This document shows, piece after piece, positions 1 through 64,000 of a stretch of 64,000 nucleotides of DNA. The notes under the pieces are model-generated. The model was not told the DNA's origin. It did not search any database and saw only the letters and a program-made list of their open reading frames with translations. The position numbers and the translations under genes were made by a program. Source of the DNA: Candidatus Kaiserbacteria bacterium (GTDB lineage: Bacteria; Patescibacteriota; Minisyncoccia; Phycocordibacterales; UBA918); contig JACQKD010000014.1 of NCBI GenBank assembly GCA_016204695.1, forward strand, positions 88,170 to 152,169. The letters are read 5' to 3'. Each line of letters starts with the position of its first letter. Positions within the stretch are counted from its first letter, which is position 1.

Positions 1-2
1 TT

Positions 3-206
3 ATGGAATTGAAAGGAATCAAGAAGGTGCGAGAGCTGAAGTCATTTCGCAGTATCTCAATGTACAAGAAGGTCGGAGAGAAGTCGGTTTTCGCGACCCA
101 CGGGGGCACTGCGGTATTGAGCGTCGCGCTCGCCAATCCCGACCGCTCGAAGCTACTGGCTGACGTGCGCCGAGTTGAGAAGTTACTGAAGGTCATGGTT
201 GTCTGA
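3..206 (+). CDS. C-terminal end of a CDS continuing upstream of the window; hypothetical protein
   Basis: Open frame from the window edge to a stop at 206, followed by a strong terminator hairpin. No recognisable motif. Confidence 0.3.
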   Translation: MELKGIKKVRELKSFRSISMYKKVGEKSVFATHGGTAVLSVALANPDRSKLLADVRRVEKLLKVMVV

Positions 207-247
207 CAAGACATACGCCGCGCCCTTCGGGCGCGGCGTATGTCTTG
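207..247 (+). terminator. Rho-independent terminator (18-bp GC-rich stem, 5-nt loop, T-tract)
   Basis: CAAGACATACGCCGCGCC / CTTCG / GGCGCGGCGTATGTCTTG, followed by CTTTTTTCTTTTTGGGTTTTT. Confidence 0.65.
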
Positions 248-272
248 CTTTTTTCTTTTTGGGTTTTTCTTT

Positions 273-842
273 CTACGGTACGTCCACGCTCGTGGTCGCG
301 CTCGTCGTACTTGTCACCGACGCACCGGTCGTTGTCGCCTGTGCGTTGAGATTGAGCGTTGCCTCAATATCGGCCGCAATGCTCTCAAGTGCTTCTTTCG
401 TCTGCACCGCCGCGGCCTCGCCTTTCGCGGAGAGGCGCGCCTCTACTTGGGCGATCTGCGCTCGAAGCTTGTTGAGCTCCATTTTCGCTTCGGCATCGGC
501 CGACGCATACACTTCGGCGATATCCTGCTTTACATTCGCAAACGCATCAGCCGACAATTGCGCCTTGGCGTCAAGAGCAAGCTGTGCCTGCAGATCGTTC
601 ATTATCGCGGCCGCCTCCTCCTTGATGGCGCGTATCTTCGCGGTTACTTCCGCCCGTACCGTCGCAGTACTTTCTTTCTTCGTCTCGACCGAGGTTTCAC
701 TGTCGGTATTGGCGGTTGTCCGTACCTCCTCTTTGGTAGAGACTTTATACGCCACCGCACCTCCGAGGAACAGAACAGCCAGTATGGCAACAACCGCCAC
801 CAAGCCGAAACCGTCGCTATACGTATCACATGTTCGTTTCAT
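273..842 (-). CDS. Membrane-anchored Ala/Glu-rich coiled-coil protein (hypothetical; ATP-synthase-b-like architecture)
   Basis: N-terminal TM helix GFGLVAVVAILAVLFLGGAVAY followed by a long amphipathic helical region and a Thr/Ser-rich tail. Confidence 0.5.
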   Translation of the reverse strand: MKRTCDTYSDGFGLVAVVAILAVLFLGGAVAYKVSTKEEVRTTANTDSETSVETKKESTATVRAEVTAKIRAIKEEAAAIMNDLQAQLALDAKAQLSADAFANVKQDIAEVYASADAEAKMELNKLRAQIAQVEARLSAKGEAAAVQTKEALESIAADIEATLNLNAQATTTGASVTSTTSATTSVDVP

Positions 843-978
843 ACTATAATCGTTGGTTGATTAACGACCGGATAATCCGAAAGGTACGCTCCCGCATACC
901 TATCTGGTACAGACGTACGAAGGAGCGTATTATTAATGGTATCGAATCGGGCACTGTTGTCCATGGTCCCCGATACAT

Positions 979-2079
979 ATGCTGATACCTATGAAAAAAT
1001 TTTTCATCATCCTCATCATTCTCGGACTCGGCGCTCTTGCGTTCTATTGGTACACCAACGGGCGTTTCTTTGCGAAAGACGTGTGTCCTGACGGGCCCGA
1101 TTGTGCTCCGACGTCTCCTGTCACCGAACAGCCAAAGGACGATCATGAAGAAACGTTCAGTATCGACAATGTCACCCGCGCAACCGTCGTGGTTATGGAC
1201 GGCCAAAAGACGGTCGAGCTTTCGCGCACGGGAACGGACCGTACGCTTCATGCGCAATTCAGCATGGACGATATCCCCACGCCGGGCAGTGTCGCACTGC
1301 TTGAAGAACAGGCAATCTACCAAAGCGGCACCGGGGATATCTTCATACCCTCTGTCGCCAATTACGGGGGGAGCGGCTCGTTCGTCTCGATTGACCTGTT
1401 TTCGCAAGAAGGTAATGCCGCCATTATACAGAAAGATTCGTACGCACTTGGTGACCGCGTGCTGGTGCGGAAACTCATGACAGAAGGGTCGGATGCCGTA
1501 TATACGCTCCGAGTGCAGTTTCTCGATCGAAAAAAAGATGAGCCGATGGCTGCCGAACCGACAGTGCTAAAAGAACTGACCGTCTCGGTCGCGGATCACC
1601 AATTCGGGATGGGAAATATCCAAACTCTCTCAAGCGCCTCTCCGGACACATACAAGGATATGATCGTTGTCGACACGCCAAAGAAGGGTGAGAGTGTGTC
1701 TTCACCGCTTACTGTCCGCGGTAAAGCCCGGGGACAGTGGTATTTTGAAGGAACTTTTCCCGTTGTGGTCACCGACTGGGACGGAAAAATAATCGGCGAA
1801 GGGTATGGGGAAGCCAAGGGAGGGGAGTGGATGACACCGGAGTACGTCCCGTTTACGGGCACGATTTCCTTCACTGTCCCGTCCGATACATCGTACCGAT
1901 GCTGTCCACTCACTGGACTTTTTGCTTCGCTTCTCTCGCAAAAATTCTCAGTGAGTCTTGCGGAAGCATCCCATGCTTCCTCACCATATCGCCGCGGCAC
2001 GATCATTTTCAGAAAAAGCAATGCGTCCGACCTCCGAGAACATGACGATGCTTTTGAGGTGCCGGTGGTCTTCCAATGA
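979..2079 (+). CDS. Gmad2 immunoglobulin-like domain protein, N-terminal TM anchor
   Basis: Motifs PLTVRGKARGQWYFEGTFPVVVTDWDGKIIGEGYGEAKGGEWMT...FTGTISFTVP and GTIIFRKSNASDLREHDDAFEVPVVF are typical of the Gmad2/GerMN-associated Ig-like fold. An alternative start is at 991. Confidence 0.6.
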   Translation: MLIPMKKFFIILIILGLGALAFYWYTNGRFFAKDVCPDGPDCAPTSPVTEQPKDDHEETFSIDNVTRATVVVMDGQKTVELSRTGTDRTLHAQFSMDDIPTPGSVALLEEQAIYQSGTGDIFIPSVANYGGSGSFVSIDLFSQEGNAAIIQKDSYALGDRVLVRKLMTEGSDAVYTLRVQFLDRKKDEPMAAEPTVLKELTVSVADHQFGMGNIQTLSSASPDTYKDMIVVDTPKKGESVSSPLTVRGKARGQWYFEGTFPVVVTDWDGKIIGEGYGEAKGGEWMTPEYVPFTGTISFTVPSDTSYRCCPLTGLFASLLSQKFSVSLAEASHASSPYRRGTIIFRKSNASDLREHDDAFEVPVVFQ

Positions 2080-2130
2080 GCCGCTCCCGACATGGTATAC
2101 TGGCGATAATTAGCAGATAAGCCTTCTTCT

Positions 2131-2607
2131 ATGAACCAACGAGCAATCATCGTCGCAGTCGTGCTTTTTGCCGTTATCGTACTCGGCATGTTTCTCTACG
2201 CCCGTTTTAAGAGCGATACGTTACGCACCGCCGAGCCCGCACCGGTTACATCGCCAGTCAATCAGCCGTCCGGTATCACCCATGTGGACGCGAAGCACTT
2301 CTTCAAAGACGGTATGCACACCGTCGCCGGAGAGATCATGATGCCGACCCCATGCGACCTGCTGGAGGTAAGTCCTATCTCGCTCGAGTCATCGCTCGAC
2401 GAAGTGACTCTCGCCTTTCGAATCACCAACAGCACGGAAGGGGTGTGCGCACAGGTAGTCACCCCCCAGCGTTTCAAGGTATCGTTTGAGGCAAATGAGG
2501 GTGCGACCATCAAGGCCACGTTCAAAGGCGAACCGGTAACACTCAATCTTATTGAAGCGGGTCCTGACGAAAATCCCGACGACTTCGAAGTCTTTATCAA
2601 AGGTTAA
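2131..2607 (+). CDS. Hypothetical membrane-anchored protein
   Basis: N-terminal TM helix IIVAVVLFAVIVLGMFLYA; no recognised motif. Confidence 0.45.
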   Translation: MNQRAIIVAVVLFAVIVLGMFLYARFKSDTLRTAEPAPVTSPVNQPSGITHVDAKHFFKDGMHTVAGEIMMPTPCDLLEVSPISLESSLDEVTLAFRITNSTEGVCAQVVTPQRFKVSFEANEGATIKATFKGEPVTLNLIEAGPDENPDDFEVFIKG

Positions 2608-2617
2608 GTGTCGGAAG

Positions 2618-3910
2618 ATGACGGCCGCGGCGCAGAGCGCCGCGGCCGTCCGCCCCTCTACCATGTCACCATTCGAACAAGTCAAAAAGCACATCACTGA
2701 CGCGCTGGACGCGATCGGGGTCACCGACGCCGAAGCGGAGATAGTGATGACTCCGAACGCCATCCGCGACGCGACACTCGAAGTCGAAACCAAAAAAGGC
2801 CCTCGGAAACTGCCGGCCTATCGCGTACAGTTCAATAATGCCCGCGGACCGTACAAAGGCGGCATCCGTTTTCATCCGAACGCCGACCTCGAGGAAGTCA
2901 AAGCACTCGCCGCGACGATGGCGGTAAAGTGCGCGGTGATTGATGTGCCGCTCGGCGGCGCAAAAGGAGGCGTGGCATTCGACCCGAAAGAATACGACCG
3001 GGACGACATTGAAAAAATCTCGCGCGCATACATTCGCGCCATGCACCCCTATCTCGGCATTGACATTGATATCGCCGCCCCTGATGTGTACACAACGCCC
3101 GAAATTATGGGCTGGATGCTTGATGAATATGAAACCATAACCGGAAAGAACGAGCCGGGCATGATTACCGGAAAGCCGCTTGTACTCGGCGGAAGCGTCG
3201 GACGCGACACCGCGACCGCGCAAGGCGCCGTCCACGTCTTGCAGGCATATGTCCGAGAACAAGACCTTGACCCCAACAATCTCCGAGTCGCCATTCAAGG
3301 GTTCGGCAATGCTGGATCAGTGATTGCCAAACTCCTGCATGAGGCGGGGTACACCATCATCGCACTTTCCGACAGCAAGGGTACGCTCCACGATACAAAC
3401 GGTCTTGACCCCGACCGAGTCGAAGAAGCGAAAAAGGCCGGGGGAAGCGTGACGGCCGCGGCAGGAGGCGGGGCGGAAGCATTGGATGGCACTGCAATAC
3501 TCGCGCTCGACTGTGACATCCTCATCCCCGCCGCACTCGACAATCAGATACGCGAAGACAATGTCGGAAGCATACGGGCAAAAATAATTTTGGAACTCGC
3601 CAACAATCCGACTACGCCGGAAGCGGATGCCATACTTGCCGAACGCGATGTGACCGTCATCCCCGATGTGCTTGCAAACGCCGGCGGCGTCACCGTCTCG
3701 TACTTCGAATGGGTGCAAAATCGCCAACAGTACTATTGGACGAAAGAGGAGGTAGACGAACGTCTCAAACAAAAGATGCTTGCCGCGTATGCCACACTCT
3801 CGGCGCGCGTGCACGCCGAGAGTGTGAGCTACCGCGATGCCGCCTACCGTATCGGCATGGAGCGCATCCACCGCGCCATGGCGCAACGTGGCAGATACGA
3901 AACGCACTAG
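2618..3910 (+). CDS. gdh: Glutamate dehydrogenase (Glu/Leu/Phe/Val dehydrogenase family)
   Basis: Catalytic motif KGGIRFHPNADLEEVKALAATMAVKCAVIDVPLGGAKGGV, and Rossmann GFGNAGSV. The track ORF begins at 2552 but overlaps the upstream gene; the in-frame ATG at 2618 or 2663 is the likely start. Confidence 0.9.
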   Translation: MTAAAQSAAAVRPSTMSPFEQVKKHITDALDAIGVTDAEAEIVMTPNAIRDATLEVETKKGPRKLPAYRVQFNNARGPYKGGIRFHPNADLEEVKALAATMAVKCAVIDVPLGGAKGGVAFDPKEYDRDDIEKISRAYIRAMHPYLGIDIDIAAPDVYTTPEIMGWMLDEYETITGKNEPGMITGKPLVLGGSVGRDTATAQGAVHVLQAYVREQDLDPNNLRVAIQGFGNAGSVIAKLLHEAGYTIIALSDSKGTLHDTNGLDPDRVEEAKKAGGSVTAAAGGGAEALDGTAILALDCDILIPAALDNQIREDNVGSIRAKIILELANNPTTPEADAILAERDVTVIPDVLANAGGVTVSYFEWVQNRQQYYWTKEEVDERLKQKMLAAYATLSARVHAESVSYRDAAYRIGMERIHRAMAQRGRYETH

Positions 3911-4034
3911 TACGCGACCCCCACTACCGACTTTTTTCAATATAACACTTCTCCTTCGGGAAGAAGGGAGATGTGCGTTCGGGTGCTTTTTGCGGCCGAT
4001 ACATTTGCTATACTGAAGTCAAACAACTATTCGT

Positions 4035-5096
4035 ATGGCCAACAGCCGCACCGTTGAATATGTTTTCTTTTTCGGGATTCTCGGCCTGGCGGCGTATGTC
4101 ATGTGGCAGATTGTCGAACCGTTTTTCGGATCGCTTGCGGTCGCGGCAATCATCGCCACTGTCGGGTATCCGTTTTACCGGAGGATTCTTGTCCTGATGC
4201 CTCGGCAGAACAGGGGTCTTGCGGCGCTTGCCACGACACTTCTTATCGGCCTGCTGGTCGTAGTGCCGCTTGCCGTACTTGCGTACCTCATCTTCGAACA
4301 GACGTTTTCCCTCTATACGTTTCTAAGCCACGACGGCGCGACGACGGTCAACCAGTCGATTTCCCACATAGAGTCCTTGGTGCACGGCGTCGTGCCATCG
4401 TTTACATTCGATGCGGGAACCTATGCGAGACAGGCGACCGAATGGCTCGCCACGCATATCGGCGCCATTTTCGCCGCCACGACCTCAACGGTCTTTTTCA
4501 TCTTCATCGCAACGGTCGCCGTCTTCTATTTCTTTCGCGACGGCGAGCAGTGTATCGCCTACATAACCGAGATCAGCCCGCTTCCCAAAGAGGAGAATGC
4601 GCATATCTTCAAGGCACTTGCTCGCTCAATGCGCTCTGTGGTGCTCGGCACCCTCGCGGTCGCCATCATACAAGGCGTCCTGACCGCCATCGGGTTTGCG
4701 ATCTTCGGCATCAGTACTCCGGTCCTCTGGGGAGCGGTAGCGGCAGTCGGTTCGTTGATACCGGGAGTCGGCACCCTTATCGTATTCGTGCCGGCCGTCG
4801 TCTATTTCGCCCTGCAAGGCTCGTACGGCGCGATGTTGGGACTCGTTATTTGGGGAAGTGTGGCGGTGGGTATGATCGACAATCTGCTCGGGCCATATCT
4901 CATGAGCCGCGGCGCGGCGCTCCACCCACTCCTGGTGCTCCTCACGGTCCTCGGCGGTATCGCGGTATTCGGACCCATGGGCTTTATCCTCGGACCGGTG
5001 ACATTGAGCCTGCTTGCGGTGTTGCTTGAGCTTCACGCCGCACGTGCAAAATCAGGCCTTCCGACCGAACATCCTTCGGTTTCTTATGATGGATAA
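4035..5096 (+). CDS. AI-2E family transporter (PerM/UPF0118-like permease)
   Basis: Eight or more TM helices; conserved VAIIQGVLTAIGFAIFGISTPVLWG...LIPGVG region typical of AI-2E family. Confidence 0.8.
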   Translation: MANSRTVEYVFFFGILGLAAYVMWQIVEPFFGSLAVAAIIATVGYPFYRRILVLMPRQNRGLAALATTLLIGLLVVVPLAVLAYLIFEQTFSLYTFLSHDGATTVNQSISHIESLVHGVVPSFTFDAGTYARQATEWLATHIGAIFAATTSTVFFIFIATVAVFYFFRDGEQCIAYITEISPLPKEENAHIFKALARSMRSVVLGTLAVAIIQGVLTAIGFAIFGISTPVLWGAVAAVGSLIPGVGTLIVFVPAVVYFALQGSYGAMLGLVIWGSVAVGMIDNLLGPYLMSRGAALHPLLVLLTVLGGIAVFGPMGFILGPVTLSLLAVLLELHAARAKSGLPTEHPSVSYDG

Positions 5097-5526
5097 ACGC
5101 TTCATAGACTCATACCTCCGTATTAACAACGTAGACGAACGCGCTTCGGAGGCGACCGTACGCAAGACGCTTGGGGACGCCCGTTGGCCGAAGGAAGAGA
5201 TCGAGGAAGCCATTCTCGTGCGAAACGGCGACGAAGCGGCAAAGGCGCGACTCATACAAAAAGAAAAAGAGCGGACGTTTCGACCGGACATGGACTGGTC
5301 GTCAACCAAACTTTCGACACTGTTGGGTACCGACGTTGTTATCGATCCGAAATTGTTCCAGACATATGCGCACAGACAGGAGCAAGCGGGAGGCGGCGTC
5401 AGGACAATACTGTTCGGACTCTCTATTGCCGCGATTGCGACCATTATCGCCGCAGGCATAGGAGTGGCCTTGTTGTACTTTCTCGAAATGGGCCCTTTTT
5501 ACACTCAAGCGCAGGACATTATCTAG
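5086..5526 (+). CDS. Hypothetical protein with C-terminal TM helix
   Basis: In-frame ATG at 5086 (MMDKRF) avoids overlap with the upstream gene. C-terminal LFGLSIAAIATIIAAGIGVALLYF. Confidence 0.4.
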   Translation: MMDKRFIDSYLRINNVDERASEATVRKTLGDARWPKEEIEEAILVRNGDEAAKARLIQKEKERTFRPDMDWSSTKLSTLLGTDVVIDPKLFQTYAHRQEQAGGGVRTILFGLSIAAIATIIAAGIGVALLYFLEMGPFYTQAQDII

Positions 5527-5542
5527 CGGAAAGCAGTTTCGC

Positions 5543-5851
5543 TCATCCCTCTTCGCCTGTTTGGGATTTGAAATAGAAACCGATGATAAACCCGAGCGGG
5601 CCGGAGAGTATCGCCGAAATGGCGGTGATAAGGTCGATCAAGCTGTTGGTCTCCATTTTACCCGCGCCGAAGAGAATCATCGCAAAGAGCAAGATGCCTA
5701 GAAACCCGATGACATATGCAAACGCAATCTTGGAGCGCGCATCTTCTCGCTTAACGGCTACGCTCCCGACAACTCCTTCCAAAACCGCGCTGGATCCGAC
5801 TTCAATTTCTCCTGCCGAAGGGATTGAAACGAATTCATCATTTGTTGACAT
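5543..5851 (-). CDS. Small membrane protein (hypothetical)
   Basis: Two TM helices (IAFAYVIGFLGILLFAMILFGAG; LITAISAILSGPLGFIIGFYF); 14-nt overlap with the upstream minus-strand ORF suggests an operon. Confidence 0.4.
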   Translation of the reverse strand: MSTNDEFVSIPSAGEIEVGSSAVLEGVVGSVAVKREDARSKIAFAYVIGFLGILLFAMILFGAGKMETNSLIDLITAISAILSGPLGFIIGFYFKSQTGEEG

Positions 5852-6056
5852 AGAACCCTTTTACCTCGTACATATTGTCATGCTTTTCAACCTCAAGTTC
5901 TTTGCCCGCCAGCGTCGACAGATCAACGCCGCTGATTTTTACGCCGTGCGAGAACATGGCGTCCCGCAAGATGACACCGCCAATCTTTATCGGCCCCTTG
6001 ATCGTGAAGGTGCCATCAGGATTGATACCCATTATTGATGATGCTCGTATTCTCAT
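5838..6056 (-). CDS. Small hypothetical protein
   Basis: 72-aa ORF translationally coupled to 5543..5851; no motif recognised. Confidence 0.35.
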   Translation of the reverse strand: MRIRASSIMGINPDGTFTIKGPIKIGGVILRDAMFSHGVKISGVDLSTLAGKELEVEKHDNMYEVKGFYVNK

Positions 6057-6121
6057 AGCGTTAATGATAACAGATTCCGCACCCTAGACAAAGAACCAAA
6101 AACAGGTGATGATGCCGACCA

Positions 6122-7240
6122 TTGGTTATGTCTCGTAGCAAAAAGCAGTCCGGGCGTGATTCTCTGGCGCCTAAAGGCGCACGAGACCATGCTCTTAAGC
6201 GGTATGTCAAGAGTGAGCTGTTTTGGCTCTTGGTCGTCTGCCTCGGCGCGGTCGCCGTATTTGCGCTCACCCGATCTATCCCGGCAAGCGACGAGACCGC
6301 CATTACGGGGGATTCAATCCTCTTTGTGGGAGATGTCATGCTCGCGCGCAATGTCGAGCGGTTGATGAACGAACACGGCTCGTATTACCCGTACAAGGGC
6401 GTGCGCGACATGCTCGCCGAACATGAGCAAGTCATCGGTAATTTCGAGGCGAGTATACCGGAGCTCCATCGCCCGACTCCCAGTTTCACCTTCAGATTTT
6501 CCGTTTCTCCCGATATCCTCGCGGCGCTTCCGCGTGTAGGATTTACCGCTATGACGCTCGCCAACAATCATTCCTACGACTACGGAGAAGGCGGATATCT
6601 CCACACCCGCGACACACTGATACGAGAAGGACTTGCGACGGGAGGCAATCCAATGAAGATTTCCGCAGACGAGGTACTCTACCGAAGGATAGCGGACACG
6701 GACATTGCGATCATCCCCATCCATGCGACCACAGTGACACCCGTCGTCGCCGACATACGGGAAGTGCTCGCGCTGACTGCGGAAAAAAGTGATCTGCAGG
6801 TCGTCTTCATTCATTGGGGCACCGAATACGAATCCGTCTCCGACAGTGCCCAACAAACATTCGCGCATGCGGTCATTGATGCCGGTGCGGACGCGATCAT
6901 CGGACACCACCCGCATGTGGTCCAAAATATCGAAGAGTACCGCGGCACGCCGATCTTTTATTCGCTCGGGAACTTCATCTTCGATCAATACTGGAACACC
7001 GAAGTACGAGAGGGACTCACAGTCGCGATATCGTTTGAGGAAGACAGGGTACACTACACGCTTATCCCCGTCTCAAGCATGGAAACAAAAAGCCAACCGC
7101 GGCCCATGAACCGCATTGAACGGACGCAGTTCCTCGACGTCCTTGCGGCAAAAAGTGAGGACGTCATTGCGGACGCAATCAGGAACGGATCCATCGTGGA
7201 ACCGTTCGCTCGAAGAAAATCAGAAACTTTGATAGACTAA
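6122..7240 (+). CDS. capA: CapA/PgsA-family metallophosphatase (poly-gamma-glutamate capsule biosynthesis-like protein)
   Basis: Motifs GDVMLAR, GNFE, LANNHSYDYG, IHWGTEY, GHHPHVVQ, YSLGNF; N-terminal TM anchor. Confidence 0.8.
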   Translation: MVMSRSKKQSGRDSLAPKGARDHALKRYVKSELFWLLVVCLGAVAVFALTRSIPASDETAITGDSILFVGDVMLARNVERLMNEHGSYYPYKGVRDMLAEHEQVIGNFEASIPELHRPTPSFTFRFSVSPDILAALPRVGFTAMTLANNHSYDYGEGGYLHTRDTLIREGLATGGNPMKISADEVLYRRIADTDIAIIPIHATTVTPVVADIREVLALTAEKSDLQVVFIHWGTEYESVSDSAQQTFAHAVIDAGADAIIGHHPHVVQNIEEYRGTPIFYSLGNFIFDQYWNTEVREGLTVAISFEEDRVHYTLIPVSSMETKSQPRPMNRIERTQFLDVLAAKSEDVIADAIRNGSIVEPFARRKSETLID

Positions 7241-7254
7241 GCAGGCTCTACCAT

Positions 7255-7788
7255 ATGAAATCACTTACAAAATACGAAGCCATCGGAATCGGAACCGCTA
7301 TCGTCATAGCGGCGATAGTCCTCGGGTTTATGCGCTCCGCACCGTGGAATACCGCCACAAGCACGAACAATGTTGACGATATCGTTGTAGCGGACTCGGA
7401 GGCGAAAAACAGAGAAGCCGCACTGGCGGACGCCATCAGGAAAGCGAGCAACACCAGTGGGCAAGTGCGCAAACTCATCGTCAATGATGTTTCGGTGGGA
7501 GACGGAAGGGAAGTGAAAGTCGGAGATACCGCCACGGTGCATTATATCGGCATGGTCAGGGATGGAGCGGAATTCGACAACTCGTATAAAAAAGGACAGC
7601 CGTTATCATTTAAGGTCGGGGCGGGAGAAGTTATTGCGGGATGGGAACAGGGCATCATCGGCATGAAGGAGGGCGGCAAAAGAATACTCATTGTTCCGCC
7701 GGAAATGGGGTATGGCAATGCCGTTGTCGACCCGATTCCCGCCAATGCCACCCTGCTGTTTTCGATCGAGCTTCTCTCCATAGAGTAA
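7255..7788 (+). CDS. FKBP-type peptidyl-prolyl cis-trans isomerase, membrane anchored
   Basis: VHYIGMVRDGAEFDNSYKKGQPLSFKVGAGEVIAGWEQGIIGMKEGGKRILIVPPEMGYG...ATLLFSIELL is the canonical FKBP domain. Confidence 0.85.
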   Translation: MKSLTKYEAIGIGTAIVIAAIVLGFMRSAPWNTATSTNNVDDIVVADSEAKNREAALADAIRKASNTSGQVRKLIVNDVSVGDGREVKVGDTATVHYIGMVRDGAEFDNSYKKGQPLSFKVGAGEVIAGWEQGIIGMKEGGKRILIVPPEMGYGNAVVDPIPANATLLFSIELLSIE

Positions 7789-7792
7789 CAAG

Positions 7793-7821
7793 AAGCCCGG
7801 CTCCTTCGGAGCCGGGCTTCC
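7793..7821 (+). terminator. Stem-loop terminator after the FKBP gene
   Basis: GAAGCCCGGCTCC / TTCG / GAGCCGGGCTTC. Confidence 0.5.
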
Positions 7822-7830
7822 GCCTTTCCC

Positions 7831-9150
7831 ATGACTCCATTCTCTTTCTCCATTACAAAAAAGCTGTCCGGCAAACTCGGCAGAGTGGGCGTTATCCATA
7901 CGCCGCACGGCGACATCGAGACTCCGGCATTTACCGTTGTCGGCACCAAAGCGACGGTGAAAGCGCTCTCGCCGGAGGACGTACGCGACCTTGTCGGCGC
8001 GCAGGCCGTACTCGTCAACACCTACCATCTCTACCTCCAGCCGGGCGAAGCACTTATCAAAGATGCGGGCGGATTGCACACATTCATGCACTGGGACGGG
8101 CCGACACTCTCCGACTCCGGCGGCTTCCAGGTCTTTTCGCTCGGCGCGGGCCTGGAAGGAAAGGGTGAGAAGCGAATACTTGGAGCTTCGCAAGACTCAT
8201 CGAGGGCTTTTGTGAGGGACGAAACAAAAGACCCGATGAGTGGACAGCGCCGGTACGGCGTCACCAAATTCACCGGCGAGTTCGCGGACTCCTCCGACGA
8301 CATGCGTCCGCGCCTCTATAACAAAGAGATTGCACTCCAGCACGGCAAGCTCTGCATCCTCGACGAAGAAGGCGTGACGTTTACCTCGCATCTCGACGGC
8401 TCGCTTCACCGCTTCACCGCCGAACGTTCGATCGAAATACAGCATGCCATCGGCGCGGACATCATGTTCGCGTTCGACGAGTGCACGTCTCCGACCGCCG
8501 ACTATGTATACCAGAAAGAGGCGCTTGAACGCACGCACCGCTGGGCCAAGCGCTCGATTCTTGCACACAAACGCGACTACAACGCGCTGAAATCGCAAGC
8601 GCTCTACGGCATCGTACAGGGCGGTCGTTTTGAGGACTTGCGAAAGGGGAGCGCGACCGAGCTTGCAAAAATGGATTTCGACGGGTACAGCTTCGGCGGC
8701 GCGTTCTCAAAGGAAGACCTCAAGACGCTTGAATGGGTCAACGCCATCCTACCGGAAGAAAAGCCTCGGCATCTCCTCGGCATCGGCGAACCGGAAGATC
8801 TCTTCATCGGTGTCGAGAACGGCATGGACACCTTTGACTGCGTCCTCCCGACCCGTATCGCCCGCACCGGCACCATCTACACCCATCACGGAAAAGTTAA
8901 TCTACTGCGAACGGAGTACCAGCGCGACCTCGGAAAGCCCGACGACACCTGCGACTGCTACACGTGCACCCACTACACCCGCGCCTACCTCGCCCACCTT
9001 TTCCGCGCAAAAGAAATGCTCGCCGCCCGCCTCGCCTCCATCCACAATCTCCATTTCATCGTCTCCCTCATAAAAAACATCCGTCGCAACATCCTCGACG
9101 ATACCTACCCACAATCCAAAGAAAACTTTTTACGAACGTATCGGGTTTAA
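7831..9150 (+). CDS. tgt: Queuine tRNA-ribosyltransferase with an ~60-aa internal insertion
   Basis: Motifs TPAFTVVGTKATVKAL, NTYHLYLQPG, LSDSGGFQVFSLG, GVTFTSHLDGSLHRFTAERSIEIQHAIGADIMFAFDEC and the zinc site CDCYTCTHYTRAYLAHL. At 439 aa it is longer than the usual ~370-380; the extra segment (~8160-8340) contains repeat copy 1. Confidence 0.9.
   Translation: MTPFSFSITKKLSGKLGRVGVIHTPHGDIETPAFTVVGTKATVKALSPEDVRDLVGAQAVLVNTYHLYLQPGEALIKDAGGLHTFMHWDGPTLSDSGGFQVFSLGAGLEGKGEKRILGASQDSSRAFVRDETKDPMSGQRRYGVTKFTGEFADSSDDMRPRLYNKEIALQHGKLCILDEEGVTFTSHLDGSLHRFTAERSIEIQHAIGADIMFAFDECTSPTADYVYQKEALERTHRWAKRSILAHKRDYNALKSQALYGIVQGGRFEDLRKGSATELAKMDFDGYSFGGAFSKEDLKTLEWVNAILPEEKPRHLLGIGEPEDLFIGVENGMDTFDCVLPTRIARTGTIYTHHGKVNLLRTEYQRDLGKPDDTCDCYTCTHYTRAYLAHLFRAKEMLAARLASIHNLHFIVSLIKNIRRNILDDTYPQSKENFLRTYRV
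8165..8260 (+). repeat. Structured palindromic repeat family, copy 1 (in frame inside tgt)
   Basis: Hairpin A GAAGCGAATACTTGGAGCTTC (8169-8189), long imperfect hairpin B ACTCATCGAGGGCTTTTGT...ACAAAAGACCCGATGAGT (8195-8241), and 3' module CAGCGCCGGTACGGCG (8245-8260). Homologous to 39233-39421, 32383-32505(-) and 34656-34772(-). Confidence 0.75.
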
Positions 9151-9375
9151 ATGCACACTCTTGTCGTTGATATGTCGATCTGATTTTAATCCTATCGCGG
9201 TATATTCATGTTTCATCACGTCCATGCCTTGCGCTACCTTGTCTATCGCTTCCAGCAATACGCCCGTCATATTTTCTAAGTCTGTTTTTGTAGCAAACTC
9301 ATCAAGTCGAGTATTGAGTTCAGCCCTTGTAGGGAAAACAACCATCAGTTTTTTAATATCGGTGTCCGTGATCAT
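9130..9375 (-). CDS. Hypothetical small protein (AT-rich segment)
   Basis: 81-aa ORF in an AT-rich stretch between tgt and uvrB; no motif. Confidence 0.3.
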   Translation of the reverse strand: MITDTDIKKLMVVFPTRAELNTRLDEFATKTDLENMTGVLLEAIDKVAQGMDVMKHEYTAIGLKSDRHINDKSVHLNPIRS

Positions 9376-9475
9376 ATAGAAATGATACGTCTCAAGTTTT
9401 CTTTGTCAAACAAAAAGAAAACCGCCCCTTGCATGGACAAAGGAACGGTTTTCCTTTGTCCACCGGAGTGGACGG

Positions 9476-9844
9476 CTACAAGCTTTCGACAAATTCCTTG
9501 ACGTCTAGGATGGAATCGGGAGAACGTTCCTCCATTACTGTAAATAGCTGGGAGAGTTGCGGAGATACCGCAACTCGACAAACAAGAAAAAGACTACCCT
9601 CAATCTCTCTAACCGACACGCCACTGCTACGCAAATTTTGAAATCCGACTCTGCTATACTCGCGACTTCGGAATCGAACCATTAGAAACTTCACATCGCT
9701 GGGATCCAATTCCGCCAACAAGTACAACGTGCCGTTCATCAGACCAAGCTGACCGATGGCGCCACCGGTCATCTGATCGAAAAGATTCCTGACAGTCTGG
9801 TTTTCCGGAACTAACGAATACACTCGCATCTCTTTTTCCTCCAC
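9476..9844 (-). CDS. Hypothetical protein (AT-rich segment)
   Basis: 122-aa ORF; no confident family assignment. Confidence 0.35.
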   Translation of the reverse strand: MEEKEMRVYSLVPENQTVRNLFDQMTGGAIGQLGLMNGTLYLLAELDPSDVKFLMVRFRSREYSRVGFQNLRSSGVSVREIEGSLFLVCRVAVSPQLSQLFTVMEERSPDSILDVKEFVESL

Positions 9845-9927
9845 ACGAAGAAGAAATCCGCTTTTTCGAGTAGACTGTCTATATCATACATCTACGAAAT
9901 GTCAATGGTGTGCTATAATTTCGCTCC

Positions 9928-11967
9928 ATGAGCGGGTTTAAACTCTCTACAAACTACACCCCCGCGGGGGACCAGCCGAAGGCGATTGAGTCGCTTATAA
10001 AAGGCGTCAAGCGCGGCGACCGACACCAGACGCTTCTTGGTGTCACCGGCTCCGGCAAGACGTTCACGGCGGCAAACGTCATCGCGGCCATACAGAAGCC
10101 GACGCTCGTCATCGCACACAACAAGACGCTCGCGGCACAGCTCGCGCAGGAGTACGCGGACTTCTTTCCCGAAAACGACGTGCATTATTTCGTCTCGTAC
10201 TACGACTACTACCAACCCGAGGCGTACATGCCCATTTCGGACACATACATCGAGAAGGAGGCGATGATCAACGAGGAGATCGACCGCCTCCGCCACGCTT
10301 CGACGCAGGCACTTCTCTCGCGAAGCGATGTCATCATCGTCGCATCCGTCTCGTGCATTTACGGCCTCGGCTCGCCGATAGAATATGAAAAAGTGCACAA
10401 GCGCATCGAAGTCGGTACGGTCATCACGCGGCGCGACATGGTGCGCGCGCTCGTGGCATTGTATTTTGAACGTACCAACGCCGACCTTGCGCCCGGCCAC
10501 TTCCGCGCACTCGGCAACACCATAGAAATAATGCCGACAAACGAGCGCGTTATCTACCGGCTCTCCTTCAGCGGAGACGCCGTGGGAAAGATAGAACGCA
10601 TCGACGCGGTCACACGGACAATCATCGCGGAAGTGCCGACATTTTTCCTCTTTCCCGCAAAACATTTCGTGACACCCGAGCTGGAACGCAAGCGCGCCAT
10701 CGCCGACATTACACTCGAGCTCAAAGACCAGCTCGCAAAATTTGAAAAAGAAGGGAAGATTCTCGAAGCCGAGCGCATCAAGCGGCGCACCCAGCACGAC
10801 CTTGCGCTCATACGCGAAATCGGCTATTGCAACGGCATTGAAAACTACTCCCGCCATTTCGACGGCCGCAAGCCGGGGGAAGCGCCGTACACCCTCCTTT
10901 CATACTTCCCGCACAAGCCGGACGGCATGCCGGACTTTTTGACCATTATCGACGAGTCGCACGTCACCATCCCCCAGCTCGGCGGCATGTACGCGGGCGA
11001 CCGCTCGCGCAAGGACACGCTCGTCGAGCACGGATTCCGCCTGCCGAGCGCCGTGGATAACCGGCCGCTGACGTTTGACGAGTTTGAGGAGCGCGTCGGC
11101 GAAACCATCTACACCTCCGCGACGCCCGGCACCTACGAACACGAGCACAGCACGCAAGTCGTCGAGCAGATCATCCGTCCGACCGGACTTGTGGACCCGG
11201 AAATTATTGTGCGTCCGATTGTGAGTCAAGAAGAAAATCAAGGAAAAAATACTGAAGCGTACCCCGGACAAGTACGAGATTTCATCGCTGAAACAGAAAA
11301 GGTAGTAAAAGGCGGCGGCCGCGTGCTCGTCACCACGCTCACGAAAAAAATGGCCGAAGACCTCTCCGAATTCCTCAAGGAGCAAAGCGTGCAAGCCGAA
11401 TACATCCATAGCGAAATCAAGACGCTTGAACGCATCGAAATACTCACCAACTTTCGCAGAGGGAAGTTCGACGTGCTCGTCGGAGTCAACCTGCTCCGAG
11501 AAGGACTCGACCTTCCCGAAGTCGAGCTTGTCGCCATACTCGATGCGGACAAAGAGGGTTTCTTGCGTTCAGAAACATCGCTCATCCAGACCATCGGCCG
11601 CGCCGCACGCAATGTCAACGGCCGCGTCATACTCTACGCCGACGGGATGACCGGCTCGCTTGAAAAAGCCATCGGCGAGACCAACCGTCGCCGCGCCATT
11701 CAAATCGCATACAACACCGAGCACGGCATCACCCCGGCCACCATCAAGAAAGAAATCAAAGACATCACCGAACAGCTCCGTACCGTCCATGAGGAGACCG
11801 TAGACACACTCCTTTCCATCGACCGCGACCTCTACAAGAAGAACCCCAAGAAACTCATCCGCGAAAAGAACCGCCAAATGGCGGAAGCCGTCAAACTCCT
11901 CGACTTCGAAACCGCCGCCATCCTCCGCGACGAGATCAGAGCGCTGGAGGACAGAGGAGGTAGATAG
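9928..11967 (+). CDS. uvrB: Excinuclease ABC subunit B
   Basis: LLGVTGSGKTFTAANVIA (Walker A), YFVSYYDYYQPEAY, helicase motifs, C-terminal UVR domain LDFETAAILRDEIRALE. Confidence 0.95.
   Translation: MSGFKLSTNYTPAGDQPKAIESLIKGVKRGDRHQTLLGVTGSGKTFTAANVIAAIQKPTLVIAHNKTLAAQLAQEYADFFPENDVHYFVSYYDYYQPEAYMPISDTYIEKEAMINEEIDRLRHASTQALLSRSDVIIVASVSCIYGLGSPIEYEKVHKRIEVGTVITRRDMVRALVALYFERTNADLAPGHFRALGNTIEIMPTNERVIYRLSFSGDAVGKIERIDAVTRTIIAEVPTFFLFPAKHFVTPELERKRAIADITLELKDQLAKFEKEGKILEAERIKRRTQHDLALIREIGYCNGIENYSRHFDGRKPGEAPYTLLSYFPHKPDGMPDFLTIIDESHVTIPQLGGMYAGDRSRKDTLVEHGFRLPSAVDNRPLTFDEFEERVGETIYTSATPGTYEHEHSTQVVEQIIRPTGLVDPEIIVRPIVSQEENQGKNTEAYPGQVRDFIAETEKVVKGGGRVLVTTLTKKMAEDLSEFLKEQSVQAEYIHSEIKTLERIEILTNFRRGKFDVLVGVNLLREGLDLPEVELVAILDADKEGFLRSETSLIQTIGRAARNVNGRVILYADGMTGSLEKAIGETNRRRAIQIAYNTEHGITPATIKKEIKDITEQLRTVHEETVDTLLSIDRDLYKKNPKKLIREKNRQMAEAVKLLDFETAAILRDEIRALEDRGGR
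11896..11952 (+). repeat. Direct repeat A (native 3' end of uvrB)
   Basis: CTCGACTTCGAAACCGCCGCCATC... is repeated at 12919-12976 (first 24 nt identical, remainder ~75% identical and AT-richer). Confidence 0.7.
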
Positions 11968-12005
11968 TGTGAAGAGATAATTCCTTCTCTGATAAGATTG
12001 GAGAT

Positions 12006-12719
12006 ATGACCGATGATGAGATTCGCGAGACGGCAATCGAGTTTGCAAAACGAAACAAAAACCGCATTGCCCGAGAGCTTACCGACAAGACAACGTATGC
12101 GCCGGACACTGCACCGGTTTCCATTTTTATGGCTGGCTCGCCCGGAGCGGGAAAGACGGAATTTTCAAAAGCATTGATAACGCTTTTGGAAGTGCGCACG
12201 GGGCTTCGCGCGGTACGAATCGATAACGATGAGATACGTCCTTTAATTCCCGGATACACCGGAAGTAACTCATACCTATTCCAAGGAGCAACGACGCTCA
12301 TTGTCGAAAAAATGCATGACCTTGCCCTACATAACGGACAAAGTTTTATTATGGACAACACGTTCACGAATTTTGAAAAGGGTACTGATAATATCAGACG
12401 TTCCCTTGGAAAAGAACGCCCGATTTTAATTTTCTACTTGTACCAAAAACCGGAGGTTGCGTGGAGATTTACGCAAGCGCGAGAAGCGACAGAAGGCAGA
12501 AATATCCCGAAAGGGGCATTTATCGAACAATTTTTAGGTGCACGTCATACGGTTGCCAAAATCATCGATAGATTCGGAGACCGAGTCATTGCTTTTCTTG
12601 TCAAGAAAGATTTTGAGAAAAACACCTTGGAAGGCATCTATCGTGTTGTCGAAAGCCAAGAAATTGACCGGTATATACCAGAGGAGTACACTGAAGAGAA
12701 GTTGCAAGAATGCTTATGA
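12006..12719 (+). CDS. Zeta-toxin-family P-loop kinase (zeta/PezT-like)
   Basis: Walker A MAGSPGAGKTEF, RIDNDEIRPLIP, about 230 aa, AT-rich. Confidence 0.65.
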   Translation: MTDDEIRETAIEFAKRNKNRIARELTDKTTYAPDTAPVSIFMAGSPGAGKTEFSKALITLLEVRTGLRAVRIDNDEIRPLIPGYTGSNSYLFQGATTLIVEKMHDLALHNGQSFIMDNTFTNFEKGTDNIRRSLGKERPILIFYLYQKPEVAWRFTQAREATEGRNIPKGAFIEQFLGARHTVAKIIDRFGDRVIAFLVKKDFEKNTLEGIYRVVESQEIDRYIPEEYTEEKLQECL

Positions 12720-12898
12720 AACTACGCGCCATATTCTCTTTATTTCGAGACAACAAGAAAGGAGATTCTTTTTCCGATGTTCTTTTGCGTGCGCCTGAAG
12801 GTCAAAGGGAAGAATTATTCAAGGAAGCGGCACGACAGGCCAACGAGGAGCAAAGAAAAATATTTGAGCAGTCCCGCGTGAACACTCCGGCTTCTTGA
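12710..12898 (+). CDS. Small helical protein overlapping the zeta-toxin stop (possible cognate partner)
   Basis: 62-aa ORF whose ATG lies inside GAATGCTTATGA at the toxin 3' end (10-nt overlap). Confidence 0.3.
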   Translation: MLMKLRAIFSLFRDNKKGDSFSDVLLRAPEGQREELFKEAARQANEEQRKIFEQSRVNTPAS

Positions 12899-12918
12899 AA
12901 ACCGTCAAATCCGGCGGA

Positions 12919-12987
12919 CTCGACTTCGAAACCGCCGCCATCTTGCGGGATGAGATACGAGCGTTGGAAGAAGGAACGAAAAAGTAG
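12919..12987 (+). repeat. Direct repeat B: displaced duplicate of the uvrB 3' end (pseudo C-terminus ...LDFETAAILRDEIRALEEGTKK*)
   Basis: Homologous to 11896-11967; the pair brackets the zeta cassette. Confidence 0.7.
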
Positions 12988-12993
12988 TATAAT
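12988..12993 (+). promoter_or_regulatory. Putative -10 box (TATAAT) upstream of the vapB-like gene
   Basis: TATAAT lies 9 nt upstream of the GTG at 13003. Confidence 0.3.
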
Positions 12994-13002
12994 CACACCA
13001 TC

Positions 13003-13176
13003 GTGACCAAAGCTACCGTCACAAAAAGACTTACCGGCTTGGAGGCCGAGATTCGGATGCTCAAGACAGCCGTACGTACGCGACCGAATTTCGTCGTGGA
13101 TGACGCAAACTGGAAAAAAATTAAACCTGCTCTAAAGAAAGTGCGCAAACAGGTTTCCAAGCAGACCTATGGCTAA
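13003..13176 (+). CDS. vapB: VapB-like antitoxin (small ORF absent from the track because of its GTG start and <60 aa length)
   Basis: GTG-initiated 57-aa ORF VTKATVTKRLTGLEAEIRMLKTAVRTRPNFVVDDANWKKIKPALKKVRKQVSKQTYG. Its stop overlaps the vapC ATG (ATGGCTAA), indicating translational coupling. Confidence 0.5.
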   Translation: MTKATVTKRLTGLEAEIRMLKTAVRTRPNFVVDDANWKKIKPALKKVRKQVSKQTYG

Positions 13177-13606
13177 GCCAAAGGTTTTTGTAGACTCCAG
13201 TGTCATCATTGCTTCGCTTCTATCCGCAACAGGAGGTAGCGCGTATATTCTCAACAGCTATCACGAAAACTGCGAGTTTCAAACGAATGAGCACGGCTTG
13301 GCGGAAATTCAAAGGGTATTAAAAGATAAATTCGCCGATCAACCGGATTTACAAAACCAACTCTTTCTACTCCTCGGCACGGCTCGGATAGTAATATTAC
13401 TGAATCCTACAAAACGGGAACGAAACATTTGTGCCAAATATATTTCCGAGATAGACGCACCCATTCTCGCCTCGGCAATCAAGCATAGTGACTACTTGCT
13501 CACTCTTGATAACGAATTTTTAGGAAAGAGTGTGGCAGAAATCGCTCGAAAGAATTCTCTAACCATCCTAAAACCAAAAGATTTTATAGAACAATTCGAA
13601 ACATAA
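13169..13606 (+). CDS. vapC: PIN-domain toxin (VapC family)
   Basis: VFVDSSVIIASL (N-terminal catalytic Asp), DAPILASAI, LLTLDNEF. Confidence 0.8.
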   Translation: MAKPKVFVDSSVIIASLLSATGGSAYILNSYHENCEFQTNEHGLAEIQRVLKDKFADQPDLQNQLFLLLGTARIVILLNPTKRERNICAKYISEIDAPILASAIKHSDYLLTLDNEFLGKSVAEIARKNSLTILKPKDFIEQFET

Positions 13607-13608
13607 AC

Positions 13609-14115
13609 ATGGAAAATATTATTGATTCTATTTCTAAAGCAATTAGAGACAAAAACTGGTATTCAGCACTGGCTGTTTCACTCATGATCCCGGATATTTG
13701 TACTGCGCTCGAACACGAAAGAACTAACGGCGGCAGATACGCTGATTGGTTTCAAGAAAACTTGATCCAATATGATGGCTTCCTTTCGGGAAACGATTGT
13801 TATGCATTAAGGTGTTCTTTATTACACGAAGCGAGAGATGATATTACAACTCAAAGATGTCGCGATGTCTTGGAACGCTATTTATTTACGACAAGTGGCT
13901 TACATTTAGGTCTATTTACAGAAAATTATCTGAACGGTGAGAGGATACCTTCTATACTAGTATTGAATGTTCAACATTTTTGTGAAGATGTATGTGCCGC
14001 CGCTACGAAATGGCTAGAAGCTAATAAAAGGGACGCACAAATACAAACTCGTCTGGGACAGACGATCAAAATCTACAGGCCTGGAGAAAGCTACAAAGGC
14101 GTAATAGGATTCTGA
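13609..14115 (+). CDS. Hypothetical protein, possible HEPN-like (Rx4H motif)
   Basis: ALRCSLLHEARD contains R-x4-H. AT-rich and immediately follows vapC. Confidence 0.35.
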   Translation: MENIIDSISKAIRDKNWYSALAVSLMIPDICTALEHERTNGGRYADWFQENLIQYDGFLSGNDCYALRCSLLHEARDDITTQRCRDVLERYLFTTSGLHLGLFTENYLNGERIPSILVLNVQHFCEDVCAAATKWLEANKRDAQIQTRLGQTIKIYRPGESYKGVIGF

Positions 14116-14197
14116 TAGATCTAGAAATAGAACGCCCGACTTGCTATAATCTACCCGTCACATCCTCACACTATGTCCATAGGTGAGGCCGTTATCT

Positions 14198-16837
14198 ATG
14201 TCCGAGAAAAAACAAATGCAGAAAAAAACCGTGGGGAAAACAGCGAAGGAAGAAATCGTCATCAAGGGTGCGCGGACGCATAACTTGAAGAATATTTCTT
14301 TGACCTTGCCGCGAGGCGCGATGATTGCGTTCACGGGGCTTTCGGGGTCGGGGAAGTCGTCGCTTGCGTTCGATACGATTTTCGCGGAAGGACAGCGGCG
14401 GTATGTCGAGTCGCTTTCGACATATGCGCGGCAGTTTTTGCGGCAGATGCAGAAGCCGGATGTGGACGAAATCAGCGGACTTTCTCCAGCTATTTCTATT
14501 GACCAGAAGTCTGCTTCACGCAACCCGCGCTCGACGGTCGCGACCATCACCGAGATATACGACTACCTCCGCATTCTCTATGCGCGCGTCGGCCAGCCGT
14601 ATTGCCTCGGCGTGGATGTGCCTATTCAAAAGCTCTCGCAGGACGAAATTCTGCGGATTATTCTCGAATCCATAGAGAAACGAGAGGTTAAAAAAGCACA
14701 AAAGGATGAGCAAAAGGTCATGGGCGTGCCGGTTTCCTCGGAGCGCCTTGCCATCTTCGCCCCGGTCATCGTCGGCAGAAAAGGCGAATACTACCAGCTT
14801 CTCTACGACCTCCTCGGCAAAGGATACGAGACAGTGAAGATAGATGGGGAGATCAAACAGCTTCGCGAGCGTATCACACTCGCGAAGACCAAGCGTCACG
14901 ACATCGACGTGCTCGTGGATGAGATATATGTGAGCGAATTCCGTGACGACCCGAAGGGCGCGCGCGAGCGGCTTTCGGAGGCGATCGAGTACGCGCTCAA
15001 GGAATCGTCGGGGCTCATCAAGGTGCAAAGTCCGGACGGGAGCGAGCGCACTCTCTCGGCAAAATTCATCTGCCCCTCCGATGGCTCGTCGTTCCCCGAA
15101 GTCGAGCCGCGGCTCTTTTCATTCAACTCGCCATACGGCGCCTGCCCGGAATGCAACGGCCTCGGCACCGTCGGTATCTTCCACAGCGACCTTTGCCCAG
15201 CATGTCTCGGCGCGCGGCTTCGTCCGGAAGCGTTGCGCGTATACCTCACCGACGGCACGAAAGGCTCGCTCGGAAAAAGCATTGTAGACTTCACCGCCAT
15301 GACAATTCGCGAAGCGTACCAGTTCGTCGAAGACATCAAGCTTTCCAAAAAACAACAGGAAATCGCCTGGCCCGCGCTCCGCGAGATTATCGACCGACTG
15401 CAATTCATGATAGATGTCGGCATCGAATATCTCACGCTCGACCGCCGCGCCAACACGCTCTCCGGCGGCGAGGCACAGCGCATCCGGCTCGCTTCCCAGC
15501 TCGGCTCGGGACTCGTCGGCGCGCTCTATGTGCTCGACGAGCCGACCATCGGCCTCCATCAGCGCGACAACGACCGCCTCATCAAGACGCTCACCAACCT
15601 GCGCGACCTCGGCAACACCATTCTCGTCGTCGAACACGACGAGGACACCGTGCTTGCATCCGACTATCTCGTGGACATTGGCCCGGGCGCGGGCGTACAC
15701 GGCGGTAATGTCGTCGTCGACGGCTGGCTCGAAGAATTGCTCAACGCGAAGAAAAATACCTCCGGCTCGGTGACGCTCGACTATCTGCGCGGCGACCGCG
15801 TCATTCCTCTGCCGGAAAAGCGCAGAGAAGGAGAAAAGGGCTCAATCAAAATCCACGGCGGCAAGGCGTTCAATATCAAAAATATGCATGTGGACATCCC
15901 GCTCGGCCGCCTCATCGCGCTCACGGGAGTATCCGGCTCGGGAAAGTCCACCTTCATGTATGAAATCCTCTATCGCAACCTGCGCTCGCGCCTCGAACGG
16001 AAATACCGCACGCCGCACACATACAATGCCGCATCATTCACCGGGAGCGAGTACCTCGGTCGCGCGGTCATGATCGACCAGTCGCCCATCGGCCGCACCC
16101 CACGCTCCAACCCGGCCACATACACCGGCGCGTTCACCCACATCCGCGACTTGTTCGCCGCCGCAACAGAAGCCCGCGCGCGCGGCTGGAAGCCCGGACG
16201 GTTTTCATTCAATGTCAAAGGCGGGCGGTGCGAAGCATGCCAAGGCAACGGAGAGATTGCCGTCGAGATGCACTTCCTCCCGACCGTGTATGTCACCTGC
16301 GATGTCTGCGACGGCAAGCGATTCACCAAAGAGACGCTTGAAGTCATGTACAAAGGCAAAAATATCGACGAGGTGCTCCATATGACTATTGAAGAGGCTC
16401 TTGATTTTTTCAATGACATTCCGGCGGTGTACGACCGTCTGCGCACACTCATGGATGTGGGGCTCGGGTACCTTGAGCTCGGCCAGAGTGCGACCACGCT
16501 CTCCGGCGGCGAAGCACAGCGCGTGAAGATTTCCGCCGAGCTCTACCGCCGCCATACCGAGAAGACGATGTACCTGCTCGACGAGCCCACCATCGGCCTG
16601 CATTACGAAGACGTGAAAAAATTGATAGAGATTTTGCAAGAACTCGTCAACCGCGGCAACACCGTGATGGTCATCGAGCACAATCTCGACTTCATTAAAT
16701 CCGCCGACTATGTCATAGACATCGGCCCCGAAGGCGGCGAGAAGGGAGGCGAGCTCATCGCCAAAGGCACCCCGGAGGAAGTCGCTAAAAGCCAACACTC
16801 GTATACTGGGAAGTATTTGAAGAAAGTGTTGAGATAA
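14198..16837 (+). CDS. uvrA: Excinuclease ABC subunit A
   Basis: Two ABC ATPase modules (GLSGSGKSSLAFDT; GVSGSGKSTFMYE; two LSGGEAQR signatures), zinc fingers CPSC/CPEC and CEAC/CDVCDG. Track ORF begins at GTG 14183; the ATG at 14198 has an upstream GGTGAGG. Confidence 0.95.
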   Translation: MSEKKQMQKKTVGKTAKEEIVIKGARTHNLKNISLTLPRGAMIAFTGLSGSGKSSLAFDTIFAEGQRRYVESLSTYARQFLRQMQKPDVDEISGLSPAISIDQKSASRNPRSTVATITEIYDYLRILYARVGQPYCLGVDVPIQKLSQDEILRIILESIEKREVKKAQKDEQKVMGVPVSSERLAIFAPVIVGRKGEYYQLLYDLLGKGYETVKIDGEIKQLRERITLAKTKRHDIDVLVDEIYVSEFRDDPKGARERLSEAIEYALKESSGLIKVQSPDGSERTLSAKFICPSDGSSFPEVEPRLFSFNSPYGACPECNGLGTVGIFHSDLCPACLGARLRPEALRVYLTDGTKGSLGKSIVDFTAMTIREAYQFVEDIKLSKKQQEIAWPALREIIDRLQFMIDVGIEYLTLDRRANTLSGGEAQRIRLASQLGSGLVGALYVLDEPTIGLHQRDNDRLIKTLTNLRDLGNTILVVEHDEDTVLASDYLVDIGPGAGVHGGNVVVDGWLEELLNAKKNTSGSVTLDYLRGDRVIPLPEKRREGEKGSIKIHGGKAFNIKNMHVDIPLGRLIALTGVSGSGKSTFMYEILYRNLRSRLERKYRTPHTYNAASFTGSEYLGRAVMIDQSPIGRTPRSNPATYTGAFTHIRDLFAAATEARARGWKPGRFSFNVKGGRCEACQGNGEIAVEMHFLPTVYVTCDVCDGKRFTKETLEVMYKGKNIDEVLHMTIEEALDFFNDIPAVYDRLRTLMDVGLGYLELGQSATTLSGGEAQRVKISAELYRRHTEKTMYLLDEPTIGLHYEDVKKLIEILQELVNRGNTVMVIEHNLDFIKSADYVIDIGPEGGEKGGELIAKGTPEEVAKSQHSYTGKYLKKVLR

Positions 16838-16876
16838 AATAGAACAAGGCCGTCCCAGAAAGACAGCCTTGTGTCC

Positions 16877-17071
16877 TCACTTATACTCCGGCCGCTTGTG
16901 CGGCTTGGTACAGGTGGGGCAAACTACCAATGCCCAGTCGGAGAAAGAACGCCTCCCACAACCGGCATTGGCGCAAAAAATGGTCCAGCAGTCCGTGCAC
17001 TGCCAGACAAGACCGGGCTTCCCGAAAGCCCCGCACGAGGGGCAGATGGTTACTTTGAGGTCCTTTTTCAT
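16877..17071 (-). CDS. Zinc-ribbon small protein
   Basis: CPSC..C..C......C..C.......CPTC pattern in 64 aa. Confidence 0.5.
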   Translation of the reverse strand: MKKDLKVTICPSCGAFGKPGLVWQCTDCWTIFCANAGCGRRSFSDWALVVCPTCTKPHKRPEYK

Positions 17072-17085
17072 ACGACCCCCTTTCT

Positions 17086-18339
17086 GTGCTAGAAATTAGA
17101 GACAAAATAATGACAAGTCAAGACTTACAAAAACTCAAATTGCCGGATGCGCCGGGCGTGTATTTCTTTTTGGGGAAGCGCAAGAAGATACTATATATCG
17201 GTAAGGCGACATCTCTGCGCTCACGGGTGCGGAGTTATTTTGCGGACGACATTCTAGAAAAACGAAGTGCGCTCATCGAGCAGATGGTCGCGGAGGCCGA
17301 AACGGTTGAGTGGACGGAAACAGACTCGGTACTTGAGGCGCTCATTCTTGAGGCAAATCTCATCCGCACGCACAAGCCGCGATACAACACGATTGCGAAA
17401 GACGACAAGACGTTCAACCACCTCGTGATTACCAACGAAGAGTATCCGCGCGTGCTCGTCGTGCGCGGCAAAGACCTCACCGAACGCTTTACAACAAAAG
17501 AAATCAAATACATCTTCGGCCCGTTTCCGAGCGGCATGCTCTTCCGCGAGGCGCTCGCCATCGTCCGAAAAATTTTCAAATTTTACGACACCGAGCGGCC
17601 AATCGGAGAAATCAAGACAAAGATGGGGAAGGGGACGATAGATTTCAATCGGCAAATCGGCCTCTATCCATCCGTGCAGTCCAAGCGGGAATATCAGCGA
17701 ACAATCCAGCACATCCGACTTTTCTTCGAGGGCAAAAAACATCAGCTCATCAAAATTCTCACCAAAGAAATGCGCGAATATGCACGCACACAGGCATTCG
17801 AGAAAGCGGGGGAAATAAAACGAAAGATATTCGCGCTTACCCACATCGAGGATGTCGCGCTCGTGCGGCGCGACATGTATCGCAATCGGGGATCACGCGC
17901 GACGCGCATCGAGGCATATGACATCGCGCACATGAGCGGCAAGGACATGGTCGGCGTGATGACTGTCGTCGAAAATGGGGAAGTGCGGACGAGCGAATAC
18001 CGCAAGTTCAAAATCGGAAGCGTCAAAAGCTCGAACGACCCGGCCGCGCTTCGCGAAGTGCTCGACCGCCGGCTTGCACACGCCGAGTGGCCGATGCCGC
18101 AGATGATTGTCGTCGACGGCGGCCGTGCCCAGAAGAACGCCGCCGAGCTCATTCTCAAAAAATACGGCATCGGCATCCCCGTCGTCGCGGTGACCAAAGA
18201 CGAATACCACCGCCCCAAGCGGCTCCTCGGCACACAAACCCTTATCCGCGAGCACGAAGACTCCATCCTCCTCGCCAACGTCGAATCCCACCGCTTCGCG
18301 ATCGCATACCATAGGCAGAAAAGAGGAAAGTTTGTATAA
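17086..18339 (+). CDS. uvrC: Excinuclease ABC subunit C-like (GIY-YIG nuclease), short form
   Basis: GIY-YIG motif PGVYFFLGKRKKILYIGKATSLRSRVRSYF. At 417 aa it lacks the usual C-terminal HhH region. Confidence 0.7.
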   Translation: MLEIRDKIMTSQDLQKLKLPDAPGVYFFLGKRKKILYIGKATSLRSRVRSYFADDILEKRSALIEQMVAEAETVEWTETDSVLEALILEANLIRTHKPRYNTIAKDDKTFNHLVITNEEYPRVLVVRGKDLTERFTTKEIKYIFGPFPSGMLFREALAIVRKIFKFYDTERPIGEIKTKMGKGTIDFNRQIGLYPSVQSKREYQRTIQHIRLFFEGKKHQLIKILTKEMREYARTQAFEKAGEIKRKIFALTHIEDVALVRRDMYRNRGSRATRIEAYDIAHMSGKDMVGVMTVVENGEVRTSEYRKFKIGSVKSSNDPAALREVLDRRLAHAEWPMPQMIVVDGGRAQKNAAELILKKYGIGIPVVAVTKDEYHRPKRLLGTQTLIREHEDSILLANVESHRFAIAYHRQKRGKFV

Positions 18340-19348
18340 ATTTCAGCACGCAGAGTGGTATAGTATACCTATGCAAAAGTACCGAGTAGCTGTTCTTCGC
18401 GGAGGACCGGGCGAAGAATATGATATTTCGTTGCAGAGCGGCATGGACGTGCTCGCGGCGCTCGACACCGACCGGTACCAGCCGCTTGATGTCGTCATCA
18501 CGCAATCCGGCGAATGGCTCTCGCAGGGCAGAGTGCGCGTGCCGCACGAACTCTTCACCGGCATTGATGCGGTTTTCCTCGCGCTTCACGGCCCATATGG
18601 AGAAAACGGCAGAGTCCAGCGTCTCCTCGACACTCTGCGTGTGCCGTATACCGGCAGTCGAGCGTTCCCCTCGACAATGACCCTCAACAAGGCGCTGGCG
18701 AAAGACCGCCTCGCACGCGCGGGAGTGCGGATGCCGAGACATATGCTTGTCAGTGCCTCCGCACAGCAAAATCTCGCCGGCCTCGCCGATTCCATCAGAG
18801 AGCTTTTCGGGCCGAGATACATTGTAAAGCCGGTAGACGGCAGCTCGTCGGTCGGTATCGCATATGCGGAGAACGCTTCCATCCTTATCACCGCGCTTGC
18901 CCAAGCGCTCGCCGCGCACGAACAGGTGCTTATTGAAGAATATATAGAAGGAAGGGAAGCGACCTGCGGTATCATCGAGCGCTTCCGCGAGCAAGACCGT
19001 TATGCGATCCCGGTGATGGAGATAGCCTCTCCGGACGGAGCGCCCTTCATAGACTGCGACAGCAGACGGAACAACCGGGTGCACGAAATTTGCCCGGCCT
19101 CGTTTTCAAATGCGGAAAAAAGGGAGCTCGAGCGGCTCGCCCGACTCGTGCATGACACGCTTGAGTTGTCGCAGTACTCGCACAGCGACTTCATCGTCGC
19201 GGATGACGGCATGTATTTTATAGAGGCAAATACCCTGCCGCGCCTTACGACAGAGTCGTCCTTACCAAAAGCGCTCACGAGCGTAGGATCTCCCTACAAG
19301 GACTTCATCAATCACCTCGTCGAGGATACATTGGAAAAAAGGAGCTGA
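18332..19348 (+). CDS. ddl: D-alanine--D-alanine ligase family (ATP-grasp) paralogue
   Basis: VLRGGPGEEYDISLQSG..., FLALHGPYGENGRVQRLLDTLRVPYTGS, ATP-grasp C-terminal half. True start may be the ATG at 18371. Confidence 0.75.
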   Translation: MYKFQHAEWYSIPMQKYRVAVLRGGPGEEYDISLQSGMDVLAALDTDRYQPLDVVITQSGEWLSQGRVRVPHELFTGIDAVFLALHGPYGENGRVQRLLDTLRVPYTGSRAFPSTMTLNKALAKDRLARAGVRMPRHMLVSASAQQNLAGLADSIRELFGPRYIVKPVDGSSSVGIAYAENASILITALAQALAAHEQVLIEEYIEGREATCGIIERFREQDRYAIPVMEIASPDGAPFIDCDSRRNNRVHEICPASFSNAEKRELERLARLVHDTLELSQYSHSDFIVADDGMYFIEANTLPRLTTESSLPKALTSVGSPYKDFINHLVEDTLEKRS

Positions 19349-19365
19349 CCTTCCCGCCATCCTCT

Positions 19366-19986
19366 CTATTTTCCGTCGGGAGACGGAAGATTGTCTGTTT
19401 CCACGGGTCCTTCAATATTGACGTATCCTTGAAATCTCCTGAAGATCCGCCCTCTGCGCAACAGTACGAAGAGAATAGCGATCGGCAGAAGGAAAATGAT
19501 CGCCCAATAGCTCTTGTGCTCGATGATGATGCCGCCGAAGTAATAGAAGAGTCCGACGAAGACGGCATTGGTCAAGAAAGTAGTCGCGAGAAATTTGCCA
19601 TAGCTGATCTTGGTCAGACCCGCAATATAGCTGATGTAGTCGAAAATAAGCACCGTGGCGACGCGCACCGATATCAAGCCGAGCAGACCCGTCTGCGTGC
19701 GTATTTTTTCTTCCCATGCACGTATTTTCTCCAGTGCCATAAACCGCCGCACCGCCGGCTCTCTGAACTTTCGCGCAATGAAAAAATTGGCGGTACTGCC
19801 GATCATCGAACCGATAATCGTGTAGATAAAACCGTTCCATTTGCCGAACACCGCAAGAAACACCGCGTCGAGCGCGGTACTCGGTATCGGCGGAATGATG
19901 ACCGACCATATTCTGATAAGAATGGCGGCAACGGGCGCCGCCGTTGTATACGTTTCGAGAAACGCCTGTACTGATTCAAACATCAA
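19366..19986 (-). CDS. DedA/SNARE-associated (TVP38/TMEM64) family membrane protein
   Basis: VFLAVFGKWNGFIYTIIGSMIGSTANFFIAR with multiple TM helices. Confidence 0.8.
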   Translation of the reverse strand: MMFESVQAFLETYTTAAPVAAILIRIWSVIIPPIPSTALDAVFLAVFGKWNGFIYTIIGSMIGSTANFFIARKFREPAVRRFMALEKIRAWEEKIRTQTGLLGLISVRVATVLIFDYISYIAGLTKISYGKFLATTFLTNAVFVGLFYYFGGIIIEHKSYWAIIFLLPIAILFVLLRRGRIFRRFQGYVNIEGPVETDNLPSPDGK

Positions 19987-20047
19987 GTGTAACTATAGCA
20001 GATCATATCCGCATCGGCCGCATACCGGATACCGTATGCACTTCCGT

Positions 20048-20075
20048 AGTGGACCCGAGGGGATTCGATCCTTAC
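20048..20075 (-). repeat. Degenerate duplicate of the tRNA-Ala(CGC) 3' end (integration scar)
   Basis: Reverse complement reads ...GTAAGGATCGAATCCCCTCGGGTCCA; the last 20 nt are identical to the 3' end of tRNA-Ala(CGC) 140 bp away. Confidence 0.6.
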
Positions 20076-20212
20076 AGGATCAGTATACCTTGCGGATACT
20101 TTTCTTCTCCGCCAGCCGGCGGATCGAAAAGATATCTCGCAAGGTCTGCGAACCCCCTGTATCCTACAAAAACATAGTCGCGTGACGCTTCGCGTCCCGC
20201 TCCTTGTTTTTG

Positions 20213-20284
20213 TGGACCCGAGGGGATTCGCACCCCTGACCCCTGCAATGCGAATGCAGTGCTCTACTCCTGAGCTACGGGCCC
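20213..20284 (-). tRNA. tRNA-Ala (anticodon CGC)
   Basis: GGGCCCG TA GCTC AGGAGTA GAGC A CTGCA TTCGCAT TGCAG GGGTC AGGGG TGCGAAT CCCCT CGGGTCC A; G3:U70 present. Confidence 0.9.
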
Positions 20285-20373
20285 GGCAACGCCTCATATG
20301 GTATCCGACAGGACGGGAAAAAGGAAGTTGCTGGCGGCATCTGTCGGTTTTGGCTACAATACACCATGCATCT

Positions 20374-20445
20374 CCTCCCGTCGTTCAACGGATAGGACGC
20401 GAGTTTCCGGAACTCGTAATGTCAGTTCGATTCTGGCCGGGAGGA
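20374..20445 (+). tRNA. tRNA-Arg (anticodon CCG)
   Basis: CCTCCCG TC GTTC AACGGATA GGAC G CGAGT TTCCGGA ACTCG TAAT GTCAG TTCGATT CTGGC CGGGAGG A. Confidence 0.8.
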
Positions 20446-20459
20446 CAAGAGCTTCATTG

Positions 20460-20530
20460 TGGACCTACGGGGAGTCGAACCCCGGCCTCCTCCATGCCAT
20501 GGAGGCGTTATACCGCTTAACTATAGGCCC
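20460..20530 (-). tRNA. tRNA-Ala (anticodon GGC)
   Basis: GGGCCTA TA GTTA AGCGGTA TAAC G CCTCC ATGGCAT GGAGG AGGC CGGGG TTCGACT CCCCG TAGGTCC A; G3:U70. Confidence 0.85.
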
Positions 20531-20570
20531 TCGAGTACGGGTCCGTGGAATTGTCTTCAACTCTACCTGA

Positions 20571-21116
20571 ATGCAATATCTCGCACAAGAACACCGCATG
20601 TTTGCAGAGGAAGCTGTCCACAGGACATACGAAAATACTTCACTTGTATCTTATACTGTGCCTAACGATCAGCATTTTGTGATGAATATCCTCTCATACT
20701 TCGACTTGAATAAGACGGCGGGCGGCTTCCGGGAACTCGGAGGCAGTGCGGCACTGGACTATAAGATGAAAGCCGAGCCGCCAGCCGCTCCGGTACCGGA
20801 AGCGCCGGAGACAGTAAAACCGCAAGCGCGCCCGATGCCCCTCTTTGAACAGCTCGTGCTGTACGCCGGCGTGATCATCGGCGTACTCTTCAGCTCAACA
20901 GTTAGACAATTCCAGGATGGAGCAGTCGCATTGCCAAAACTCGGTTTTGCCTCCGTACTGATTGCGGCGGTCGTGTCGCTGATCATCATCCCCATCGTGT
21001 TCGACAAGCTCAAGGTCAATCCCGACGCGCCGTTTATCATCCGCTTCGGCCTCTTCGTCCAACACGGCGCATTCTGGCACATCCTCCTTGTCGCGATCGG
21101 CAAGGCAATCGTTTGA
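20571..21116 (+). CDS. Hypothetical membrane protein
   Basis: C-terminal TM helices; start uncertain. Confidence 0.35.
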   Translation: MQYLAQEHRMFAEEAVHRTYENTSLVSYTVPNDQHFVMNILSYFDLNKTAGGFRELGGSAALDYKMKAEPPAAPVPEAPETVKPQARPMPLFEQLVLYAGVIIGVLFSSTVRQFQDGAVALPKLGFASVLIAAVVSLIIIPIVFDKLKVNPDAPFIIRFGLFVQHGAFWHILLVAIGKAIV

Positions 21117-21199
21117 ACCGGTACATAACGCCCGGGTAGCAAAGACAGAAAAAATATGTATAGTTGAAGGGAACAAAAGCAGTCCATAGGACTGTTTTT

Positions 21200-21272
21200 G
21201 GGCCCCTAGCTCATCTGGTAGAGCACCGGTTTTGCACTCCGGAGGCGAGCGGTTCGAGTCCGCTGGGGTCCA
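21200..21272 (+). tRNA. tRNA-Ala (anticodon TGC)
   Basis: GGGCCCC TA GCTC ATCTGGT AGAGC A CCGGT TTTGCAC TCCGG AGGCG AGCGG TTCGAGT CCGCT GGGGTCC A; G3:U70. Confidence 0.9.
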
Positions 21273-21292
21273 CATACGGTGTAGGATGTAGG

Positions 21293-23015
21293 GGTATCCG
21301 CTTAAGGCGGGACAATTGGGTGTCGGTCATGTACGCTGAAGGACTGAATTCCACCACGAGTTCAGTCACCCTTCAGAGGACCGACCGACATGAAATTTTG
21401 GGCCAAAAGTCTTCGCATTGTCAACGCTTTTTGTGACAACGCCGCGCAGAGCATCCGACACGTGGCGCATCAGACCGGGTTCTCCAAGAGCAGTGTGCAT
21501 CGCCTCAAACAGGCGATGGAACGCCGAGACCGCCACCCAGAGTCGTGGTTGTGGGAAACGGAAGAAGGCCACCGTTGGCTCCTCCGTCTGGTGGTCGCCG
21601 CCCTTTTTACGTTCGGTCTCACACGCGGTGTCGGGGCGGAAACCCTCAGCGAGTTTTTTGGCCGTCTGCGCCTCGAGGCACATATCGGGTCTTCGCCCAG
21701 CGCCTTGCGGAGGATGATGGAGGCGTTGGAGGCCGTGCTTCTGGAGACGGCAGGAACATGGGAGCACGAGGGGGTAGCTGCCGGAGAGATCAGACCAATC
21801 ATCGGCGCGGTGGACGAAACCTTCTTGGAACGCATGATGCTGGTGTTCATGGACCTTGCCAGTGGCTACTTGGTGGCTGAAGAGGTTGCCGCGGATCGGA
21901 GTTATGACACCTGGTACGCTGTGGTCACGGCACGCCTGGCGACGCTGGGGGTTGGTGTGAGGTACATGGTGAGTGACCGGGCCAAGGCACTGATCAAACT
22001 GGCGGACACGGGGCTGGCGTGCTTGAGCGTCCCGGACTTCTTCCACCTTCTCCATGACCTGACCAAGAGCTATTCGCTGGCCATTGTCAGTCGGCTGAGG
22101 CACGCGCAGCAGGCCTTGCAGCACGCGCAGGAGCGTCTTGCCGCGTGCCAAGAGGCTCATCCAGACGGTGCGGACGTGCAACACGTGCACGCCTTGGTGG
22201 AGGTGCATGAAGCGGAAGTCCAGCGCTGGCAAAACGTGCACAGTGACTACCGGCACCACCTCGAGCACCTGTCGCTCATCATGCATCCATGGCGCTTAGG
22301 AGGCTCGACACCCCAGACGTCACACGAAGTGGAAGACCTCTTACAGACAGAGATCGCGGCCCTGGAAACCTTGGTCGCAACGCAGGGGGTGCCCATCAAG
22401 AAGCACGCCTTGGAGAAGGTCCGCAAGCAGCTCGCGGGCGTCGCCGCCCTGGTGGACGTGTGGTGGCAGGAGGTGTGGCACGATGTGCAGTCTCAGGTTG
22501 CCCTGACGTCGCAGTGGCGGGGCTGGGTTGCAGAGTGTGTGCTGCCGCTCATGTATTGGCAGGAACAACTGGCGCGCACGCGTTGCCCACGACGCAAAGC
22601 CAAGCTCTTCGAGGCGTTGCAGACGGTTGAGGAGGCCATGGAAACGCATCCCCTCACCCGCCAGTTGGCCCCCGAGGTCCTGGCGGGGTGGAAAGTCTGG
22701 GCGGCCGAGCATGCCAGAGGCTTTCAGCGGGCCTCCTCGGCGGTTGAAGGGCGCAACGGTGCGCTGCCGCAGTTGCACCACAACCAGCGCGGCTTGCCCA
22801 AACGCCGCTACAAGGTGTGGACGGTGTTGCACAACTTCGACTGTCGTGCCGCGGACGGGAGCACGCCCGCCTCACGGTTTTTCCGGCACGAATTTCCGGA
22901 CCTCTTTGAGACGGTGCTCTCAAAAATCGATGACGTACCACGATCTCGTCAACGCCACCAGGCTCTGGCGATAAGTATTTGAAGCTATAGAATGTCCCGC
23001 TTTAAGCGGATACCC
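21293..23015 (+). mobile_element. Insertion sequence, ISL3-family-like (1.72 kb, single transposase, 22-bp terminal inverted repeats, 9-bp target-site duplication GGATGTAGG)
   Basis: IR-L GGTATCCGCTTAAGGCGGGACA (21293-21314) matches the reverse complement of IR-R (22993-23015) with one mismatch. Flanking direct repeat GGATGTAGG at 21284-21292 and 23016-23024. GC content is higher than surrounding DNA. Confidence 0.75.
21390..22982 (+). CDS. DDE transposase (ISL3-like)
   Basis: N-terminal HTH; catalytic-region signatures AVDETF...MDL, MVSDRAKAL...VPDFFHLLHDL (DrFHv-like) and AVEGRNGALPQLHHNQRGL (EGxN...RG). Confidence 0.7.
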   Translation: MKFWAKSLRIVNAFCDNAAQSIRHVAHQTGFSKSSVHRLKQAMERRDRHPESWLWETEEGHRWLLRLVVAALFTFGLTRGVGAETLSEFFGRLRLEAHIGSSPSALRRMMEALEAVLLETAGTWEHEGVAAGEIRPIIGAVDETFLERMMLVFMDLASGYLVAEEVAADRSYDTWYAVVTARLATLGVGVRYMVSDRAKALIKLADTGLACLSVPDFFHLLHDLTKSYSLAIVSRLRHAQQALQHAQERLAACQEAHPDGADVQHVHALVEVHEAEVQRWQNVHSDYRHHLEHLSLIMHPWRLGGSTPQTSHEVEDLLQTEIAALETLVATQGVPIKKHALEKVRKQLAGVAALVDVWWQEVWHDVQSQVALTSQWRGWVAECVLPLMYWQEQLARTRCPRRKAKLFEALQTVEEAMETHPLTRQLAPEVLAGWKVWAAEHARGFQRASSAVEGRNGALPQLHHNQRGLPKRRYKVWTVLHNFDCRAADGSTPASRFFRHEFPDLFETVLSKIDDVPRSRQRHQALAISI

Positions 23016-23036
23016 GGATGTAGGATGGTGTAGGTT
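23016..23036 (+). repeat. 24-bp (TGTAGG)x3-type site, copy 1 (split by the IS; other half at 21277-21292)
   Basis: Reconstituted pre-insertion site GGTGTAGGATGTAGGATGGTGTAGG. Related copies at 23770-23791 and 25417-25442. Confidence 0.6.
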
Positions 23037-23054
23037 TTTTGCTTTATATGGCTA

Positions 23055-23267
23055 TTGACTGGACAGACATACAAAAAGAATACAAAGGGCTCTGGGTGGC
23101 CGCTCAAGGAAGATGAACAGACTGTAGTAGGGAGCGGCAAGACTCTTGCGGAGGCCCTGGAAAAAGCGAAGGAAGCCGGATATGAGAAACCCATTGTTGT
23201 CTGCACGTCAGAAAGGGTCCTGCCGTTTATAGGCGGCCCCCAATTAGTGACGGGAAAAGAAGAGTAG
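23055..23267 (+). CDS. DUF2188-like small protein (TTG start)
   Basis: KGSGWPLKEDEQTVVGSGKTLAEALEKAKEAGYEKPIVV resembles the DUF2188 pattern (GWaVk.eG....tqaeAie.A...A). Confidence 0.45.
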   Translation: MTGQTYKKNTKGSGWPLKEDEQTVVGSGKTLAEALEKAKEAGYEKPIVVCTSERVLPFIGGPQLVTGKEE

Positions 23268-23312
23268 ATTGCGGGAGAGAAATAAGAGGCAGAGCAGGGA
23301 GAAAATGAAAGA

Positions 23313-23347
23313 GAGAAGCCGTCAGAATAAATCTCTGACGGCTTCTC
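23313..23347 (+). terminator. Terminator hairpin (14-bp stem, T-rich tail)
   Basis: GAGAAGCCGTCAGA / ATAAATC / TCTGACGGCTTCTC then TCTTTTCTC. Core GCCGTCAGA..TCTGACGGC is shared with the hairpin at 24963-24993. Confidence 0.6.
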
Positions 23348-23489
23348 TCTTTTCTCATGCTATAATCCGTTCAATTTGTACCTTCTAAACTGACGGGGAG
23401 AAAGTCCGGTGCCCTTTTTGATCTTCAGGGAGCTACGTCACTTTCCTCCCCCTCCATAGCCACCAACACTTGGTAGCTACGGCGGGGGC

Positions 23490-23705
23490 GTGAGTAAGGT
23501 CGACCGCTTCCCGAATTATCAACAAAAGTTCCGAATGTGTATGAGTATAAATAAAACTACTACTCAAACCGGGCAAAAAGCTCCTATTTCTGGTCAATAT
23601 CGGCCAGTTGGTACGCGCGACGAAATCACCCTCTCGAAGGGGGATCGTGTTCCACCGTACCAGAAGGAAGCCAAGAAGTTTGTTCTGGTTGATAAAACCA
23701 AATAG
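23490..23705 (+). CDS. YjzC-like small protein (hypothetical)
   Basis: GQKAPISGQYRPVGTRDEITLSKGDRVPP resembles the YjzC family pattern. Start may be the internal Met at 23544. Confidence 0.4.
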   Translation: MSKVDRFPNYQQKFRMCMSINKTTTQTGQKAPISGQYRPVGTRDEITLSKGDRVPPYQKEAKKFVLVDKTK

Positions 23706-23769
23706 CTTCTGACGCCCAGAATCCCCGTCAGTTTCGAGAGTACAACTCTTATTTTCTATAAGGCTCAGT

Positions 23770-23791
23770 GGGGATGTAGGTCGGTGTAGAC
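23770..23791 (+). repeat. 24-bp (TGTAGG)x3-type site, copy 2
   Basis: GGGGATGTAGGTCGGTGTAGAC lies 16 nt upstream of the SIR2-like ORF. Confidence 0.55.
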
Positions 23792-23806
23792 TTATACAAG
23801 TTCGTA

Positions 23807-24862
23807 TTGTTAAAAATTGGAAATCTGAATGAGGGTATGTCGAATCCACTTATAATTTTCGGAGCAGGCGCGTCCTTTGACTATTCTGCGTTTGGTAACA
23901 TCGCTCCACTTACTAATGATCTCGTCTCAGAACGTTTTCTTCATCACGATCTTTTAGAAAAATATCAAGGTGCCAACGATCTGTTATCTGATATGGTGCA
24001 CCAGGTCCATACACGTAATCGCGCATTTGAGACCGTCTTGAGCGAGATGAGAGAACGTGCGGCCCATTCTCCGCAACTTCTCAGTCAATTCGCAGCACTT
24101 GAATTTTATTTAAAAGCTCTTTTCAAGCGGATCTCAACTCCCTCGGACCTAACAAGAAGAGCGTATCAGGTAAACAATTATCGGATTATAAATAATCGTA
24201 TACATGCGTACTCTGGTGGTAGAGCAAATATTATATCTTTTAATTACGACACTCTCTTTGAGCATACTCTTGGTGCAAAAGCGCCAAAAAACATGCTGGA
24301 ATATATTTCTGGTGATATTAAAATCTTCAAACTGCATGGTTCCCACGACTGGCTTCATATACAACCAAGATCGCTAATGGGGGGTGATCCAAAGACAGAA
24401 GCAGAGGATATTGACTGGTACTTGGGTCGTCCAGATTTTATTGAGAATATTAGAGCTAGAAATGACACAAGTCCTTACCATGAACTAGAGCTCCACGAAC
24501 GTCCGAATAGAAATCGATATGCTTGGTTTCCAGCGATCGCTGTCCCTTTAAATAGTAAAGACAGATATGTTTGTCCTCCGAGGCATATCCAAGCGCTCGA
24601 ACAGGTACTGCCAAAGATCGATCGGGTTCTTATTATTGGTTGGAAAGCAGGAGATCAGCTTCTTCTTGAAATGCTTTCAAGACACTTGCCTAACTTCGGC
24701 TACAAGTTGCTTGTGATCTCAGGAACTGTAGATGGTGCGCAAAAGGTTGCCGAAGTTGTTCGAGATAAACTTACTGCCCATGCAGGAAAAATTGAGGCAC
24801 GTGGCGGTGGATTCTCAGATTTCGTAGGTAGCGATATAAGTCATAGCTTTTTTGCCGATTGA
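23807..24862 (+). CDS. SIR2-like (SIR2_2/DHS-like NAD-binding) domain protein, standalone; candidate anti-phage NADase
   Basis: IIFGAGASFD (GAGxS nucleotide-binding loop), ISFNYDTLFE, KLHGSHDW. AT-rich gene in a mobile island; track ORF starts at TTG 23807, first ATG at 23837. Confidence 0.7.
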   Translation: MLKIGNLNEGMSNPLIIFGAGASFDYSAFGNIAPLTNDLVSERFLHHDLLEKYQGANDLLSDMVHQVHTRNRAFETVLSEMRERAAHSPQLLSQFAALEFYLKALFKRISTPSDLTRRAYQVNNYRIINNRIHAYSGGRANIISFNYDTLFEHTLGAKAPKNMLEYISGDIKIFKLHGSHDWLHIQPRSLMGGDPKTEAEDIDWYLGRPDFIENIRARNDTSPYHELELHERPNRNRYAWFPAIAVPLNSKDRYVCPPRHIQALEQVLPKIDRVLIIGWKAGDQLLLEMLSRHLPNFGYKLLVISGTVDGAQKVAEVVRDKLTAHAGKIEARGGGFSDFVGSDISHSFFAD

Positions 24863-24962
24863 TTTATCATTACCAGGAGACACTTGACGACCTTGTATGC
24901 TTTGGTACTATATAGATACAAGTGGCTTCGGCCTCACCCCCGCAAGGGGGAGAAAATGCAGG

Positions 24963-24993
24963 AAAGCCGTCAGAACAAGTTTCTGACGGCTTT
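24963..24993. terminator. Bidirectional hairpin between convergent SIR2-like and MazF-like genes
   Basis: AAAGCCGTCAGAA / CAAGT / TTCTGACGGCTTT overlaps the last codons of the minus-strand toxin. A GC hairpin CCCCC GCAA GGGGG sits at 24934-24953. Confidence 0.5.
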
Positions 24994-25353
24994 TCTCAAT
25001 TCTGCGAATATTTCCTTGTCGAGAAAACCGACCTTTTCGACCAAACGCCGCGTATCGATCACTCGAAGTTGTGAGAGGAGCGCTTTCGCCTCCTTGTCTT
25101 GAACTATCCCCACAGAGATACGGAGTCGATGGGGATGCGGAGAGGTGGTTAGCGGGATAACCGCACAGGTTTCTGCTCCAAACGAGCGTATGATCACCAC
25201 CGGCCGAAGAAATGATTTACCGCTCCCGTCCTGTTCCGATCCGACATTCACGCCGAGTCGACACCACCATATTTCGCGAACCGTATAGAGACGAGATTCT
25301 TCACCATGGGTCTGCTTTTTCAGCGTATTCCACGTATCGAAATCTTTTGTCAT
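24970..25353 (-). CDS. MazF/PemK-family endoribonuclease toxin (type II TA), no adjacent canonical antitoxin
   Basis: REIWWCRLGVNVGSEQDGSGKSFLRPVVIIR...CAVIPLTTSPHP...IDTRRLVEKVGFLDKEIFAELRKAV aligns motif-for-motif with the MazF/NdoA family (GSEQxG, RPxxVI, xPxTT, IDxxRL). Confidence 0.75.
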   Translation of the reverse strand: MTKDFDTWNTLKKQTHGEESRLYTVREIWWCRLGVNVGSEQDGSGKSFLRPVVIIRSFGAETCAVIPLTTSPHPHRLRISVGIVQDKEAKALLSQLRVIDTRRLVEKVGFLDKEIFAELRKAVRNLF

Positions 25354-25402
25354 GAAGTTAGGGAAATCATAGCATGGACATTTTATGATGGTATGATGAG
25401 TC

Positions 25403-25549
25403 TTATCGAGAGGGGAGTGTAGGGTGTAGGTTGGTGTAGGACTTTTTCTCTAACAGCTTCTGGACGGGTGCCAGAAAATCCTTGTTTTCCGCCACAGCGG
25501 TTCGAACGTCGTCCAATAAGGCCCACAACTGTAGAAAATCCCGTCTCAT
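25403..25549 (-). CDS. Possible 48-aa ORF upstream of the MazF-like toxin (speculative antitoxin candidate; overlaps repeat site 3)
   Basis: ATG at the centre of the 42-nt palindrome encodes MRRDFLQLWALLDDVRTAVAENKDFLAPVQKLLEKKSYTNLHPTLPSR; ends 49 nt before the toxin start. Confidence 0.2.
   Translation of the reverse strand: MRRDFLQLWALLDDVRTAVAENKDFLAPVQKLLEKKSYTNLHPTLPSR
25417..25442 (+). repeat. 24-bp (TGTAGG)x3-type site, copy 3
   Basis: GTGTAGGGTGTAGGTTGGTGTAGGAC. Confidence 0.55.
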
Positions 25550-25570
25550 ATGAGACGGGATTTTCTACAG
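25529..25570. promoter_or_regulatory. Perfect 42-nt palindrome (21-nt arms, no spacer); operator or bidirectional terminator candidate
   Basis: CTGTAGAAAATCCCGTCTCATA|TGAGACGGGATTTTCTACAG. Confidence 0.5.
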
Positions 25571-25697
25571 TTGAAGGGGAGTTCGGAACGGACTCGAAGC
25601 TGTTGCGAGCTAGACTATGAGCGAAGCGAAATAGTATAGCCGCAACGGAGGAGTCGATTACCGCACCCGGGACAGGTCTGTTAAAATGGCAACCTGT

Positions 25698-26690
25698 ATG
25701 AAACTTCTGATTGTGACACATCTTGAGACGAGCAAGAAACCTGCTCCGCACACACCGGGATTGCGTACGCTTACCCGCGTGCAGGTGAAAAAGATCAAGG
25801 CGGTCGCGCCGAAGATGGAGATAATCGTGACCGGAGAGCCGGACGAAATCGAGCGGCATGCCGCCGATGCGAACATCATCGTGACGTCTCCGCGGACGCT
25901 CCCGCCGCTTGCACATGCAACACATCTCACATGGCTTCACTCGCTCTCGGCGGGCGTGGACCGCATCCTGACACCCGAGGTCAAGAAGTCATCGGTCATC
26001 GTCTCAAATTCTTCCGGCGTGCATGCGGTCCCGATTGCAGAGCATGTCATGGCATACCTGCTCATTTTCGCGCGCGGTTTTTTACATTCGCTTGAAAATC
26101 AAAAGCATCGTCTCTGGAAACGGGGCGAAGGCATGACCGAGCTGTATGAGAAGACCGTACTCATCGTCGGCATGGGGAATATCGGGAGCGAAGTCGCGAG
26201 ACGCGCGCATGCATTCGACTGTCATATCATCGCGCTCACGCGAAGCGGAAAGACCGACTCAAAATACGTTCACGAGATACACAAAGCATCGGCGCTTGAG
26301 CGCATGCTGAAGAAAGCCGATTTTGTTGTGAGTTGTCTGCCCGGCACACCGGAGACGCATCACATCTTTGACCGCAAAAAATTCGGCCTTATGAAGCCGA
26401 GCGCGTACTTCATCAACATCGGCCGCGGTTCGCTCGTGCATGAAAAAGACCTCATCGCCGCGCTCAAGAAAAAGCTCATCGCGGGCGCCGCGCTCGATGT
26501 CGCCGAGACCGAGCCGCTTCCCGCAGAAAGCCCGCTCTGGAACATGCAAAATGTCATCATCACTCCACACCATTCCGGCGCCTCCGAACGATACATGGAC
26601 CGCGCCATCGACCGCTTCGTGCTCAATCTCAAAGCATACCTGCGGAAGAAACCCCTCCCGAATCTCGTAGACAAAACCTTGGGGTACTGA
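25698..26690 (+). CDS. D-isomer-specific 2-hydroxyacid dehydrogenase (NAD-binding)
   Basis: GMGNIGSEVARRA (GxGxxG), INIGRGSLV, ALDVAETEP, ITPHHSG. Confidence 0.8.
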   Translation: MKLLIVTHLETSKKPAPHTPGLRTLTRVQVKKIKAVAPKMEIIVTGEPDEIERHAADANIIVTSPRTLPPLAHATHLTWLHSLSAGVDRILTPEVKKSSVIVSNSSGVHAVPIAEHVMAYLLIFARGFLHSLENQKHRLWKRGEGMTELYEKTVLIVGMGNIGSEVARRAHAFDCHIIALTRSGKTDSKYVHEIHKASALERMLKKADFVVSCLPGTPETHHIFDRKKFGLMKPSAYFINIGRGSLVHEKDLIAALKKKLIAGAALDVAETEPLPAESPLWNMQNVIITPHHSGASERYMDRAIDRFVLNLKAYLRKKPLPNLVDKTLGY

Positions 26691-26705
26691 CATAGTATCA
26701 GTGCG

Positions 26706-27455
26706 ATGCAGGTAATTATCCAAAACCTCGCAACCGAATATCTGGACGAGGGAAGCGGTACGGCCGTGCTGTTTTTGCACGGGTGGATGGACAGTCTGCA
26801 TACGTTTGATGCGCTTGCGGCGCTCTTGCCTCCGACACACAGGATTATTCGGCTCGACCTGCCGGGATTCGGCAAGACTGAACGGCCGAAGGAAGCATGG
26901 GGCCTCGACGAGTATGTGCGCTTTGTCGACAATTTTATCAAGAAGCTCGGCGTCGAAGTCGACACGTTCGTCGGACACTCGTTCGGCGGACGAGTCATCC
27001 TAAAGGGAGCGGCGGAAAACATCTTCCATGCGGACAAGCTCGTGCTCATCGGTTCCGCAGGGATTGCCAAACGGAACACTCCTCGCCATTTGTTTTTCAA
27101 CATCATTGCAAAGCTCGGAAAGGTTGCGACAGCCATACCGCCGTTGAGCTTTTGGAAAGAAAAAATACGCAGGCGGTTTTATACGCGCATCGGGAGCGAC
27201 TATGCGGATGCCGGAGCACTGCAGGAGACATTTTTGAAAACCATTTCGGAGGATTTGAGCGAAAGTGCACAAAAGATAGACACCCCGACGCTCCTCATAT
27301 GGGGAAAAAATGACACCGCCACACCGCTCTCCGACGGCGAGCGGCTGGCTCGGCTCATCCCGCGAGCACAGCTCGAAGCGCTCGACGGCGGACATTTCAT
27401 CCACCGTGAAAGGCCGGAGGAAGTCGTGGCATTCATACGAAATTTCATATGCTGA
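26706..27455 (+). CDS. Alpha/beta-fold hydrolase
   Basis: FLHGWMDS, nucleophile elbow GHSFGG, catalytic His near the C-terminus (DGGHF). Confidence 0.75.
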   Translation: MQVIIQNLATEYLDEGSGTAVLFLHGWMDSLHTFDALAALLPPTHRIIRLDLPGFGKTERPKEAWGLDEYVRFVDNFIKKLGVEVDTFVGHSFGGRVILKGAAENIFHADKLVLIGSAGIAKRNTPRHLFFNIIAKLGKVATAIPPLSFWKEKIRRRFYTRIGSDYADAGALQETFLKTISEDLSESAQKIDTPTLLIWGKNDTATPLSDGERLARLIPRAQLEALDGGHFIHRERPEEVVAFIRNFIC

Positions 27456-28882
27456 AACACCGACTCGCCAATTTCTTTTCGCAATACCGCCTCGACTATC
27501 CGCGCTCACTCATCTATATTCTGCAAGCGAGCGAGTACGACATCGGCGAGTATCTCACGTGGTACCGCCAGACGCAGGACTTCAGGCGCGTCGAGCGTCG
27601 CAAGCGGTTGGTCTACACGCCGAAGGCGGTCTGCCTGCTTGTCCTATGCTGGCTGTTGGCGGTTATGTTGCTCGGCGGAACGATGATGTTTTCCATCACA
27701 AGAGGATGGTATGTTCTGCCCATCGTCCTGTTACTGCTTCCCGTCATCCTTGCGTATGGCATACTCATCCCTCTGGTACTCGCGAAGTTTCTCATTCAGA
27801 AACCCGCCGAATTTTTTGTCATACGCAATGCGCGCACGCGGCTTGCGTCGCATAAAGCCGTGAAGGTTAGTATCGCGGGAAGTTTCGGCAAGACAACCAT
27901 GCGCGAAATACTCAAAACGGTTGTAGCGGAAGGAAAGAAAGTCGCCGCGCCGCCGCACAGCTATAACACGCCGCTCGGCATCAGCCGCTTCATACAGACG
28001 CTCAACGGAAACGAGGAGGTGCTCATCTTTGAACTGGGAGAACACTATCCGGGCGACATCAAAAAACTCTGCGACCTCGTGCGCCCCGATATCGGCGTCA
28101 TAACGGGCGTGAACGAAGCGCACCTCGAAAAATTCAAAACGCTTGAGCGGACGACCGCGACTATTTTTGAACTCGCCGACTACCTCGGCGAAAAGCGTAT
28201 GTATGTCAACGGAGAAAGCGAGCGTGCCCGCGGCGCTTTGCGCCGCGGGCACATCACCTACGACCGCACACAGGTCGGCCAGTGGCAGATCCACCATCCG
28301 CACACCGGCCTCGACGGTACGGCATTTACGATGATAAAAGACGACACGAAGATGGAATTGCACTCATCGCTCCTCGGTCTTCACCAGATCGGCCCGCTTG
28401 CCGCCGCCGCAGACATCGCGCTCTCGCTCGGACTTTCACCCGAACAGGTAAAAAGCGGCATCGCCAACACAAAGCCATTCGACCACCGTCTTGAGCCGAA
28501 AACGGACACGAGCGGAGTCGTCACCCTCGACGACAGCTACAACGGCAATCCCGACGGGGTAAAAGCGGTCATCGAATTTCTCACATCACTCGAAGGCCAC
28601 CGCCGATGGTACGTCACTCCGGGACTCGTGGAAATGGGTCCGAAAACGGAACAGGTGCACCGCGAGATCGGCAGACGGCTTGCCGAGGCGGAAATAGAAC
28701 ATGTCATCCTCGTACGCAATTCAGTCACTCCGTTTATTGCGGAAGGTCTGAAATCAGCGCACTATGCAGGCAAGGTTATGTGGTTTGACGATGCGCTTGC
28801 CGCATTCGCCGCGCTCCCGCATTTGACAGTGCGCGGGGATGTGGTACTTCTGCAAAATGATTGGCCTGATCAGTACCGGTGA
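27449..28882 (+). CDS. murF: UDP-N-acetylmuramoyl-tripeptide--D-alanyl-D-alanine ligase (MurF-like Mur ligase) with N-terminal TM extension
   Basis: VSIAGSFGKTTMREIL (Mur ligase P-loop), DSYNGNPD; two N-terminal TM helices. Confidence 0.8.
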   Translation: MLKHRLANFFSQYRLDYPRSLIYILQASEYDIGEYLTWYRQTQDFRRVERRKRLVYTPKAVCLLVLCWLLAVMLLGGTMMFSITRGWYVLPIVLLLLPVILAYGILIPLVLAKFLIQKPAEFFVIRNARTRLASHKAVKVSIAGSFGKTTMREILKTVVAEGKKVAAPPHSYNTPLGISRFIQTLNGNEEVLIFELGEHYPGDIKKLCDLVRPDIGVITGVNEAHLEKFKTLERTTATIFELADYLGEKRMYVNGESERARGALRRGHITYDRTQVGQWQIHHPHTGLDGTAFTMIKDDTKMELHSSLLGLHQIGPLAAAADIALSLGLSPEQVKSGIANTKPFDHRLEPKTDTSGVVTLDDSYNGNPDGVKAVIEFLTSLEGHRRWYVTPGLVEMGPKTEQVHREIGRRLAEAEIEHVILVRNSVTPFIAEGLKSAHYAGKVMWFDDALAAFAALPHLTVRGDVVLLQNDWPDQYR

Positions 28883-28888
28883 TTTAGA

Positions 28889-30064
28889 ATGGAATATATG
28901 AAAACCGTCGCGGTATTTTTCGGGGGCAGAAGTTCAGAGCATGATGTCTCCATCATCACCGCGCACACGCCCATCATCGAATCACTCCTCGCGACCGGAG
29001 AATACGATGTATGGCCGGTCTATATCGCAAAAGACGGCTCGTGGTACGCCGACAAAGCGATGAACAACATCGCCTATTTCAAACAGGACGGTTGGGAAAC
29101 AAAAATCGCCGCGCAGAAAAAAGTACAGATACTCTTCGACAACGGCCTCACGCTCGTCTGGCCGGGACTCATGCAAAAAACGGTTCGTATGGACATCGCA
29201 TTTCCGGCAATGCATGGCACCTACGGCGAGGACGGCAGTTTGATGGGACTTCTGCGCATGGCGAATGTGCCGTTTGTCGGATGCGATATCTTTGCGTCCG
29301 CCGTCGCGATGGACAAGGCACTCACCAAGCAAGTACTCGCCGCCGAAGGCGTCCCTATTGTGCCGTTCGTGTGGTTTACCAAGCACGACTGGGAGCAGAA
29401 TACAGACGAGCTGAAAGAAAAAATAGTACGACTCCGTTGGCCTCTTTTTGTGAAGCCGGTACACCTCGGCTCCAGCATCGCAATCGCGAAAGTCAAAGAC
29501 GAACCCCAGCTTGAAAACGCGATTGAGGTCGCACTCCATTACGATGACAAAGTACTCGTCGAGGAAAGTGTGGAAAACCTCATCGAAGTGACGCTCCCCA
29601 TCATGGGCAACGACGAACCGCGACCGGCGGGAATTGAGCGGCCGTTCAACAAAGCCGAGTTTTATGATTTCAATGACAAATATCTCTCCGGCAACAAAAC
29701 AGGCGGGGGAGTCAACAGCCAGTACAGCGAGATACCGGCACAGATTGACGCGGAGCTGGCGAAACAAGTGGAAGATTTCGGCACGCGGACATACCGCGTC
29801 CTCGGATGCACCGGCATTGCGCGCGTGGATTTCCTCATAGAAAGCGAACGGAAGCAGGTGTACGTCAACGAAGTCAACACGCTCCCGGGCAGTCTCTACG
29901 CCCACAATTGGAAAACCGTCGGCATATCGAGCGTGGAGCTCGTACAAAAATTGGTCGCATTCGCGGAAGAACGTTTTGCCGCACATCAGAACCTCACCTA
30001 CACCTTTGATTCGGATATTCTCAAAAAGGCGGGTATTCCAAAAAGTCCGGGAGGCACCGCGTAA
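28889..30064 (+). CDS. ddl: D-alanine--D-alanine ligase
   Basis: AFPAMHGTYGEDGSLMGLLRMANVPFVGCDIFASAVAMDKALTK; ATP-grasp C-terminal region. Confidence 0.85.
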   Translation: MEYMKTVAVFFGGRSSEHDVSIITAHTPIIESLLATGEYDVWPVYIAKDGSWYADKAMNNIAYFKQDGWETKIAAQKKVQILFDNGLTLVWPGLMQKTVRMDIAFPAMHGTYGEDGSLMGLLRMANVPFVGCDIFASAVAMDKALTKQVLAAEGVPIVPFVWFTKHDWEQNTDELKEKIVRLRWPLFVKPVHLGSSIAIAKVKDEPQLENAIEVALHYDDKVLVEESVENLIEVTLPIMGNDEPRPAGIERPFNKAEFYDFNDKYLSGNKTGGGVNSQYSEIPAQIDAELAKQVEDFGTRTYRVLGCTGIARVDFLIESERKQVYVNEVNTLPGSLYAHNWKTVGISSVELVQKLVAFAEERFAAHQNLTYTFDSDILKKAGIPKSPGGTA

Positions 30065-30121
30065 CAACTCATACACACCCCCGCGACACAAGCATCAACG
30101 GCGGGATGTATACTATGTTCC

Positions 30122-30388
30122 ATGGAACATATGCAAAACAAAACGAGCATCATCGCGATCGGCGCGGCAATTGTGGTCATTCTCATCGCCGCGCTTTCAT
30201 ATTGGTACTGGCAGGGTGTTCGAGAAGCGCCGCCTCCGGCCGAGCCGGCAGACACTTCATCGTCGCAGACAGCTTCGACGACACCGTCCGTAGCGCCGCC
30301 GTCGGCGAATCCGCTCGACGAAGTGACGCCCATAGCAAATCCCATTGAAAAAACTAACCCGTTCGACTATGAAAACCCGTTTGAATAG
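30122..30388 (+). CDS. Small membrane-anchored Pro/Ser/Thr-rich protein
   Basis: TM helice IIAIGAAIVVILIAALSYWYW followed by a low-complexity tail. Confidence 0.35.
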   Translation: MEHMQNKTSIIAIGAAIVVILIAALSYWYWQGVREAPPPAEPADTSSSQTASTTPSVAPPSANPLDEVTPIANPIEKTNPFDYENPFE

Positions 30389-32111
30389 CGCCGTGGCTAC
30401 GATGGCGTCCCTCGCCATCTCCGCCATCCTCATCACCGCCGCATACGCACAATCACCCGACGATATCATCTATCCCATCGGAGCGTTGGGGAATTGCGAG
30501 AGCAAAGAGGCGTGTCGGGCATATTGCGACATCGCCGAACATCATGCGGCATGCCAAGCATTTGCTGAAAAACATAATCTTGATGACGAGTCGGGCGACA
30601 AATTCGATATGGCGGTGAAAGACGGCGGACCGGGCGGATGTGCCGCAGGCGCCGCCGACCCGCGCGATGCGTGCCGGCAGTATTGCGATTCCATGGATCA
30701 CATGCGGGAATGTGTCGCATATGCGGAGTCGCACGATCTGATGGACGAAACGGAGCTTGCGGAAGCCCACCGCGTCATTGCCGCACTTGACCGGGGCGCG
30801 ACGCTTCCGCCCGGTTGCACCAATGAGGAGCGCTGTCACGAGCTTTGCGAAGCGCCCCCGGATGTGGCAACTGCGCGGCAGTGTTTCGCGTTTGCCGAAG
30901 CCGCCGGACTCCTGCCTCCGGACGTTGATCGGGAAAAGGCGGAGATGATGTTCAAGGCGATCGAAGAGGGCAGAGCGCCGTTTAAGACACCCAAGGAATT
31001 CGAACAATGCGAAAATCCGTCGAGCGACGAAATCATGCAAAAGTGCATCGACTTCGGCCTTGAGAACGGCTTTCTTTCGGACGAAGAAGCGGAAATGGTG
31101 AAGAAGACCGGCGGCAAAGGGCCGGGCGGCTGTCGCGGCAAAGAGCAGTGCGAGGCGTACTGCAGTACGCACCAAGACGAGTGTTTTGCATTCGGCGTCG
31201 AGCACGGCATGATCAAGCCGGAGGATAGGGAAATGATGAAGGAGGGTATCCATCGTTTCAAAGAGGGTTTCGCAAAGGCTCCGCCGGAAGTGAAAGAATG
31301 TCTTGAGGAAAGCCTGGGCGCGGACACGCTTGATCAGATGCTCTCCGGAGCGACTATGCCGACCGAAGAACTCGGACAAAAAATGCGTGCGTGTTTCGAA
31401 AACCATTTCGGGGAAGAGGGCGGCATGATGGAAGGAGAGGGCGCAAAGGGCGGCATGTCCGGCAAGCAATTCCCTCCCGAAGTGAAAGCGTGCCTCGAAT
31501 CAAAAATCGGCGCGGAAGGAGTGAAAAAAATGCTTGAAGATGGTCCCGATCCGTCACTCGAAAGCGCGATGAAAGGATGCTTCCAAGGAATGATGCAGAA
31601 CAAACAGGGAGAAGAAAGGTACGACGATAAGGAAGCATCATCACAGGGATTCCAAGGAGAATTCAAGGGTCCCGGCGGATGCACCGATCCCGAAGAGTGT
31701 AAGCGCTACTGCGCCGAACATCCGGAAGCATGCGGTATGAAGCGCGATGCGACAGGTTTTCCGGCCGGCGCCAATCCGGAAGAAATAGAACAGATGATGC
31801 GCGAAAAGATGATGCAGGAAGGCCGCGAGCAATATATGCAAGAGAATGAGGGACAGTTTCCCGGAGAAATGAACCCTGAAGACAGGGAACGAATGATGGA
31901 AGAAAAATATGAAGAGATGGAACGAGACGACAATATGTCCGAGAACTTCCACGAGGAAAATGAAGATCCGGGAACATACGACAGGCCGGCGGAAGAGCCG
32001 CAAGAACACACCGAACCGTCCGAACCGGCACCGACAAGTCGTCTCCCGCAAATCGGCGGAAGCAGTCTGATCGCGAACGTCGTCTCGATCCTGCTCGCCT
32101 TGCTGTGGTAA
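30369..32111 (+). CDS. Secreted cysteine-rich repeat protein with acidic C-terminal region and terminal hydrophobic anchor
   Basis: Signal peptide MASLAISAILITAAYAQ; about seven repeats of the form G(G/N)C-x4-C-x2-YC-x6-C-x2-FA-x3-(H/G)GL; C-terminus LPQIGGSSLIANVVSILLALLW. Confidence 0.6.
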   Translation: MKTRLNSAVATMASLAISAILITAAYAQSPDDIIYPIGALGNCESKEACRAYCDIAEHHAACQAFAEKHNLDDESGDKFDMAVKDGGPGGCAAGAADPRDACRQYCDSMDHMRECVAYAESHDLMDETELAEAHRVIAALDRGATLPPGCTNEERCHELCEAPPDVATARQCFAFAEAAGLLPPDVDREKAEMMFKAIEEGRAPFKTPKEFEQCENPSSDEIMQKCIDFGLENGFLSDEEAEMVKKTGGKGPGGCRGKEQCEAYCSTHQDECFAFGVEHGMIKPEDREMMKEGIHRFKEGFAKAPPEVKECLEESLGADTLDQMLSGATMPTEELGQKMRACFENHFGEEGGMMEGEGAKGGMSGKQFPPEVKACLESKIGAEGVKKMLEDGPDPSLESAMKGCFQGMMQNKQGEERYDDKEASSQGFQGEFKGPGGCTDPEECKRYCAEHPEACGMKRDATGFPAGANPEEIEQMMREKMMQEGREQYMQENEGQFPGEMNPEDRERMMEEKYEEMERDDNMSENFHEENEDPGTYDRPAEEPQEHTEPSEPAPTSRLPQIGGSSLIANVVSILLALLW

Positions 32112-32157
32112 CAGATGCCGCCCGAGGAAAAGTATAGTACTATGTGCCCGTTGAACA

Positions 32158-32229
32158 CGGGCTATAGTGTAGCGGCAACATGCATGCATGGGGTGCATGA
32201 GACGCTGGGTTCGACTCCCAGTAGCCCGA
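32158..32229 (+). tRNA. tRNA-Pro (anticodon GGG)
   Basis: CGGGCTA TA GTGT AGCGGCA ACAT G CATGC ATGGGGT GCATG AGACG CTGGG TTCGACT CCCAG TAGCCCG A. Confidence 0.8.
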
Positions 32230-32261
32230 CAATGGAGCTTTTGGCGGAATTGTCGGGCTGA

Positions 32262-32283
32262 GAAAAGCGCCTGCGCGCTTTTC
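32262..32283 (+). terminator. Hairpin downstream of tRNA-Pro(GGG)
   Basis: GAAAAGCGC / CTGC / GCGCTTTTC. Confidence 0.4.
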
Positions 32284-32382
32284 GTCTGGGAGTCGAAAGG
32301 TGGAGCCATGTCGAGAGAAGCGAGACGAGCGAGCCGAGGCCACGAGCACTTAGGATTTTACGAACGAAGTGGAGTAAAATAC

Positions 32383-32505
32383 TTAGTGACTCGGGCCGAC
32401 TCCCTACGGGAGCAGTACACCTTGCGGCTCTTTTGCTTCGGCGTACGCCTCGCAAAACAGCTCGCAAGATCTTGAGGAAGCTCCAAGTATTCGCTTCCTC
32501 AACCT
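32383..32505 (-). repeat. Structured palindromic repeat family, copy 3 (intergenic, between the two tRNA-Pro genes)
   Basis: Hairpin A extended to a 10-bp stem (TTGAGGAAGC / TCCAAGTATTC / GCTTCCTCAA on the + strand); hairpin B ATCTTGCGAGCTGTTTTGCG...GCAAAAGAGCCGCAAGGT. Confidence 0.65.
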
Positions 32506-32658
32506 AGTAGCCCGACCGCAGGGAGGAATACCTCGTCGGGGCGTAAGTAAAACTTGCCCCGACTGCGCTCGGAGGAAATAAATGCTAGCATTTATTCGCT
32601 CCTCACTGGTCGTGGTAGTACAGTGGCAATATACACGCTTTGGGGTTCTTCACATTGT

Positions 32659-32729
32659 CGGGGCGTAGTACAGTGGCAGTATACACGCTTCGGGTGCGTG
32701 AGACCCGAGTTCGATTCTCGGCGCCCCGA
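32659..32729 (+). tRNA. tRNA-Pro (anticodon CGG)
   Basis: CGGGGCG TA GTAC AGTGGCA GTAT A CACGC TTCGGGT GCGTG AGAC CCGAG TTCGATT CTCGG CGCCCCG A. Flanked by an 11-nt inverted repeat CTTCACATTGT/ACAATGTGAAG. Confidence 0.85.
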
Positions 32730-32790
32730 CAATGTGAAGAACCGAGTGTCTGGGAGACACTCGTGGCTCCGTAGATGGTAATCATAGTAT

Positions 32791-33219
32791 ATGAAATGGT
32801 ATTTTGCGTCACGAACGAGACATCAGGGAAAATTGGCCGACCTCTCCGGACAGCTCGAAAATCTCGGAGAGGAAATAGCGTCCCAGTGGGTCTACATAAC
32901 TGACTCCCTCAAGCCCTACCACGAGCATCCGGATAAAGTACATCCTATAGCTGAAATGGATATCAGAGGCGCATTTGGGTGTGACGTGTTTGTCCTCATA
33001 AGCGATCCCGAAGGTACCGATATGTTTGCCGAACTCGGCGCGGCCCTGGCAAAAGCCGCTCTTTCTCCGGAGAAGATCACCGTGTACGTCGTCGGGGAAC
33101 ACGCCAAACGATCACTTATCCAATGTCATCCCGCCATCACACACGTATCGACAGTGCGAGACGTCCTCATGCGAGAACATATAAATACTGAAAATATTGT
33201 GGTGCCTGATTTTGTGTAG
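32791..33219 (+). CDS. Nucleoside 2-deoxyribosyltransferase-like protein
   Basis: N-terminal WYFAS and CDVFVLISDPEGTDMFAELGAALAKA resemble the Nuc_deoxyrib_tr fold signature. Confidence 0.45.
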   Translation: MKWYFASRTRHQGKLADLSGQLENLGEEIASQWVYITDSLKPYHEHPDKVHPIAEMDIRGAFGCDVFVLISDPEGTDMFAELGAALAKAALSPEKITVYVVGEHAKRSLIQCHPAITHVSTVRDVLMREHINTENIVVPDFV

Positions 33220-33229
33220 CGCACCCAAC

Positions 33230-33262
33230 TTGTGCACTCTGGAAGATTCGAACTTCCGACAT
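33230..33262 (-). repeat. Duplicate of the tRNA-Val(CAC) 3' end (27 nt identical), integration scar
   Basis: Reverse complement reads TCGGAAGTTCGAATCTTCCAGAGTGCA, identical to the 3' end of the tRNA-Val at 34783-34856. Confidence 0.65.
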
Positions 33263-33353
33263 CATCGGTTATTCGCGAGAATAAGCTTACCGATGATCAT
33301 ATCCTCTTTGAGATCCTCAAATTTGTATACACGGTTCACTTTTCGTTGCTACG

Positions 33354-34019
33354 TTGGACAATGGTTATAATGGAGCCATGTGTTTTTCGGCGGGAGCAAG
33401 TTTTGTTGCAAGCGGAGGCCTTGCTATTACCGGCGGAGCTTCCTTAAAATTGGCGACAAAAAGACAGAGGATGCTCGCCCTCGTACCATTGTTGTTTGCC
33501 GTCCAGCAGGCGCTTGAAGGCATACAGTGGTTGTATGTAAATGATGGTCAAAGTTCACTCTTTGCCGCATACGCGTTTCTCTTCTTTGGCTTCATTGTGT
33601 GGCCAATCTATGTTCCGTTAGCCCTCTACGAGATCCATCGCCACAAAGTACTTAGATGGTTCATCGGCTCGGGTATATGCACGGCTTTGATATATCTCGT
33701 CGGTTTCCTCACCAATCCTTTGAACGTCACTACTTGGGGACAGAGTATAGATTACGGACATACGGTTCCTTTCCCTTGGATAGCAACTATACTCTACGCG
33801 ATCACGATTTTGGGCACGTTCGTCGTACAAAAAGACCACTTCCTGCTCTTGATAGGGGGTATGATAGGGATTGCGGCGGCCGTAACCCATATCTTTTTTG
33901 TTGCGACATTCGCATCAGTGTGGTGTTTCTTTGCCGCCATCGTGAGCGGTTTGATCTACATCTACATCTGGCGGAGTCGAGCCAAAAACAAGATCCGGAA
34001 AAACAGAAGCCGGAAATGA
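33354..34019 (+). CDS. Hypothetical polytopic membrane protein
   Basis: Six or more TM helices; no motif recognised. Confidence 0.45.
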   Translation: MDNGYNGAMCFSAGASFVASGGLAITGGASLKLATKRQRMLALVPLLFAVQQALEGIQWLYVNDGQSSLFAAYAFLFFGFIVWPIYVPLALYEIHRHKVLRWFIGSGICTALIYLVGFLTNPLNVTTWGQSIDYGHTVPFPWIATILYAITILGTFVVQKDHFLLLIGGMIGIAAAVTHIFFVATFASVWCFFAAIVSGLIYIYIWRSRAKNKIRKNRSRK

Positions 34020-34090
34020 ACACAAAAGCGCGTGGTGCAAACGATCACATATGTGATCTCCCACGCGCTTTGACTATCTAGACACTGTAC

Positions 34091-34549
34091 TTACTTCCTC
34101 AAGCTCCCGACCCAGTACAGGCATACCGGGAAAGACGCGATCGACCCATACAGGTCGACGCACACGTTTGGTTTTTTGAACTCGGCGTCACGCGTTGCAA
34201 GCGCAACGTACACAAACTTTGTGTTGCAACGGCCAATTTTCGCGCCGATCTCCACGAATCCCAAGATTCTGAAGATCTGCTTAGAATAGTAGCGCTCGTC
34301 GCTACCTCCAACCAATTGAAAGTTTTGCAGACACCCTGAAACTAGGGTGTCTGCCGACACCGTCACCGTATCACCGACTTGCAAGCCAGTGGCGGGGTCC
34401 GCTTGCATGTCCGGCAGGAGTGTCGCGTTTTTCTCGTCAAATTTCACCCCTGCAACACGGTGCCGAACTCTAAAGCCGTCCCATGCGGCCCGTGCTAACA
34501 ATTCAGACTTAAGGCGATTCAATACTTCATCATTGACTCTTTCAACCAT
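34091..34549 (-). CDS. Hypothetical protein
   Basis: 152-aa ORF; no confident family assignment. Confidence 0.4.
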   Translation of the reverse strand: MVERVNDEVLNRLKSELLARAAWDGFRVRHRVAGVKFDEKNATLLPDMQADPATGLQVGDTVTVSADTLVSGCLQNFQLVGGSDERYYSKQIFRILGFVEIGAKIGRCNTKFVYVALATRDAEFKKPNVCVDLYGSIASFPVCLYWVGSLRK

Positions 34550-34655
34550 GGAAATTCCTCCGCACTGGGGTTAGTGTGGCGCACTGCCACTTTTCCATTG
34601 ACCGGCTACTTGGGACAATAACATATCATATAGTTTTTGTCAAGGGCTATATTGG

Positions 34656-34772
34656 GATGCACGCTCCGTACAGAAACCTCACACCCATTCATTAGATCTT
34701 TTGTTTCGACGTCCGTCTTACAAAAGCTCTCAATGGGTCTCGTGGAAGCTCCACGTATTCGCTTCCTCACAC
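34656..34772 (-). repeat. Structured palindromic repeat family, copy 4 (immediately 3' of tRNA-Val)
   Basis: Reverse complement: GAGGAAGCGAATACGTGGAGCTTCC..., then hairpin ACCCATTGAGAGCTTTTGT...ACAAAAGATCTAATGAATGGGT. Carries compensatory base changes relative to copy 1. Confidence 0.7.
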
Positions 34773-34782
34773 TTCGCTCGTG

Positions 34783-34856
34783 TGCACTCTGGAAGATTCG
34801 AACTTCCGACCTCGCCCGTGTGAAGGGCGCGCTCTAGCCAACTGAGCTAAGAGTGC
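34783..34856 (-). tRNA. tRNA-Val (anticodon CAC)
   Basis: GCACTCT TA GCTC AGTTGGCTA GAGC G CGCCC TTCACAC GGGCG AGGTC GGAAG TTCGAAT CTTCC AGAGTGC A. Confidence 0.85.
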
Positions 34857-34978
34857 ATCGCTGTATTGATACCACGAGAGTTATCCCAAACCAAGCCAAT
34901 TGACATAGTCTCGGCATAGTATAGTGATCCGTATACGCCGTGCCGGAAGGACGGCATCATTATAACTAGCTGTTTGAT

Positions 34979-35716
34979 ATGAGTCTTCGAAGCCCTTTGG
35001 AGTTATTGAACGACACTATCAGTTTCTATAATGCGCATGCAAAGACCTACGCACTGATCGTCCTCGTACCGGCGATACTGGGCGGGATATTGAGCTATCT
35101 CTCCGAGCGGTATCTTCCGCCGGAAGAGTCGGCGGCCTTCTTTACGGAGCTCGTGGCACTCGGTTCGACACTCTGGATTCTGCTTAGCGGTCTGATACTC
35201 GGAGGAATCGTAAGTATTATCGCATGCATCGCTCTTATATTCTTCACCGCCGATCCGTCACGATATCCTAGCGCCGCAAGCGCCTACTCACACGCAAAAA
35301 CGTATTTCTTCCCCTATCTCTTCGTAGGACTTCTGACGGGTCTTGCCATCATGGGAGGAATGATTCTCCTTATCGTGCCGGGCATCGTCATCGCCGTGTG
35401 GTTTGCATTTTCCCAATACACGTGTCTGCTTGAAGAAAAGAACGGCTTTGAAGCATTGCGGGCGAGCAGGACGCTTGTCGTCGGCCGGTGGGGTGCGGTA
35501 TTCACACGACTTCTCGTGTTTGTTGCGATATATATACTCGCGACATTTGCCTTTATGTCTATCATCGATCAAGCCATATCCGACGATGCGCTCTCGGCGG
35601 GATTGAGTAACCTCCTTCTTGTTATCGTCCTTACACCGATAAGCACCATCTACCCGTACCTTCTTTACAAAGATCTTAAAGCGGCCGACGCAACCAACGC
35701 TTCATCGGCGTCATAA
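34979..35716 (+). CDS. Hypothetical polytopic membrane protein
   Basis: Five or more TM helices. Confidence 0.5.
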   Translation: MSLRSPLELLNDTISFYNAHAKTYALIVLVPAILGGILSYLSERYLPPEESAAFFTELVALGSTLWILLSGLILGGIVSIIACIALIFFTADPSRYPSAASAYSHAKTYFFPYLFVGLLTGLAIMGGMILLIVPGIVIAVWFAFSQYTCLLEEKNGFEALRASRTLVVGRWGAVFTRLLVFVAIYILATFAFMSIIDQAISDDALSAGLSNLLLVIVLTPISTIYPYLLYKDLKAADATNASSAS

Positions 35717-35720
35717 TCGT

Positions 35721-36926
35721 ATGATATTCGTCTCAAAAATACGGCTCTACATGAACTGCTTGGCGTATGGCGCCGCACTATGCGTCCTGCTCGCGGTACC
35801 GTTGGCCGCATCGGCGCATCTTGATCCTGCGGAAGGCGCGAAGATATACGAGGTGTCGGTCGCCTTGACCGGTGCGTCCATCGTCGACGATGACAATTTC
35901 TTCGGACCGGCAAAACTGCTTTTCGAATACTTCGTCACGCCGACGGATCCCAAACACGACGATGGCACGGGAATCACAAGCAACCCCATTACCATTAACA
36001 GCGGCGAGTCGGTCACATTTGACCCGATCGAAATCTACTCGCACGAACAGTGCGGATGCGCGCAAGATTTCAAATTCCAAATCTTTCTGAAAGACCATTC
36101 ACCGCTTTTCTCCGCGGCAAAAAATGTCGTCCGAGCCGGAGCAAATATTGCTGGCGGATTCGCTGTCGGCGGGCCGGTCGGAGCGACCATATCGGCCGCC
36201 GGTGAGGCGGTGGGCGCCATTACCGACTACGGCATGGGTATGGGCGGCACTGACAAAGAAAAAGCGGCACGGGAGCGTGATCGGTTGCGGCGCGAGTCCA
36301 AAAGTATTGGACGAGTATTTGAGAAGGTCAGTACCAATTGCGACCCCGCAGAGGAAACATTCACTTCCGCCGCAATGGACGGAGAAACACAAAACGGCAC
36401 GCTGACATACCGCATCGAGAAGCATGCGACCGACCGCGCATGCGTCGACGAACCGGTCACCGACGGAGTTCCTCCGGACGAACCGGAGGAAGACGACAGA
36501 CCGCAGTGCATCCTCGAAACGGGGAAGGTGCTCATCGACGGCGAATATTACTGCCCGCAAAGTGCCGTACCGGTCGGTATGAGCTGTGGTTGCCGCGCGG
36601 GATACGAGTGGGCGTATCTCGACAACAAATGTGAGGGGTGTACTCGTGTGAAAAATGATTACTGTCTCGATGCCGTACGCGCCACCATCGAGGACGGCAC
36701 GGGCCAGCTTGAGCCGGAGCTCACACTCGAAGGAGAAAACATGATCAAGTGGACATGGGGACCGATGTCGTGCAAAGCGCAGGGCGCGGTGCTCTTTGAT
36801 ACCGCACATATTCTCCCGGGAGAGACATTCAAACATCGCGAGTACTGCACCAATCTCGAATTCGTCCGCGGCGACCCCACAGGAAGTGACTCCTGCGGCC
36901 TGACATTCCTCTGGAAGTACAAATAG
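35721..36926 (+). CDS. Secreted hypothetical protein with Cys-rich C-terminal region
   Basis: Signal peptide ...LCVLLAVPLAASA; C-terminal cysteine cluster. Confidence 0.5.
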   Translation: MIFVSKIRLYMNCLAYGAALCVLLAVPLAASAHLDPAEGAKIYEVSVALTGASIVDDDNFFGPAKLLFEYFVTPTDPKHDDGTGITSNPITINSGESVTFDPIEIYSHEQCGCAQDFKFQIFLKDHSPLFSAAKNVVRAGANIAGGFAVGGPVGATISAAGEAVGAITDYGMGMGGTDKEKAARERDRLRRESKSIGRVFEKVSTNCDPAEETFTSAAMDGETQNGTLTYRIEKHATDRACVDEPVTDGVPPDEPEEDDRPQCILETGKVLIDGEYYCPQSAVPVGMSCGCRAGYEWAYLDNKCEGCTRVKNDYCLDAVRATIEDGTGQLEPELTLEGENMIKWTWGPMSCKAQGAVLFDTAHILPGETFKHREYCTNLEFVRGDPTGSDSCGLTFLWKYK

Positions 36927-36985
36927 CAGTCCCGCGTGCGCTCATCTTGTTTGGCGGTACAATTTTCCCCGAGATGGCGGGCAGT

Positions 36986-37045
36986 GTGAAAAAAGAAAAG
37001 AAAAAGTTTTTGGTGTTTTCGGCGCATCCGTCAAAGAACTCCTGA
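36986..37045 (+). pseudogene. Duplicated 5' fragment of the PIG-L deacetylase gene (VKKEKKKFLVFSAHPSKNS*)
   Basis: AAGAAAAAGTTTTTGGTGTTTTCGGCGCATCCG (36998-37030) matches 37681-37713 in 31 of 33 positions. Confidence 0.6.
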
Positions 37046-37092
37046 GTGTAGTAGTGTCTAATCACACCAAAGGAAAAGCGCGGATGATACAT

Positions 37093-37605
37093 CTACACCG
37101 CGCTCGCAACAGTCCGATAATACGTTATTATGCCTAGTATCCCCAGTACTGACACGGGAACGAGCAATATGGACGCCATGCCGGGAAATACAAGCCACGT
37201 TATTGCCATGAGTCCCACGGCAAATGTCGCCAACCGAGAGCACATGTTCGGTTCTCGTAATGGCTTCCCGATGTGGTAGCCGTAGAGAATGACGAGAAGC
37301 AGGATGGCCTGACGAATCCCTTCCACAGCGTACAGATAGAGAGGAAACTCCGTATGGAAAATCATCAGTATGAGGACTGCTTCGATTGCGATCCGATCTC
37401 CGACCACATCCAGAACGCGCCGGAACCATACGATTCTCTCGTTGTGCGCGAGGACAGATCGACGAAACAAGATCCCGTCGAAGATATCGCAAATCATTAG
37501 CCAGAATATTGCTCCGGCCGCTAACCAATACTTTCTCGACCAAATGAACCAAAGAACAAGTGCCGTATTGCATGGCTTGAACAATGTCAGCAACAATCCA
37601 AACAT
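37093..37605 (-). CDS. CDP-alcohol phosphatidyltransferase family protein
   Basis: D-x2-DG-x2-(F/A)R...G-x3-D-x3-D-like motif (CDIFDGILFRR...VVGDRIAIEA); four or five TM helices. Confidence 0.6.
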   Translation of the reverse strand: MFGLLLTLFKPCNTALVLWFIWSRKYWLAAGAIFWLMICDIFDGILFRRSVLAHNERIVWFRRVLDVVGDRIAIEAVLILMIFHTEFPLYLYAVEGIRQAILLLVILYGYHIGKPLREPNMCSRLATFAVGLMAITWLVFPGMASILLVPVSVLGILGIITYYRTVASAV

Positions 37606-37665
37606 TTTTCACCTCCTTCTAGAAAGTAGTATACTTTGCTGTAAGCTAATCTCTTTGCGCTGCTC

Positions 37666-38370
37666 ATGAAACTGAAACAAAAGAAGAAATTTTTGGTGTT
37701 TTCGGCGCATCCGGACGACCTTGATTTCGGGTGCGCGGGCACGGTCGCACAGCTCACCGCCGAAGGCAATGAGGTTGTCTATTGTATTCTCACCAACGGC
37801 GAGAAGGGCACACACAAAGTAAAGCAGACGAAAAAGGAAATGGTCGCGATGCGCGAACGCGAGCAGAAAGCGGCGGGGAAAGTGGTCGGCGTCCAAAAAG
37901 TCATCTTTTTGCGTAATACCGACGGCGACCTCGAGCATACGAAAGATGTGCGCAAAGAAGTGACGCGGGTGATCAGACGGGAACGGCCGGATGTCGTGCT
38001 CTCGCAAGACCCGGGGAACAACAGCTTCGACAGTTTCGGTCGTTTTCACCGCGACCACCGCATCACCGCCGAGATCGTCTTCGACGCCATCTATCCGGGA
38101 GTCGGCTCCGATTCGTTCTTCCCCGAACTCGCGCAAGAAGACATCTTCCCGCATCAAATCGAAGAGGTATGGTTCTACAGCTCCGAAAAACCGAATTATT
38201 TTGTAAATATCACCGCAACCATCGCACAAAAGATCGCCGCGCTCAAAAGCCACGAGAGCCAGATCAAGGATATGAAAGATATGGAGGCGCGACTGCGCAA
38301 GCGGGCGCGAGATTTCGGGAAAAAGAAAGGCTGGAAATACGCCGAGGCGTTCCGCCGACTAACGTTTTGA
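37666..38370 (+). CDS. PIG-L/LmbE-family N-acetylglucosaminyl deacetylase
   Basis: LVFSAHPDDLDFGCAGTVAQL (HPDD motif), conserved downstream His/Asp residues. Confidence 0.8.
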   Translation: MKLKQKKKFLVFSAHPDDLDFGCAGTVAQLTAEGNEVVYCILTNGEKGTHKVKQTKKEMVAMREREQKAAGKVVGVQKVIFLRNTDGDLEHTKDVRKEVTRVIRRERPDVVLSQDPGNNSFDSFGRFHRDHRITAEIVFDAIYPGVGSDSFFPELAQEDIFPHQIEEVWFYSSEKPNYFVNITATIAQKIAALKSHESQIKDMKDMEARLRKRARDFGKKKGWKYAEAFRRLTF

Positions 38371-38382
38371 AACCACATCATC

Positions 38383-40113
38383 ATGCCTTTGCGACTTGAG
38401 CGGCTCCTCCCATACGCGCTTCCCGTATTGCTCGTCATGCTCTATATCATCCTGCTCTCCGGCGGTATCAATCTCGTGACCGCCGACCTCGGCAGGCATA
38501 TCGCGAACGGCCGGCTTTTCCTCGAGACGTGGCAGACGATAGACACCAACACCTATTCCTACACGCATCCGGACTTCCCGGTCGCCAATCATCACTGGCT
38601 CTCCGGCGTCCTTTTCTATCTCACGTTCATTGTCGGAGGATTCGCGGGAACACACCTCATGTTCATCCTCGTGAGCGCCGCGGCATTTCTCATTTTTTTC
38701 CGTATCGCATGGAAAAAGGGCGGACTTCCGCTTGCGAGTGTCTTCGCACTCCTCCTCTTGCCCATCATCGCCGAGCGCACCGAAGTCCGGCCCGAGGCAT
38801 TCAGCTATCTGCTCGCGGGCGTATATTTCTTTCTGCTCCTTAGGCATCGCGAAGGGCGACTCTCTGCGAAAGCGCTTGCGATAACACTCGGCATTCTGCA
38901 AGTCCTCTGGGTCAATCTCCATATCTATTTTTTCGTCGGCTGGGTATTGGTCGGAACATTCCTGCTTGAAGACATCGTCATGCGCGGCAGGCGGCACGCA
39001 TCAACCAAAACGCTCGCGCTCTGTTTCGGCATCGTGCTTGCCGCAGTATTCGTCAATCCGTTTACGCTCGAAGGCGCGCTCGCGCCGTTTACCATTTTCA
39101 ATGAATACGGCTATCGGCTCGTCGAGAACCAGTCGGTGTGGTTCCTCCGGAGCATACTCAACCGTCCAAACCTGCTTTATTTTGAAATCGTTTCAGCCGC
39201 GCTCGTCGGAAGTTTCATACTCGTCTTCATCCGTGAGAAGCGAATACTTGGAGCTTCGCAAGAGGTTGTCGACAGTTTCGACCGAATGGTGAGAAGCCGT
39301 GGGACGGCTTCGCAAGACCTTTTGAGATATTTCCGAAGCGAAGCGAACGGAAATAGCCAAAAGGTATACAGTTCCTGTAAGGAAGAAACTGTCATACAAC
39401 CTGAACAGCGCCGGTACGGCGAGAACATACGTATTGTGGAGCTAATTTTAGGTCTCGGATTCGGCGTGGCCGCGGCGCTCGCCCTGCGCAACTTCACCAT
39501 CTTCGGCCTTTTCGCACTACCGCTCTTCGCCGAAAATGTCGCACACGCATTTCCATCCATAAAAACGTCCGCTTCGCGAACCGCCGAGTGGATGCTCGCC
39601 GGAGTTATCGCCGTCATCGTCCTTTTGTTCGTCACCGGCGAGATGCGCAAGGCGTATGCGTATCCGCCGCACGCACTCGGCCTCTTGCCGGGCAACGAGC
39701 GCTCTGCGGAATTTTTTCTCGCGCACGATCTCAAGGGACCGATATTCAACAACTACGACATCGGCGGGTATCTCATCCACTACCTCTATCCGCACGAACG
39801 TGTGTTCGTCGACAACCGCCCCGAAGCATACCCTGCGGAATTTTTCCGGAACGTATATATTCCGATGCAGGAAAATGAAACTGTCTGGAACGAACAGGAC
39901 GCAACGCATCACTTCAACACCATCTTCTTCTCGTACCATGACTACACGCCGTGGGCTCAGCAATTTTTGGTCGCACGGATCAACGACCCCGACTGGGCGC
40001 CGGTGTACGCCGACAATTTCGTCATCATTTTTCTCAAGCGGAACGAGCAAAATACTGCTATCATCAGTGAGTTTGAAATCCCGCGCGAGCGGTTCAGGAT
40101 GACGCCGTCATGA
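38383..40113 (+). CDS. Large polytopic membrane protein (GT-C-like glycosyltransferase candidate) carrying an in-frame repeat insertion
   Basis: About twelve TM helices. A cytoplasmic-loop segment at 39233-39421 is repeat copy 2. Confidence 0.5.
   Translation: MPLRLERLLPYALPVLLVMLYIILLSGGINLVTADLGRHIANGRLFLETWQTIDTNTYSYTHPDFPVANHHWLSGVLFYLTFIVGGFAGTHLMFILVSAAAFLIFFRIAWKKGGLPLASVFALLLLPIIAERTEVRPEAFSYLLAGVYFFLLLRHREGRLSAKALAITLGILQVLWVNLHIYFFVGWVLVGTFLLEDIVMRGRRHASTKTLALCFGIVLAAVFVNPFTLEGALAPFTIFNEYGYRLVENQSVWFLRSILNRPNLLYFEIVSAALVGSFILVFIREKRILGASQEVVDSFDRMVRSRGTASQDLLRYFRSEANGNSQKVYSSCKEETVIQPEQRRYGENIRIVELILGLGFGVAAALALRNFTIFGLFALPLFAENVAHAFPSIKTSASRTAEWMLAGVIAVIVLLFVTGEMRKAYAYPPHALGLLPGNERSAEFFLAHDLKGPIFNNYDIGGYLIHYLYPHERVFVDNRPEAYPAEFFRNVYIPMQENETVWNEQDATHHFNTIFFSYHDYTPWAQQFLVARINDPDWAPVYADNFVIIFLKRNEQNTAIISEFEIPRERFRMTPS
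39233..39421 (+). repeat. Structured palindromic repeat family, copy 2 (composite, in frame inside the membrane protein gene)
   Basis: GTGAGAAGCGAATACTTGGAGCTTCGCAAGA (31 nt identical to copy 1), internal partial duplication GAGAAGCCGTGGGACGGCTTCGCAAGAC, hairpin CCTTTTGAGATATTTCCG...CGGAAATAGCCAAAAGG, and 3' module CAGCGCCGGTACGGCG. Confidence 0.75.
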
Positions 40114-40808
40114 CATCGACAATGAAAACACTCTCCATCGTCGTTCCCGTATACAACGAAGCAAAAACGGTCAATACCGTACTTGAACGGCTCGGCGCCG
40201 TCCCCATGGCCGGTTGGGAAAAAGAGATCATCGTCGTCAACGACGGCTCGACCGACGACACCGAGGAGGCGCTCGCGCCGTACCGCTCGCACATCACCTA
40301 CATCCGCCACCCCGAAAATCGCGGCAAAGGAGCGGCGGTCCGCACCGCGACGGCGCTCGCGACCGGCGATGCCGTCATCATCCAGGACGCCGACCTTGAA
40401 TACGACCCGGCGGACATTCCCGCGCTCCTTGCCGCATTTTCGAAAAACAGTGTGCATGCCGTCTACGGCTCGCGAGGACAGCGCGTGTTTGAAAGCCGCC
40501 GGCCGCACTATGTCGCGGGAGTCAAACTGCTCACCGCGCTCGCCAATACCTGTTTCAAATCGCGTCTTTCGGACATCTACACCGGCTACAAGCTCGTTCG
40601 CACCGACATTCTGAAGGACCTCGACCTCACCAGCGCCGGTTTCGAATACGAAATGGAAATCACCGCGCGGCTTCTCAAACGCGGACACCGTATTATCGAA
40701 GTGCCCGTGCGCTACACCCCGCGCGACTTCGGGGAAGGGAAGAAGATCCGTCCCCGCGACGGCATCGTCGGCATCGCCACCCTTGCGCGAGTAGCTCTTT
40801 GGAAATAG
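40110..40808 (+). CDS. Family 2 glycosyltransferase (dolichyl-phosphate/polyprenyl-phosphate sugar transferase-like)
   Basis: LSIVVPVYNEAKTV...VVNDGSTDDT...IIQDADLEYDP. Confidence 0.85.
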   Translation: MTSTMKTLSIVVPVYNEAKTVNTVLERLGAVPMAGWEKEIIVVNDGSTDDTEEALAPYRSHITYIRHPENRGKGAAVRTATALATGDAVIIQDADLEYDPADIPALLAAFSKNSVHAVYGSRGQRVFESRRPHYVAGVKLLTALANTCFKSRLSDIYTGYKLVRTDILKDLDLTSAGFEYEMEITARLLKRGHRIIEVPVRYTPRDFGEGKKIRPRDGIVGIATLARVALWK

Positions 40809-40811
40809 GCC

Positions 40812-42359
40812 TCACGCGTATCCGGGGAAATAGTCGCGGCGGATGTGGCGGTCGGGTATGCCCATGTCGAGAAGCGTTTTCGAAATTCCTTCCACCATCG
40901 GTTCGGGGCCAGAGATATAAAAGATGCGCTCGCTCGCATCCGGCACTTCGGCTTTGATCATATCCGCATCGAGGCGGCCGGTTCTTCCAGTCCATCCACT
41001 TGGTATTTTGTCCGCTTCTGAAAGTACGTATACATTCCGCAGACCGACTTTTGCCGCCTCTTCAAATATGTCGCGGAACACGAGGTCCTGCTCGGTGCGA
41101 GCGGCGTAAAGAAGCACAATATCCCGACGCTCGTTTTTTGCGAGCAAGTATTTCGCCATACTCCTGAAAGGCGTGACGCCGATACCTCCGGCGATCCAGA
41201 CGATTTTTCGCTTCGGGTCGGAGGGCAGGATAAACTCGCCTGCGACTTTCCCTGCGACAATGTCGTCTCCCTCCCGCATCTCGCCGAGCCTCTTCTTCCA
41301 TGTGCTTCCCTTGGACGCCGCAAAGCGCGTCGCGAGCAGTATCTGTTTCTCCTCCGGCGCCGATGCGATGGTGAAGTAGCGGCGCACGCCTCGCGCATCC
41401 GCCTTCGGATGCGCGAGCGTGTACTCCAAAAATTGTCCCGGAAAAAACGAAAAGGGTTTCATCGGCTCGAACCAGAATCCCCAAATATCCGCCGACAATT
41501 GTTTCTTTTTCCGCAATACAAACGACTGGCGAAAATCCGGACTCACGATACGCGCGAAGATATTGCCGACAAGCAGTGCAAGTTCAAGCGGCACCGCGGA
41601 CATCCCCACCCACTGCGGGACGAACATCACCGCGGCAATCACCGTACCGAACCATATCCGCCACCGCTTGGTATGCGGCGACGTCAGCGGCTCGACCAGC
41701 ATCACGAACGAGAAGAACAAGATGGGGGAGGAGATGAAAATGGTATAGAGCAGTGTCGGGATATCCGCCACGGTCCCTCCGCGCACCAAGAAAACGTCAA
41801 CGAACAGCAATGCCAGATACGCCGCGAGAAAGCCGGCGACAAGATGCATCCTGCGGATTTTGCAGACAATCAGCAGTCCTCCCAGAAGCACAAGCGGCAA
41901 TGTCACCACGCTTCCGATCCACCAGCTTGCCGAATATCCGAGGAGTCCGGCCGCAAACGCACCGAACGCGGCGGGATTAAAAATATGACTTTTGCGCATC
42001 GCAAAAACATATTTCGATGCCATCGCGAATGCCGCCGCAAGCAGGAGCCAGTGCCAGTCTGCCGCGAGCGACACCGGCCCGATGATGGCCGAAAGAATGA
42101 GGCCGCTGATAATCGCCGATTCGATATTTTGCGTTGCGCCGACTATCCGCGAGATAATCTCGCTCACCAACCGGCACGCCGCGACAAGCAGGAGCGTCTG
42201 CAAGAGAACCTCCCACCACCTATATGGAAGAAGCCCGACCGCGCTCGCCGCCACCGCCCATCCCAACAACACAACCAAAAACCACACCATCAGCCGGTAC
42301 ATGGTCGTCTTGTCTAGAAATCTCTGGACAAAATACATGCTTCCATTATAATCCGTCAC
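40812..42359 (-). CDS. Fusion protein: N-terminal polytopic membrane domain plus C-terminal FAD/NAD(P)-binding oxidoreductase (FNR-like)
   Basis: RRYFTIASAP (RxYS FAD-binding motif), GGIGVTPF (NAD(P)-binding); N-terminal half has eight or more TM helices. Confidence 0.65.
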   Translation of the reverse strand: MTDYNGSMYFVQRFLDKTTMYRLMVWFLVVLLGWAVAASAVGLLPYRWWEVLLQTLLLVAACRLVSEIISRIVGATQNIESAIISGLILSAIIGPVSLAADWHWLLLAAAFAMASKYVFAMRKSHIFNPAAFGAFAAGLLGYSASWWIGSVVTLPLVLLGGLLIVCKIRRMHLVAGFLAAYLALLFVDVFLVRGGTVADIPTLLYTIFISSPILFFSFVMLVEPLTSPHTKRWRIWFGTVIAAVMFVPQWVGMSAVPLELALLVGNIFARIVSPDFRQSFVLRKKKQLSADIWGFWFEPMKPFSFFPGQFLEYTLAHPKADARGVRRYFTIASAPEEKQILLATRFAASKGSTWKKRLGEMREGDDIVAGKVAGEFILPSDPKRKIVWIAGGIGVTPFRSMAKYLLAKNERRDIVLLYAARTEQDLVFRDIFEEAAKVGLRNVYVLSEADKIPSGWTGRTGRLDADMIKAEVPDASERIFYISGPEPMVEGISKTLLDMGIPDRHIRRDYFPGYA

Positions 42360-42454
42360 CTTGCCGGAGATATATGCCCTCGGGGGTATATCGCGGAGCG
42401 ACCGCGATATCTCACTCTGCGAGCAAGCAGAGAAACGGCAAGAAGGAGAGGGTT

Positions 42455-42685
42455 ATGGCCTGTATCTGTGCCCATTCAAGCGGGCAGTTGGACGGCCTCG
42501 GGTGTGTTTATTGTGACGGGACGGGCGACCAGAGACATTTCCCCGCCGATCGTGTTGGGGGAATGCCGGATTGCGCCAATCCGGGGTGTGGCCACCCATT
42601 TAAGAACCACGGTATCGGGAGCCAGAAGGACAAAATCTTCTGTCATGTTCTCGGATGCCACTGCCCGGCCTACCAACGGGCGTAA
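42455..42685 (+). CDS. Small Cys/His-rich protein (metal-binding candidate)
   Basis: Strong Shine-Dalgarno AAGGAGAG 6 nt upstream of the ATG; MACICAHSSGQLDGLGCVYCDGTGDQRHFPADRVGGMPDCANPGCGHPFKNHGIGSQKDKIFCHVLGCHCPAYQRA. Confidence 0.4.
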   Translation: MACICAHSSGQLDGLGCVYCDGTGDQRHFPADRVGGMPDCANPGCGHPFKNHGIGSQKDKIFCHVLGCHCPAYQRA

Positions 42686-42766
42686 AGGATGATAGTCATG
42701 TGTACTTTTGGGGAGAGCGGCGAGTGCCCGGCACTCGCCGTTTTTTTGTATTTGGTATATGTTGCT

Positions 42767-43399
42767 ATGATGGATCAAAAGGATATCGATGCGGCACTGC
42801 TTCATTTCAAACGGCATGATCCGGTGCTCGCGGAAGTGACACAGAGAGTGGGGAAGTTGCAACGACGATTTGAGAAGCGGGATGCGTTTACGCATCTGTG
42901 CAGGGCGATTGTCGGACAGCAATTGTCGGTCAAAGCGGCGGCGACCATTTGGGAGCGAGTATGTGCGCTCTACGGAAACAAGAAGATGCTCCTGCCGCGC
43001 GAGATCCTCGCAACGCGAGCTGACACACTGCGGAAGTGCGGCCTATCACTGAATAAAATTACAACGCTCGAAGATCTCGCGCGGCATTTCGCCGAAGAGA
43101 ACATCGACCCCAAGCGATTCCCGAGGATGCGGAGCGACGACATAATCGCCGCACTCGTCGCGGTACGCGGCATCGGAGTATGGACGGCGCAGATGTATCT
43201 TATTTTCGGCTTGCGACGACCGGATATCCTACCGGTCGGCGACCTCGGATTCCAAAACGGCATTCAACGCGCATATCGCCTCCGCGCTCGCCCCGCCGAG
43301 AGAACCATCCGCCGATTCGCGAAAAAATGGACCGGGTACGAAAGTATCGCCGCCCTCTACCTCTGGGAGTACCTCCATATCGATATCCACAGAGCATGA
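42767..43399 (+). CDS. HhH-GPD superfamily DNA glycosylase (AlkA-like 3-methyladenine glycosylase II)
   Basis: LCRAIVGQQLSVKAAATIWERV, GIGVWTAQMYLIFGLRRPDILPVGDLGFQNG (HhH followed by a catalytic Asp). Confidence 0.75.
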   Translation: MMDQKDIDAALLHFKRHDPVLAEVTQRVGKLQRRFEKRDAFTHLCRAIVGQQLSVKAAATIWERVCALYGNKKMLLPREILATRADTLRKCGLSLNKITTLEDLARHFAEENIDPKRFPRMRSDDIIAALVAVRGIGVWTAQMYLIFGLRRPDILPVGDLGFQNGIQRAYRLRARPAERTIRRFAKKWTGYESIAALYLWEYLHIDIHRA

Positions 43400-43448
43400 G
43401 CTTTTTGCACATCGGCGGCTTTTATCCCGTCGGCGATATGGTATCGTA

Positions 43449-44042
43449 TTGGTAATGTTTTTCTTCTACGCTCTGGTGCCGGTCATAAGTAGCATGGCGG
43501 TGTCGCTCGGTGTCGGATCCTCGACGTTTGCGCTCGTCTTCTACTTCATGGCTACACACAGCCCCACGCTCCACGAGACGGGGCGGCCGTACCAAAAAGT
43601 GGTCTATATCGTGCTTCGCGTTGCGATGGTGCTTATTCTTCTCATGGAAATCCTTAAGATCGGTTTTTACATGTACAATGGCGTGTCGGTCAAAGAACTT
43701 CTTGCCGCGGACGTACTCGCATTTATGTGGACAGTGGTTGCGGTGCTCTTCGTAAATCCCGTATTGATGACATTTCACTACATGCCAAAAAAGATCGGCT
43801 CCGCGATCCAGGCGACAAGCTGGTATACGCTCGGTGTCGTCTCCGCATTGCCCGGAGACATCCTCTACTCGTATCTGCCGCTCGTACTGACCTACGCCGG
43901 GTGCGTCGTAGCCATGGCGGTCGTGATCGAACTTATCACGCAAAAGGTGGCGCCGAAGGAGAGTATACCGGTTGCGGACACGCTGGAAGCGGTCGTTGTG
44001 ACGGTCGAATCGAATTCTGCTAGAATAGACGAGCCCGTATAA
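43449..44042 (+). CDS. Hypothetical polytopic membrane protein
   Basis: Five or six TM helices; the overlapping minus-strand ORF is Arg/His-rich junk. Confidence 0.45.
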   Translation: MVMFFFYALVPVISSMAVSLGVGSSTFALVFYFMATHSPTLHETGRPYQKVVYIVLRVAMVLILLMEILKIGFYMYNGVSVKELLAADVLAFMWTVVAVLFVNPVLMTFHYMPKKIGSAIQATSWYTLGVVSALPGDILYSYLPLVLTYAGCVVAMAVVIELITQKVAPKESIPVADTLEAVVVTVESNSARIDEPV

Positions 44043-44043
44043 C

Positions 44044-44316
44044 ATGATCAAGGAATTTTTGATGCGGAAAATGCTTGAGCGCCAGCTCAAGAACGTGCCT
44101 CCTGCGCAACGCGCGCAGATATTGGCGATGGTGGAGAAAGACCCCAAACTTTTCGAACAAATCGCAAAGGAAATAAAGGACGAAATGAAAAAAGGGAAGG
44201 ATCAGACTATGGCCGCAATGACCGTGATGCCGAAATACCAGAAGGAGCTTGCGGCCCTTATGGGCGCTCCAAAGATACGGCAACAGTTTAATGCTAACGG
44301 TTCTATTAGAAAGTAA
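44044..44316 (+). CDS. Small helical hypothetical protein
   Basis: 90-aa ORF immediately following the membrane protein gene. Confidence 0.35.
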   Translation: MIKEFLMRKMLERQLKNVPPAQRAQILAMVEKDPKLFEQIAKEIKDEMKKGKDQTMAAMTVMPKYQKELAALMGAPKIRQQFNANGSIRK

Positions 44317-44453
44317 CAGAGTATGTCCCAAAATCTTCATCTGCTTTGTCGCCTTCGGCGCTCGAACACTCACTGTATTATCTATACACCTCGCGTGCTC
44401 ACTCCTCGGCTTCGCACATCTAAAGGATTTTTGAACACACTCTAGAAAACATT

Positions 44454-45029
44454 ATGAAAAAAATACTTGTTCTTTTAGGGAATCCCGATACGGAATCTTT
44501 CTCGGGCGAGCTCGCAACGGCATATGAAGAAGCCGCGCGCACTGCCGGACATGAAGTGCAACGCGTCAATATCGCCGACATGAAATTCGACCCCATCCTG
44601 CACAAGGGGTATAAGGTCATCCAACCCCTTGAGCCCGATCTCATCGCCATGCAGGAAAAGTGGAAGTGGGCCGATCATGTCGTCATCGTGTATCCGAACT
44701 GGTGGTGCACCATGCCTGCGCTGTTGAAAGGCATGTTTGACCGCATGTATCTGCCCGGATTTGCCTTCAACTTCGAAAAGCCGTCGCACCGACTCATCCA
44801 ACGGCTCAAAGGTAAAACCGCACGGGTAATCGTAGTCGCAGGAACGCACAGCCCCTTTATGACATGGTTGAAATTCGGCGACTATACCAATGAAATCGTG
44901 CACGGCATCTTGGGATTTGCGGGCATCAAGGCCTGCGCCACGACGTTCGGTCCCGGCGATCACGTCACCGATGCGCACCGTGCCAAATGGAAGGCAAAAG
45001 TCGCAGAGCTCGGCAAAGCCGGAAAATGA
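44454..45029 (+). CDS. Flavodoxin-like fold NAD(P)H-dependent oxidoreductase
   Basis: MKKILVLLGNPDTESFSGELATAY..., VIVYPNWWCTMPALLKGMFDRM. Confidence 0.75.
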   Translation: MKKILVLLGNPDTESFSGELATAYEEAARTAGHEVQRVNIADMKFDPILHKGYKVIQPLEPDLIAMQEKWKWADHVVIVYPNWWCTMPALLKGMFDRMYLPGFAFNFEKPSHRLIQRLKGKTARVIVVAGTHSPFMTWLKFGDYTNEIVHGILGFAGIKACATTFGPGDHVTDAHRAKWKAKVAELGKAGK

Positions 45030-45080
45030 CGACCTGCGACCGGTACCGGTCGGCCCCGCGGGACAGACTCCGGATCGCGG

Positions 45081-46022
45081 CTACATCTTCGTCAGAAATT
45101 CGTTGACATTCGCCTCCGTCTTCAACGGAATAGCTATCAAGAAAGTCGTGCCTTTATTCTCGATCGATTCGAAACGGATAGTGCCGCGGTGTGCTTTGAC
45201 ATATTGGTCGGACATATACAGCCCGATGCCGCTTCCCGTACTAAGTCGCTTTCTCGCATTGCTTGCTCGGAAAAACTCCGAGAAAATTTTACCCTGTTCT
45301 CCTTTCGGAATCCCGATACCGGTGTCTTGAACACGCACATGCAGGTGCGTGTCGTCGTTGGTAACGGACAATGTTATCTCATTTTTGCCCTCGCTCGTAT
45401 ACTGGAGTGCGTTTTCAAGAAGATTTTCCAAAATGATCCGCAGACGCAACATGTCGACTTCGACCTGCCGTTTTTGATCCAGCCGCACTTCCGTCCGAAA
45501 CTCTATACCCCGTTGGCGCGTTCCCACCGAATAGCGCTCAATCGTTTCGTTGATCATTTCTTCGACTTCCGCGAGCGTGACCCACGCGAGAGAAATCGAC
45601 AGCTTTCCGATATCAAGAATACTGACATCGAGAAGATTTACCGCATGCACGACCGTCGTGCGGATCGACGCGATGGCGTCCTGCAACATTTTCCTGTCGC
45701 TCTCCTTGAGAACGCCCGTATAGTTGTCGAGAATAAATTGAATCGTCCATCCGGTCGACGTGAGGCCGGTTCGCATCTCATGTGTAATCAGCGACACGAT
45801 CTCGTTGCGCACCTTGCCGTTCTTCTTTGCAATCCGCTCTTGCCGATATGCGACAATCGCCACCGACACGAGAATGCCGAGGATACTCATGATAATAAGC
45901 ATGGCCGTCGATTCATCCCGTGTTACCGGCGATATCTGAAAGGTCAGGAGGATAGTGCCCGCAACGGCGCCGCCCGCTCCGCCGACCGCGTACAACGTGA
46001 TTTTTTCGATTATCTCTTGCAT
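45081..46022 (-). CDS. Sensor histidine kinase
   Basis: H-box LITHEMRTGLT, N-box, G-box GTGIGL; N-terminal TM segments. Confidence 0.8.
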   Translation of the reverse strand: MQEIIEKITLYAVGGAGGAVAGTILLTFQISPVTRDESTAMLIIMSILGILVSVAIVAYRQERIAKKNGKVRNEIVSLITHEMRTGLTSTGWTIQFILDNYTGVLKESDRKMLQDAIASIRTTVVHAVNLLDVSILDIGKLSISLAWVTLAEVEEMINETIERYSVGTRQRGIEFRTEVRLDQKRQVEVDMLRLRIILENLLENALQYTSEGKNEITLSVTNDDTHLHVRVQDTGIGIPKGEQGKIFSEFFRASNARKRLSTGSGIGLYMSDQYVKAHRGTIRFESIENKGTTFLIAIPLKTEANVNEFLTKM

Positions 46023-46124
46023 ATATGGACGGAAAACAAGCGTGCTATTGGAAGACAGTCGGGCCCCCTGACAACCCGAAGCTCAATGGCATTAGAGTAT
46101 ATGCAATATCGGACAGGCTTGACG

Positions 46125-46793
46125 TTATACGCGATTCATCGTCGGTTGTTGCCTTCCTCGGGTGAAAAGCAGTGAACCGAGAATGATCACCGGGGCGAAG
46201 AATCCGATCACCGAGCCGGCAAGTATCGCTCCGCCAAGCATTGCTCCGTTGGCGACGACGCAACAACTCACGACTCCGGCACCTCCTCCAAACGCCTTGA
46301 TCCTAAGCAGACGCTCCGTGGTCCTGATGGCGAGCAGGAGCATGAAGCCGCCGACCACCAAGCCGTTGATCACGATGTCATACCAAAGTGTGAATTCCAT
46401 CAATTTCATTTGCCGTTCTTCCGTCTGCATAAACCAGACAAAGAGACCTAGCACGGCCGCAAGTATAAGGAGAAACAAGACCCGTCTCTTCCCTTGAGAG
46501 AGGGAGCTGAACGGGAATTTGAGCATATAGGCGGAACCGACGAATACCGCCAGACTTGCGACATTACCATAAAAGATGTTCATGGTTTGTACTTCCAATC
46601 CCATGAAAAACATGTTCACCGCCTGATACAGAAGAAAGGCGAGCAACGCGCCGATCAGTTCATTTTTCTCCCTCCGGTACGATCTCCAAAGAGATGCCGC
46701 GCACAGTATGTAAAAAATACCGGACACGATCATCAAGAAAGCCTCCATATGCAGACCGAGAATGATTGTACCCCCCATTGGTTCCATTTCCAT
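46125..46793 (-). CDS. Hypothetical membrane protein upstream of the histidine kinase
   Basis: Six TM helices; co-oriented with the kinase gene. Confidence 0.4.
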   Translation of the reverse strand: MEMEPMGGTIILGLHMEAFLMIVSGIFYILCAASLWRSYRREKNELIGALLAFLLYQAVNMFFMGLEVQTMNIFYGNVASLAVFVGSAYMLKFPFSSLSQGKRRVLFLLILAAVLGLFVWFMQTEERQMKLMEFTLWYDIVINGLVVGGFMLLLAIRTTERLLRIKAFGGGAGVVSCCVVANGAMLGGAILAGSVIGFFAPVIILGSLLFTRGRQQPTMNRV

Positions 46794-46899
46794 GCTGTTG
46801 TGTGTTTAAGGCATCCGTGCTTTTTTTAATATCTCCTTATGATAGAGTATACATAACCTCCCCGTAAAAAAAGTTATCAACTGTGTACTATACTCCCAT

Positions 46900-47280
46900 A
46901 TGACCACGGCATCGGCAAAACGGGTATTTCTCGTCGAAGACGACGAGTTTTTGAGTTCGATGCTCATGAATCAATTGGCGGCTCATAATATTTCCGCGGA
47001 ACGCTTCGGAGACGGCCGCACCGCCAGCGAAGCGTTGAAAAAAGATCCGCCGCATCTCTTGATACTGGACCTTTTTCTTCCCGACATCAGCGGTTTTGAG
47101 ATTCTTGAAATGATACGGAAAGATGAACATCTAAAAGACCTGCCCGTGTTGGTGGTCTCGAACACCAGCCAGGTGGACGACAAGGAGCGGGTCCACAGAC
47201 TCGGCGCCACATTCTTACTCAAAGTGCTTGTCACTCCCCAACAGATCGCGGAACATGCGCAGAAGATGCTCGCCGCATAG
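46900..47280 (+). CDS. Response regulator, receiver domain only (CheY-like)
   Basis: VFLVEDDEF...LLILDLFLPDISGFEIL...VLVVSN with the phospho-accepting Asp. Confidence 0.8.
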   Translation: MTTASAKRVFLVEDDEFLSSMLMNQLAAHNISAERFGDGRTASEALKKDPPHLLILDLFLPDISGFEILEMIRKDEHLKDLPVLVVSNTSQVDDKERVHRLGATFLLKVLVTPQQIAEHAQKMLAA

Positions 47281-47747
47281 CCGTTCGGTGCGCGACAGGA
47301 TTTGTATCAGCCGTTTTTTCGACCTGTGCACAACTTCCGGGGAAACTCATGGACTTCCGGCGGCATTGGTCGGTATTATAGGGAAGGGTGCCATAATCGC
47401 AGAGCAAAAATGGGCCCGTCGAGTATACGATCGGAAGAAAAAGAAAATTATAAAACCGTAGCAAATTAAGAAACCAAACTATGATGAACGGATATTCGAT
47501 GATGGGCGATGGCGGTATCGGCTGGCTGTTGTATCTCGTCGTGTTTATTGACCTTGTGCTTCTCGGGATATGGCTCTGGAAGCAAATCTCAAAAAAGGGC
47601 AACTGAATTCAGTGGACGGATGACGGTACCGTCATCTGATCTTGCGCACAGGGACAGTCTCGCGTGAAATACGACGCGACCACGGGTTGTGGTCATTGCC
47701 GGCGGGATCCCCGAGCGTCCATGTATGTGGAATCTTGAATAATCACT

Positions 47748-48239
47748 ATGGACCGACACTACGAAGAGAGCACTCTCATTTCCGCTTCTCCAGAGACACT
47801 CTTTGCATATATAGACGATCATACGCGTTTCTCATCGCATATGAACGAATCGTCCTGGATGATGGGCGGCGGCACGATGCACGTTTCGGTTGACGCGGGA
47901 CGCGGACAGGAGGTCGGTTCCCACATTCGTATGACCGGTACGGCGTTTGGCATACGATTATTCCTCGACGAAGTCGTCACGCGCCGCGATCCGCCGTTTG
48001 TAAAAACATGGGAAACAGTCGACATTCCGAAATTGCTGGTTATCGGCTCCTATCGCATGAGCATCGAGATAACACCAAAAGATAGCGGCTCGCTCCTGCG
48101 GGTTCGTATTGATTATGACTTGCCAACAACGAATGTCTGGCTTGGACGGCTGTTCGGCGGCATGTATGCACGGTGGTGCGTACGGCGGATGATCAAAGAC
48201 GCGCGCACGTACTTTGATACTAAGAGCCTACGCGCATGA
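47748..48239 (+). CDS. SRPBCC (START/polyketide-cyclase-like) domain protein
   Basis: Length and beta-rich pattern typical of SRPBCC ligand-binding proteins. Confidence 0.6.
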   Translation: MDRHYEESTLISASPETLFAYIDDHTRFSSHMNESSWMMGGGTMHVSVDAGRGQEVGSHIRMTGTAFGIRLFLDEVVTRRDPPFVKTWETVDIPKLLVIGSYRMSIEITPKDSGSLLRVRIDYDLPTTNVWLGRLFGGMYARWCVRRMIKDARTYFDTKSLRA

Positions 48240-48300
48240 AACACCCTGCGAAAGGGGCATGGCATATATAGACAATATATTTTTCTGCTATCATATGGTT

Positions 48301-48927
48301 ATGAATACAAATACTTTTATGTGGGGACTGGGAGGGATAGTCGTCGGCGTCGTGCTTACGTTGGTATTGACTCCCTTATGGAGCGGTACACCGGGCTATC
48401 GGGATTCCATGATGGGACCCGGTGGCACGATGCAGGGCGGCGGCCGGATGTCGGGAGAAATAGACTCCCACTTTATCGAACAGATGATCCCGCACCACGA
48501 GGATGCCATTACTATGGCGAAGCTTGCCTCAACTCGCGCCGAACATGAGGAAATCAAAACGCTTGCCGCAAACATCATCAAGGCGCAATCGGCTGAAATC
48601 GATATGATGGACCAGTGGTACAAATCATGGTTCGGAAATGACGAAGTGCCGTATGTGCGTTCCTCGATGGGTATTGGCATGATGATGCATGGCGGCATGA
48701 TGGGAAATGACACCGATACCGCAAGACTTGAAAACGCGCAACCGTTCGATAAAGCATTCATCGAGGAAATGATCCCGCACCACCAGATGGCGGTCATGAT
48801 GGCGCAGATGCTCTCGCGTGCCACAGAGCGGCCCGAAATGGAACAACTTGCCGCAGATATCATCAAGGCGCAAACGCAGGAAATAGACGCGATGCGGGAA
48901 TGGTATCGCACATGGTATGCGCAATAA
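48301..48927 (+). CDS. DUF305 domain protein (two tandem copies), membrane anchored
   Basis: Repeated FIEQMIPHHEDAITMAKLA...IIKAQSAEIDMMDQWY and FIEEMIPHHQMAVMMAQ...IIKAQTQEIDAMREWY. Confidence 0.75.
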   Translation: MNTNTFMWGLGGIVVGVVLTLVLTPLWSGTPGYRDSMMGPGGTMQGGGRMSGEIDSHFIEQMIPHHEDAITMAKLASTRAEHEEIKTLAANIIKAQSAEIDMMDQWYKSWFGNDEVPYVRSSMGIGMMMHGGMMGNDTDTARLENAQPFDKAFIEEMIPHHQMAVMMAQMLSRATERPEMEQLAADIIKAQTQEIDAMREWYRTWYAQ

Positions 48928-49050
48928 CTGATGCACATACGGACAAACCGAATCGGGACCGACAAAAAACGAACAATGCCACGCACGATATGAACGATTC
49001 GCCGGTAGTTGCCGGTACAGGCATGATATATTCGTAGTATTACTTATAAC

Positions 49051-49443
49051 GTGCAACAAATTATGAACACCAAAACAGCGGAGTGGGCGCTTCGGATCGC
49101 GGTGGCCGGAGAATTTCTCGGCCACGGGGTCTTTGCCCTGCAAGGAAAGAAAGACTGGGTCGGCTGGTTCGCGCAGTTCGGCGTCTCCGACCCGGGGACG
49201 GCGACGCAATTACTCTTTATATTGGGACTTCTTGACATCGCGCTGGCGATTCTTGTCCTCCTGAAGCCGGTGCGCATCGCACTCCTCTGGATGGTCTTCT
49301 GGGGATTCTGGACGGCGCTTCTGCGGCCGATTGTCGGCATGCCCGTTTGGGACTTCGTCGAGCGATGGGCCAACTGGGGAGCACCGCTCGCACTGCTTTT
49401 ATTGCTCGGCTGGCCGAAAACGTTGAAAGAGTGGTTCAAATAA
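49051..49443 (+). CDS. DoxX-like small membrane protein (hypothetical)
   Basis: Four TM helices in 130 aa. Confidence 0.45.
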   Translation: MQQIMNTKTAEWALRIAVAGEFLGHGVFALQGKKDWVGWFAQFGVSDPGTATQLLFILGLLDIALAILVLLKPVRIALLWMVFWGFWTALLRPIVGMPVWDFVERWANWGAPLALLLLLGWPKTLKEWFK

Positions 49444-49444
49444 G

Positions 49445-50092
49445 ATGGGGACTGACGCTCTCGCGAAAATCATTTGGGATTACATGCTTATGCATCACTC
49501 GCTCGAAAAAGCGGACGCTATTTTCGTGTTGGGAAGCAGTGATATTCGCGTGGCTGGGTACGCGGCAATGTTGTATCTCGACGGATGGGCGCCGCTCATT
49601 ATTTTTTCCGGCAACACCGGCACGCGAGGGAAAGCTCGCGAGCTCTGGGGAATGAGCGAGGCGGAAAAGTTTGCTTCGACTGCACGAGACATGGGAGTAC
49701 CCGAGACCGCCATGCTCCTTGAGAAAGAGTCGACCAACACCGAACAAAACATTACATTCACCAAAAAGCTTTTGGAAGAAAAGAGCCTGCATCCGAAGAA
49801 GCTGATCCTCGTCCAAAAGCCATACATGGAACGAAGAACATACGCGACCTTCATCCAGCAATGGCCGGAAATGGATTTTATCGTGACGTCTCCGCCGATT
49901 TCGTTTGAAGACTATCCCACTGCAGACCGCACAAAAGAATATGTGATCAATATGATAGTCGGAGATATGCAGAGAATCCGAGAGTACCCCGCGAAGGGCT
50001 TTCAAATAGAGCAGGAGATACCCGCGGAAGCATGGGAAGCGTATGAAGAGCTGGTGCGGCGGGGCTACACGGAGGATTTGATTAAAGAATAA
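49445..50092 (+). CDS. YdcF/DUF218 family protein
   Basis: ADAIFVLGSSDIRVAGYAAMLYLDGWAPLIIFSGNTGTRG...STNTEQN. Confidence 0.75.
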   Translation: MGTDALAKIIWDYMLMHHSLEKADAIFVLGSSDIRVAGYAAMLYLDGWAPLIIFSGNTGTRGKARELWGMSEAEKFASTARDMGVPETAMLLEKESTNTEQNITFTKKLLEEKSLHPKKLILVQKPYMERRTYATFIQQWPEMDFIVTSPPISFEDYPTADRTKEYVINMIVGDMQRIREYPAKGFQIEQEIPAEAWEAYEELVRRGYTEDLIKE

Positions 50093-50147
50093 AAAGACGA
50101 CAATCTTCGAAAGGGCGCCGGCGATTTTGTTTGGTATACTGTGGCAT

Positions 50148-50381
50148 ATGGAACCGAAACGATTGTATCGGAGCAAAGAGAACAAGATATTTGCCGGCAT
50201 CTGCGGCGGACTGGGAGACTATTTCAGCATCGACCCGACTCTGTTGCGTCTCGCATGGCTCCTCGTCGTCATTTTCACCGGCATCTTCCCCGGCGTCGTG
50301 GTCTACATTCTCGCGATTTTCGTCATACCCGAAAAGCGTGAGCAAGATACAAAGGAACACCCACATGCGACTTCTCTATGA
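50148..50381 (+). CDS. PspC-domain protein
   Basis: RLYRSKENKIFAGICGGLGDYFSIDPTLLRLAWLLVVIFTG. Confidence 0.7.
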   Translation: MEPKRLYRSKENKIFAGICGGLGDYFSIDPTLLRLAWLLVVIFTGIFPGVVVYILAIFVIPEKREQDTKEHPHATSL

Positions 50382-50965
50382 CGAACGTCATGCATGGCAC
50401 CGACATAACACAAATAGGAAACAAGCTCATTCGGGCAAAGGCGAAGAAGGTATCCAACCCGACATCGAAAGTCATTCAAACAATCATTAAAGATCTCGTT
50501 GCGTCCATGCATACGCATGAACTTGTGGGCATTGCCGCCCCTCAAATAGCAAAGAGTGTGAGGGTATTCATCACGGAAATCAGGAAGACGCAACTCAGGA
50601 AGGGTCAGAGCATTAAGAATGTCGATCCGTTGAGAATTTTCATAAATCCGAAGGTACTTTCAGTCTCTAAAGAAAAGACGAGCGGCTGGGAAGGTTGCGG
50701 GAGCATAGCCTTCGCTCACTTATTTGGCGTTACCAGACGTCCCGCATCGGTAACGATTGAGGCACTGGATGAGAAGGGAAAGAAATTCCGGCTGAAAGCT
50801 GGCGGTTTGCTTGCCCGAGTGATCCAGCATGAAATAGATCATCTTGATGGCGTTGTATTTACCGACAAGGCGGACGCAAGCACCTATATGAGCAGAGACG
50901 AATATCTTAAATTGCGAGCGAAGAAAAAACGTAAAGAACCCTGTGCCAAGAGCACAGGACGTTAG
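50378..50965 (+). CDS. def: Peptide deformylase
   Basis: GIAAPQI (motif 1), EGCGSI (motif 2, variant of EGCLS), QHEIDHLDG (motif 3). Confidence 0.8.
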   Translation: MTNVMHGTDITQIGNKLIRAKAKKVSNPTSKVIQTIIKDLVASMHTHELVGIAAPQIAKSVRVFITEIRKTQLRKGQSIKNVDPLRIFINPKVLSVSKEKTSGWEGCGSIAFAHLFGVTRRPASVTIEALDEKGKKFRLKAGGLLARVIQHEIDHLDGVVFTDKADASTYMSRDEYLKLRAKKKRKEPCAKSTGR

Positions 50966-50985
50966 GAGTGTGCTCTTGGCACAGG
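50940..50985 (+). terminator. 17-bp perfect stem hairpin overlapping the def stop
   Basis: CCTGTGCCAAGAGCACA / GGACGTTAGGAG / TGTGCTCTTGGCACAGG. Confidence 0.55.
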
Positions 50986-51193
50986 AACAGGGGTTCTTTG
51001 CTAGTAGCAGAGCGGGCTCCGCCCGTGCTTCTCGTATATGCCGATTCATCCCTGCGGCAGAGACCGCAGGGCGTTCTCGGCAAGACTAGTAAAAACGGCC
51101 GGCCGCCAATCTCCACTTCAATCGGACGGGGGTATTCTCGACAGGCCGGCAAAGAATTTTTCCCGTATATAGGTTATATGCTACTATCACACG

Positions 51194-52294
51194 GTGAAAT
51201 TATCCGTCGGAATCGTGGGTCTGCCGAACGTGGGGAAGTCCACGCTTTTTAATGCGTTGACCAAAAACAGCGTGCCTGCGGAAAATTATCCGTTTTGCAC
51301 GATAGACCCGTCGGTCGGCATCGTCGCGGTGCCAGACAATCGGCTCGACACGCTGACAAAAATCTCAAAATCGCAGAAGACCATCCCCGCGGCAATCGAG
51401 TTTGTCGATATCGCGGGACTGGTCAAGGGCGCGGCCGACGGGGAAGGGCTCGGCAATCAATTCCTTTCGCACATCCGCGAGACCGATATGATCGCCGAGG
51501 TCGTGCGCATCTTCGATGACGAAGACACGATCCACATCGCGGGAGTCGTGAACCCGCTCGCGGATATCGAGGTCATCAATCTTGAACTCGTACTGACTGA
51601 CCTACAGACAGTGGCCAAACGCCTTACCGCCGCCCAAAACGATCTCAAGCGCGGCGACAAGACCGCGACGAAAGCCGCGCCGGTGCTCGCCCGACTGCGC
51701 GAACACCTCAAAGCCGGACAGCTTGCGCGCACGCTCCCCGTCGCTGATGCGGAAGAAACGGCACCCATCCGCGAACTTCAGCTTCTGACGACGAAACCGA
51801 TACTGTATGTACTCAACAAAAAAGCCGGCGCCTTCAATATCGACGAGCAAAACGACCCGCGTTGGACCGCACTTACGCAATTTATGGAAGAGACCGGCTC
51901 GGAGTATGTGCTCGTGGATGCCGGCGTCGAGCATGAATTGAAAGACCTTGCCGAAGACGAGAAGCAGGAATTTCGACGCGAGTACGGGACGCAGGACTCC
52001 GGCATTGCCGACCTCATCCGCGCCTGCTATCGGCTTCTCGGTCTCATTTCGTATTTCACGACCGGGCAAGACGAGACGCGCGCGTGGACTATTCCCAACG
52101 GCTCGACCGCACCGGAAGCAGGTACCGCCATCCACACCGACTTCCGCGACAAATTCATCCGCGCGAGCGTCGTCGCATATGAAGACCTCGTGAACGCAGG
52201 GTCAATCGCCGCCGCCCGCGAGCGCGGCACGCTCCGCACCGAAGGAAAAGAATACGTCGTCAAAGACGGCGACGTCATTGAGTTTCGAATTTAA
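51194..52294 (+). CDS. ychF: Redox-regulated ATPase YchF (Obg-family GTPase)
   Basis: G1 [16 protein letters not shown]-terminal domain. Confidence 0.9.
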
Positions 52295-52587
52295 TGTATA
52301 ATGCTTCCACTATGGACATCACCAAAGCGCCGAAACAATTTTTGGATAATGTGACCGGGGGATTCAGCGAAGAGTTTTTCGTGCTCGCGATGGTCTCGGG
52401 AGAACACGCGACCGCATACGCGCTCACGCCCCAGCACGCCAAGCGGCTCTCGCAGTGGCTCGCGTATCAAATCGAAGATTACGAGAAAAAGCACAAAAAA
52501 ATAGAAGCGCATTGGATCCCCGGAATGAAAAGCCCGATCCAATCGACCGACTTATCCGTGGGCGAAAAGAAGGACGACCGAAAATGA
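52294..52587 (+). CDS. Small hypothetical protein
   Basis: 97-aa ORF whose start overlaps the ychF stop. Confidence 0.4.
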   Translation: MYNASTMDITKAPKQFLDNVTGGFSEEFFVLAMVSGEHATAYALTPQHAKRLSQWLAYQIEDYEKKHKKIEAHWIPGMKSPIQSTDLSVGEKKDDRK

Positions 52588-52803
52588 GTACGAGTGCGTG
52601 TTGCGCACTCGTAGACTTTACCGGGTTACCACACTATGAATCGCCAAAGCAATGGCGACAACCGCCATCGCCACGACACTGACCCAAAGAAAAATATCTT
52701 TCACACGCCCTCCTTCCAAAAAGGTCTGCCCCGAGAATGCAACGCTATAGACTTTTTGTCAAAATTCCGTTGCGCTTTGCGGAAACCGCATTTTAGCGAC
52801 ATA

Positions 52804-53784
52804 ATGGGGTCATTATTCGGTTTGTCTAAACCTATGAAAAACACACCGCGAGACTTTTTTCTCCATTTCGGAGCATTTGCGGCGCTCTATGCGGCGGCGA
52901 CCGCACTCGGCACGCTTCTTTTTCTCATTATCGGCTATGCGTTCCCCGACCCGCTCTATAGCAACTACTACTCCTACGGCGGCTACGACCCGTATTCAGC
53001 TCCGATGCGTTTTGCGATTGCATCCCTGATTATTCTCGTGCCGCTCTTCCTCTGGCTCATGCGAGTCATCCAGCGCGAAGCGCGCATCACGCCCGAGCGG
53101 TATACATTTGCGATTCGTAAATGGCTGACATACATCACCCTCTTTGTCGCCGGAGCGACCATCGTCGGGGACCTCATCACCCTCCTTTACTCGTTTCTCG
53201 GCGGAGAGCTGGCGACGCCGTTTGTGCTCAAAGTGCTCGTACTCTTCGCGATCACCGGCGTCATCTTCTGGTACTTCCTCCTCGATATCCGGGGCTATTG
53301 GCAAAACCGCGCAAGTGCATCGAAAATGGTCGGCATCGTGACGGTTGGCGCCGTACTCGTTGCAATCATCGGCAGTTTCTTCATCATGGGCTCGCCGATG
53401 ATTCAGCGCGAGATACGGTTTGACCAGCAGGAGATACAAGACCTCTCCATGATTCAAAATCAGGTGGTGAATTACTGGCAACAGAACGGAACGCTACCGG
53501 CAACACTCTCAGAGCTTGAAAGCGATATCACCTACTTCCATGTCCCGCAGGCACCGGAAGGCAGAGAACCGTACGAATATCGAAAAACCGGCGATACTTC
53601 CTTCGCGCTCTGTGCGACATTCGCACAGAATTCAGACGGTACCTACGCAGAACCGTACGCTCCATCATATGGTGTCGGCAATAATACCAGCTGGGAACAC
53701 ACGGCAGGCCGCACCTGTTTTGACCGAACTATTGACCCGAGTCTCATCCAACCACTCGACGGTAAACCAGTACCGTTCGACTAA
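52804..53784 (+). CDS. Hypothetical membrane protein (DUF5671-like N-terminal membrane domain)
   Basis: Four TM helices followed by a soluble domain. Track ORF starts at 52636, but Met at 52804 or 52834 is more plausible. Confidence 0.5.
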   Translation: MGSLFGLSKPMKNTPRDFFLHFGAFAALYAAATALGTLLFLIIGYAFPDPLYSNYYSYGGYDPYSAPMRFAIASLIILVPLFLWLMRVIQREARITPERYTFAIRKWLTYITLFVAGATIVGDLITLLYSFLGGELATPFVLKVLVLFAITGVIFWYFLLDIRGYWQNRASASKMVGIVTVGAVLVAIIGSFFIMGSPMIQREIRFDQQEIQDLSMIQNQVVNYWQQNGTLPATLSELESDITYFHVPQAPEGREPYEYRKTGDTSFALCATFAQNSDGTYAEPYAPSYGVGNNTSWEHTAGRTCFDRTIDPSLIQPLDGKPVPFD

Positions 53785-53804
53785 AAATTACGGACAATGC
53801 TGAC

Positions 53805-56237
53805 TTGCCGCCCCTATTCCCTATGCATAAAAAATTCGACCACAAAACAATAGAAAAAAAATGGCAGAAGCGCTGGAGGGATGAGAAGGTGTACGAGGTC
53901 GCAAATGACCACAAGGGAAAAAAGAAGCGGTACATTCTGACCGAGTATCCCTATCCCTCCGGCAACCTCCATATCGGACACTGGTACGCCTTTGCGGTGC
54001 CGGACATTTTGGTACGCGCAAAACGCATGCAGGGGGAGCATGTCATGTATCCCGTCGGCTTCGATTCGTTCGGATTGCCTGCGGAAAACGCCGCCATCAA
54101 AAACAAGCTCGATCCGAAAAAGTGGACATACGAAAATATCGACCGAATGACCGCGCAACTCGAAAGCATGGGCAATTCGTATGATTGGTCGCGTGCGGTA
54201 CGCACCTCGGATCCCGATTATTACCGTTGGACGCAATGGCTGTTTTTGCAACTTTTCAAAAATAATCTCGCGTATCGCGGCACATCGATGGTCAACTGGT
54301 GCCCGTTGTGCAAGACCGTACTCGCAAACGAGCAGGTGGTGGGCGGGAAGTGCGAGCGGTGCGGCAGTGAGGTGGAACATAGAGAAATGCCGCAGTGGCT
54401 CCTGCGCATCACCGACTACGCCGACCGGCTCATCGACGATCTCGATGCGCTCAACTGGCCGGAGCCGATCAAGGAGTCCCAGCGTAATTGGATCGGCAGA
54501 AGCGAGGGTATCAATATCGATTACACAATCGTCGGCTCGGATGAAGTCTTGACCTGCTTCACGACCACACCGGTGAATTTCGGGGCATCTTTTATCGTCA
54601 TTGCACCCGAGCATCCGCTGACTGCCAAACTTACCACAAAAGAAAATGAGGAGACAGCAAAAACATACACGGAGGCGAGTGCTAAAAAGAACGAGATGGA
54701 GCGCACTGGACAGAAAGAAAAGACGGGAGTATTCACCGGCTCGTATGCGATCAACCATGTGACCGGGGAGCATATGCCGATCTGGATCGCCGACTTCGTG
54801 TTGAAGGATGTGGGAACAGGAGCGGTACAAGGTTGTCCCGGGCATGATAAACGCGACTTCCAGTTCGCGAAGAAATACGGCATTTCGATACGACGAGTCG
54901 TCGTTGGGCCGGATAATGACACGAGCGACATTGTCTCGGAAGATCAAGTTGTCGAAAAGGGGACGCAGGGACGAATGATCAACTCCGGCTTTCTTGACGG
55001 GGTGGATTTCGCCGACGCAATGGAAAAAACGAAAGATTATTTCGAATCGAAAGGGTGGGGGAAGCGCGTCGTACGTTACAAACTCCGCGACTGGTCGGTG
55101 GGGAGGCAGAGGTACTGGGGATGTCCGATACCGATCGTCTACGATCCGGAAGGCCTGCCGCACGCCGTCCCCGACGAGCATTTACCGTGGCTTCTGCCCG
55201 AGGACGTGGACTTCACGCCGACTGGCGAGCCGCCGCTTGCAAAATCGGAGGCGCTTAAAAAGCGGACCGTGGAAATTTTCGGAGAAGGATGGACTCCGGA
55301 AGTCGAGACACTCGATACATTCGTCGACTCCTCGTGGTACTTCCTGCGGTACACCGATCCGAAAAATACGGAGGTGTTCGCGACTACGGAGGCGCAAGGT
55401 GCGTGGATGCCGATCGACGCCTATTTTGGCGGCGCCGAGCACACCACGATGCATCTTTTATACGCACGCTTCGTGCAAAAAGTGCTTTGTGACATGGGTC
55501 TGGCGACCGTGCCGGAACCGTTTACCGTCCGCGTCAACCGCGGCCTCGTACTCGGCCCCGACGGCAACAAAATGAGCAAATCCAAGGGTAACGTCATCGA
55601 CCCCGACGAGCAAGTGTCGCGTCTCGGCGCCGATACGGTCAAAATATATCTGGCATTCATGGGACCATATGGTGAAGTGACCAACTATCCCTGGGACATG
55701 GGCGGCATCGCAGGCACTCGCCGCTTCCTTGAGCGGGTACACGGTCTCGGCGCGCATGTGCATGAAAACGAGCCGCGGGACGTGACGAGCCTCCTCCATC
55801 GCACTGTCGACAAGGTCACGCGCGACATCGAGCATTTCAAATTCAACACCGCCATCAGCGCGATGATGATTTTCATCAATGCCGCCGAAAAAGACGGGTT
55901 ATCCGAAGAAAGCTACAAAACATTTTTGAAACTGCTCGCGCCGTTTGCACCGCACCTTGCCGAAGAACTCTGGGAGACCGCAGGCGAATCGTTCTCCATC
56001 CACCAAGCGACATGGCCGCTCGCCGACAAATCGCTTCTCACGGAAGAAACCGCCACCATCGCCGTCCAGATCAACGGCAAGGCGCGCGGAACAATCGAAG
56101 TGTCTGCGGACACCGAGGAAGAATCAGCCATGGATATCGCAAAAGCGCACAAGCATATCGCCGGATATCTCGATGGCAAGACGATAACGCGCGTCGTCTA
56201 CGTACCCGGCAAGATCCTCAATATTATTGTTCGCTAG
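53805..56237 (+). CDS. leuS: Leucine--tRNA ligase
   Basis: HIGH-type motif YPSGNLHIGHWYAF, KMSKS, editing domain and zinc CxxC motifs. Alternative start at 53823. Confidence 0.95.
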   Translation: MPPLFPMHKKFDHKTIEKKWQKRWRDEKVYEVANDHKGKKKRYILTEYPYPSGNLHIGHWYAFAVPDILVRAKRMQGEHVMYPVGFDSFGLPAENAAIKNKLDPKKWTYENIDRMTAQLESMGNSYDWSRAVRTSDPDYYRWTQWLFLQLFKNNLAYRGTSMVNWCPLCKTVLANEQVVGGKCERCGSEVEHREMPQWLLRITDYADRLIDDLDALNWPEPIKESQRNWIGRSEGINIDYTIVGSDEVLTCFTTTPVNFGASFIVIAPEHPLTAKLTTKENEETAKTYTEASAKKNEMERTGQKEKTGVFTGSYAINHVTGEHMPIWIADFVLKDVGTGAVQGCPGHDKRDFQFAKKYGISIRRVVVGPDNDTSDIVSEDQVVEKGTQGRMINSGFLDGVDFADAMEKTKDYFESKGWGKRVVRYKLRDWSVGRQRYWGCPIPIVYDPEGLPHAVPDEHLPWLLPEDVDFTPTGEPPLAKSEALKKRTVEIFGEGWTPEVETLDTFVDSSWYFLRYTDPKNTEVFATTEAQGAWMPIDAYFGGAEHTTMHLLYARFVQKVLCDMGLATVPEPFTVRVNRGLVLGPDGNKMSKSKGNVIDPDEQVSRLGADTVKIYLAFMGPYGEVTNYPWDMGGIAGTRRFLERVHGLGAHVHENEPRDVTSLLHRTVDKVTRDIEHFKFNTAISAMMIFINAAEKDGLSEESYKTFLKLLAPFAPHLAEELWETAGESFSIHQATWPLADKSLLTEETATIAVQINGKARGTIEVSADTEEESAMDIAKAHKHIAGYLDGKTITRVVYVPGKILNIIVR

Positions 56238-56344
56238 CTCCCCGGCCCGCGTCATCACACGGGAACAGAGTGGACAACTTGACGCATTTCTAATATCGTG
56301 CTAAAGATATAGAATCTTCCTACAGCACGCCTCGGGAGAAAGAT

Positions 56345-57379
56345 ATGAAAAACCTGCCGTTTAAGCCCAAACAGATCACGAAAAAACTTCTCTCGGTGCT
56401 TCCTGCGCGCGCCCGGGACGTGATTGAGAAACGATACGGCCTCGGACCGAACGGCGAGCCTCCTATGACGCTCGAAGCCATCGGCCAGACCTACGGCATC
56501 ACCCGCGAGCGGGTGCGTCAGATCGAAAATTACGCCATCGAAATGATCCAAAAATCGGATGTCTACGCCGAGTATGCGCCGCTGTTCGCGGAGTTGCAGA
56601 AAGAGATGGACCTGCTCGGGGGCGTCATCGCGGAACACGATTTGTTGAAGGAATTCGGATCCGACCGGGCGGCCGACAACCACCTTTATTTTATTTTCGT
56701 GCTCGGTATCCCGTTCAACCGGAGCAAGGAGAACAGCACGTTCCATCACCGATGGTTTACCCGCGAAGATGTCGCATCGGCGGTCGAGACAGCCCTCCTC
56801 GAATTGCATGATTCTCTCACGGACGATTCGCTCTTGAGCGGAGAGGAGATCGTCGCATCGATACTCAACAAGCTCGATGCGCTCGACCCCGCATACAAGC
56901 GGGAGGAATTTGCGCACCGATGGCTCTCGCTGTCGAAGGTGCTCGCGCAGAACCCCCTCGGCGAATGGGGACTCGCTTCGAGCCCCAACGTACGCGCCAA
57001 AGGCATCCGCGACTTCGCCTATCTCGCGGTCAAGCGTCATGGCTCGCCGATGCATTTCAAGGAAGTCGCGGAATCAATCGAAAAGCTGTTTGCGCGCAAA
57101 GCGCATGTGGCGACCTGTCATAACGAACTCATCAAGGACAAGCGTTTCGTGCTTGTCGGCCGGGGCCTGTATGCGCTTGAGGAGTGGGGATACAGCGCCG
57201 GCGTGGTCAAGGACATTCTCCACGAAATCCTGAAGGCAAACGGCCCCCTGCCGCTCCAGGAAATCATCGAGCGGGTCCGCAAAGAACGGTACGTGAAAGA
57301 CAACACCATCATGGTAAATCTGCAGGACCGGACATTCTTCAAGCGGCTTCCGAACGGACAATACGCAGTGATCGGATAA
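56345..57379 (+). CDS. Sigma-70 region 4-like HTH domain protein
   Basis: LPARARDVIEKRYGL...TLEAIGQTYGITRERVRQIE at the N-terminus, followed by an uncharacterised C-terminal domain. Confidence 0.55.
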   Translation: MKNLPFKPKQITKKLLSVLPARARDVIEKRYGLGPNGEPPMTLEAIGQTYGITRERVRQIENYAIEMIQKSDVYAEYAPLFAELQKEMDLLGGVIAEHDLLKEFGSDRAADNHLYFIFVLGIPFNRSKENSTFHHRWFTREDVASAVETALLELHDSLTDDSLLSGEEIVASILNKLDALDPAYKREEFAHRWLSLSKVLAQNPLGEWGLASSPNVRAKGIRDFAYLAVKRHGSPMHFKEVAESIEKLFARKAHVATCHNELIKDKRFVLVGRGLYALEEWGYSAGVVKDILHEILKANGPLPLQEIIERVRKERYVKDNTIMVNLQDRTFFKRLPNGQYAVIG

Positions 57380-57449
57380 ACCGCCCTTTGGCGGCCTGTT
57401 CAGTGCGTTTGAAGACACACGCTGTCGATGTGATACCATACGTGCATCT

Positions 57450-58778
57450 ATGGGGTTTGGAGAAAAGATCATCGGATGGCTTGAGGGATTCGGAGTAAAC
57501 GCCGGCATCGTGCTTTCTGTTGTCGGCACGATCCTCATCATCGTCGCTTTTTCACTATTTGATGTCAGACTGCCGAAGGTGATTTCTTTTGCCGTGGCGA
57601 CAAGCCCGGTATGGCTCCCGATCGTACTCTTTTTCGTATTTTTCGAGTGGTGGATGAAGTATGTTCAGAAGTATTTCAACCTCCAGCAGGGACGCATTAC
57701 GCTTGAGATTCTTCTGCCGGAAGAGATACTGAAATCGCCGCTCGCGATGGAGCTGGTCTTGGGCCATCTCTGGCAGACGGCAAGTCCCGACAACCTCGTC
57801 CAGACATATTGGGACGGCAAAAATCCGCCGACATTCGGGCTCGAGATCGTCTCCATCGGCGGCACCGTACGCTTCTTTATCAATACCCAGGTCCGCAAAT
57901 ACAAAAACATCATCGAGGCACAGCTGTATTCACAATACCCCGGCATCGAGATACGCGAGGTGCCCGACTACACCGCCGAGATCGACAAAGACATCACGGA
58001 CTTCGAGCTCTTCAGTATGCACTTCAGCATCCGCAAAGCGGACGCGTATCCGATCAAGACATACGTCGAGTACGGACTCGACAAAGACCCGAAGGAAGAG
58101 TTGAAAATCGACCCCATCACGCAGATGCTCGACCTCTTGGGTTCCATCGGTCCGAACGAACGCATCTGGGTACAGATACTCATATCCGCGCACCGCGAGG
58201 AAACCTTCAAGGTGGGGAGCCTGTTTCATAAGCCGGACTGGAAAGACGACGTTCGCAAAGAGATCAACCAGATCGCCGGACGCGACGACAAGCGCCTTGG
58301 CCCGGCCGAGCTCGAAAGCCAACCGCGGCTGACCGAAGGCGAGCGTCGCGTTATCAGCGCGCTTGAACGCAGTCTCTCGAAGATACCGTTCAATACCGGA
58401 ATACGCGTCATTTATGCCGCCAAGAAGGGGTACTATCTCCCGGGCGAACGTATCGGCGCGATCATCACGGCATGGTTTCAGTACAACGACGCGATGCTCA
58501 ATTCCTTCCGTCTGCCTTGGCGCACCGACTACGACTGGAACTGGTGGCAGGACCCGACCGGCCGTAGGCGGTTCAACATGAAGAAACGCGAACTCAACGA
58601 GTACAAGCGCCGCTATTACGAAAACCGCGCCAAGAACGACAAGAAATTCATCCTGACCGTCGAAGAGCTCGCGACAATTTATCACTTCCCGGGCAAGGTG
58701 GCACATACGCCCACTCTGCCGCGCATCCCGTCGGCGCGCGGCGAGGCGCCTCCCAACCTTCCGATCGCAACGAAATAA
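57450..58778 (+). CDS. Hypothetical membrane-anchored protein (442 aa)
   Basis: N-terminal TM helices; no motif recognised. Confidence 0.5.
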   Translation: MGFGEKIIGWLEGFGVNAGIVLSVVGTILIIVAFSLFDVRLPKVISFAVATSPVWLPIVLFFVFFEWWMKYVQKYFNLQQGRITLEILLPEEILKSPLAMELVLGHLWQTASPDNLVQTYWDGKNPPTFGLEIVSIGGTVRFFINTQVRKYKNIIEAQLYSQYPGIEIREVPDYTAEIDKDITDFELFSMHFSIRKADAYPIKTYVEYGLDKDPKEELKIDPITQMLDLLGSIGPNERIWVQILISAHREETFKVGSLFHKPDWKDDVRKEINQIAGRDDKRLGPAELESQPRLTEGERRVISALERSLSKIPFNTGIRVIYAAKKGYYLPGERIGAIITAWFQYNDAMLNSFRLPWRTDYDWNWWQDPTGRRRFNMKKRELNEYKRRYYENRAKNDKKFILTVEELATIYHFPGKVAHTPTLPRIPSARGEAPPNLPIATK

Positions 58779-58798
58779 TCTTTGCGTCTCCATAGTCT

Positions 58799-59824
58799 AT
58801 GCCCGAGGATAGCAACGCAGACGCAGAAACGGACCGGATCCCGGCGGAAACCCCCGCCCCGCGCCGACGCTTCCTGTCGGTATGGCGGATCGGGGCGCTG
58901 TCCGCTCTTGCGCTCGCACTTCTGGGCGGCGCAGGAGTGGTCGCATCCGCCACACCTCCCGCCGCTTTTCCTGCCGGAGAACGCATTGAAATATTGCCGG
59001 GCACGTCGCTCGTGACCGCGGCGCGAATGCTCGAAGACGCACATGCAGTACATTCGTCTCTTCTCTTGCAACTCATTCTGATCGCGCAAGCCGGAGAGGG
59101 AGGAGTCAAAGCGGGAATATACCGGTTTGACGAACCGCTCTCCGTCTTCGGCATCGCGCACGCGCTCCTCTATGGCACGCATTCCGCTCCACTGATACGC
59201 ATTACCATTCCCGAAGGGATGAGGAACGGCGACATCGACAAGATCGTGACAAGCCAACTGCCCGCCATACCGCCGGGAGCCTTCGAACGTGCCGCCGCAG
59301 ACGCGGAGGGATACTTGTTCCCCGAGACATACCACGTGCCGGAGATTTTCACCGCCGAACAGCTCGTCGACATGATGAAGGAAACCTTTGCCGAAAAAAC
59401 CGCGCCGCTTGCAGACACATTCGCGGCTTCGACACGGACGCGCGAGGAGATCATCATTATGGCATCCATCCTCGAACGCGAGGCGGACAGTGAAGAATCC
59501 ATGCGCATTATTTCGGGTATTTTGTGGAAACGGTTCGACAAGGGCATGCCGCTCCAAGTCGATGCCAGCTTTGCATATTTATTGGGAAAGAAGAGCGAGG
59601 AAGTAACCGTAGACGATCTCGCCCTCGACTCGCCGTACAACACCTACAAATACTGGGGCCTTCCGCCGACTCCGCTCAATAACCCCGGACTACAGGCAAT
59701 CAAAGCGGCACTTTCGCCGACACCATCACCATATCTGTATTACCTCACCGACGCCGAAGGCGCATTCCACTACGCCAAAACCTTCGAAGAACACAAGAAA
59801 AATAAGCAACTTTTTCTGGAGTGA
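58799..59824 (+). CDS. mltG: Endolytic murein transglycosylase MltG (YceG-like)
   Basis: N-terminal TM helix plus YceG-like domain, ending ...YLYYLTDAEGAFHYAKTFEEH. Confidence 0.8.
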   Translation: MPEDSNADAETDRIPAETPAPRRRFLSVWRIGALSALALALLGGAGVVASATPPAAFPAGERIEILPGTSLVTAARMLEDAHAVHSSLLLQLILIAQAGEGGVKAGIYRFDEPLSVFGIAHALLYGTHSAPLIRITIPEGMRNGDIDKIVTSQLPAIPPGAFERAAADAEGYLFPETYHVPEIFTAEQLVDMMKETFAEKTAPLADTFAASTRTREEIIIMASILEREADSEESMRIISGILWKRFDKGMPLQVDASFAYLLGKKSEEVTVDDLALDSPYNTYKYWGLPPTPLNNPGLQAIKAALSPTPSPYLYYLTDAEGAFHYAKTFEEHKKNKQLFLE

Positions 59825-60046
59825 ACTTGACACTGCAAGCCGCGAGCCACACCATCAATGCAATGAGTGTGGAAAATTCGAGCGAAGCAAAGGAGCAAGA
59901 AAATCAACCACCCCAGTGGCTTGCCACGGCGACGGTTGACTGCACAAAATAGGCCGTCTTGGAGGGAATACCGTGAAATATGTTGATTTTTTCATTGAAT
60001 TCACGGTTATTTGACAATAATAGTTAACTTTACTACACTTGACCAC

Positions 60047-60919
60047 ATGGCGAGAATACTCAATATATACAAAAAAATAATCGAACTGCGCGAACGTTAC
60101 TACAGGGTTTCGCCCGGCAAGGAATCGTTGCTCAAGATGATCATGGAAGCGGAAATTCCGGAACAGGTATACAACTCTAATGCTATCGAGAACAGCACAC
60201 TTTCTCTGGAAGAAACCGAAAAAATTCTACTCCAGATCGATCTCGACCGCTTTGTGTCCGAGCGCGAACTCTTTGAAGCTAAAAATCTCGCACGCGTGGT
60301 GGAATACATCGACAAACGAGCGAAGGAACAGGAGCTTACCGAGGAGGTCATTTTGTTTTTGCATAAGATGCTCATTTCCAATATCCGCGATGATATCGCC
60401 GGAAGATTCCGCACAGGAGAGGAGCGTGTACGGGTAGGCACGCACATCGCACCGCATGCGTCAGAAATTCCCGAGCTTATGAAAAAGATGCTCGCGGAAT
60501 ATAACGCTTCGAGTCATGAGCATATCGTGCGAAGAATCGCCAGATTGCATCTTGCCTTCGAGTACGCCCACCCGTTCGTTGACGGCAACGGCCGAATCGG
60601 TCGCGCTATCAATAATTACCTGCTCATCCGCGAAGGATATGTTCCTATCAACATCAAGTTTATCGATCGCGCCAGATACTATGACGCATTCAAAGAATTC
60701 CAAACGAACAATAAAACGGCGGTCATGGAAGAAATAGTCGGCCGCGCTCTTACTAACAGCTATCACAAGCGGCTGGCATATTTGGAACACAAAAAGATCG
60801 TATCGCTTTCCGAATATACCAAACAGAGTCGTCTTTCCCACTCAAACTCCCTTAACAAAGCAAAGCGTCAAACCATTGAAGCCTTTATAGAAAAAGGCAA
60901 TTGGAATATCGGAATATAA
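60047..60919 (+). CDS. Fic family protein
   Basis: Fic motif HPFVDGNGRIGRAINNYLL; AT-rich gene and upstream region. Confidence 0.8.
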   Translation: MARILNIYKKIIELRERYYRVSPGKESLLKMIMEAEIPEQVYNSNAIENSTLSLEETEKILLQIDLDRFVSERELFEAKNLARVVEYIDKRAKEQELTEEVILFLHKMLISNIRDDIAGRFRTGEERVRVGTHIAPHASEIPELMKKMLAEYNASSHEHIVRRIARLHLAFEYAHPFVDGNGRIGRAINNYLLIREGYVPINIKFIDRARYYDAFKEFQTNNKTAVMEEIVGRALTNSYHKRLAYLEHKKIVSLSEYTKQSRLSHSNSLNKAKRQTIEAFIEKGNWNIGI

Positions 60920-60932
60920 AATGAAATAATTT

Positions 60933-63293
60933 ATGCCCGATAAAAATCTTTCAGAACGCGATATTTGCACAAAATATATTACTCCGGCAGTGGTCGGAGC
61001 AGGTTGGAATGTACAAACCCAAATCCGCGAGGAAGTTACCTTTACCGCGGGTAGAATAAATGTCTACGGCAAAACAATAACCCGTGGCGAGAAAAAGCGA
61101 GCCGATTATATTTTGTATTACAAAAATAATTTTCCAATCGCGCTTATTGAAGCGAAGGATGCCAGTCATTCCGTAGGAGATGGTATGCAACAGGCACTCA
61201 GTTATGCGGAGTCTCTTGATATTCCATTTGTGTACAGCTCAAATGGCGAAGGTTTTTTAGAGCACGATCGGCTCACCGCATCCGGTCAAAAAGAGCATGA
61301 ACTACCCATCTCTGCTTTTCCAAGTCCCGCAGATCTCTATCAAAGATACAAAGAGCAGAAAGGATTAGTGCCAGAAGTCGAGGAGGCGGTTTTGCAGGAT
61401 TATTACGAAAATCCATCGGCACATCCACCGCGTTACTTCCAGCAAGTGGCGATCAATCGCACTGTTGAAGCGGTGGCGCGCGGCCAAAATCGCATTTTGC
61501 TTGTCATGGCTACCGGCACGGGCAAAACGTACACGGCATTTCAAATTATTTGGCGACTATGGAAAGCCCGCAAGAAAAAACGAATCCTATTTCTCGTTGA
61601 TCGTACCGCGCTTGCCGACCAAACGCTTTCCGGCGAGTTCCGCCATTTTGGCGAAGCGGTGACAAAAATTGACGACCCAAAGGTAAATCCGGCGTATGAA
61701 ATTTATGTCGCGCTCTATCAAGGACTCATGGGCGGGGAGGAAGCTGAAAAGTTTAAACAATTTTCAGCGGATTTTTTCGACCTCGTTATTGTAGACGAGT
61801 GTCATCGTGGTGCCGCGCGAGAAGATGCTTTGTGGCGTTCTGTTCTTGAATACTACAAGAGCGCAACACATATCGGCCTTACCGCCACGCCAAAAGTCGC
61901 TGACGATGCCGACAACTTTGAATACTTCGGCGCGCCTATTTACACCTATTCGCTCAAGCAAGGAATTGATGACGGTTACCTCGCGCCATATAAAGTCATC
62001 CGCTATCGTTTCAACAATGACGAATGGCGCCCGCCGCAAGGTTTTATAGATATGCACGGCCAAGAAGTGCCGGACGAAATATACACCGAATCGATGTTTG
62101 ACCGCTCCATTATCATCGAAGACCGCAATCGCGCGGTGGCAAAATGCGTGAGTGATTTTATGCGTGAGACGGATATATACCAAAAAGTTATCGTCTTTTG
62201 TGTAGACATAGCCCATGCCGAGCGGATGCGCAGGTTCCTGGTGAATGAATTCGCTGATGAAATAAAAAAGAATGCAAAATATGTTGTCAAAATCACCGGC
62301 GACGACTTCTATGGCAAACTGGAAATTGAAAACTTTATAAATCCGGAGTCAAAGTACCCGGTCATTGCCACCACCTCAAAACTGCTTTCCACCGGAGTGG
62401 ATACCCAGACGGTCAAGCTCATTGTGCTCGACGCGCCGATGAATTCCATGACGGAGTTTAAACAGGTCATCGGCCGGGGTACGCGTATCAACGAGCAGTT
62501 TGGCAAATACTATTTCACCATCATGGATTTCCGCAATGTCACGCGCCTGTTTGCGGACGCGGACTTTGACGGCGACCCGGTAGAAAGTTACGAAAAAGAC
62601 GGCGCCGAGCCGCTCGCGATAAAAGAAAAGATAGAACAAGAAACCCGTAGCGAAGCCGAGTTGCAGAAAATAAATCCGCAGGAAGAAATTTTAATCGACG
62701 GCACCGAAGCCGCGCCAAAGCCAAAGAAAATCCATATCAAAGATGGCGTCACGTTTGACCCGATCCAAAAACTCATTCAGTACATTGACCCCAAAACCGG
62801 AAAGCTCATTACCGCCTCGCTTCAAGACTTCAGCAAGCAGACCATCCAAGGCGTATATGCTTCACTTGAAGATTTTCTCAATCGCTGGAATGCTACCGAA
62901 CGCAAAGACGCCATCATTTCCGAGCTTGCCGATATGGGTATCGTCTTTGATGAATTGCAAAAAGAAGTGGGCAAAGACCTTGATGTGTTTGACCTTGTCC
63001 TCCATGTCGCCTACGGCAAAAAACCCCTGACCCGAAGCGAGCGATTGAAAAAAGTCCGCGCAAGCGACTATTTTGCCAAATATGAAGGCAGGGCGCGGGA
63101 AATCATTGACCATCTCCTCGACAAGTACGCCGCAAGCGGCATCACTGCCATAGACGACATCGGCGACCTGCAAGTGTCTCCGTTTACCGCCTACGGCACG
63201 CCGTTTGAAATCGTGGAGGAAATCTTCGGCGGCCGTGAAAAATATCTGCAAGTGGTGCGCCACATAGAAACCGTGTTATATACCGCCCAATAA
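60933..63293 (+). CDS. hsdR: Type I restriction enzyme R subunit (short form)
   Basis: N-terminal PD-(D/E)xK nuclease region (ALIEAKD), helicase motif I MATGTGKT, motif II VIVDECHRG. Confidence 0.8.
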   Translation: MPDKNLSERDICTKYITPAVVGAGWNVQTQIREEVTFTAGRINVYGKTITRGEKKRADYILYYKNNFPIALIEAKDASHSVGDGMQQALSYAESLDIPFVYSSNGEGFLEHDRLTASGQKEHELPISAFPSPADLYQRYKEQKGLVPEVEEAVLQDYYENPSAHPPRYFQQVAINRTVEAVARGQNRILLVMATGTGKTYTAFQIIWRLWKARKKKRILFLVDRTALADQTLSGEFRHFGEAVTKIDDPKVNPAYEIYVALYQGLMGGEEAEKFKQFSADFFDLVIVDECHRGAAREDALWRSVLEYYKSATHIGLTATPKVADDADNFEYFGAPIYTYSLKQGIDDGYLAPYKVIRYRFNNDEWRPPQGFIDMHGQEVPDEIYTESMFDRSIIIEDRNRAVAKCVSDFMRETDIYQKVIVFCVDIAHAERMRRFLVNEFADEIKKNAKYVVKITGDDFYGKLEIENFINPESKYPVIATTSKLLSTGVDTQTVKLIVLDAPMNSMTEFKQVIGRGTRINEQFGKYYFTIMDFRNVTRLFADADFDGDPVESYEKDGAEPLAIKEKIEQETRSEAELQKINPQEEILIDGTEAAPKPKKIHIKDGVTFDPIQKLIQYIDPKTGKLITASLQDFSKQTIQGVYASLEDFLNRWNATERKDAIISELADMGIVFDELQKEVGKDLDVFDLVLHVAYGKKPLTRSERLKKVRASDYFAKYEGRAREIIDHLLDKYAASGITAIDDIGDLQVSPFTAYGTPFEIVEEIFGGREKYLQVVRHIETVLYTAQ

Positions 63294-63299
63294 AATAAT

Positions 63300-64000
63300 A
63301 TGTCTGACATCCAAAACATCGTTAAAAATATCCAAAACATCATGCGAAAGGACGCGGGCGTGGATGGCGATGCCCAGCGTATCTCCCAGCTTGTCTGGAT
63401 GCTCTTCCTCAAAATCTTTGACGACCGGGAGAAAAACTTGGAGCTCATAGACCCTGGCTACCATTCGCCGATTCCGGAGGAACTGCGCTGGCGTGCTTGG
63501 GCGGCCGACCCCGAAGGCATGACCGGCGAGGAGCTCTTTGCTTTTATAGACAAAAAACTTTTTCCCACGCTCAAAGGACTTGCCGTCCACGGCACGCAAA
63601 CCTCTGGTGTCATCGTCAAAAACGTCTTCATCGACACCTACAACTATATGAAGAACGGCACGCTCATCCGCCAGGTGGTAAACAAAATCAACGAAATCAA
63701 TTTCAATAAAAAAGGCGACCGCCACGCCTTTGGCGATTTGTATGAAAAACTCTTAAAAGACCTGCAGAGCGCAGGTAATGCCGGAGAGTTTTACACGCCG
63801 CGCCCGCTCACCAAATTTATCGTGGAGATGGTCGCGCCAGAGCTTGGCGAAACCGTCCTTGATCCGGCCTGCGGCACTGGCGGGTTTTTGGTCAATGTCT
63901 TGGACTACATCCGCGCAAGCGGACAGGTCAAAACCGCCGACGATGAAAAACTCCTACAATCCTCCGTCCACGGCGTAGAAGTCAAACCGCTTCCGCATCT
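63300..64000 (+). CDS. hsdM: Type I R-M N6-adenine methyltransferase subunit (runs off the window; absent from the track because no stop is reached)
   Basis: NAGEFYTPR (motif IV) and DPACGTGGFL (motif I, SAM binding). ATG lies 7 nt after the hsdR stop. Confidence 0.75.
   Translation, partial: MSDIQNIVKNIQNIMRKDAGVDGDAQRISQLVWMLFLKIFDDREKNLELIDPGYHSPIPEELRWRAWAADPEGMTGEELFAFIDKKLFPTLKGLAVHGTQTSGVIVKNVFIDTYNYMKNGTLIRQVVNKINEINFNKKGDRHAFGDLYEKLLKDLQSAGNAGEFYTPRPLTKFIVEMVAPELGETVLDPACGTGGFLVNVLDYIRASGQVKTADDEKLLQSSVHGVEVKPLPH

Follow-up and report, generated by a model that had tools for sequence, protein, structure and literature searches.

Three short arrays of TGTAGG hexamers in a decaying island of a Candidatus Kaiserbacteria genome resemble single arms of an inverted repeat that lies beside replication genes in other organisms. 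We propose, with about even confidence, that the sites are iteron arrays, each of them the half of a SaPI/PICI-type replication origin to which the initiator binds, and that the three are orphan halves from integrative elements at tRNA-Ala(TGC). The exact core TGTAGGNNNNTGTAG occurs at 23019, 23775 and 25425 of the window (the whole stretch of DNA that was analysed, 64 kb), on the + strand in every case, against an expectation of zero from 100 shuffles; the three-copy site described in an earlier sequence-only reading is thus real. The shared pattern is a TGTAGG-N-TGTAGG-NNGG-TGTAG array followed by a T-run, and within the window it is restricted to the island: a scan of all 64 kb found no further TGTAG-unit clusters of the array sequence outside the three sites, so the motif is absent from the rest of the window, and a motif common in core intergenic regions, a possibility which that reading had itself raised, is not seen here. 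The flanks of the three copies are mutually unrelated. Together they are copies of a single non-random element of foreign origin.

Site 1 is split by an insertion sequence (IS). Its left part (21278-21292, + strand), GG-TGTAGG-A-TGTAGG, holds units 1 and 2 of the original array, and its right part (23016-23041, + strand) holds a duplicate of unit 2, ATGG, unit 3 (TGTAGG) and a T6 run. The intervening element of 1724 bp (21292-23015, + strand) is bounded by 23-nt terminal inverted repeats (21292-21314 and 22993-23015) and carries a single transposase ORF with HTH and DUF6399 (21390-22982); together with an 8-9 bp target duplication, GGATGTAG(G), at 21284-21292 and again at 23016-23024, these repeats confirm the split that had been read from the sequence. 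Removal of the IS and of one duplicate joins the left part to 23025-23041 and yields ACGG-TGTAGG-A-TGTAGG-ATGG-TGTAGG-TTTTTT, which begins 6 nt past the 3' end of tRNA-Ala(TGC). Two independent assemblies carry the same insertion, the sole one on record for this IS. Site 3 (25416-25447, + strand) is complete, AG-TGTAGG-G-TGTAGG-TTGG-TGTAGG-AC-TTTTT, and its three hexamers, all perfect, span 25418-25440. Site 2 (23770-23791, + strand) is degenerate, with a decayed first unit (GTGGGGA) followed by TGTAGG, TCGG and TGTAGA and no T-run; it amounts to a two-unit copy at 23775-23790, TGTAGG and TGTAGA with a 4-nt gap, and is 65% identical to site 1. With a scoring matrix built from partner arms only, none of them chosen by the search pattern, site 3 is the top match of the window at 31.0 bits, rebuilt site 1 scores 29.5 bits and site 2 8.6 bits; the top unrelated match in the window scores 11.8 bits. 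The array sequence and spacing of sites 1 and 3 match the arms of origin-type inverted repeats, and those of site 2 do so weakly. The three had been listed as copies of one site; site 2 is a weak copy.

In 101-nt DNA folds around each site, hairpin potential is absent relative to shuffles (z = -0.2, -1.3 and -0.4), and an Rfam search at E <= 1 over 20000-26500 returned tRNAs and hairpin noise only, leaving the sites unmatched. A mirrored arm is absent too, with no CTACA clusters within 200 nt of the sites or in the whole island. By analogy with known origins, the array element is probably protein-binding. The arrays stand near gene starts at the distances first reported: the end of site 1 lies 13 nt before the ATG of a DUF5678-like gene at 23048, the end of site 2 lies 46 nt before the ATG of a SIR2-like gene at 23837, and the start of site 3 lies 64 nt upstream of the start, at 25353, of a MazF-like gene on the minus strand. 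No + strand gene lies between the site 3 array and a strong terminator.

The TGTAGG motif is not private to this genome. The same array occurs in Blastocatellia and Terriglobia (Acidobacteriota), Actinomycetes, Gracilibacteraceae, a Bathyarchaeia MAG and metagenomes, a list that leaves out cyanobacterial and satellite tandem repeats. Tandem GGTGTAG satellites from cyanobacterial and marine metagenome contigs make up about half of the database matches, and the long ones (about half of the metagenome matches and both Oscillatoria matches) were set aside as noise; two loci of eukaryotic appearance, L033 and L042, were also set aside. Arrays elsewhere share, unprompted, features that were not in the search pattern, namely G and GT at the free positions and the T-run after the array. 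At 12 or more distinct loci the array forms one of the two arms of a ~100-bp inverted repeat, which in its complete form places two arrays of three TGTAGG hexamers face to face, with start-to-start spacings of 7 and 10 nt. The spacer from arm to arm is 55-58 nt in nine independent loci and mostly AT-rich, and in complete repeats it starts with a T-run and ends with an A-run; iterons oppose each other on both sides of this centre at L003, L006, L008, L014, L016, L019, L024 and L027. Complete elements carry a single inverted repeat each and zero additional lone arrays. The hexamers are conserved in both arms, but the inter-hexamer linkers of one arm do not pair with those of the other, which led us to reject an RNA stem-loop; judged by their sequence, the arms probably act as protein sites, not as an RNA stem. 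A MITE reading of the repeat was also rejected, given one copy per locus and linkage to helicase genes across phyla. Viral contigs scanned for the triple motif gave 0 matches, blastn of the complete inverted repeat against plasmids and phages returned chance fragments only, and a full-text literature search for the motif returned human PCR primers only.

Homologous helicase genes with D5_N and DUF5906 (SF3), with or without Pox_D5, end 6-270 nt from the repeat at no fewer than eight distinct loci. At the Bathyarchaeia-type loci L007 and L025 the repeat adjoins a DnaG-like primase gene preceded by an AAA_25 helicase, and at L035, of the same type, the repeat-adjacent gene is DUF3987. Within the TGTAGG class the repeat is constant while the adjacent helicase family varies (D5/SF3, AAA_25, DUF3987). 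An integrase gene lies near the repeat in three loci; L003 and L006 have a tyrosine integrase adjoining a tRNA gene, along with a short ORF of DNA-binding type (HTH_17 in L003), and in complete elements the integrase-proximal junction lies at the tRNA, 1.5 kb from the repeat. A strong inverted repeat follows the stop codon within 200 nt in 28 of 54 unique helicase relatives from viral contigs, compared with 0/54 in shuffled and 0/54 in coding controls; their layout is the same and their repeat units are lineage-specific (GGCGGACGCGT, GTGAACGAT, GGTGAAGG and GACGGGTTT). When the ORFs flanking related loci, including helicases and tyrosine integrases (L003, L006, L016), were compared with the 64-kb window by tblastn, none matched at E <= 1e-3.

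The SaPI origin consists of 6-12 iterons of five or six nucleotides directly after rep with an AT-rich centre, and the iterons, oppositely oriented on its two sides, are bound by the winged-helix domain of the helicase (PMC9371898). The TGTAGG repeats of L003, L008, L014, L016 and others fit this plan point by point: hexanucleotide iterons come right after a helicase ORF, half on each side of an AT-rich centre and opposed, and both kinds of locus have a helicase with a C-terminal winged-helix domain in an integrative element (PMC9371898). They differ in the iteron, here TGTAGG, and in the hosts: Acidobacteriota, Actinomycetes, an archaeal MAG and metagenome organisms take the place of staphylococci. 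The window differs further in holding single arms without a helicase and without an AT-rich centre and second arm; the opposed iterons and upstream helicase gene of a complete SaPI/PICI-type origin are both present at other loci and both absent here.

In the phage-plasmid P4, a single protein, alpha, is both primase and SF3 helicase, and its C-terminal domain binds the origin at short repeated octamers; P4 integrates at a tRNA gene by means of its integrase, and apart from ori it has a second cis site with repeats, crr. The likeness covers the plan of the helicase protein, the repeats, the tRNA integration and a repeat site apart from ori, but the P4 repeats are TGTTCACC in another arrangement, and crr acts jointly with a full ori of its own replicon; the window arrays have no accompanying complete origin. 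SV40 and papillomavirus, whose SF3 helicases are large T antigen and E1, have core origins in which the melting regions are flanked by short repeats set in opposite directions, and the two half-origins each guide the assembly of one ring of a double hexamer. Both viruses infect eukaryotes, their repeats and DNA-binding domains are different, and the analogy is one of layout only. The incA locus of plasmid P1 is an iteron locus outside the origin that controls the initiator. In V. cholerae, crtS is reported to bind the initiator RctB outside the origin (PMC11711613). Both are arrays or sites that bind an initiator without being origins and regulate in trans, but they share a replicon or cell with initiator and origin, whereas the window arrays are candidate sites only.

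The island is foreign-type DNA of deviant composition that starts at the 3' end of a tRNA gene. tRNA-Ala(TGC) occupies 21200-21273 (+ strand; ARAGORN; Rfam tRNA 59 bits), the island starts 6 nt beyond its 3' end, and GC is 0.42-0.49 across 23000-25400 as against about 0.54 in the flanks, in agreement with the low-GC, tRNA-adjoining island of the first description. A perfect palindrome of 48 nt (25526-25573), likely a bidirectional terminator, forms the right edge of the low-GC region between site 3 and a 2-hydroxyacid dehydrogenase gene (25686-26690). Allowing up to 3 mismatches, no repeat of the tRNA 3' end was found at the distal border, and the sole other match falls on the end of another tRNA-Ala gene, at 20211. 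Synteny at tRNA-Ala had been put forward as a way to define the borders; in this empty-site comparison, the closest relatives of the dehydrogenase (78-67% identical) lack the tRNA-Ala and share no upstream synteny. Besides the transposase, the island ORFs are DUF5678-, YjzC-, SIR2- and MazF-like genes. The first gene, initially labelled DUF2188, is DUF5678-like and frameshifted (23048-23267, + strand); its unrepaired ORF scores 21.5 bits, under the Pfam cut-off, and the repaired protein 38.1 bits over profile positions 2-43 of 49. Because of the frameshift, which is identical across independent assemblies, the gene is a probable pseudogene. The SIR2-like cargo gene (23837-24862, + strand) has weak SIR2_2 and PADLOC SIR2 matches, and the MazF/PemK-like module (24882-25374, minus strand) consists of the gene (24970-25353) and its own 3' hairpin, T2 (24955-25001). 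A relic of a second MazF-like gene, T1 (23297-23355, minus strand), retains the last ~17 codons and 3' hairpin and is about 85% identical to 24948-25003. With an IS inside site 1, a frameshifted DUF5678 gene and a MazF gene reduced to its tail, the island is decaying.

Elsewhere, homologues of the neighbouring genes occur without the array motif. SIR2-like homologues in other Patescibacteria stand in three unrelated contexts, all without the motif. The MazF-like module is kept as a block in a related genome, with 86% identity to L061 over 24883-25374; this closest MazF homologue is 91% identical, the DNA similarity runs from ~25 nt before the ATG to ~130 nt beyond the stop codon, and TGTAGG clusters are absent from the whole L061 locus. 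The gene modules that the sequence-only reading drew between the sites are thus not conserved as units.

In complete elements, by analogy with SaPI Rep, the C-terminal winged-helix domain of the helicase would bind the hexamers, one hexamer ring would load per side and the spacer would melt. In the Kaiserbacteria window, integrative elements of this origin class would most likely have entered the tRNA-Ala hotspot and then been rearranged and eroded, leaving SIR2-like, DUF5678-like and YjzC-like cargo and half-origins. What survives in the window are single arrays with the start of a spacer, all three pointing away from tRNA-Ala(TGC). As single halves in an island that is breaking down, they are probably leftovers, not cassette recombination sites. 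A lone half-origin is probably unable to fire and may bind the matching helicase of another element. Against this reading, all three sites present the same arm in the same orientation, and the hexamers of sites 1 and 3 are perfect where flanking similarity is gone, a regularity not expected from neutral erosion of three separate elements. In addition, helicase, integrase and second arm leave no trace in the island, and a complete TGTAGG origin is not yet shown in any Patescibacteria genome. Three lone arrays in 4 kb are also unusual, because complete elements have one inverted repeat and no lone arrays.

The arrays 13 and 46 nt upstream of + strand starts would also fit a regulatory role, and a shared operator, at which a DNA-binding protein on the three arrays sets transcription of the adjacent DUF5678-like and SIR2-like (+ strand) and MazF-like (minus strand) genes, is unlikely but credible. 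The protein could be a regulator of the host or of the island, or the helicase of an incoming element acting through its winged-helix domain. Besides these distances and the 64 nt at MazF, a promoter-like match sits between site 3 and the MazF-like gene, and the hexamers of sites 1 and 3 are perfect despite unrelated flanks; however, the 91%-identical MazF homologue and the three SIR2 contexts have no upstream motif, site 3 faces a strong terminator with no + strand gene before it, and the IS disrupts site 1, whose gene is the probable pseudogene. No candidate regulator is among the island ORFs, and the motif elsewhere goes with replication genes, not with these cargo genes. We consider it distinctly unlikely that the arrays are working decoys or half-origins, retained for binding to the helicase of a TGTAGG-type element, whether invading or resident, which would either soak up that helicase or load single hexamer rings and so amplify the defence genes of the island in situ. 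Three arrays of one specificity class in 4 kb beside defence-type cargo (the weak PADLOC SIR2), the lack of additional lone arrays in complete elements, the single orientation, the retained T-run that starts the spacer of real origins and, by analogy, P1 incA and V. cholerae crtS as precedents outside origins would suit such a function. Selection for binding, however, predicts other than an IS-interrupted site 1 and a degenerate site 2, and a cognate helicase is known neither here nor in any Patescibacteria genome. A more pointed and, in our estimate, improbable version holds that the lone arrays are origin mimics kept on purpose in a small Patescibacteria defence islet, capturing the self-loading helicase of an incoming TGTAGG-type element. 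If so, capture would starve the invader's origin, or local over-replication would raise the dose of the SIR2-like and MazF-like genes, and a defence or sensor would have been made from the invader's own origin sequence.

Cassette-array recombination, in which a recombinase inserts or exchanges gene modules at the arrays, was the original interpretation; we now judge it highly improbable. As in an integron attC array, repeated sites in one orientation separate single-gene-sized modules, the island adjoins a tRNA gene, and one site was hit by an IS. Yet attC sites are imperfect palindromes that fold single-stranded, and the window sites are not attC-like because hairpin potential is absent; the repeated unit here is three direct hexamers, and the motif elsewhere is an origin-type arm and not a boundary of cassettes. 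The tyrosine integrases of related loci are unmatched in the 64 kb, no intI or attI came to light in an analysis that covered the island ORFs and matches to those integrases, the far border lacks a direct repeat of the tRNA end, the junction of complete elements lies 1.5 kb from the repeat, and modules are not conserved as units. A 56-nt inter-arm spacer also far exceeds the core site of a tyrosine or serine recombinase. Chance, with TGTAGG runs arising by heptamer slippage without shared origin or function, is scarcely credible: tandem GGTGTAG satellites are indeed common in cyanobacterial and marine metagenome contigs, but the irregular 7 and 10 nt spacing and T-run are common to independent partner arms and the flanks of the copies are unrelated, and with zero expectation in the window and the partner-arm scoring this reading is close to refuted.

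The earlier interpretation is partly supported overall, and an appealing but unsupported new cassette system in Patescibacteria (candidate phyla radiation) is replaced by a concrete, testable motif identity. An origin class has surfaced with the hexamer TGTAGG and a nearly fixed ~100-bp geometry, in integrative elements of Acidobacteriota and Actinomycetes and in archaeal MAG contigs, and its constant repeat with a changing helicase is useful for locating such elements and raises the question of what it is that reads the repeat. Little is known about the mobile elements of Patescibacteria, and the lone arrays would be a fossil record of repeated visits or a case of origin-half reuse, both informative.

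Two further candidates were considered and rejected. A small antitoxin gene on the minus strand across the sites (48-aa ORF, 25403-25549) has no family match, and its start falls inside the palindrome. Hairpin-to-site spacings of 456 and 458 nt had suggested that a hairpin-MazF-site block was duplicated in tandem, but this was discarded because the interiors are dissimilar beyond the last ~17 codons. The YjzC-like ORF (23490-23705, + strand) lies within a 24-nt inverted repeat (23376-23399 and 23722-23745), the whole spanning 23376-23745.

The array, three TGTAGG hexamers followed by a T-run, recurs within the low-GC island behind tRNA-Ala(TGC): TGTAGGNNNNTGTAG matches the 64-kb window three times (23019, 23775 and 25425), each time on the plus strand, where shuffled sequence is expected to yield zero, and no further clusters of TGTAG units of this kind occur elsewhere in the 64 kb. 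The three-site observation is real, beyond chance. Site 3 (25418-25440, plus strand) reads TGTAGG-G-TGTAGG-TTGG-TGTAGG, then ACTTTTT; site 2 (23775-23790, plus strand) is left with two units behind a decayed first one. Site 1, also on the plus strand, is split by a 1724-bp insertion sequence (21292-23015), which ends in 23-nt terminal inverted repeats and encodes a transposase carrying HTH and DUF6399 domains. The insertion lies at the identical position in two independent short-read assemblies, between the two copies of an 8-9 bp duplication, GGATGTAG(G). Because excising this insertion together with one duplicate restores an intact array, TGTAGG-A-TGTAGG-ATGG-TGTAGG-TTTTTT, beginning 6 nt past tRNA-Ala(TGC), the sequence-only reading was right to treat the two fragments as one site. 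The tRNA cluster at 20212-21273 comprises four genes (Ala-CGC, Arg-CCG, Ala-GGC and Ala-TGC), with a 181-aa ORF without a family match (20571-21116) between the third and fourth.

To place the array, one genome per species and metagenomes were scanned with TGTAGGNTGTAGGNNGGTGTAG, giving 8 and 40 matches, respectively; this was a single-shot scan with an exact pattern, so that diverged arrays are missed. About half of the matches were set aside as long tandem GGTGTAG satellites on cyanobacterial and marine eukaryote-like contigs. The isolated arrays outside the satellites come from Blastocatellia, Terriglobia, Actinomycetes, Gracilibacteraceae, one Bathyarchaeia MAG and unassigned contigs, and share features that the pattern did not ask for: their free positions hold G and GT, and a T-run comes behind the last unit. 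Inspection of 130 nt downstream revealed that in at least 12 distinct loci the array has a mirrored counterpart, CTACAC-N3-4-CCTACA-C-CCTACAC, with which it forms the two arms of an inverted repeat. The spacer between the arms measures 55-58 nt in nine independent loci, starts with G(G)TTTT(T), ends with GAAAAA(C) and often contains TATATA. Since the hexamers are conserved yet the linkers lack complementarity between the two arms, the sequences point to recognition by a protein rather than to an RNA stem. Complete elements have exactly one inverted repeat and zero additional lone arrays, and only one other lone bacterial array was found (L009). Two metagenome contigs (L010 and L021) carry one TGTAGG arm and an AT-rich stretch, then three or four TGTCAYA repeats with no mirrored arm, adjoining a D5-type helicase gene; this layout may be a hybrid origin. 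On a Taylorbacteria-type contig (L050-L053), TGTAGG-TGT-TGTAGG lies within a 54-aa ORF about 2.4 kb downstream of a SIR2 homologue; this pair of units, with a 9-nt spacing, differs from the array and is probably coincidental.

When the flanking ORFs were compared all against all by BLAST, a single cluster dominated, with members at 10 loci: a primase-helicase with D5_N and DUF5906 (SF3) domains, whose reading frame stops 6-270 nt from the inverted repeat. Some members have a Pox_D5 C-terminal domain, and the N-terminal primase domains vary (DUF3854 in L003, Prim-Pol plus PriCT_1 in L008, none in L016). The next genes in L003 and L006 are a small DNA-binding-type ORF (HTH_17 in L003) and then a tyrosine integrase, which adjoins a tRNA-Arg gene; the 4.9-kb contig L016 holds little besides integrase, helicase and repeat. 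Among the Bathyarchaeia-type loci, the repeat of L007 and L025 follows a DnaG-like primase gene with an AAA_25 helicase gene in front of it, and that of L035 follows a DUF3987 gene; these replication genes are non-homologous while the small flanking genes are shared, and in this comparison the origin module is retained and the helicase family swapped. Where it occurs in other phyla, the array stands beside replication genes and at no cassette boundary.

Were the repeat an origin recognized by the helicase, genes related to that helicase would be expected to have the same arrangement beside them, built from other repeat units. Alignment of the helicase C-terminal halves was used to fetch 80 relatives from viral contigs, representing 54 unique loci. 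A strong inverted repeat lies within 200 nt after the stop codon in 28 of the 54, compared with 0/54 in shuffled sequence and 0/54 in coding sequence. In the clear examples, direct repeats come in pairs that mirror each other over 58-72 nt, and their units differ from TGTAGG: GGCGGACGCGT in L068, GTGAACGAT in L076, GGTGAAGG in L082, GACGGGTTT in L146 and AGTGAATAGT in L121. Near-variants of the hexamer occupy the equal position in L082 (GGTGAAGG), L145 (CATGTAGG-ATGTATG, then a T-run) and L147 (a single GTGTAGGGTT...AACCCTACAC pair), which suggests a graded family of repeat specificities. The origins of staphylococcal islands (SaPIs) comprise 6-12 penta- or hexanucleotide iterons directly downstream of rep around an AT-rich centre, in opposite orientation on the two sides; a self-loading helicase binds them through its C-terminal winged-helix domain (PMC9371898). 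Both the TGTAGG and the viral-contig inverted repeats match this layout. By analogy, we take the TGTAGG inverted repeat to be a SaPI-type origin, for which we infer binding and firing. We found no description of this origin class in the literature sources and the plasmid and phage sequences searched, and there it appears to be undescribed.

The window sites were then scored with a matrix built, against circularity, from the partner arms only (the mirrored second arms of complete repeats), which the search pattern had never selected. Site 3 scores 31.0 bits, rebuilt site 1 29.5 bits and site 2 8.6 bits, against a window background with a mean of -25, a standard deviation of 8 and a best unrelated match of 11.8. 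By these scores, sites 1 and 3 are genuine matches to an origin arm and its T-run, and site 2 is a decayed copy. The mirrored arm is found neither at the expected distance nor anywhere in the island, and of the genes that flank the related loci, helicase and integrase included, none was detectable in the 64 kb. We read the motif of the window as an element of a familiar kind, the arm of an iteron origin, in an unusual state, orphan and triplicated.

The island itself (GC 0.42-0.49 at 23000-25400, about 0.54 around it) bears several signs of decay. Its first gene, earlier labelled DUF2188, is DUF5678-like (23048-23267) and frameshifted near 23098-23110; its Pfam score rises from 21.5 bits for the ORF as is to 38.1 bits once repaired, and the frameshift is no assembly error, because it is identical in two independent assemblies. 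After this gene stands T1 (23297-23355), a 59-nt relic in which ~17 final codons and the terminator hairpin survive from a MazF-like gene, about 85% identical to 24948-25003; a second MazF-like gene has therefore been truncated in the island. The intact MazF/PemK-like gene (24970-25353, minus strand, 127 aa) has its own 3' hairpin, T2. A duplicated block was considered from the similar spacings (T1 to site 2, 456 nt; T2 to site 3, 458 nt) and dropped because the interiors are unrelated. The island further holds a SIR2-like gene and, apart from it, a YjzC-like ORF that stands between the arms of a 24-nt inverted repeat (23376-23399 and 23722-23745, arms 88% complementary); this could be either a small insertion or a hairpin formed over a long range. 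Directly before the 2-hydroxyacid dehydrogenase gene lies a perfect 48-nt palindrome (25526-25573), probably a bidirectional terminator, which holds TGTAGAAAAT...ATTTTCTACA, one TGTAG unit per side, and exactly at whose centre a public short-read assembly breaks.

By analogy with SaPIs, the window sites would be iteron arrays, halves of an origin. Integrative elements of the TGTAGG origin class would have entered at tRNA-Ala(TGC) and then eroded, in a genome that is small and prone to deletion, until cargo genes and orphan half-origins were what remained. This is the simplest account, and we give it about an even chance of being right; the island's low GC, its place beside a tRNA gene, and the insertion sequence, pseudogene and truncated gene within it are consistent with it. 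No empty site at tRNA-Ala(TGC) was found among the related genomes compared. What remains is more regular than pure decay would lead one to expect: the same arm in the same orientation is kept every time, the hexamers of sites 1 and 3 are perfect, and the break always falls inside the spacer. This leaves room for a regulatory role, or for one as decoy or half-origin. Operators or cassette ends of neighbouring genes should, however, also accompany the homologues of those genes, and the array is absent from three contexts of SIR2 homologues in other Patescibacteria and from the locus of the closest MazF relative (L061, 10001-10384), where DNA similarity is confined to the stretch from ~25 nt before the ATG to ~130 nt past the stop. 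We consider regulation unlikely, and a decoy or half-origin function somewhat more so.

Cassette recombination, proposed earlier with attC-like sites or targets of another recombinase in mind, is improbable. The lone sites do not fold as attC-like sites must (z = -0.2, -1.3 and -0.4 for the three sites; -8.8 for a complete inverted repeat), the far island border lacks the copy of the tRNA end that a tRNA-targeting integrase normally leaves, and the motif is missing from the three SIR2 homologue contexts and from L061; the mechanism finds no support. A chance origin of the arrays is nearly excluded by the zero matches expected from shuffles. The MazF-like protein is unusually widely conserved in Patescibacteria (65-91% identity, more than 100 clusters), and at L061 its gene stands among housekeeping genes, alone after a coaD-like gene and lacking an obvious antitoxin partner; it resembles a solitary, near-core MazF rather than a typical mobile toxin-antitoxin pair. 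At the window's right end, a Fic/DOC gene and, after it, a type I restriction HsdR gene (60011-63293) form a second defence-type patch.

What the first reader, a model, noticed from the sequence alone, without database searches (positions are those of the whole stretch)
21293..23015. Intact ISL3-like insertion sequence with a 9-bp target duplication next to tRNA-Ala(TGC)
A 1.72-kb element has 22-bp terminal inverted repeats (GGTATCCGCTTAAGGCGGGACA, one mismatch) and flanking direct repeats GGATGTAGG. It encodes a single 530-aa DDE transposase carrying ISL3-like signatures (DE...D..., DrFHv-like VPDFFHLLHDL, EGxN...RG). The element is noticeably more GC-rich than its surroundings. It begins 21 nt after tRNA-Ala(TGC) and has inserted into a 24-bp (TGTAGG)x3 site, splitting it. 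Intact ends and a target duplication suggest recent and possibly active transposition.
Basis: seen in the sequence. Interest (0 to 1): 0.55.

Follow-up and report, generated by a model that had tools for sequence, protein, structure and literature searches.

The report
Intact insertion sequence of unnamed family
This is a real, intact 1.7-kb jumping gene beside a tRNA gene, but its transposase belongs to a large family now labelled only "DUF6399, function unknown", which is a distant cousin of the ISL3 family and not a member of it.

Summary
There is a 1,724-bp element at 21292-23015 with 23-nt terminal inverted repeats (one mismatch), identical flanking repeats and one intact 530-aa ORF. It lies 18 nt downstream of tRNA-Ala(UGC) and has higher GC than its host (0.61 vs 0.53).

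Two corrections:
- **Target duplication.** It is 8 bp (GGATGTAG), not 9. Nine independent insertions of relatives show perfect 8-bp duplications abutting GG(G/C)...CCC ends. The ninth matching G is the first base of the repeat.
- **Family.** The transposase matches neither the Pfam nor the NCBIfam ISL3 model. It carries an N-terminal winged helix instead of the ISL3 zinc finger, plus Pfam DUF6399.

Evidence that it is a DDE transposase:
- D142, D196, D216-x-x-H219 and E453 are invariant in relatives down to 25% identity.
- A confident AlphaFold model (pLDDT 89.8) shows an RNase-H-like core split by a ~230-residue all-helical insertion.
- The best structural matches are Hermes (hAT) and ISCth4 (IS256).
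- Profile comparison aligns the catalytic motifs in register with true ISL3 transposases (P 5e-5). That is weaker than ISL3 against IS256 (P 1e-8).

The family is large (2,180 clusters at 50% identity), multi-copy in some genomes, and named "transposase" by a source only once among the hits listed. No empty site was found, and activity is untested.

The parts
21200..21273 (+). tRNA-Ala(UGC). This is context: the element starts 18 nt downstream of it.
   Evidence: ARAGORN; Rfam tRNA model, 59.2 bits.
21284..21291 (.). Left copy of the 8-bp target-site duplication, GGATGTAG.
   Evidence: The same octamer directly abuts the other end. The 8-bp length comes from nine independent insertions of relatives.
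21292..21314 (+). Left terminal inverted repeat, 23 nt: GGGTATCCGCTTAAGGCGGGACA. It has two conserved blocks, positions 1-8 and 12-23.
   Evidence: It is identical to the consensus of 89 related loci. Conserved columns are listed.
21322..21389 (+). Conserved three-helix stem-loop in the leader. The 3' strand of its basal helix ends at the start codon, and the GAGGA ribosome-binding site lies in an internal loop.
   Evidence: MFE -36.5 kcal/mol, z -4.1. On 48 loci, 89.5% of cells are paired against 24-47% when the partners are slid; 10 pairs show compensatory changes; 0 of 500 shuffles reach the observed value.
21390..22982 (+). Transposase gene, 530 aa, intact.
   Evidence: ORF. Full-length alignment to more than 2,800 homologues. 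All family-invariant residues are present.
21405..21527 (+). N-terminal winged helix-turn-helix (aa 6-46), the presumed repeat-binding domain.
   Evidence: Pfam HTH_IclR, E 7e-6, present in 77 of 77 close relatives. Profile hits to Z-alpha/Lrp-type winged helices in the PDB.
21798..22046 (+). First part of the RNase-H-like catalytic core (aa 137-219): strands b1-b5 with D142 (21813-21815), D196 (21975-21977) and the D216-x-x-H219 motif (22035-22046).
   Evidence: Invariant residues. AlphaFold secondary structure. Aligned in register with ISL3 D156, D210 and D231-x-F-H234. Weak Pfam rve hits.
22038..22721 (+). All-alpha-helical insertion domain (aa 217-444) that splits the catalytic core.
   Evidence: AlphaFold model, pLDDT mostly above 90 in this stretch. 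Foldseek matches Hermes and ISCth4, which have the same layout.
22530..22961 (+). Region matched by Pfam DUF6399 (aa 381-524). It contains the catalytic-glutamate motif SSAVEGRNG, with E453 at 22746-22748.
   Evidence: DUF6399, E 9e-56. E453, G454, R455 and N456 are invariant. The motif aligns to the ISL3 S-N-G-x-x-E-G-x-N motif, P 0.005.
22993..23015 (-). Right terminal inverted repeat, 23 nt, with one mismatch to the left repeat.
23016..23023 (.). Right copy of the 8-bp target-site duplication, GGATGTAG.

Best explanation
The element at 21292-23015 is an intact, single-gene DDE insertion sequence. It belongs to a large and largely unannotated family whose transposase is catalogued only as 'HTH + DUF6399'.

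**Shown:**
- Conserved 23-nt terminal inverted repeats.
- An 8-bp target duplication, both here and across the family.
- Multi-copy behaviour in other genomes.
- An RNase-H-like core with invariant D142, D196 and E453, plus a D-x-x-H motif, interrupted by an all-helical insertion domain.

**Inferred:**
- The N-terminal winged helix binds the inner block of each repeat (TAAGGCGGGACA). The core cleaves at the terminal GGG/CCC and joins the ends to target phosphates staggered by 8 bp, and repair of the gaps gives the duplication.
- By analogy with its nearest relatives (ISL3, IS256), it may move through an excised circular intermediate. This rests on my own knowledge of those families and was not tested.
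- In this sub-clade a conserved leader hairpin that ends at the start codon probably damps translation. That would matter for read-through from the tRNA gene just upstream. The role is inferred.

**Classification.** It is a family-level lineage within the ISL3 / IS256 / hAT-like group of transposases. ISL3 is its nearest sequence relative, but it is not an ISL3 member.

**Origin.** The GC excess and a 95%-identical copy in an unrelated metagenome suggest recent horizontal arrival in this genome, which is labelled Candidatus Kaiserbacteria.
For: **The element itself**
- Repeats and flanking duplication.
- Both junctions, with identical flanks, are reproduced in two separate read-set assemblies (L001, L002).

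**Repeats and duplications across the family**
- The same repeat consensus appears in 89 loci, including the clades at 41% and 33% protein identity.
- Perfect 8-bp duplications occur in L004/5, L018, L021, L024, L025, L028, L033, L035 and L105. The chance of one is 1.5e-5 per site.
- One long-read gammaproteobacterial genome holds at least 15 copies.
- Most homologues sit on contigs of 1.7-2 kb, as expected for a repeat that breaks assemblies.

**The protein**
- Family size: 2,180 clusters at 50% identity with E <= 1e-3.
- Invariant D142, E164, W175, D196, D216, H219, E453-G-R-N in 37 sequences of 25-57% identity.
- AlphaFold: pLDDT 89.8, pTM 0.84, with a b1-b2-b3-a-b4-a-b5 core followed by a helical insertion.
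- Foldseek: Hermes E 3.5e-4, ISCth4 E 2.5e-3, then Mos1 and retroviral integrases.
- hhalign against 8 verified ISL3 transposases: score 47, P 4.7e-5, with catalytic residues in register. The C-terminal motif alone gives P 0.005.
- Controls: shuffled or reversed ISL3 alignment P 0.08-0.96; single IS256, IS5, IS1, IS3 and IS200 sequences P > 0.06; an 8-sequence IS256 profile P 0.019.

**Origin**
- GC content.
- Nearest copy: 95.2% identical over 1,724 bp with no gaps.
Against: - No empty site was recovered, so the duplication in this particular copy is inferred from the family rule.
- The target lies in a short TGTAGG-rich repeat, which raises the chance of a fortuitous flank match.
- Only 10 of 80 scorable loci (nine independent insertions) show an 8/8 duplication. 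I attribute the rest to chimeric flanks in short-read assemblies; for example, L053 and L054 share a left flank but not a right one. That explanation is not proven. A finished Acaryochloris plasmid copy also lacks a duplication.
- The loop carrying E453 has low confidence in the model (pLDDT about 48-56).
- Foldseek TM-scores are low (0.23-0.30).
- hhalign probability for ISL3 is only 68%.
- Divergent members also give weak hits to IS256_Zn_var, ICE_Mbov_0401 and ISLre2, so the nearest known family is not settled.
- ISfinder could not be searched, so the family may already have a name there.
- There is only one copy in the window, and no evidence of transposition in this genome.
Confidence: 0.8

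Rival explanations
1. It is a true, merely divergent member of the ISL3 family. In that case it would simply be filed as a new ISL3 subgroup.
For: - The catalytic motifs align in register with ISL3.
- 4 of 37 divergent relatives give weak hits to Pfam DDE_Tnp_ISL3 (best E 0.006) and to NCBIfam transpos_ISL3 (best E 1.7e-5).
- It has an 8-bp duplication and repeats of about 23 nt starting with GG. A verified ISL3 element has the same features: L127 has the repeat GGTTCATCCGGCTAAAGCG... and the duplication CTAATGGT.
- A helix-turn-helix just before the core aligns with the ISL3 one.
Against: - The window protein and its 77 close relatives do not match either ISL3 model.
- The conserved N-terminal cysteines of ISL3 (C40, C43, C79) have no counterpart. 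A winged helix takes their place.
- The insertion domain is about 230 residues against roughly 130 in ISL3.
- The profile score against ISL3 (47) is well below that of ISL3 against IS256 (72), and those two are separate families.
Confidence: 0.15
2. Its true nearest relatives are hAT or IS256/Mutator-type transposases rather than ISL3. The ISL3 signal would then only reflect motifs shared by the whole group.
For: - The top three Foldseek hits are Hermes (hAT), aligned over about 530 columns, followed by ISCth4 (IS256).
- hAT elements also make 8-bp duplications (my own knowledge).
- NCBIfam IS256_Zn_var is hit by 4 of 37 members, with a best E of 1.7e-6.
Against: - The PDB holds no ISL3 structure that came up in this search, so Foldseek could not have chosen ISL3.
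- A profile search of PDB sequences finds neither Hermes nor ISCth4.
- hhalign against an 8-sequence IS256 profile gives only P 0.019, with the first aspartate out of register.
Confidence: 0.12
3. The flanking GGATGTAG(G) repeats are part of a pre-existing TGTAGG-rich tandem site and not a duplication made on insertion.
For: The site is repetitive (TGTAGGA TGTAGGA TGG TGTAGG). GGATGTAGG also occurs twice elsewhere in the window. No empty site was found.
Against: The repeats abut both ends exactly and have exactly the 8-bp length that the family produces at nine unrelated sites.
Confidence: 0.07
4. The insertion is an assembly or binning artefact: a soil-type repeat wrongly joined into a candidate-phyla-radiation contig.
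For: - The element is richer in GC than its surroundings.
- Its relatives are mostly from soil metagenomes and non-CPR genomes.
- Short-read contigs of this family often have chimeric flanks.
Against: - Both junctions are reproduced identically in two separate run-level assemblies.
- The two flanks share the duplication, so they come from one site.
- Another CPR genome from the same groundwater project (Peregrinibacteria, L037) carries a fragment of a relative.
Confidence: 0.03

Closest known systems
ISL3 family insertion sequences (for example ISPpu12, ISKox3, ISKpn25; Pfam DDE_Tnp_ISL3, NCBIfam NF033550)
   Same: - One transposase gene.
- Repeats of about 23-24 nt starting with GG, and an 8-bp duplication. 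L127 is an in-session example.
- The same motif order, in register: DE(f) ... D ... D-x-F-H ... S-x-x-x-E-G-x-N ... G.
- A helix-turn-helix directly upstream of the core.
- A helical insertion between the D-x-F-H motif and the glutamate.
   Different: - No match to the family models.
- No N-terminal zinc-finger cysteines; a winged helix takes their place.
- The insertion domain is about 100 residues longer and the protein is 530 aa against about 400-430.
- The profile-profile score is lower than between ISL3 and IS256.
Hermes, a eukaryotic hAT-superfamily transposase (PDB 2bw3, 8sjd)
   Same: - It is the best structural match (E 3.5e-4, probability 1.00, about 530 aligned columns).
- The RNase-H-like core is split after strand b5 by a large all-helical insertion.
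- It has a [C/D]-x-x-H motif after the second aspartate, and hAT elements make 8-bp duplications (both from my own knowledge).
   Different: - No detectable sequence similarity.
- TM-score is only about 0.3.
- Hermes has a BED zinc finger instead of a winged helix, short repeats and a eukaryotic host (my own knowledge).
IS256 family (ISCth4 transposase, PDB 6xg8)
   Same: - Second-best structural match (E 2.5e-3).
- DDE core with a helical insertion and a C-x-x-H motif.
- 8-9 bp duplications (my own knowledge).
- Weak NCBIfam IS256_Zn_var hits in 4 of 37 relatives.
   Different: hhalign against an IS256 profile gives only P 0.019, with the first aspartate not in register. There is no Pfam Transposase_mut hit among the 25 families most often matched.
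Pfam DUF6399 (PF19936)
   Same: The protein is a clear member (E 9e-56, aa 381-524). All 77 close relatives and all 37 divergent relatives match it.
   Different: Pfam lists it as of unknown function. Here it proves to be the end of the insertion domain plus the last catalytic segment, carrying the invariant E-G-R-N motif, of a DDE transposase.

Membership tests
ISL3 family | Transposase matches Pfam DDE_Tnp_ISL3 (PF01610) at its gathering score. | tested here: not met
   No hit for the window protein at E <= 1. The model is absent from the 25 families most often matched by the 77 close relatives. Only 4 of 37 divergent relatives hit it, with a best E of 0.006.
ISL3 family | Transposase matches NCBIfam NF033550 (transpos_ISL3). 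| tested here: not met
   No hit for the window protein at E <= 1. 4 of 37 divergent relatives hit it, best E 1.7e-5; the cut-off for this model was not shown.
ISL3 family | N-terminal zinc finger (paired conserved cysteines). | tested here: not met
   C40, C43 and C79 are invariant in 8 verified ISL3 proteins. No cysteine is conserved in the first 130 residues of the DUF6399 family, which has an HTH_IclR-type winged helix there.
ISL3 family | Catalytic motifs D, D, D-x-F-H and E-G-x-N present in the ISL3 order and alignable to ISL3. | tested here: met
   hhalign gives P 4.7e-5 for the full length, 2e-4 for the N-terminal core and 5e-3 for the C-terminal motif, with residues in register. Controls are negative. 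Probability is only 68%.
ISL3 family | 8-bp target duplication and terminal inverted repeats of about 15-40 bp starting with GG (family features from my own knowledge, with one in-session example). | tested here: met
   8-bp duplications at nine related insertions and here. 23-nt repeats starting GGG. The verified ISL3 element L127 has a 24-nt repeat starting GG and an 8-bp duplication.
DDE (RNase-H-like) transposases | RNase-H-like fold with an invariant acidic triad on b1, after b4 and on a later helix. | tested here: met
   D142 lies on b1 (strand 137-145) and D196 directly after b4 (strand 190-195); E453 is invariant. The E453 loop has low model confidence. Foldseek hits are all DDE transposases or integrases. 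Weak rve hits in 44 of 77 and 12 of 37 relatives.
Insertion sequence (autonomous) | Conserved terminal inverted repeats, a target duplication, multiple copies at unrelated sites, and its own transposase gene. | tested here: met
   Actual movement was not tested.
IS256 family | Sequence or profile similarity to IS256 transposases. | tested here: not met
   hhalign against 8 IS256 proteins gives P 0.019 and probability 2.5%. A single IS1310 sequence gives P 0.18. Only sub-threshold IS256_Zn_var hits, in 4 of 37 relatives.
hAT superfamily | Sequence similarity to hAT transposases; BED zinc finger; hAT C-terminal dimerisation domain. | tested here: inconclusive
   Fold-level match to Hermes. There is no sequence-level match to Hermes in the PDB, and no hAT domain among the Pfam hits listed. 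A hAT profile was not built.
Other IS families with NCBIfam models (ISKra4, ISLre2, ISAzo13, ISH6, IS1380, IS701, IS4, IS5, IS66 and others) | Match to the family's NCBIfam model. | tested here: not met
   No IS model matches the window protein at E <= 1. In divergent relatives there are only scattered weak hits: ISLre2 in 2, IS21 in 2, IS3 in 2, IS481 in 1.

The most novel reading that the evidence does not exclude
DUF6399 proteins are the transposases of a widespread insertion-sequence family that has not been named. It would form a separate deep branch beside ISL3 and IS256, and its fold is closest among solved structures to the eukaryotic hAT transposase Hermes. It could therefore be a prokaryotic counterpart of hAT elements, for which no bacterial relative is generally accepted (my own knowledge). 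This copy would also record a recent transfer of such an element into a candidate-phyla-radiation bacterium.
Probability: 0.3. Interest if true: 0.6.

Novelty: new variant of a known kind. Interest (0 to 1): 0.38.

Why it matters
- **Annotation.** It gives a function to a Pfam 'unknown function' domain. Thousands of genes now labelled hypothetical, DUF6399 or 'transcriptional regulator' are in fact transposases of one insertion-sequence family, with defined ends (GGGTATCC...CGGGACA) and an 8-bp duplication. That improves genome annotation and the handling of repeats in metagenome assembly.
- **Transposase evolution.** It adds a lineage to the ISL3 / IS256 / hAT-like group, which bears on how these transposases are related.
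- **This genome.** The copy marks a probable horizontal acquisition next to a tRNA gene in a small-genome CPR bacterium.
- **What it is not.** It is not a new kind of mobile element. The mechanism is the ordinary DDE one.

Tried and rejected
1. **Empty site.** Look-ups of neighbouring proteins found nothing on record: the 181-aa ORF at 20571-21116, and the 351-aa ORF at 23807-24862 from two alternative starts. A pattern for the reconstructed empty site had no match in the metagenome collection.
2. **First structure prediction.** A shallow alignment (77 sequences, all at least 67% identical to the query) gave an unusable core, with pLDDT below 50. I replaced it with a 115-sequence alignment reaching down to 32% identity.
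3. **pWW0 as a source of an ISL3 sequence.** The first 50 kb held none. Instead I wrote an ISL3-like pseudo-consensus from memory and used it only as bait. The proteins it retrieved are annotated ISL3 transposases, and those are what I used.
4. **RNAalifold on the leader.** It did not return the hairpin. I tested the hairpin explicitly and it held, but it is absent from distant clades, so it is specific to this sub-clade.
5. **Sigma-70 promoter for the transposase.** None passed the scan. Only an antisense site did. My GGGACA-17-TACGCT idea fails that consensus test and is not claimed.
6. **Literature.** No paper in the library mentions DUF6399. Searches on ISDol1, on ISL3/IS256/hAT insertion domains and on IS in Patescibacteria gave nothing useful. 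The Siguier 2014 review is not held.
7. **Phage families and PDB sequences.** No phage family hit and no PDB hit for the single sequence. A profile search of PDB sequences found only the N-terminal winged helix and coiled-coil noise.
8. **Duplications in short-read contigs.** Most lack one; I judged their flanks chimeric rather than counting them as evidence against a duplication.
Full report
**1. The observation**

The sequence is as described.
- The 22-mer GGTATCCGCTTAAGGCGGGACA sits at 21293-21314. Its reverse complement, with one mismatch, sits at 22993-23014. No shuffle of the window produced such a pair.
- The repeat extends one base further to 23 nt (21292-21314 / 22993-23015, 96% complementary).
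- GGATGTAGG occurs at 21284-21292 and 23016-23024.
- A single 530-aa ORF runs from 21390 to 22982.
- tRNA-Ala(UGC) ends at 21273.
- GC is 0.611 in the element and 0.53 in the rest of the window.
They count the terminal C at 23015 but not its partner G at 21292, which is why a 9-bp duplication seemed to fit.

**2. Is it a real insertion?**

Two run-level assemblies from the same project (L001, L002) contain the identical element with identical flanks on both sides. The two flanks share the duplication, so they belong to one site. The exact protein is on record as 'hypothetical protein HY416_04270, Candidatus Kaiserbacteria bacterium' on a 152,889-bp contig. No other copy is present in the window. 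No empty site was found.

**3. What relatives show about ends and duplication**

- The protein has more than 2,800 homologues, nearly all on contigs of 1.7-2 kb. That is the signature of a repeat that breaks assemblies.
- I fetched 36 loci from genomes and 80 from metagenomes.
- In 89 loci both ends could be located. The consensus is GGGTATCCnCnTAAGGCGGGACA, with two conserved blocks (positions 1-8 and 12-23).
- The same ends occur in the clade at 41% protein identity (GGCTACCCACTTAAGGCGGGACA). They also occur in an Acaryochloris plasmid copy at 33% identity (GGCTACCAGCATAAAGCGGGAAAA).
- One long-read gammaproteobacterial genome holds at least 15 copies on long contigs.
- Perfect 8-bp duplications abut the GG(G/C)...CCC ends at nine independent sites:

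| Locus | Duplication |
|---|---|
| L004/5 | GAGCTGCA |
| L018 | GTCTCCAG |
| L021 | GGCTTGCA |
| L024 | AACGGGAC |
| L025 | GAAAATTG |
| L028 | GTTTGTAC |
| L033 | CCAACTTA |
| L035 | CACAAGGC |
| L105 | GAGCGATG |

- The family rule is therefore 8 bp. In the window this gives element 21292-23015 and duplication GGATGTAG at 21284-21291 / 23016-23023.
- Most short-read metagenome contigs show no duplication. I attribute this to chimeric flanks; for example, L053 and L054 share the left flank but not the right. This remains a caveat, as does a finished Acaryochloris plasmid copy with no duplication.

**4. The protein**

*Family models.*
- Pfam finds DUF6399 (aa 381-524, E 9e-56), an N-terminal HTH_IclR-type winged helix, and a weak rve hit at aa 150-202. 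DDE_Tnp_ISL3 is not matched.
- No NCBIfam insertion-sequence model matches at E <= 1.
- Annotated plasmid copies (Crinalium, Acaryochloris, Thiodictyon) are all named 'DUF6399 domain-containing protein'. One metagenomic relative is called 'transposase family protein'.
- The exhaustive search counts 2,180 clusters at 50% identity with E <= 1e-3.

*Conserved residues.* In 37 relatives at 25-57% identity the invariant residues are G60, G82, S102, D142, E164, W175, D196, D216, H219, Y389, R447, S450, E453, G454, R455, N456 and N482.

*Structure.*
- AlphaFold with a diverse 115-sequence alignment gave pLDDT 89.8 and pTM 0.84.
- Strands 137-145, 149-155 and 161-167, helix 172-186, strand 190-195, helix 199-208 and strand 212-215 form an RNase-H-like core. 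D142 is on the first strand and D196 comes just after the fourth.
- An all-helical insertion spans 217-444. The segment carrying E453 follows and is modelled with low confidence.
- Foldseek against the PDB returns Hermes (hAT; E 3.5e-4 to 7.5e-4), then ISCth4 (IS256; E 2.5e-3), then Mos1 and retroviral integrases. TM-scores are low (0.23-0.30).

**5. Relation to ISL3**

I retrieved eight annotated ISL3 transposases from plasmids: ISPpu12, ISKpn25, ISEc53, ISKox3 and ISAeme19 relatives, plus three unnamed ones.

| Comparison (hhalign) | Score | P | Note |
|---|---|---|---|
| DUF6399 family vs ISL3 | 47 | 4.7e-5 | probability 68%; D142, D196 and D216-x-F-H219 align to ISL3 D156, D210 and D231-x-F-H234 |
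| C-terminal segment alone vs ISL3 | 24.8 | 0.005 | SSAVEGRNG aligns to S-N-G-x-x-E-G-x-N |
| Reversed or shuffled ISL3 alignments | 10-22 | 0.08-0.96 | control |
| Single IS256, IS5, IS1, IS3, IS200 sequences | 17-21 | > 0.06 | control |
| DUF6399 family vs 8-sequence IS256 profile | 27 | 0.019 | first aspartate out of register |
| ISL3 vs IS256 | 72 | 9.6e-9 | yardstick: two recognised separate families |

So ISL3 is the nearest sequence relative I could test. The distance, however, exceeds that between two recognised families.
- Weak sub-threshold hits in divergent members point the same way but not exclusively: ISL3 4/37, IS256_Zn_var 4/37, ICE_Mbov_0401 6/37, ISLre2 2/37.
- ISL3's conserved N-terminal cysteines are absent.
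- A verified ISL3 element (L127) has a 24-nt repeat, GGTTCATCCGGCTAAAGCG..., and an 8-bp duplication. Its ends loosely resemble those found here.

**6. How it most likely works**

*Shown:* the ends, the duplication length, the catalytic residues and the fold class.

*Inferred:*
- The winged helix binds the inner repeat block.
- The DDE core cleaves at the terminal GGG/CCC and inserts with an 8-bp stagger.
- A circular intermediate is possible by analogy with ISL3 and IS256 (my own knowledge; not tested).
- Nothing here shows current activity. The intact ORF and ends, and a copy 95.2% identical with no gaps in another metagenome, are merely compatible with it.

**7. The leader**

- Between the left repeat and the ATG lies a three-helix stem-loop (21322-21389; MFE -36.5 kcal/mol, z -4.1).
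- On 48 related leaders, 89.5% of cells are paired against 24-47% when the partners are slid. Ten pairs show compensatory changes, and 0 of 500 shuffles reach the observed value.
- The basal helix ends at the start codon. Sequestration of the start region, especially in transcripts that read in from the tRNA gene, is a reasonable reading but is untested.
- The hairpin is absent from distant clades.

**8. Verdict**

- This is a correct sighting of an intact insertion sequence. The duplication is 8 bp.
- 'ISL3-like' holds only as a distant relationship. The element is best described as a member of an unannotated DUF6399 transposase family within the ISL3 / IS256 / hAT-like group.
- The mechanism is ordinary and the annotation value is moderate.
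- ISfinder could not be consulted, so the claim that the family is unnamed remains provisional.

Noticed in passing
window 21322-21389: A conserved three-helix stem-loop lies in the transposase leader. The 3' strand of its basal helix ends at the ATG. It shows covariation across 48 related loci, but it is absent from the clades at 41% and 33% identity.
   Followed up: yes
window 21395-21424, minus strand: A sigma-70-like site (TTGACA, 18 nt, CAAAAT; 10 of 12 matches) points antisense across the start of the transposase gene. It could drive an antisense RNA. Its conservation was not checked.
   Followed up: no
window 20212-21273: Four tRNA genes lie within 1.1 kb: Ala(CGC) on the minus strand, Arg(CCG) on the plus strand, Ala(GGC) on the minus strand and Ala(UGC) on the plus strand. 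All three alanine isoacceptors are together, and the element sits just after the last one.
   Followed up: no
window 23400-25400: A low-GC stretch (0.42-0.48) lies just downstream of the element. It contains a 351-aa ORF (23807-24862) with a sub-threshold SIR2-like hit (E 0.005). The 70-aa ORF at 23055-23267 has a weak DUF5678 hit. This may be a small acquired island next to the tRNA cluster.
   Followed up: partly
L017-L044 (uncultured Gammaproteobacteria MFD00032.bin.3.53 and related bins): This long-read genome holds at least 15 copies of a relative at 41% identity. They include a 1,920-bp variant with an extra ~200 bp just inside the left repeat, carrying a C6T5...G6 hairpin. Several copies are interrupted by other insertions (L033, L034, L040).
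   Followed up: partly
L037 (Candidatus Peregrinibacteria, NC_groundwater project), 3-314: A second candidate-phyla-radiation genome, apparently from the same groundwater project as the window's genome, carries the last 104 codons of a relative (74% identity) at a contig end.
   Followed up: no
L118:9-133: Two left-repeat-like sequences lie about 50 nt apart. This looks like one copy inserted into the leader of another.
   Followed up: no
L053/L054 and L078/L087: Pairs of short-read metagenome contigs share one flank of the element but not the other. This shows that flanks of this repeat are often joined chimerically, which explains why most such contigs lack a duplication.
   Followed up: partly
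L127:652-1962 (Pseudodesulfovibrio plasmid, annotated ISL3 family): The terminal repeat of this verified ISL3 element (GGTTCATCCGGCTAAAGCG) matches the DUF6399-family repeat (GGGT-ATCCGCTTAAGGCG) at 14 of 19 positions with one gap. It makes an 8-bp duplication, CTAATGGT.
   Followed up: partly
L143:432-2182 (Acaryochloris marina S15 plasmid): This is a 1,751-bp copy from a finished genome with recognisable family repeats but no target duplication. The record holds three matching places in all.
   Followed up: partly

Follow-up and report, generated by a model that had tools for sequence, protein, structure and literature searches.

[quoted passage not shown] A gene of this kind is found in a stretch of 64,000 nucleotides from a Candidatus Kaiserbacteria contig, hereafter called the window. 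A first-pass annotation had described it as an orphan RNase toxin with, at best, a 48-aa partner of non-canonical type. The locus raises the question of whether such a toxin truly stands alone and, if not, what kind of partner would keep it in check.

The toxin and the search for a protein antitoxin

The toxin gene is located at 24970-25353 on the minus strand and encodes a protein of 127 aa. Residues 26-127 match the PemK_toxin profile (PF02452) with E=1.7e-15 and 57.6 bits (cut-off 23.1). This is the sole Pfam match, with none to the ToxN/AbiQ/CptN/TenpN families, and a PADLOC search gave no match for the toxin. A profile search of solved structures with the toxin found Bacillus subtilis MazF at E=6e-6. 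The AlphaFold2 model is of moderate confidence (pLDDT 71), and its fold is predicted to be of the MazF/Kid/CcdB type: the best 50 PDB matches listed by Foldseek are all MazF-family proteins, one of them a MoxT homologue (E ~1e-5, TM 0.5-0.63), and ToxN is absent among the matches listed. Two residues, R50 in the motif 'LRP' and T69 in the motif 'PLTT', are invariant across 30 relatives. They are the equivalents of R25 and T48 of B. subtilis MazF; the Thr column aligns directly, and the Arg equivalence (R50 vs R25) depends on a 4-residue gap positioned by eye. Judged by its sequence, the protein is a genuine MazF/PemK member with intact catalytic Arg and Thr, and with these residues invariant it looks active. 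The first-pass alignment with MazF is borne out by the Pfam and fold matches, and the catalytic pair, whose integrity had been left in question there, is intact.

The conserved domain is preceded by a family-specific N-terminal extension of 25 aa (MxKDFDxWNxxKK). More than 800 homologues are found at 65-91% identity, most of them also 127 aa long, and the subfamily comprises at least 1385 clusters (50% identity, E<=1e-10), mainly from bacteria of the candidate phyla radiation (CPR). Distant relatives occur in Campylobacter and Helicobacter plasmids and in prophages. A TG-extended -10 box (TGcTATGAT) can be read at 25366-25374 on the minus strand, 12 nt ahead of the ATG, with no Shine-Dalgarno sequence. 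The same arrangement is seen among relatives, where the distance from the end of the -10 box to the start codon is 6-13 nt for 27 of 37 good boxes and a Shine-Dalgarno-like motif is present in only 3 of 61 toxin genes. The toxin mRNA is probably leaderless or carries a very short leader.

An adjacent, co-transcribed protein antitoxin, either AbrB-like or of the ribbon-helix-helix type, is a feature of type II systems and is lacking here. As had been noted before, no MazE-like ORF is found upstream of the toxin in the window, and none is conserved at this position in 80 related loci. For these 80 loci we listed the ORFs that end near the toxin start, and we clustered every ORF lying up to 1.5 kb away on either side. 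The only families in common are overlapping toxin frames and paralogous toxins, and no conserved ORF accompanies the toxin on either side in the window or the 80 related loci. Searches within the window by tblastn for MazE/PemI-like sequences gave chance-level matches only, although this is a weak test.

A conserved small-RNA gene opposite the toxin's 3' end

An alignment of the window with the 80 related loci, mostly from CPR bacteria (alignment A2, 81 loci), reveals a conserved gene that the first-pass annotation had missed. It lies opposite the toxin's 3' end, on the plus strand at about 24918-25000, and would produce a small RNA of ~83 nt, a candidate RNA antitoxin. Its elements are, in order, a 5' ACAAGU, hairpin P1, hairpin P2, a linker beginning with AGAA, and a terminator. 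The promoter scan predicts a sigma-70-type promoter for it at 24884-24911 (plus strand), with the -35 box TTGACG, a 16-nt spacer and the TG-extended -10 box TACTAT. A promoter-like pair of boxes (TTGAC[TA], 16-18 nt, TAnnnT) is present at the RNA in 81 of 81 loci, and in 69 of them the -10 box ends 11-12 nt ahead of the conserved RNA core.

Hairpin P1 (GGC-UUCG-GCC, 24924-24933, plus strand) has the loop UUCG in 77 of the 81 loci. Pairwise identity in its region is 90%, compared with 39% at toxin synonymous sites, and the hairpin is retained beside distant paralogues as well. Hairpin P2 (CCCCC-GCAA-GGGGG, 24937-24950, plus strand) shows compensatory C-G to U-A changes at three pairs, and its loop is of the GNRA type in 69/81 loci on the RNA strand, against 1/81 on the toxin strand. 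The third hairpin, found by the terminator scan at 24961-24995, is a terminator that serves both genes and has a U tract on either strand. It covers the last eight codons of the toxin together with its stop codon (24970-24972), and 12 of its 15 pairs show compensatory change. Of the 81 loci, 69 have at least six U in the 10 nt after the stem on the RNA strand and 48 on the toxin strand. The terminator of the RNA is an exact complement of the final ~35 nt of the toxin mRNA, including the stop codon. A coding function of the small RNA was considered and rejected, the AUG at 24956 not being conserved.

In the alignment, 94.9% of the cells pair and 16 of the 23 pairs show compensatory changes. This level of pairing and covariation was reached by none of 500 shuffles, and slid controls gave 39-63%. 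Read on the RNA strand, the alignment holds 119 G-U pairs and 39 A-C pairs. The small RNA in the window folds with an MFE of -41.6 kcal/mol (z=-6.6), and in 70 of the 81 loci it is the RNA strand that has the lower MFE, with a mean gap of 5.9 kcal/mol (p=5e-13). The 5' domain of the RNA shows 84.5% pairwise identity, compared with 38.9% at the toxin's third codon positions; it is conserved to the level of the second codon positions, unpaired bases included. These comparisons indicate that the RNA structure is selected on the strand opposite the toxin. A covariance model of the RNA (R1) scores 73-114 bits at every toxin of the family and lower at paralogues. A pemK RNA motif was reportedly described by Weinberg et al. 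in 2017. Neither this motif nor any other Rfam 15 entry gave a relevant match at E<=10 in 24700-25800, Rfam gathering scores were reached by tRNAs only, and a scan of eight related loci gave no Rfam match at E<=0.1. By its covariation, the RNA is a new family of ~80 nt, absent from Rfam 15.

The RNA and the toxin almost invariably occur together. In 80 of 80 related loci, as in the window, the opposite strand carries the RNA core directly behind the toxin stop. Conversely, when metagenomes were scanned with the RNA core, 110 usable matches were returned, and at 102 of these a toxin gene converges on the RNA. The other eight are truncated or toxin-deleted remnants; their solo RNA copies keep promoter and terminator without a toxin gene, and in decayed loci it is the RNA alone that survives, never the toxin alone. 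Paralogous N-extended MazF genes in the same loci are each met by a convergent RNA of their own, which again has the 5' UUCG hairpin; each toxin has one RNA copy, downstream and convergent. Similarity to all relatives is confined to 24883-25374, and this module of ~490 bp is found in unrelated contexts, including a Bradyrhizobium chromosome. In Bradyrhizobium sp. DASA03120 (NZ_CP182469) it is located near 678-679 kb. The description of the toxin as an orphan finds no support, a convergent small RNA accompanying it in 81 of 81 loci. In the literature that we searched, no convergent small RNA is described for a MazF-family toxin of CPR bacteria.

How the RNA may control the toxin

We consider it likely that the RNA is the toxin's antitoxin, by one mechanism or another. 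We also lean towards reading 24883-25374 as a two-gene toxin-antitoxin module in which the convergent RNA would replace MazE. The toxin shares with MazEF and PemIK (Kid-Kis) the PF02452 sequence and fold and the positions of the catalytic Arg and Thr of B. subtilis MazF. It differs from these systems in three respects: no upstream, co-transcribed MazE or PemI is found in 81 loci; the toxin gene appears monocistronic and near-leaderless, with its conserved 25-aa N-terminal extension; and the partner is a downstream RNA gene on the other strand. Our best reading is that the layout resembles type I, and that the conserved 5' domain leaves room for type III-like inhibition. Antisense action of the type I kind is a plausible main mode, though we would stop short of calling it probable. 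Direct, type III-like binding of the toxin protein, as the main or an additional mode, is a possibility that we hold only tentatively.

A cis-encoded antisense RNA overlapping the toxin mRNA, as in type I systems, is predicted in 81 of 81 loci. The toxin gene would be transcribed from its own promoter into a monocistronic, leaderless or near-leaderless mRNA, and the small RNA would base-pair with the 3' end of this mRNA, as in RatA-txpA, SR4-bsrG and RNA II-fst. Pairing would begin between the two complementary terminator hairpins. RNase III would then cleave the duplex, or ribosomes would be blocked by it at the stop codon, so that little toxin is made. Once transcription stops, as might happen when a phage attacks or the element is lost, decay of the RNA would allow the RNase to be synthesised. 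The conserved 5' domain (P1, P2 and linkers) could serve to stabilise the RNA or to bind the toxin directly. Antisense pairing by itself leaves this near-invariant, non-overlapping domain unaccounted for, and the overlap comprises the hairpin only, ~35 nt, if the toxin mRNA ends at the shared terminator. Furthermore, control of translation only would leave a leaky enzyme toxin unneutralised, which favours direct binding.

Among known type I systems, txpA/RatA, bsrG/SR4 and bsrE/SR5 of B. subtilis and the par system (fst, RNA I/RNA II) of the Enterococcus faecalis plasmid pAD1 are likewise convergent with overlapping 3' ends (PMC8167048 and established knowledge), and par, like the module described here, has a bidirectional terminator common to both transcripts. 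Their toxins are membrane peptides of less than 60 aa, whereas the toxin here is a 127-aa soluble protein of RNase fold. The RNA also differs from those of the txpA and par type in its near-invariant, non-overlapping 5' domain. RNAduplex detected no second pairing site for this domain in the toxin mRNA of the kind present in par: its results were no better than with shuffles (z=+0.3), and the positions were scattered. The small hydrophobic peptide toxin that is typical of type I is absent here; it is not obligatory, because SymE and RalR are exceptions. SymE/SymR and RalR/RalA of Escherichia coli are type I precedents for an enzyme toxin under small-RNA control (PMC8167048, PMC4041452). SymE is AbrB-like and RalR is a DNase, both of folds unrelated to that of the present toxin. 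SymR overlaps its target at the 5' end, and RalA works in trans together with Hfq, whereas the RNA here overlaps the 3' end.

A probable precedent is the CjrA/CjpT pair on the Campylobacter jejuni plasmid pVir, reportedly described by Shen et al. in 2016 (Mol Microbiol 101:909), if CjpT is, as we presume, the PemK homologue encoded on pVir. This homologue (WP_011117588), encoded at 30634-31038 of pVir, shows 30% identity to our toxin (E=5e-10), has the same FDxWNxxKK N-terminus, and is the only annotated toxin-antitoxin toxin on the plasmid, with no partner CDS. A promoter-like site converges on its 3' end and hairpins are present. Model R1 gave E values of 0.13-0.28 against Campylobacterota loci, which are not significant, with pVir at 0.28 and at the expected place; the pVir sequence is not detectably similar to the RNA of the CPR loci. 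PMC10470494 and PMC7826846, which cite Shen et al. 2016, describe a type I system on pVir whose antitoxin is the antisense RNA CjrA.

The ability of MazF proteins to bind single-stranded RNA and the related fold of ToxN, which is the classic toxin of type III, both speak for an alternative in which the RNA would neutralise the finished toxin by binding and the 3' overlap would be merely a shared terminator, an explanation that we regard as somewhat unlikely. The invariant 5' domain would then fill the RNA groove of the MazF dimer, either uncleavable or retained after processing, a detail of which we are similarly doubtful. Such binding would agree with a 5' domain that lies outside the toxin CDS yet is conserved like second codon positions, unpaired bases too, with a 5' UUCG hairpin preserved even beside distant paralogues, and with the lack of a trans pairing target in the toxin mRNA; an enzyme toxin also requires an inhibitor at the protein level. 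ToxIN, CptIN and TenpIN likewise have an endoribonuclease of related fold class, and structured RNA binding as found there would explain the 5' domain. However, the antitoxins of these systems are tandem repeats encoded upstream of the toxin on its own strand, and the toxin processes them, in contrast to the single convergent downstream RNA here, and our toxin matches PemK rather than ToxN/AbiQ. The probable pVir precedent is also classed as type I in passages of PMC10470494, which argues against a type III-like mechanism.

The two modes could be combined in a hybrid of type I and type III, in which the 5' domain (5' ACA..U with the UUCG and GNRA hairpins) would block the MazF dimer and the 3' hairpin would act as antisense; this also seems rather unlikely to us. 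The N-terminal extension would perhaps help the 5' domain to dock, and the active site would be blocked. If true, this would be a hybrid type I/III system built on the MazF fold in more than 1000 protein clusters, mostly of CPR bacteria.

An improbable alternative does without an antisense RNA: the toxin mRNA itself would end in this element as a structured 3' UTR with terminator, and in some loci the element would extend the C-terminus of the toxin. The hairpins can form on the toxin strand too (MFE -37.2 kcal/mol, z=-4.4). Four family members (L048, L052, L065, L068) have lost the stop codon, and their ORF continues across the element as '...LPLAGARPKPTV'; two paralogues (L045, L079) have a longer ORF covering the RNA core. 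A 3' UTR would not account for the promoter that 69 of 81 loci have at a fixed distance on the other strand, or for solo RNA copies that retain promoter and terminator without a toxin gene. The 3:1 ratio of G-U to A-C, the UUCG and GNRA loops on the opposite strand (GNRA in 1/81 on the toxin strand), the more stable fold of that strand in 70/81 loci and its better U tract all point the same way.

It is quite improbable that a protein antitoxin of the MazE/PemI or another type acts in trans, or that the toxin is a domesticated RNase that needs none. Only 64 kb of the genome are visible, and a Nitratiruptor plasmid carries a distant homologue with a 62-aa, ribbon-helix-helix-like ORF after it, so that protein partners may exist in some branches. 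Against this, the 490-bp module enters unrelated contexts, into which a trans partner would not travel along; no significant MazE/PemI-like match was obtained in the window, weak as this test is; and a partner in trans would leave the conserved RNA gene unexplained.

If the RNA is indeed the antitoxin, a subfamily of MazF/PemK toxins would be paired with a structured small RNA gene rather than with a protein antitoxin, and the missing partner would be supplied for many genes annotated "type II toxin, no antitoxin". The distinction among types I, II and III would become less sharp, because the same toxin fold would be protein-controlled in one lineage and RNA-controlled in another. The 490-bp cassette is compact and readily testable, and it should be possible to culture one of its carriers, a Bradyrhizobium isolate (L040).

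The 48-aa reading frame and the surroundings of the module

The 48-aa ORF does exist at 25403-25549 on the minus strand, as the first-pass annotation had quoted it, and is the sole upstream ORF on the toxin strand. That it encodes a non-canonical small protein antitoxin is very improbable: it has no homologue in a search of 5.8 billion proteins, none by tblastn in 200 related loci, and no family match in Pfam, NCBIfam or PADLOC, and it is missing even at the locus whose toxin is 91% identical (L001). As a partner it is also rejected by its position, upstream of the toxin's own near-leaderless promoter with its -10 box and outside 24883-25374, the sole stretch common to relatives. A coincidental ORF, the other option raised at first, is favoured, the ends of the ORF being made up of a direct-repeat copy and a palindrome arm. 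The repeated TGTAGG site does overlap the ORF; it can be refined to GTGTAGG, present three times in the 3' part of the ORF, within a direct repeat of 20-31 nt that is also found at 23016 and 23772.

The gene on which the toxin converges had been called SIR2. It shows a weak match only, with E=0.005 to Pfam SIR2_2, below the cut-off, and E=2.6e-5 to PADLOC SIR2. The convergence had been regarded as unusual, but the SIR2-like neighbour is incidental, because neighbours vary from locus to locus and it is conserved at no other locus; a functional link with the toxin was rejected, the neighbour not being kept elsewhere.

The palindrome, given earlier as 42 nt, is a perfect palindrome of 48 nt (24+24, no spacer) at 25526-25573, outside the module, and occurs once in the window. 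It does contain the ATG of the 48-aa ORF, as the final triplet of its left arm. In Rfam scans it gave spurious miRNA-like matches only. Its core, CCCGUCUC-AUAU-GAGACGGG followed by AUUUUCU, is terminator-like on both strands, and an independent Logan contig terminates within 25526-25573. The palindrome may be a real two-way terminator or an island junction, or else an assembly effect.

The toxin and its upstream region

The toxin ORF (24970-25353, minus strand, 127 aa) was called MazF/PemK in the first-pass annotation, and profile and structure searches support this. It matches PF02452 (PemK/MazF) in Pfam with 57.6 bits (cut-off 23.1). A profile of 30 toxin relatives recovers B. subtilis MazF/EndoA among solved structures (E=6e-6), and among the 50 Foldseek matches listed for the AlphaFold2 model, which has moderate confidence (pLDDT 71), only MazF-family structures are found. 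The catalytic Arg and Thr, whose state had been left for checking, are intact. R50 ('LRP') and T69 ('PLTT') are equivalent to the B. subtilis MazF residues R25 and T48, and since both are invariant across the family the toxin looks active. The family is very tight, with more than 800 matches of 65-91% identity, mostly of 127 aa, from Patescibacteria (candidate phyla radiation, CPR); the toxin protein is on record from a Candidatus Kaiserbacteria contig. An N-terminal extension of 25 residues, MxKDFDxWNxxKK, is kept throughout the family and is missing in classical MazF. The toxin profile finds at least 1385 clusters at E<=1e-10 among 1.84 billion cluster representatives, and most of the matches listed span the full toxin length, extension included.

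The window toxin has a TG-extended -10 box (TGcTATGAT, 25366-25374, minus strand) that lies 12 nt upstream of its ATG, and no Shine-Dalgarno sequence. Among 37 good -10 boxes of relatives, 27 leave a gap of 6-13 nt to the start codon, most commonly 7 nt, and a Shine-Dalgarno-like motif is present in 3 of 61. Given these signals, the toxin gene is predicted to be monocistronic and leaderless or near-leaderless. Such a gene would have no upstream co-transcribed antitoxin and would exclude control by pairing at the ribosome-binding site.

Comparison of 80 loci from species-representative genomes agrees with the earlier statement that no MazE-like ORF precedes the toxin. Clustering of all ORFs within 1.5 kb reveals no shared partner protein in these loci, and the ORFs upstream of the toxin are different in every one of them. 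Nucleotide similarity of the window to all other loci is limited to 24883-25374, even for L001, a related locus whose toxin is 91% identical. The 48-aa ORF (25403-25549, minus strand), which had been proposed as antitoxin, does exist and is rejected in this role. It lies outside the conserved block, has no homologue in 200 related loci or among 5.8 billion proteins and no protein-family match, and its 3' part consists of a direct-repeat copy, with others at 23016 and 23772. We judge it to be a chance ORF. Its ATG is indeed placed in a palindrome, as the last triplet of the left arm. This palindrome, also outside the conserved block, is perfect, without spacer, unique in the window and 48 nt long (25526-25573) rather than 42 nt. 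Its core resembles an intrinsic terminator on both strands, and no annotated gene reads into it. An independently assembled Logan contig (SRR12113383) carrying the neighbouring dehydrogenase gene ends inside the palindrome, which could be either real or an effect of assembly.

A convergent small RNA gene

The first-pass observation of a MazF/PemK toxin without MazE largely stands, but the proposed partner is wrong; the feature of interest is instead on the other side of the toxin gene, where a conserved small RNA converges on it. The first clue was an odd "protein" cluster, '..LPLAGARPKPTV', found downstream of the toxin by ORF clustering. This cluster is a conserved DNA element 3' of the toxin stop codon, present in the window as well as in 80/80 loci. 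Read on the plus strand, opposite to the toxin, it is predicted to form a complete small gene, with a -35 box (TTGACG, 24884-24889), a TG-extended -10 box (TACTAT, 24906-24911), an RNA starting near A24918 that reads ACAAGU-GGC[UUCG]GCC-UCA-CCCCC[GCAA]GGGGG-AGAAAAUGCAG, and a terminator hairpin of 15 bp (24961-24995) followed by UUUUCU. The terminator arms are complementary to the last eight toxin codons and the stop codon (24970-24972). In 69 of the 81 loci (80 relatives and the window), 11-12 nt separate the end of the -10 box from the RNA core. A SIR2-like ORF without its own terminator ends 22 nt ahead of the -35 box, the interval being 24862-24884, and transcription of this ORF may continue across the RNA gene as far as the shared terminator.

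In the alignment of the 81 sequences the three-hairpin structure is paired in 94.9% of cells, with compensatory changes in 16 of 23 pairs (140 cells). This level is reached by none of 500 shuffles, and slid controls fall to 39-63%. Rfam 15 holds no family matching the small RNA, the pemK RNA motif included. The 5' domain, which does not overlap the toxin CDS, has a pairwise identity of 84.5% (90% around the first hairpin, P1), compared with 38.9% at the saturated third codon positions of the toxin; strong selection acts on the RNA sequence itself.

Four independent measures agree in placing the function on the RNA strand rather than the toxin strand. There, 119 G-U pairs stand against 39 A-C mismatches. 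The loop of P1 is UUCG in 77/81 loci and that of the second hairpin, P2, is GNRA in 69/81, whereas the toxin strand has a stable tetraloop class in P2 in 1/81. The RNA strand folds more stably in 70/81 loci, by a mean of 5.9 kcal/mol (p=5e-13), with -41.6 kcal/mol (z=-6.6) in the window vs -37.2 (z=-4.4) for the toxin strand. At least six U within 10 nt after the stem are found in 69/81 loci on the RNA strand and 48/81 on the toxin strand.

The covariance model R1 finds one small RNA copy at every family toxin and extra copies at paralogous N-extended MazF genes of the same loci (L003, L006, L020, L040, L044, L045). The model misses more distant paralogues, which still have a promoter that converges on the toxin, a GGC-UUCG-GCC hairpin at the RNA 5' end and another GC-rich hairpin; one of them (L024) has AUUC in place of the UUCG loop. 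In the reverse direction, metagenome contigs were scanned with the RNA core alone. This gave 110 matches with sufficient flanking sequence, and in 102 of these the toxin converges on the core. The other eight are remnants. Three identical loci, L099 (10023-10130), L148 and L188, have lost the toxin except for about 10 terminal codons and retain the promoter and the complete RNA, and in L087, L145, L176, L178 and L180 the RNA 5' domain alone is left. A frameshifted toxin lies beside an intact RNA in L080 and in the second copy of L040. Among the loci examined a toxin without the RNA is never found, while the RNA at times persists without the toxin. Since the RNA outlives the toxin and never the reverse, the pattern is as expected for a toxin and its antidote.

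The toxin ORF extends to 147-148 aa in L048, L052, L065 and L068, where the stop is lost and '..SDGFS..LPLAGARPKPTV' is added. In the L045 and L079 paralogues a tail reading '..EAEAV' or '..EAEANV' crosses the small RNA core. The toxin and RNA transcripts must overlap fully in all these cases, because the toxin ORF runs antisense over the RNA core.

L040 is the chromosome of Bradyrhizobium sp. DASA03120 (NZ_CP182469), a complete alphaproteobacterial isolate genome with the module at 2212-2327 and 4001-4437. One copy is intact, with a toxin 66% identical; the other has kept the RNA beside its frameshifted toxin. This points to horizontal transfer of the module out of CPR bacteria, and the isolate offers a culturable host for experiments.

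Mode of action and known systems

The conserved small RNA that converges on the MazF-family toxin is very probably its antitoxin. This role is likely given what is shown in silico: the RNA gene with its structure and strand, a sequence perfectly complementary to the toxin mRNA 3' end, and the co-occurrence of RNA and toxin. The small RNA would pair with the toxin mRNA 3' end, after which RNase III would cleave the duplex or translation would be blocked, as in the type I systems txpA/RatA, bsrG/SR4 and par. Pairing across the toxin stop codon could also stall ribosomes. The module has the same layout as these systems, in which the transcripts converge, overlap in 3' and use one bidirectional terminator (PMC8167048). 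It differs from them in toxin type, although SymE and RalR are type I precedents for enzyme toxins (PMC8167048, PMC4041452). Such antisense action is a plausible main mode, somewhat short of probable.

For the 5' domain of the RNA, which is nearly invariant, no pairing target was found in the toxin mRNA, and purely antisense control would leave an enzyme toxin without a protein-level inhibitor. A serious alternative, or an additional mode, is therefore that the RNA binds the MazF protein directly, as in type III systems; we consider this less likely than antisense action. In architecture the module does not resemble type III. The toxin is a MazF/PemK member in both sequence and fold, but the protein antitoxin that defines type II is missing here.

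Distant toxin homologues (28-38% identity, same N-terminal motif) are carried by the C. jejuni plasmid pVir, CJIE4 prophages, plasmids of Helicobacter and one plasmid of Nitratiruptor. Those who described the CJIE4 homologue found no MazE (PMC3995785). The pVir homologue is the only annotated toxin-antitoxin toxin on pVir and has no partner CDS, and a promoter-like site is directed convergently at its 3' end. CjpT, the toxin partner of CjrA, has reportedly been called a "proteic" toxin and is probably this PemK homologue. If so, there is one experimental precedent for an RNA-controlled toxin, of which the large CPR family, with its clearly defined RNA, would be a new and far wider variant. CjrA is described as the antisense RNA antitoxin of a type I system on pVir in the statements of two papers that cite Shen et al. 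2016 (PMC10470494, PMC7826846). The most similar plasmid homologue (38% identity) is that of the Nitratiruptor plasmid (NZ_AP023062, L202). A 62-aa ORF at 1655-1843, TIRVEDDLWDKFKKIA..., lies 3' of it on the same strand and resembles a ribbon-helix-helix protein; it may be a downstream protein antitoxin in the Nitratiruptor branch.

Surroundings of the module

The module is located in a stretch of lower G+C (0.42-0.49 vs 0.53-0.6 in the flanks) beside tRNA-Ala, together with an insertion sequence, the SIR2-like gene and two small ORFs, parted by copies of a GTGTAGG-rich direct repeat. The SIR2-like gene is linked to the module in no other locus. The insertion sequence (21284-23024, G+C 0.62, above its surroundings) lies just after tRNA-Ala(tgc). 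It contains an ORF of 530 aa with HTH and DUF6399 domains (21390-22982) and terminal inverted repeats of 23 nt, 96% complementary (21292-21314 and 22993-23015), and it is flanked by a 9-bp direct repeat, GGATGTAGG, probably its target-site duplication. Three copies of the 20-31 nt repeat GG(A/G)TGTAGG..GGTGTAG(G/A) in the same orientation (23016-23046, 23772-23802 and 25422-25452) border two 'cassettes', one with DUF5678 and YjzC-like ORFs and one with the SIR2-like gene, small RNA and toxin. GTGTAGG occurs 8 times in the window vs 2.8 expected, and the repeats could be recombination sites of a small island beside the tRNA gene. The YjzC-like ORF (23490-23705) sits between the arms of a 24-nt inverted repeat (23376-23399 and 23722-23745), which are 88% complementary and separated by 322 nt. 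A partial copy of the small RNA 3' half, GGGAGAAAAUG plus terminator hairpin, is present at 23297-23355 (plus strand; 31 bits with R1). It is 84-85% identical to 24948-25003 and has neither P1, P2 nor toxin; another module may have left it behind.
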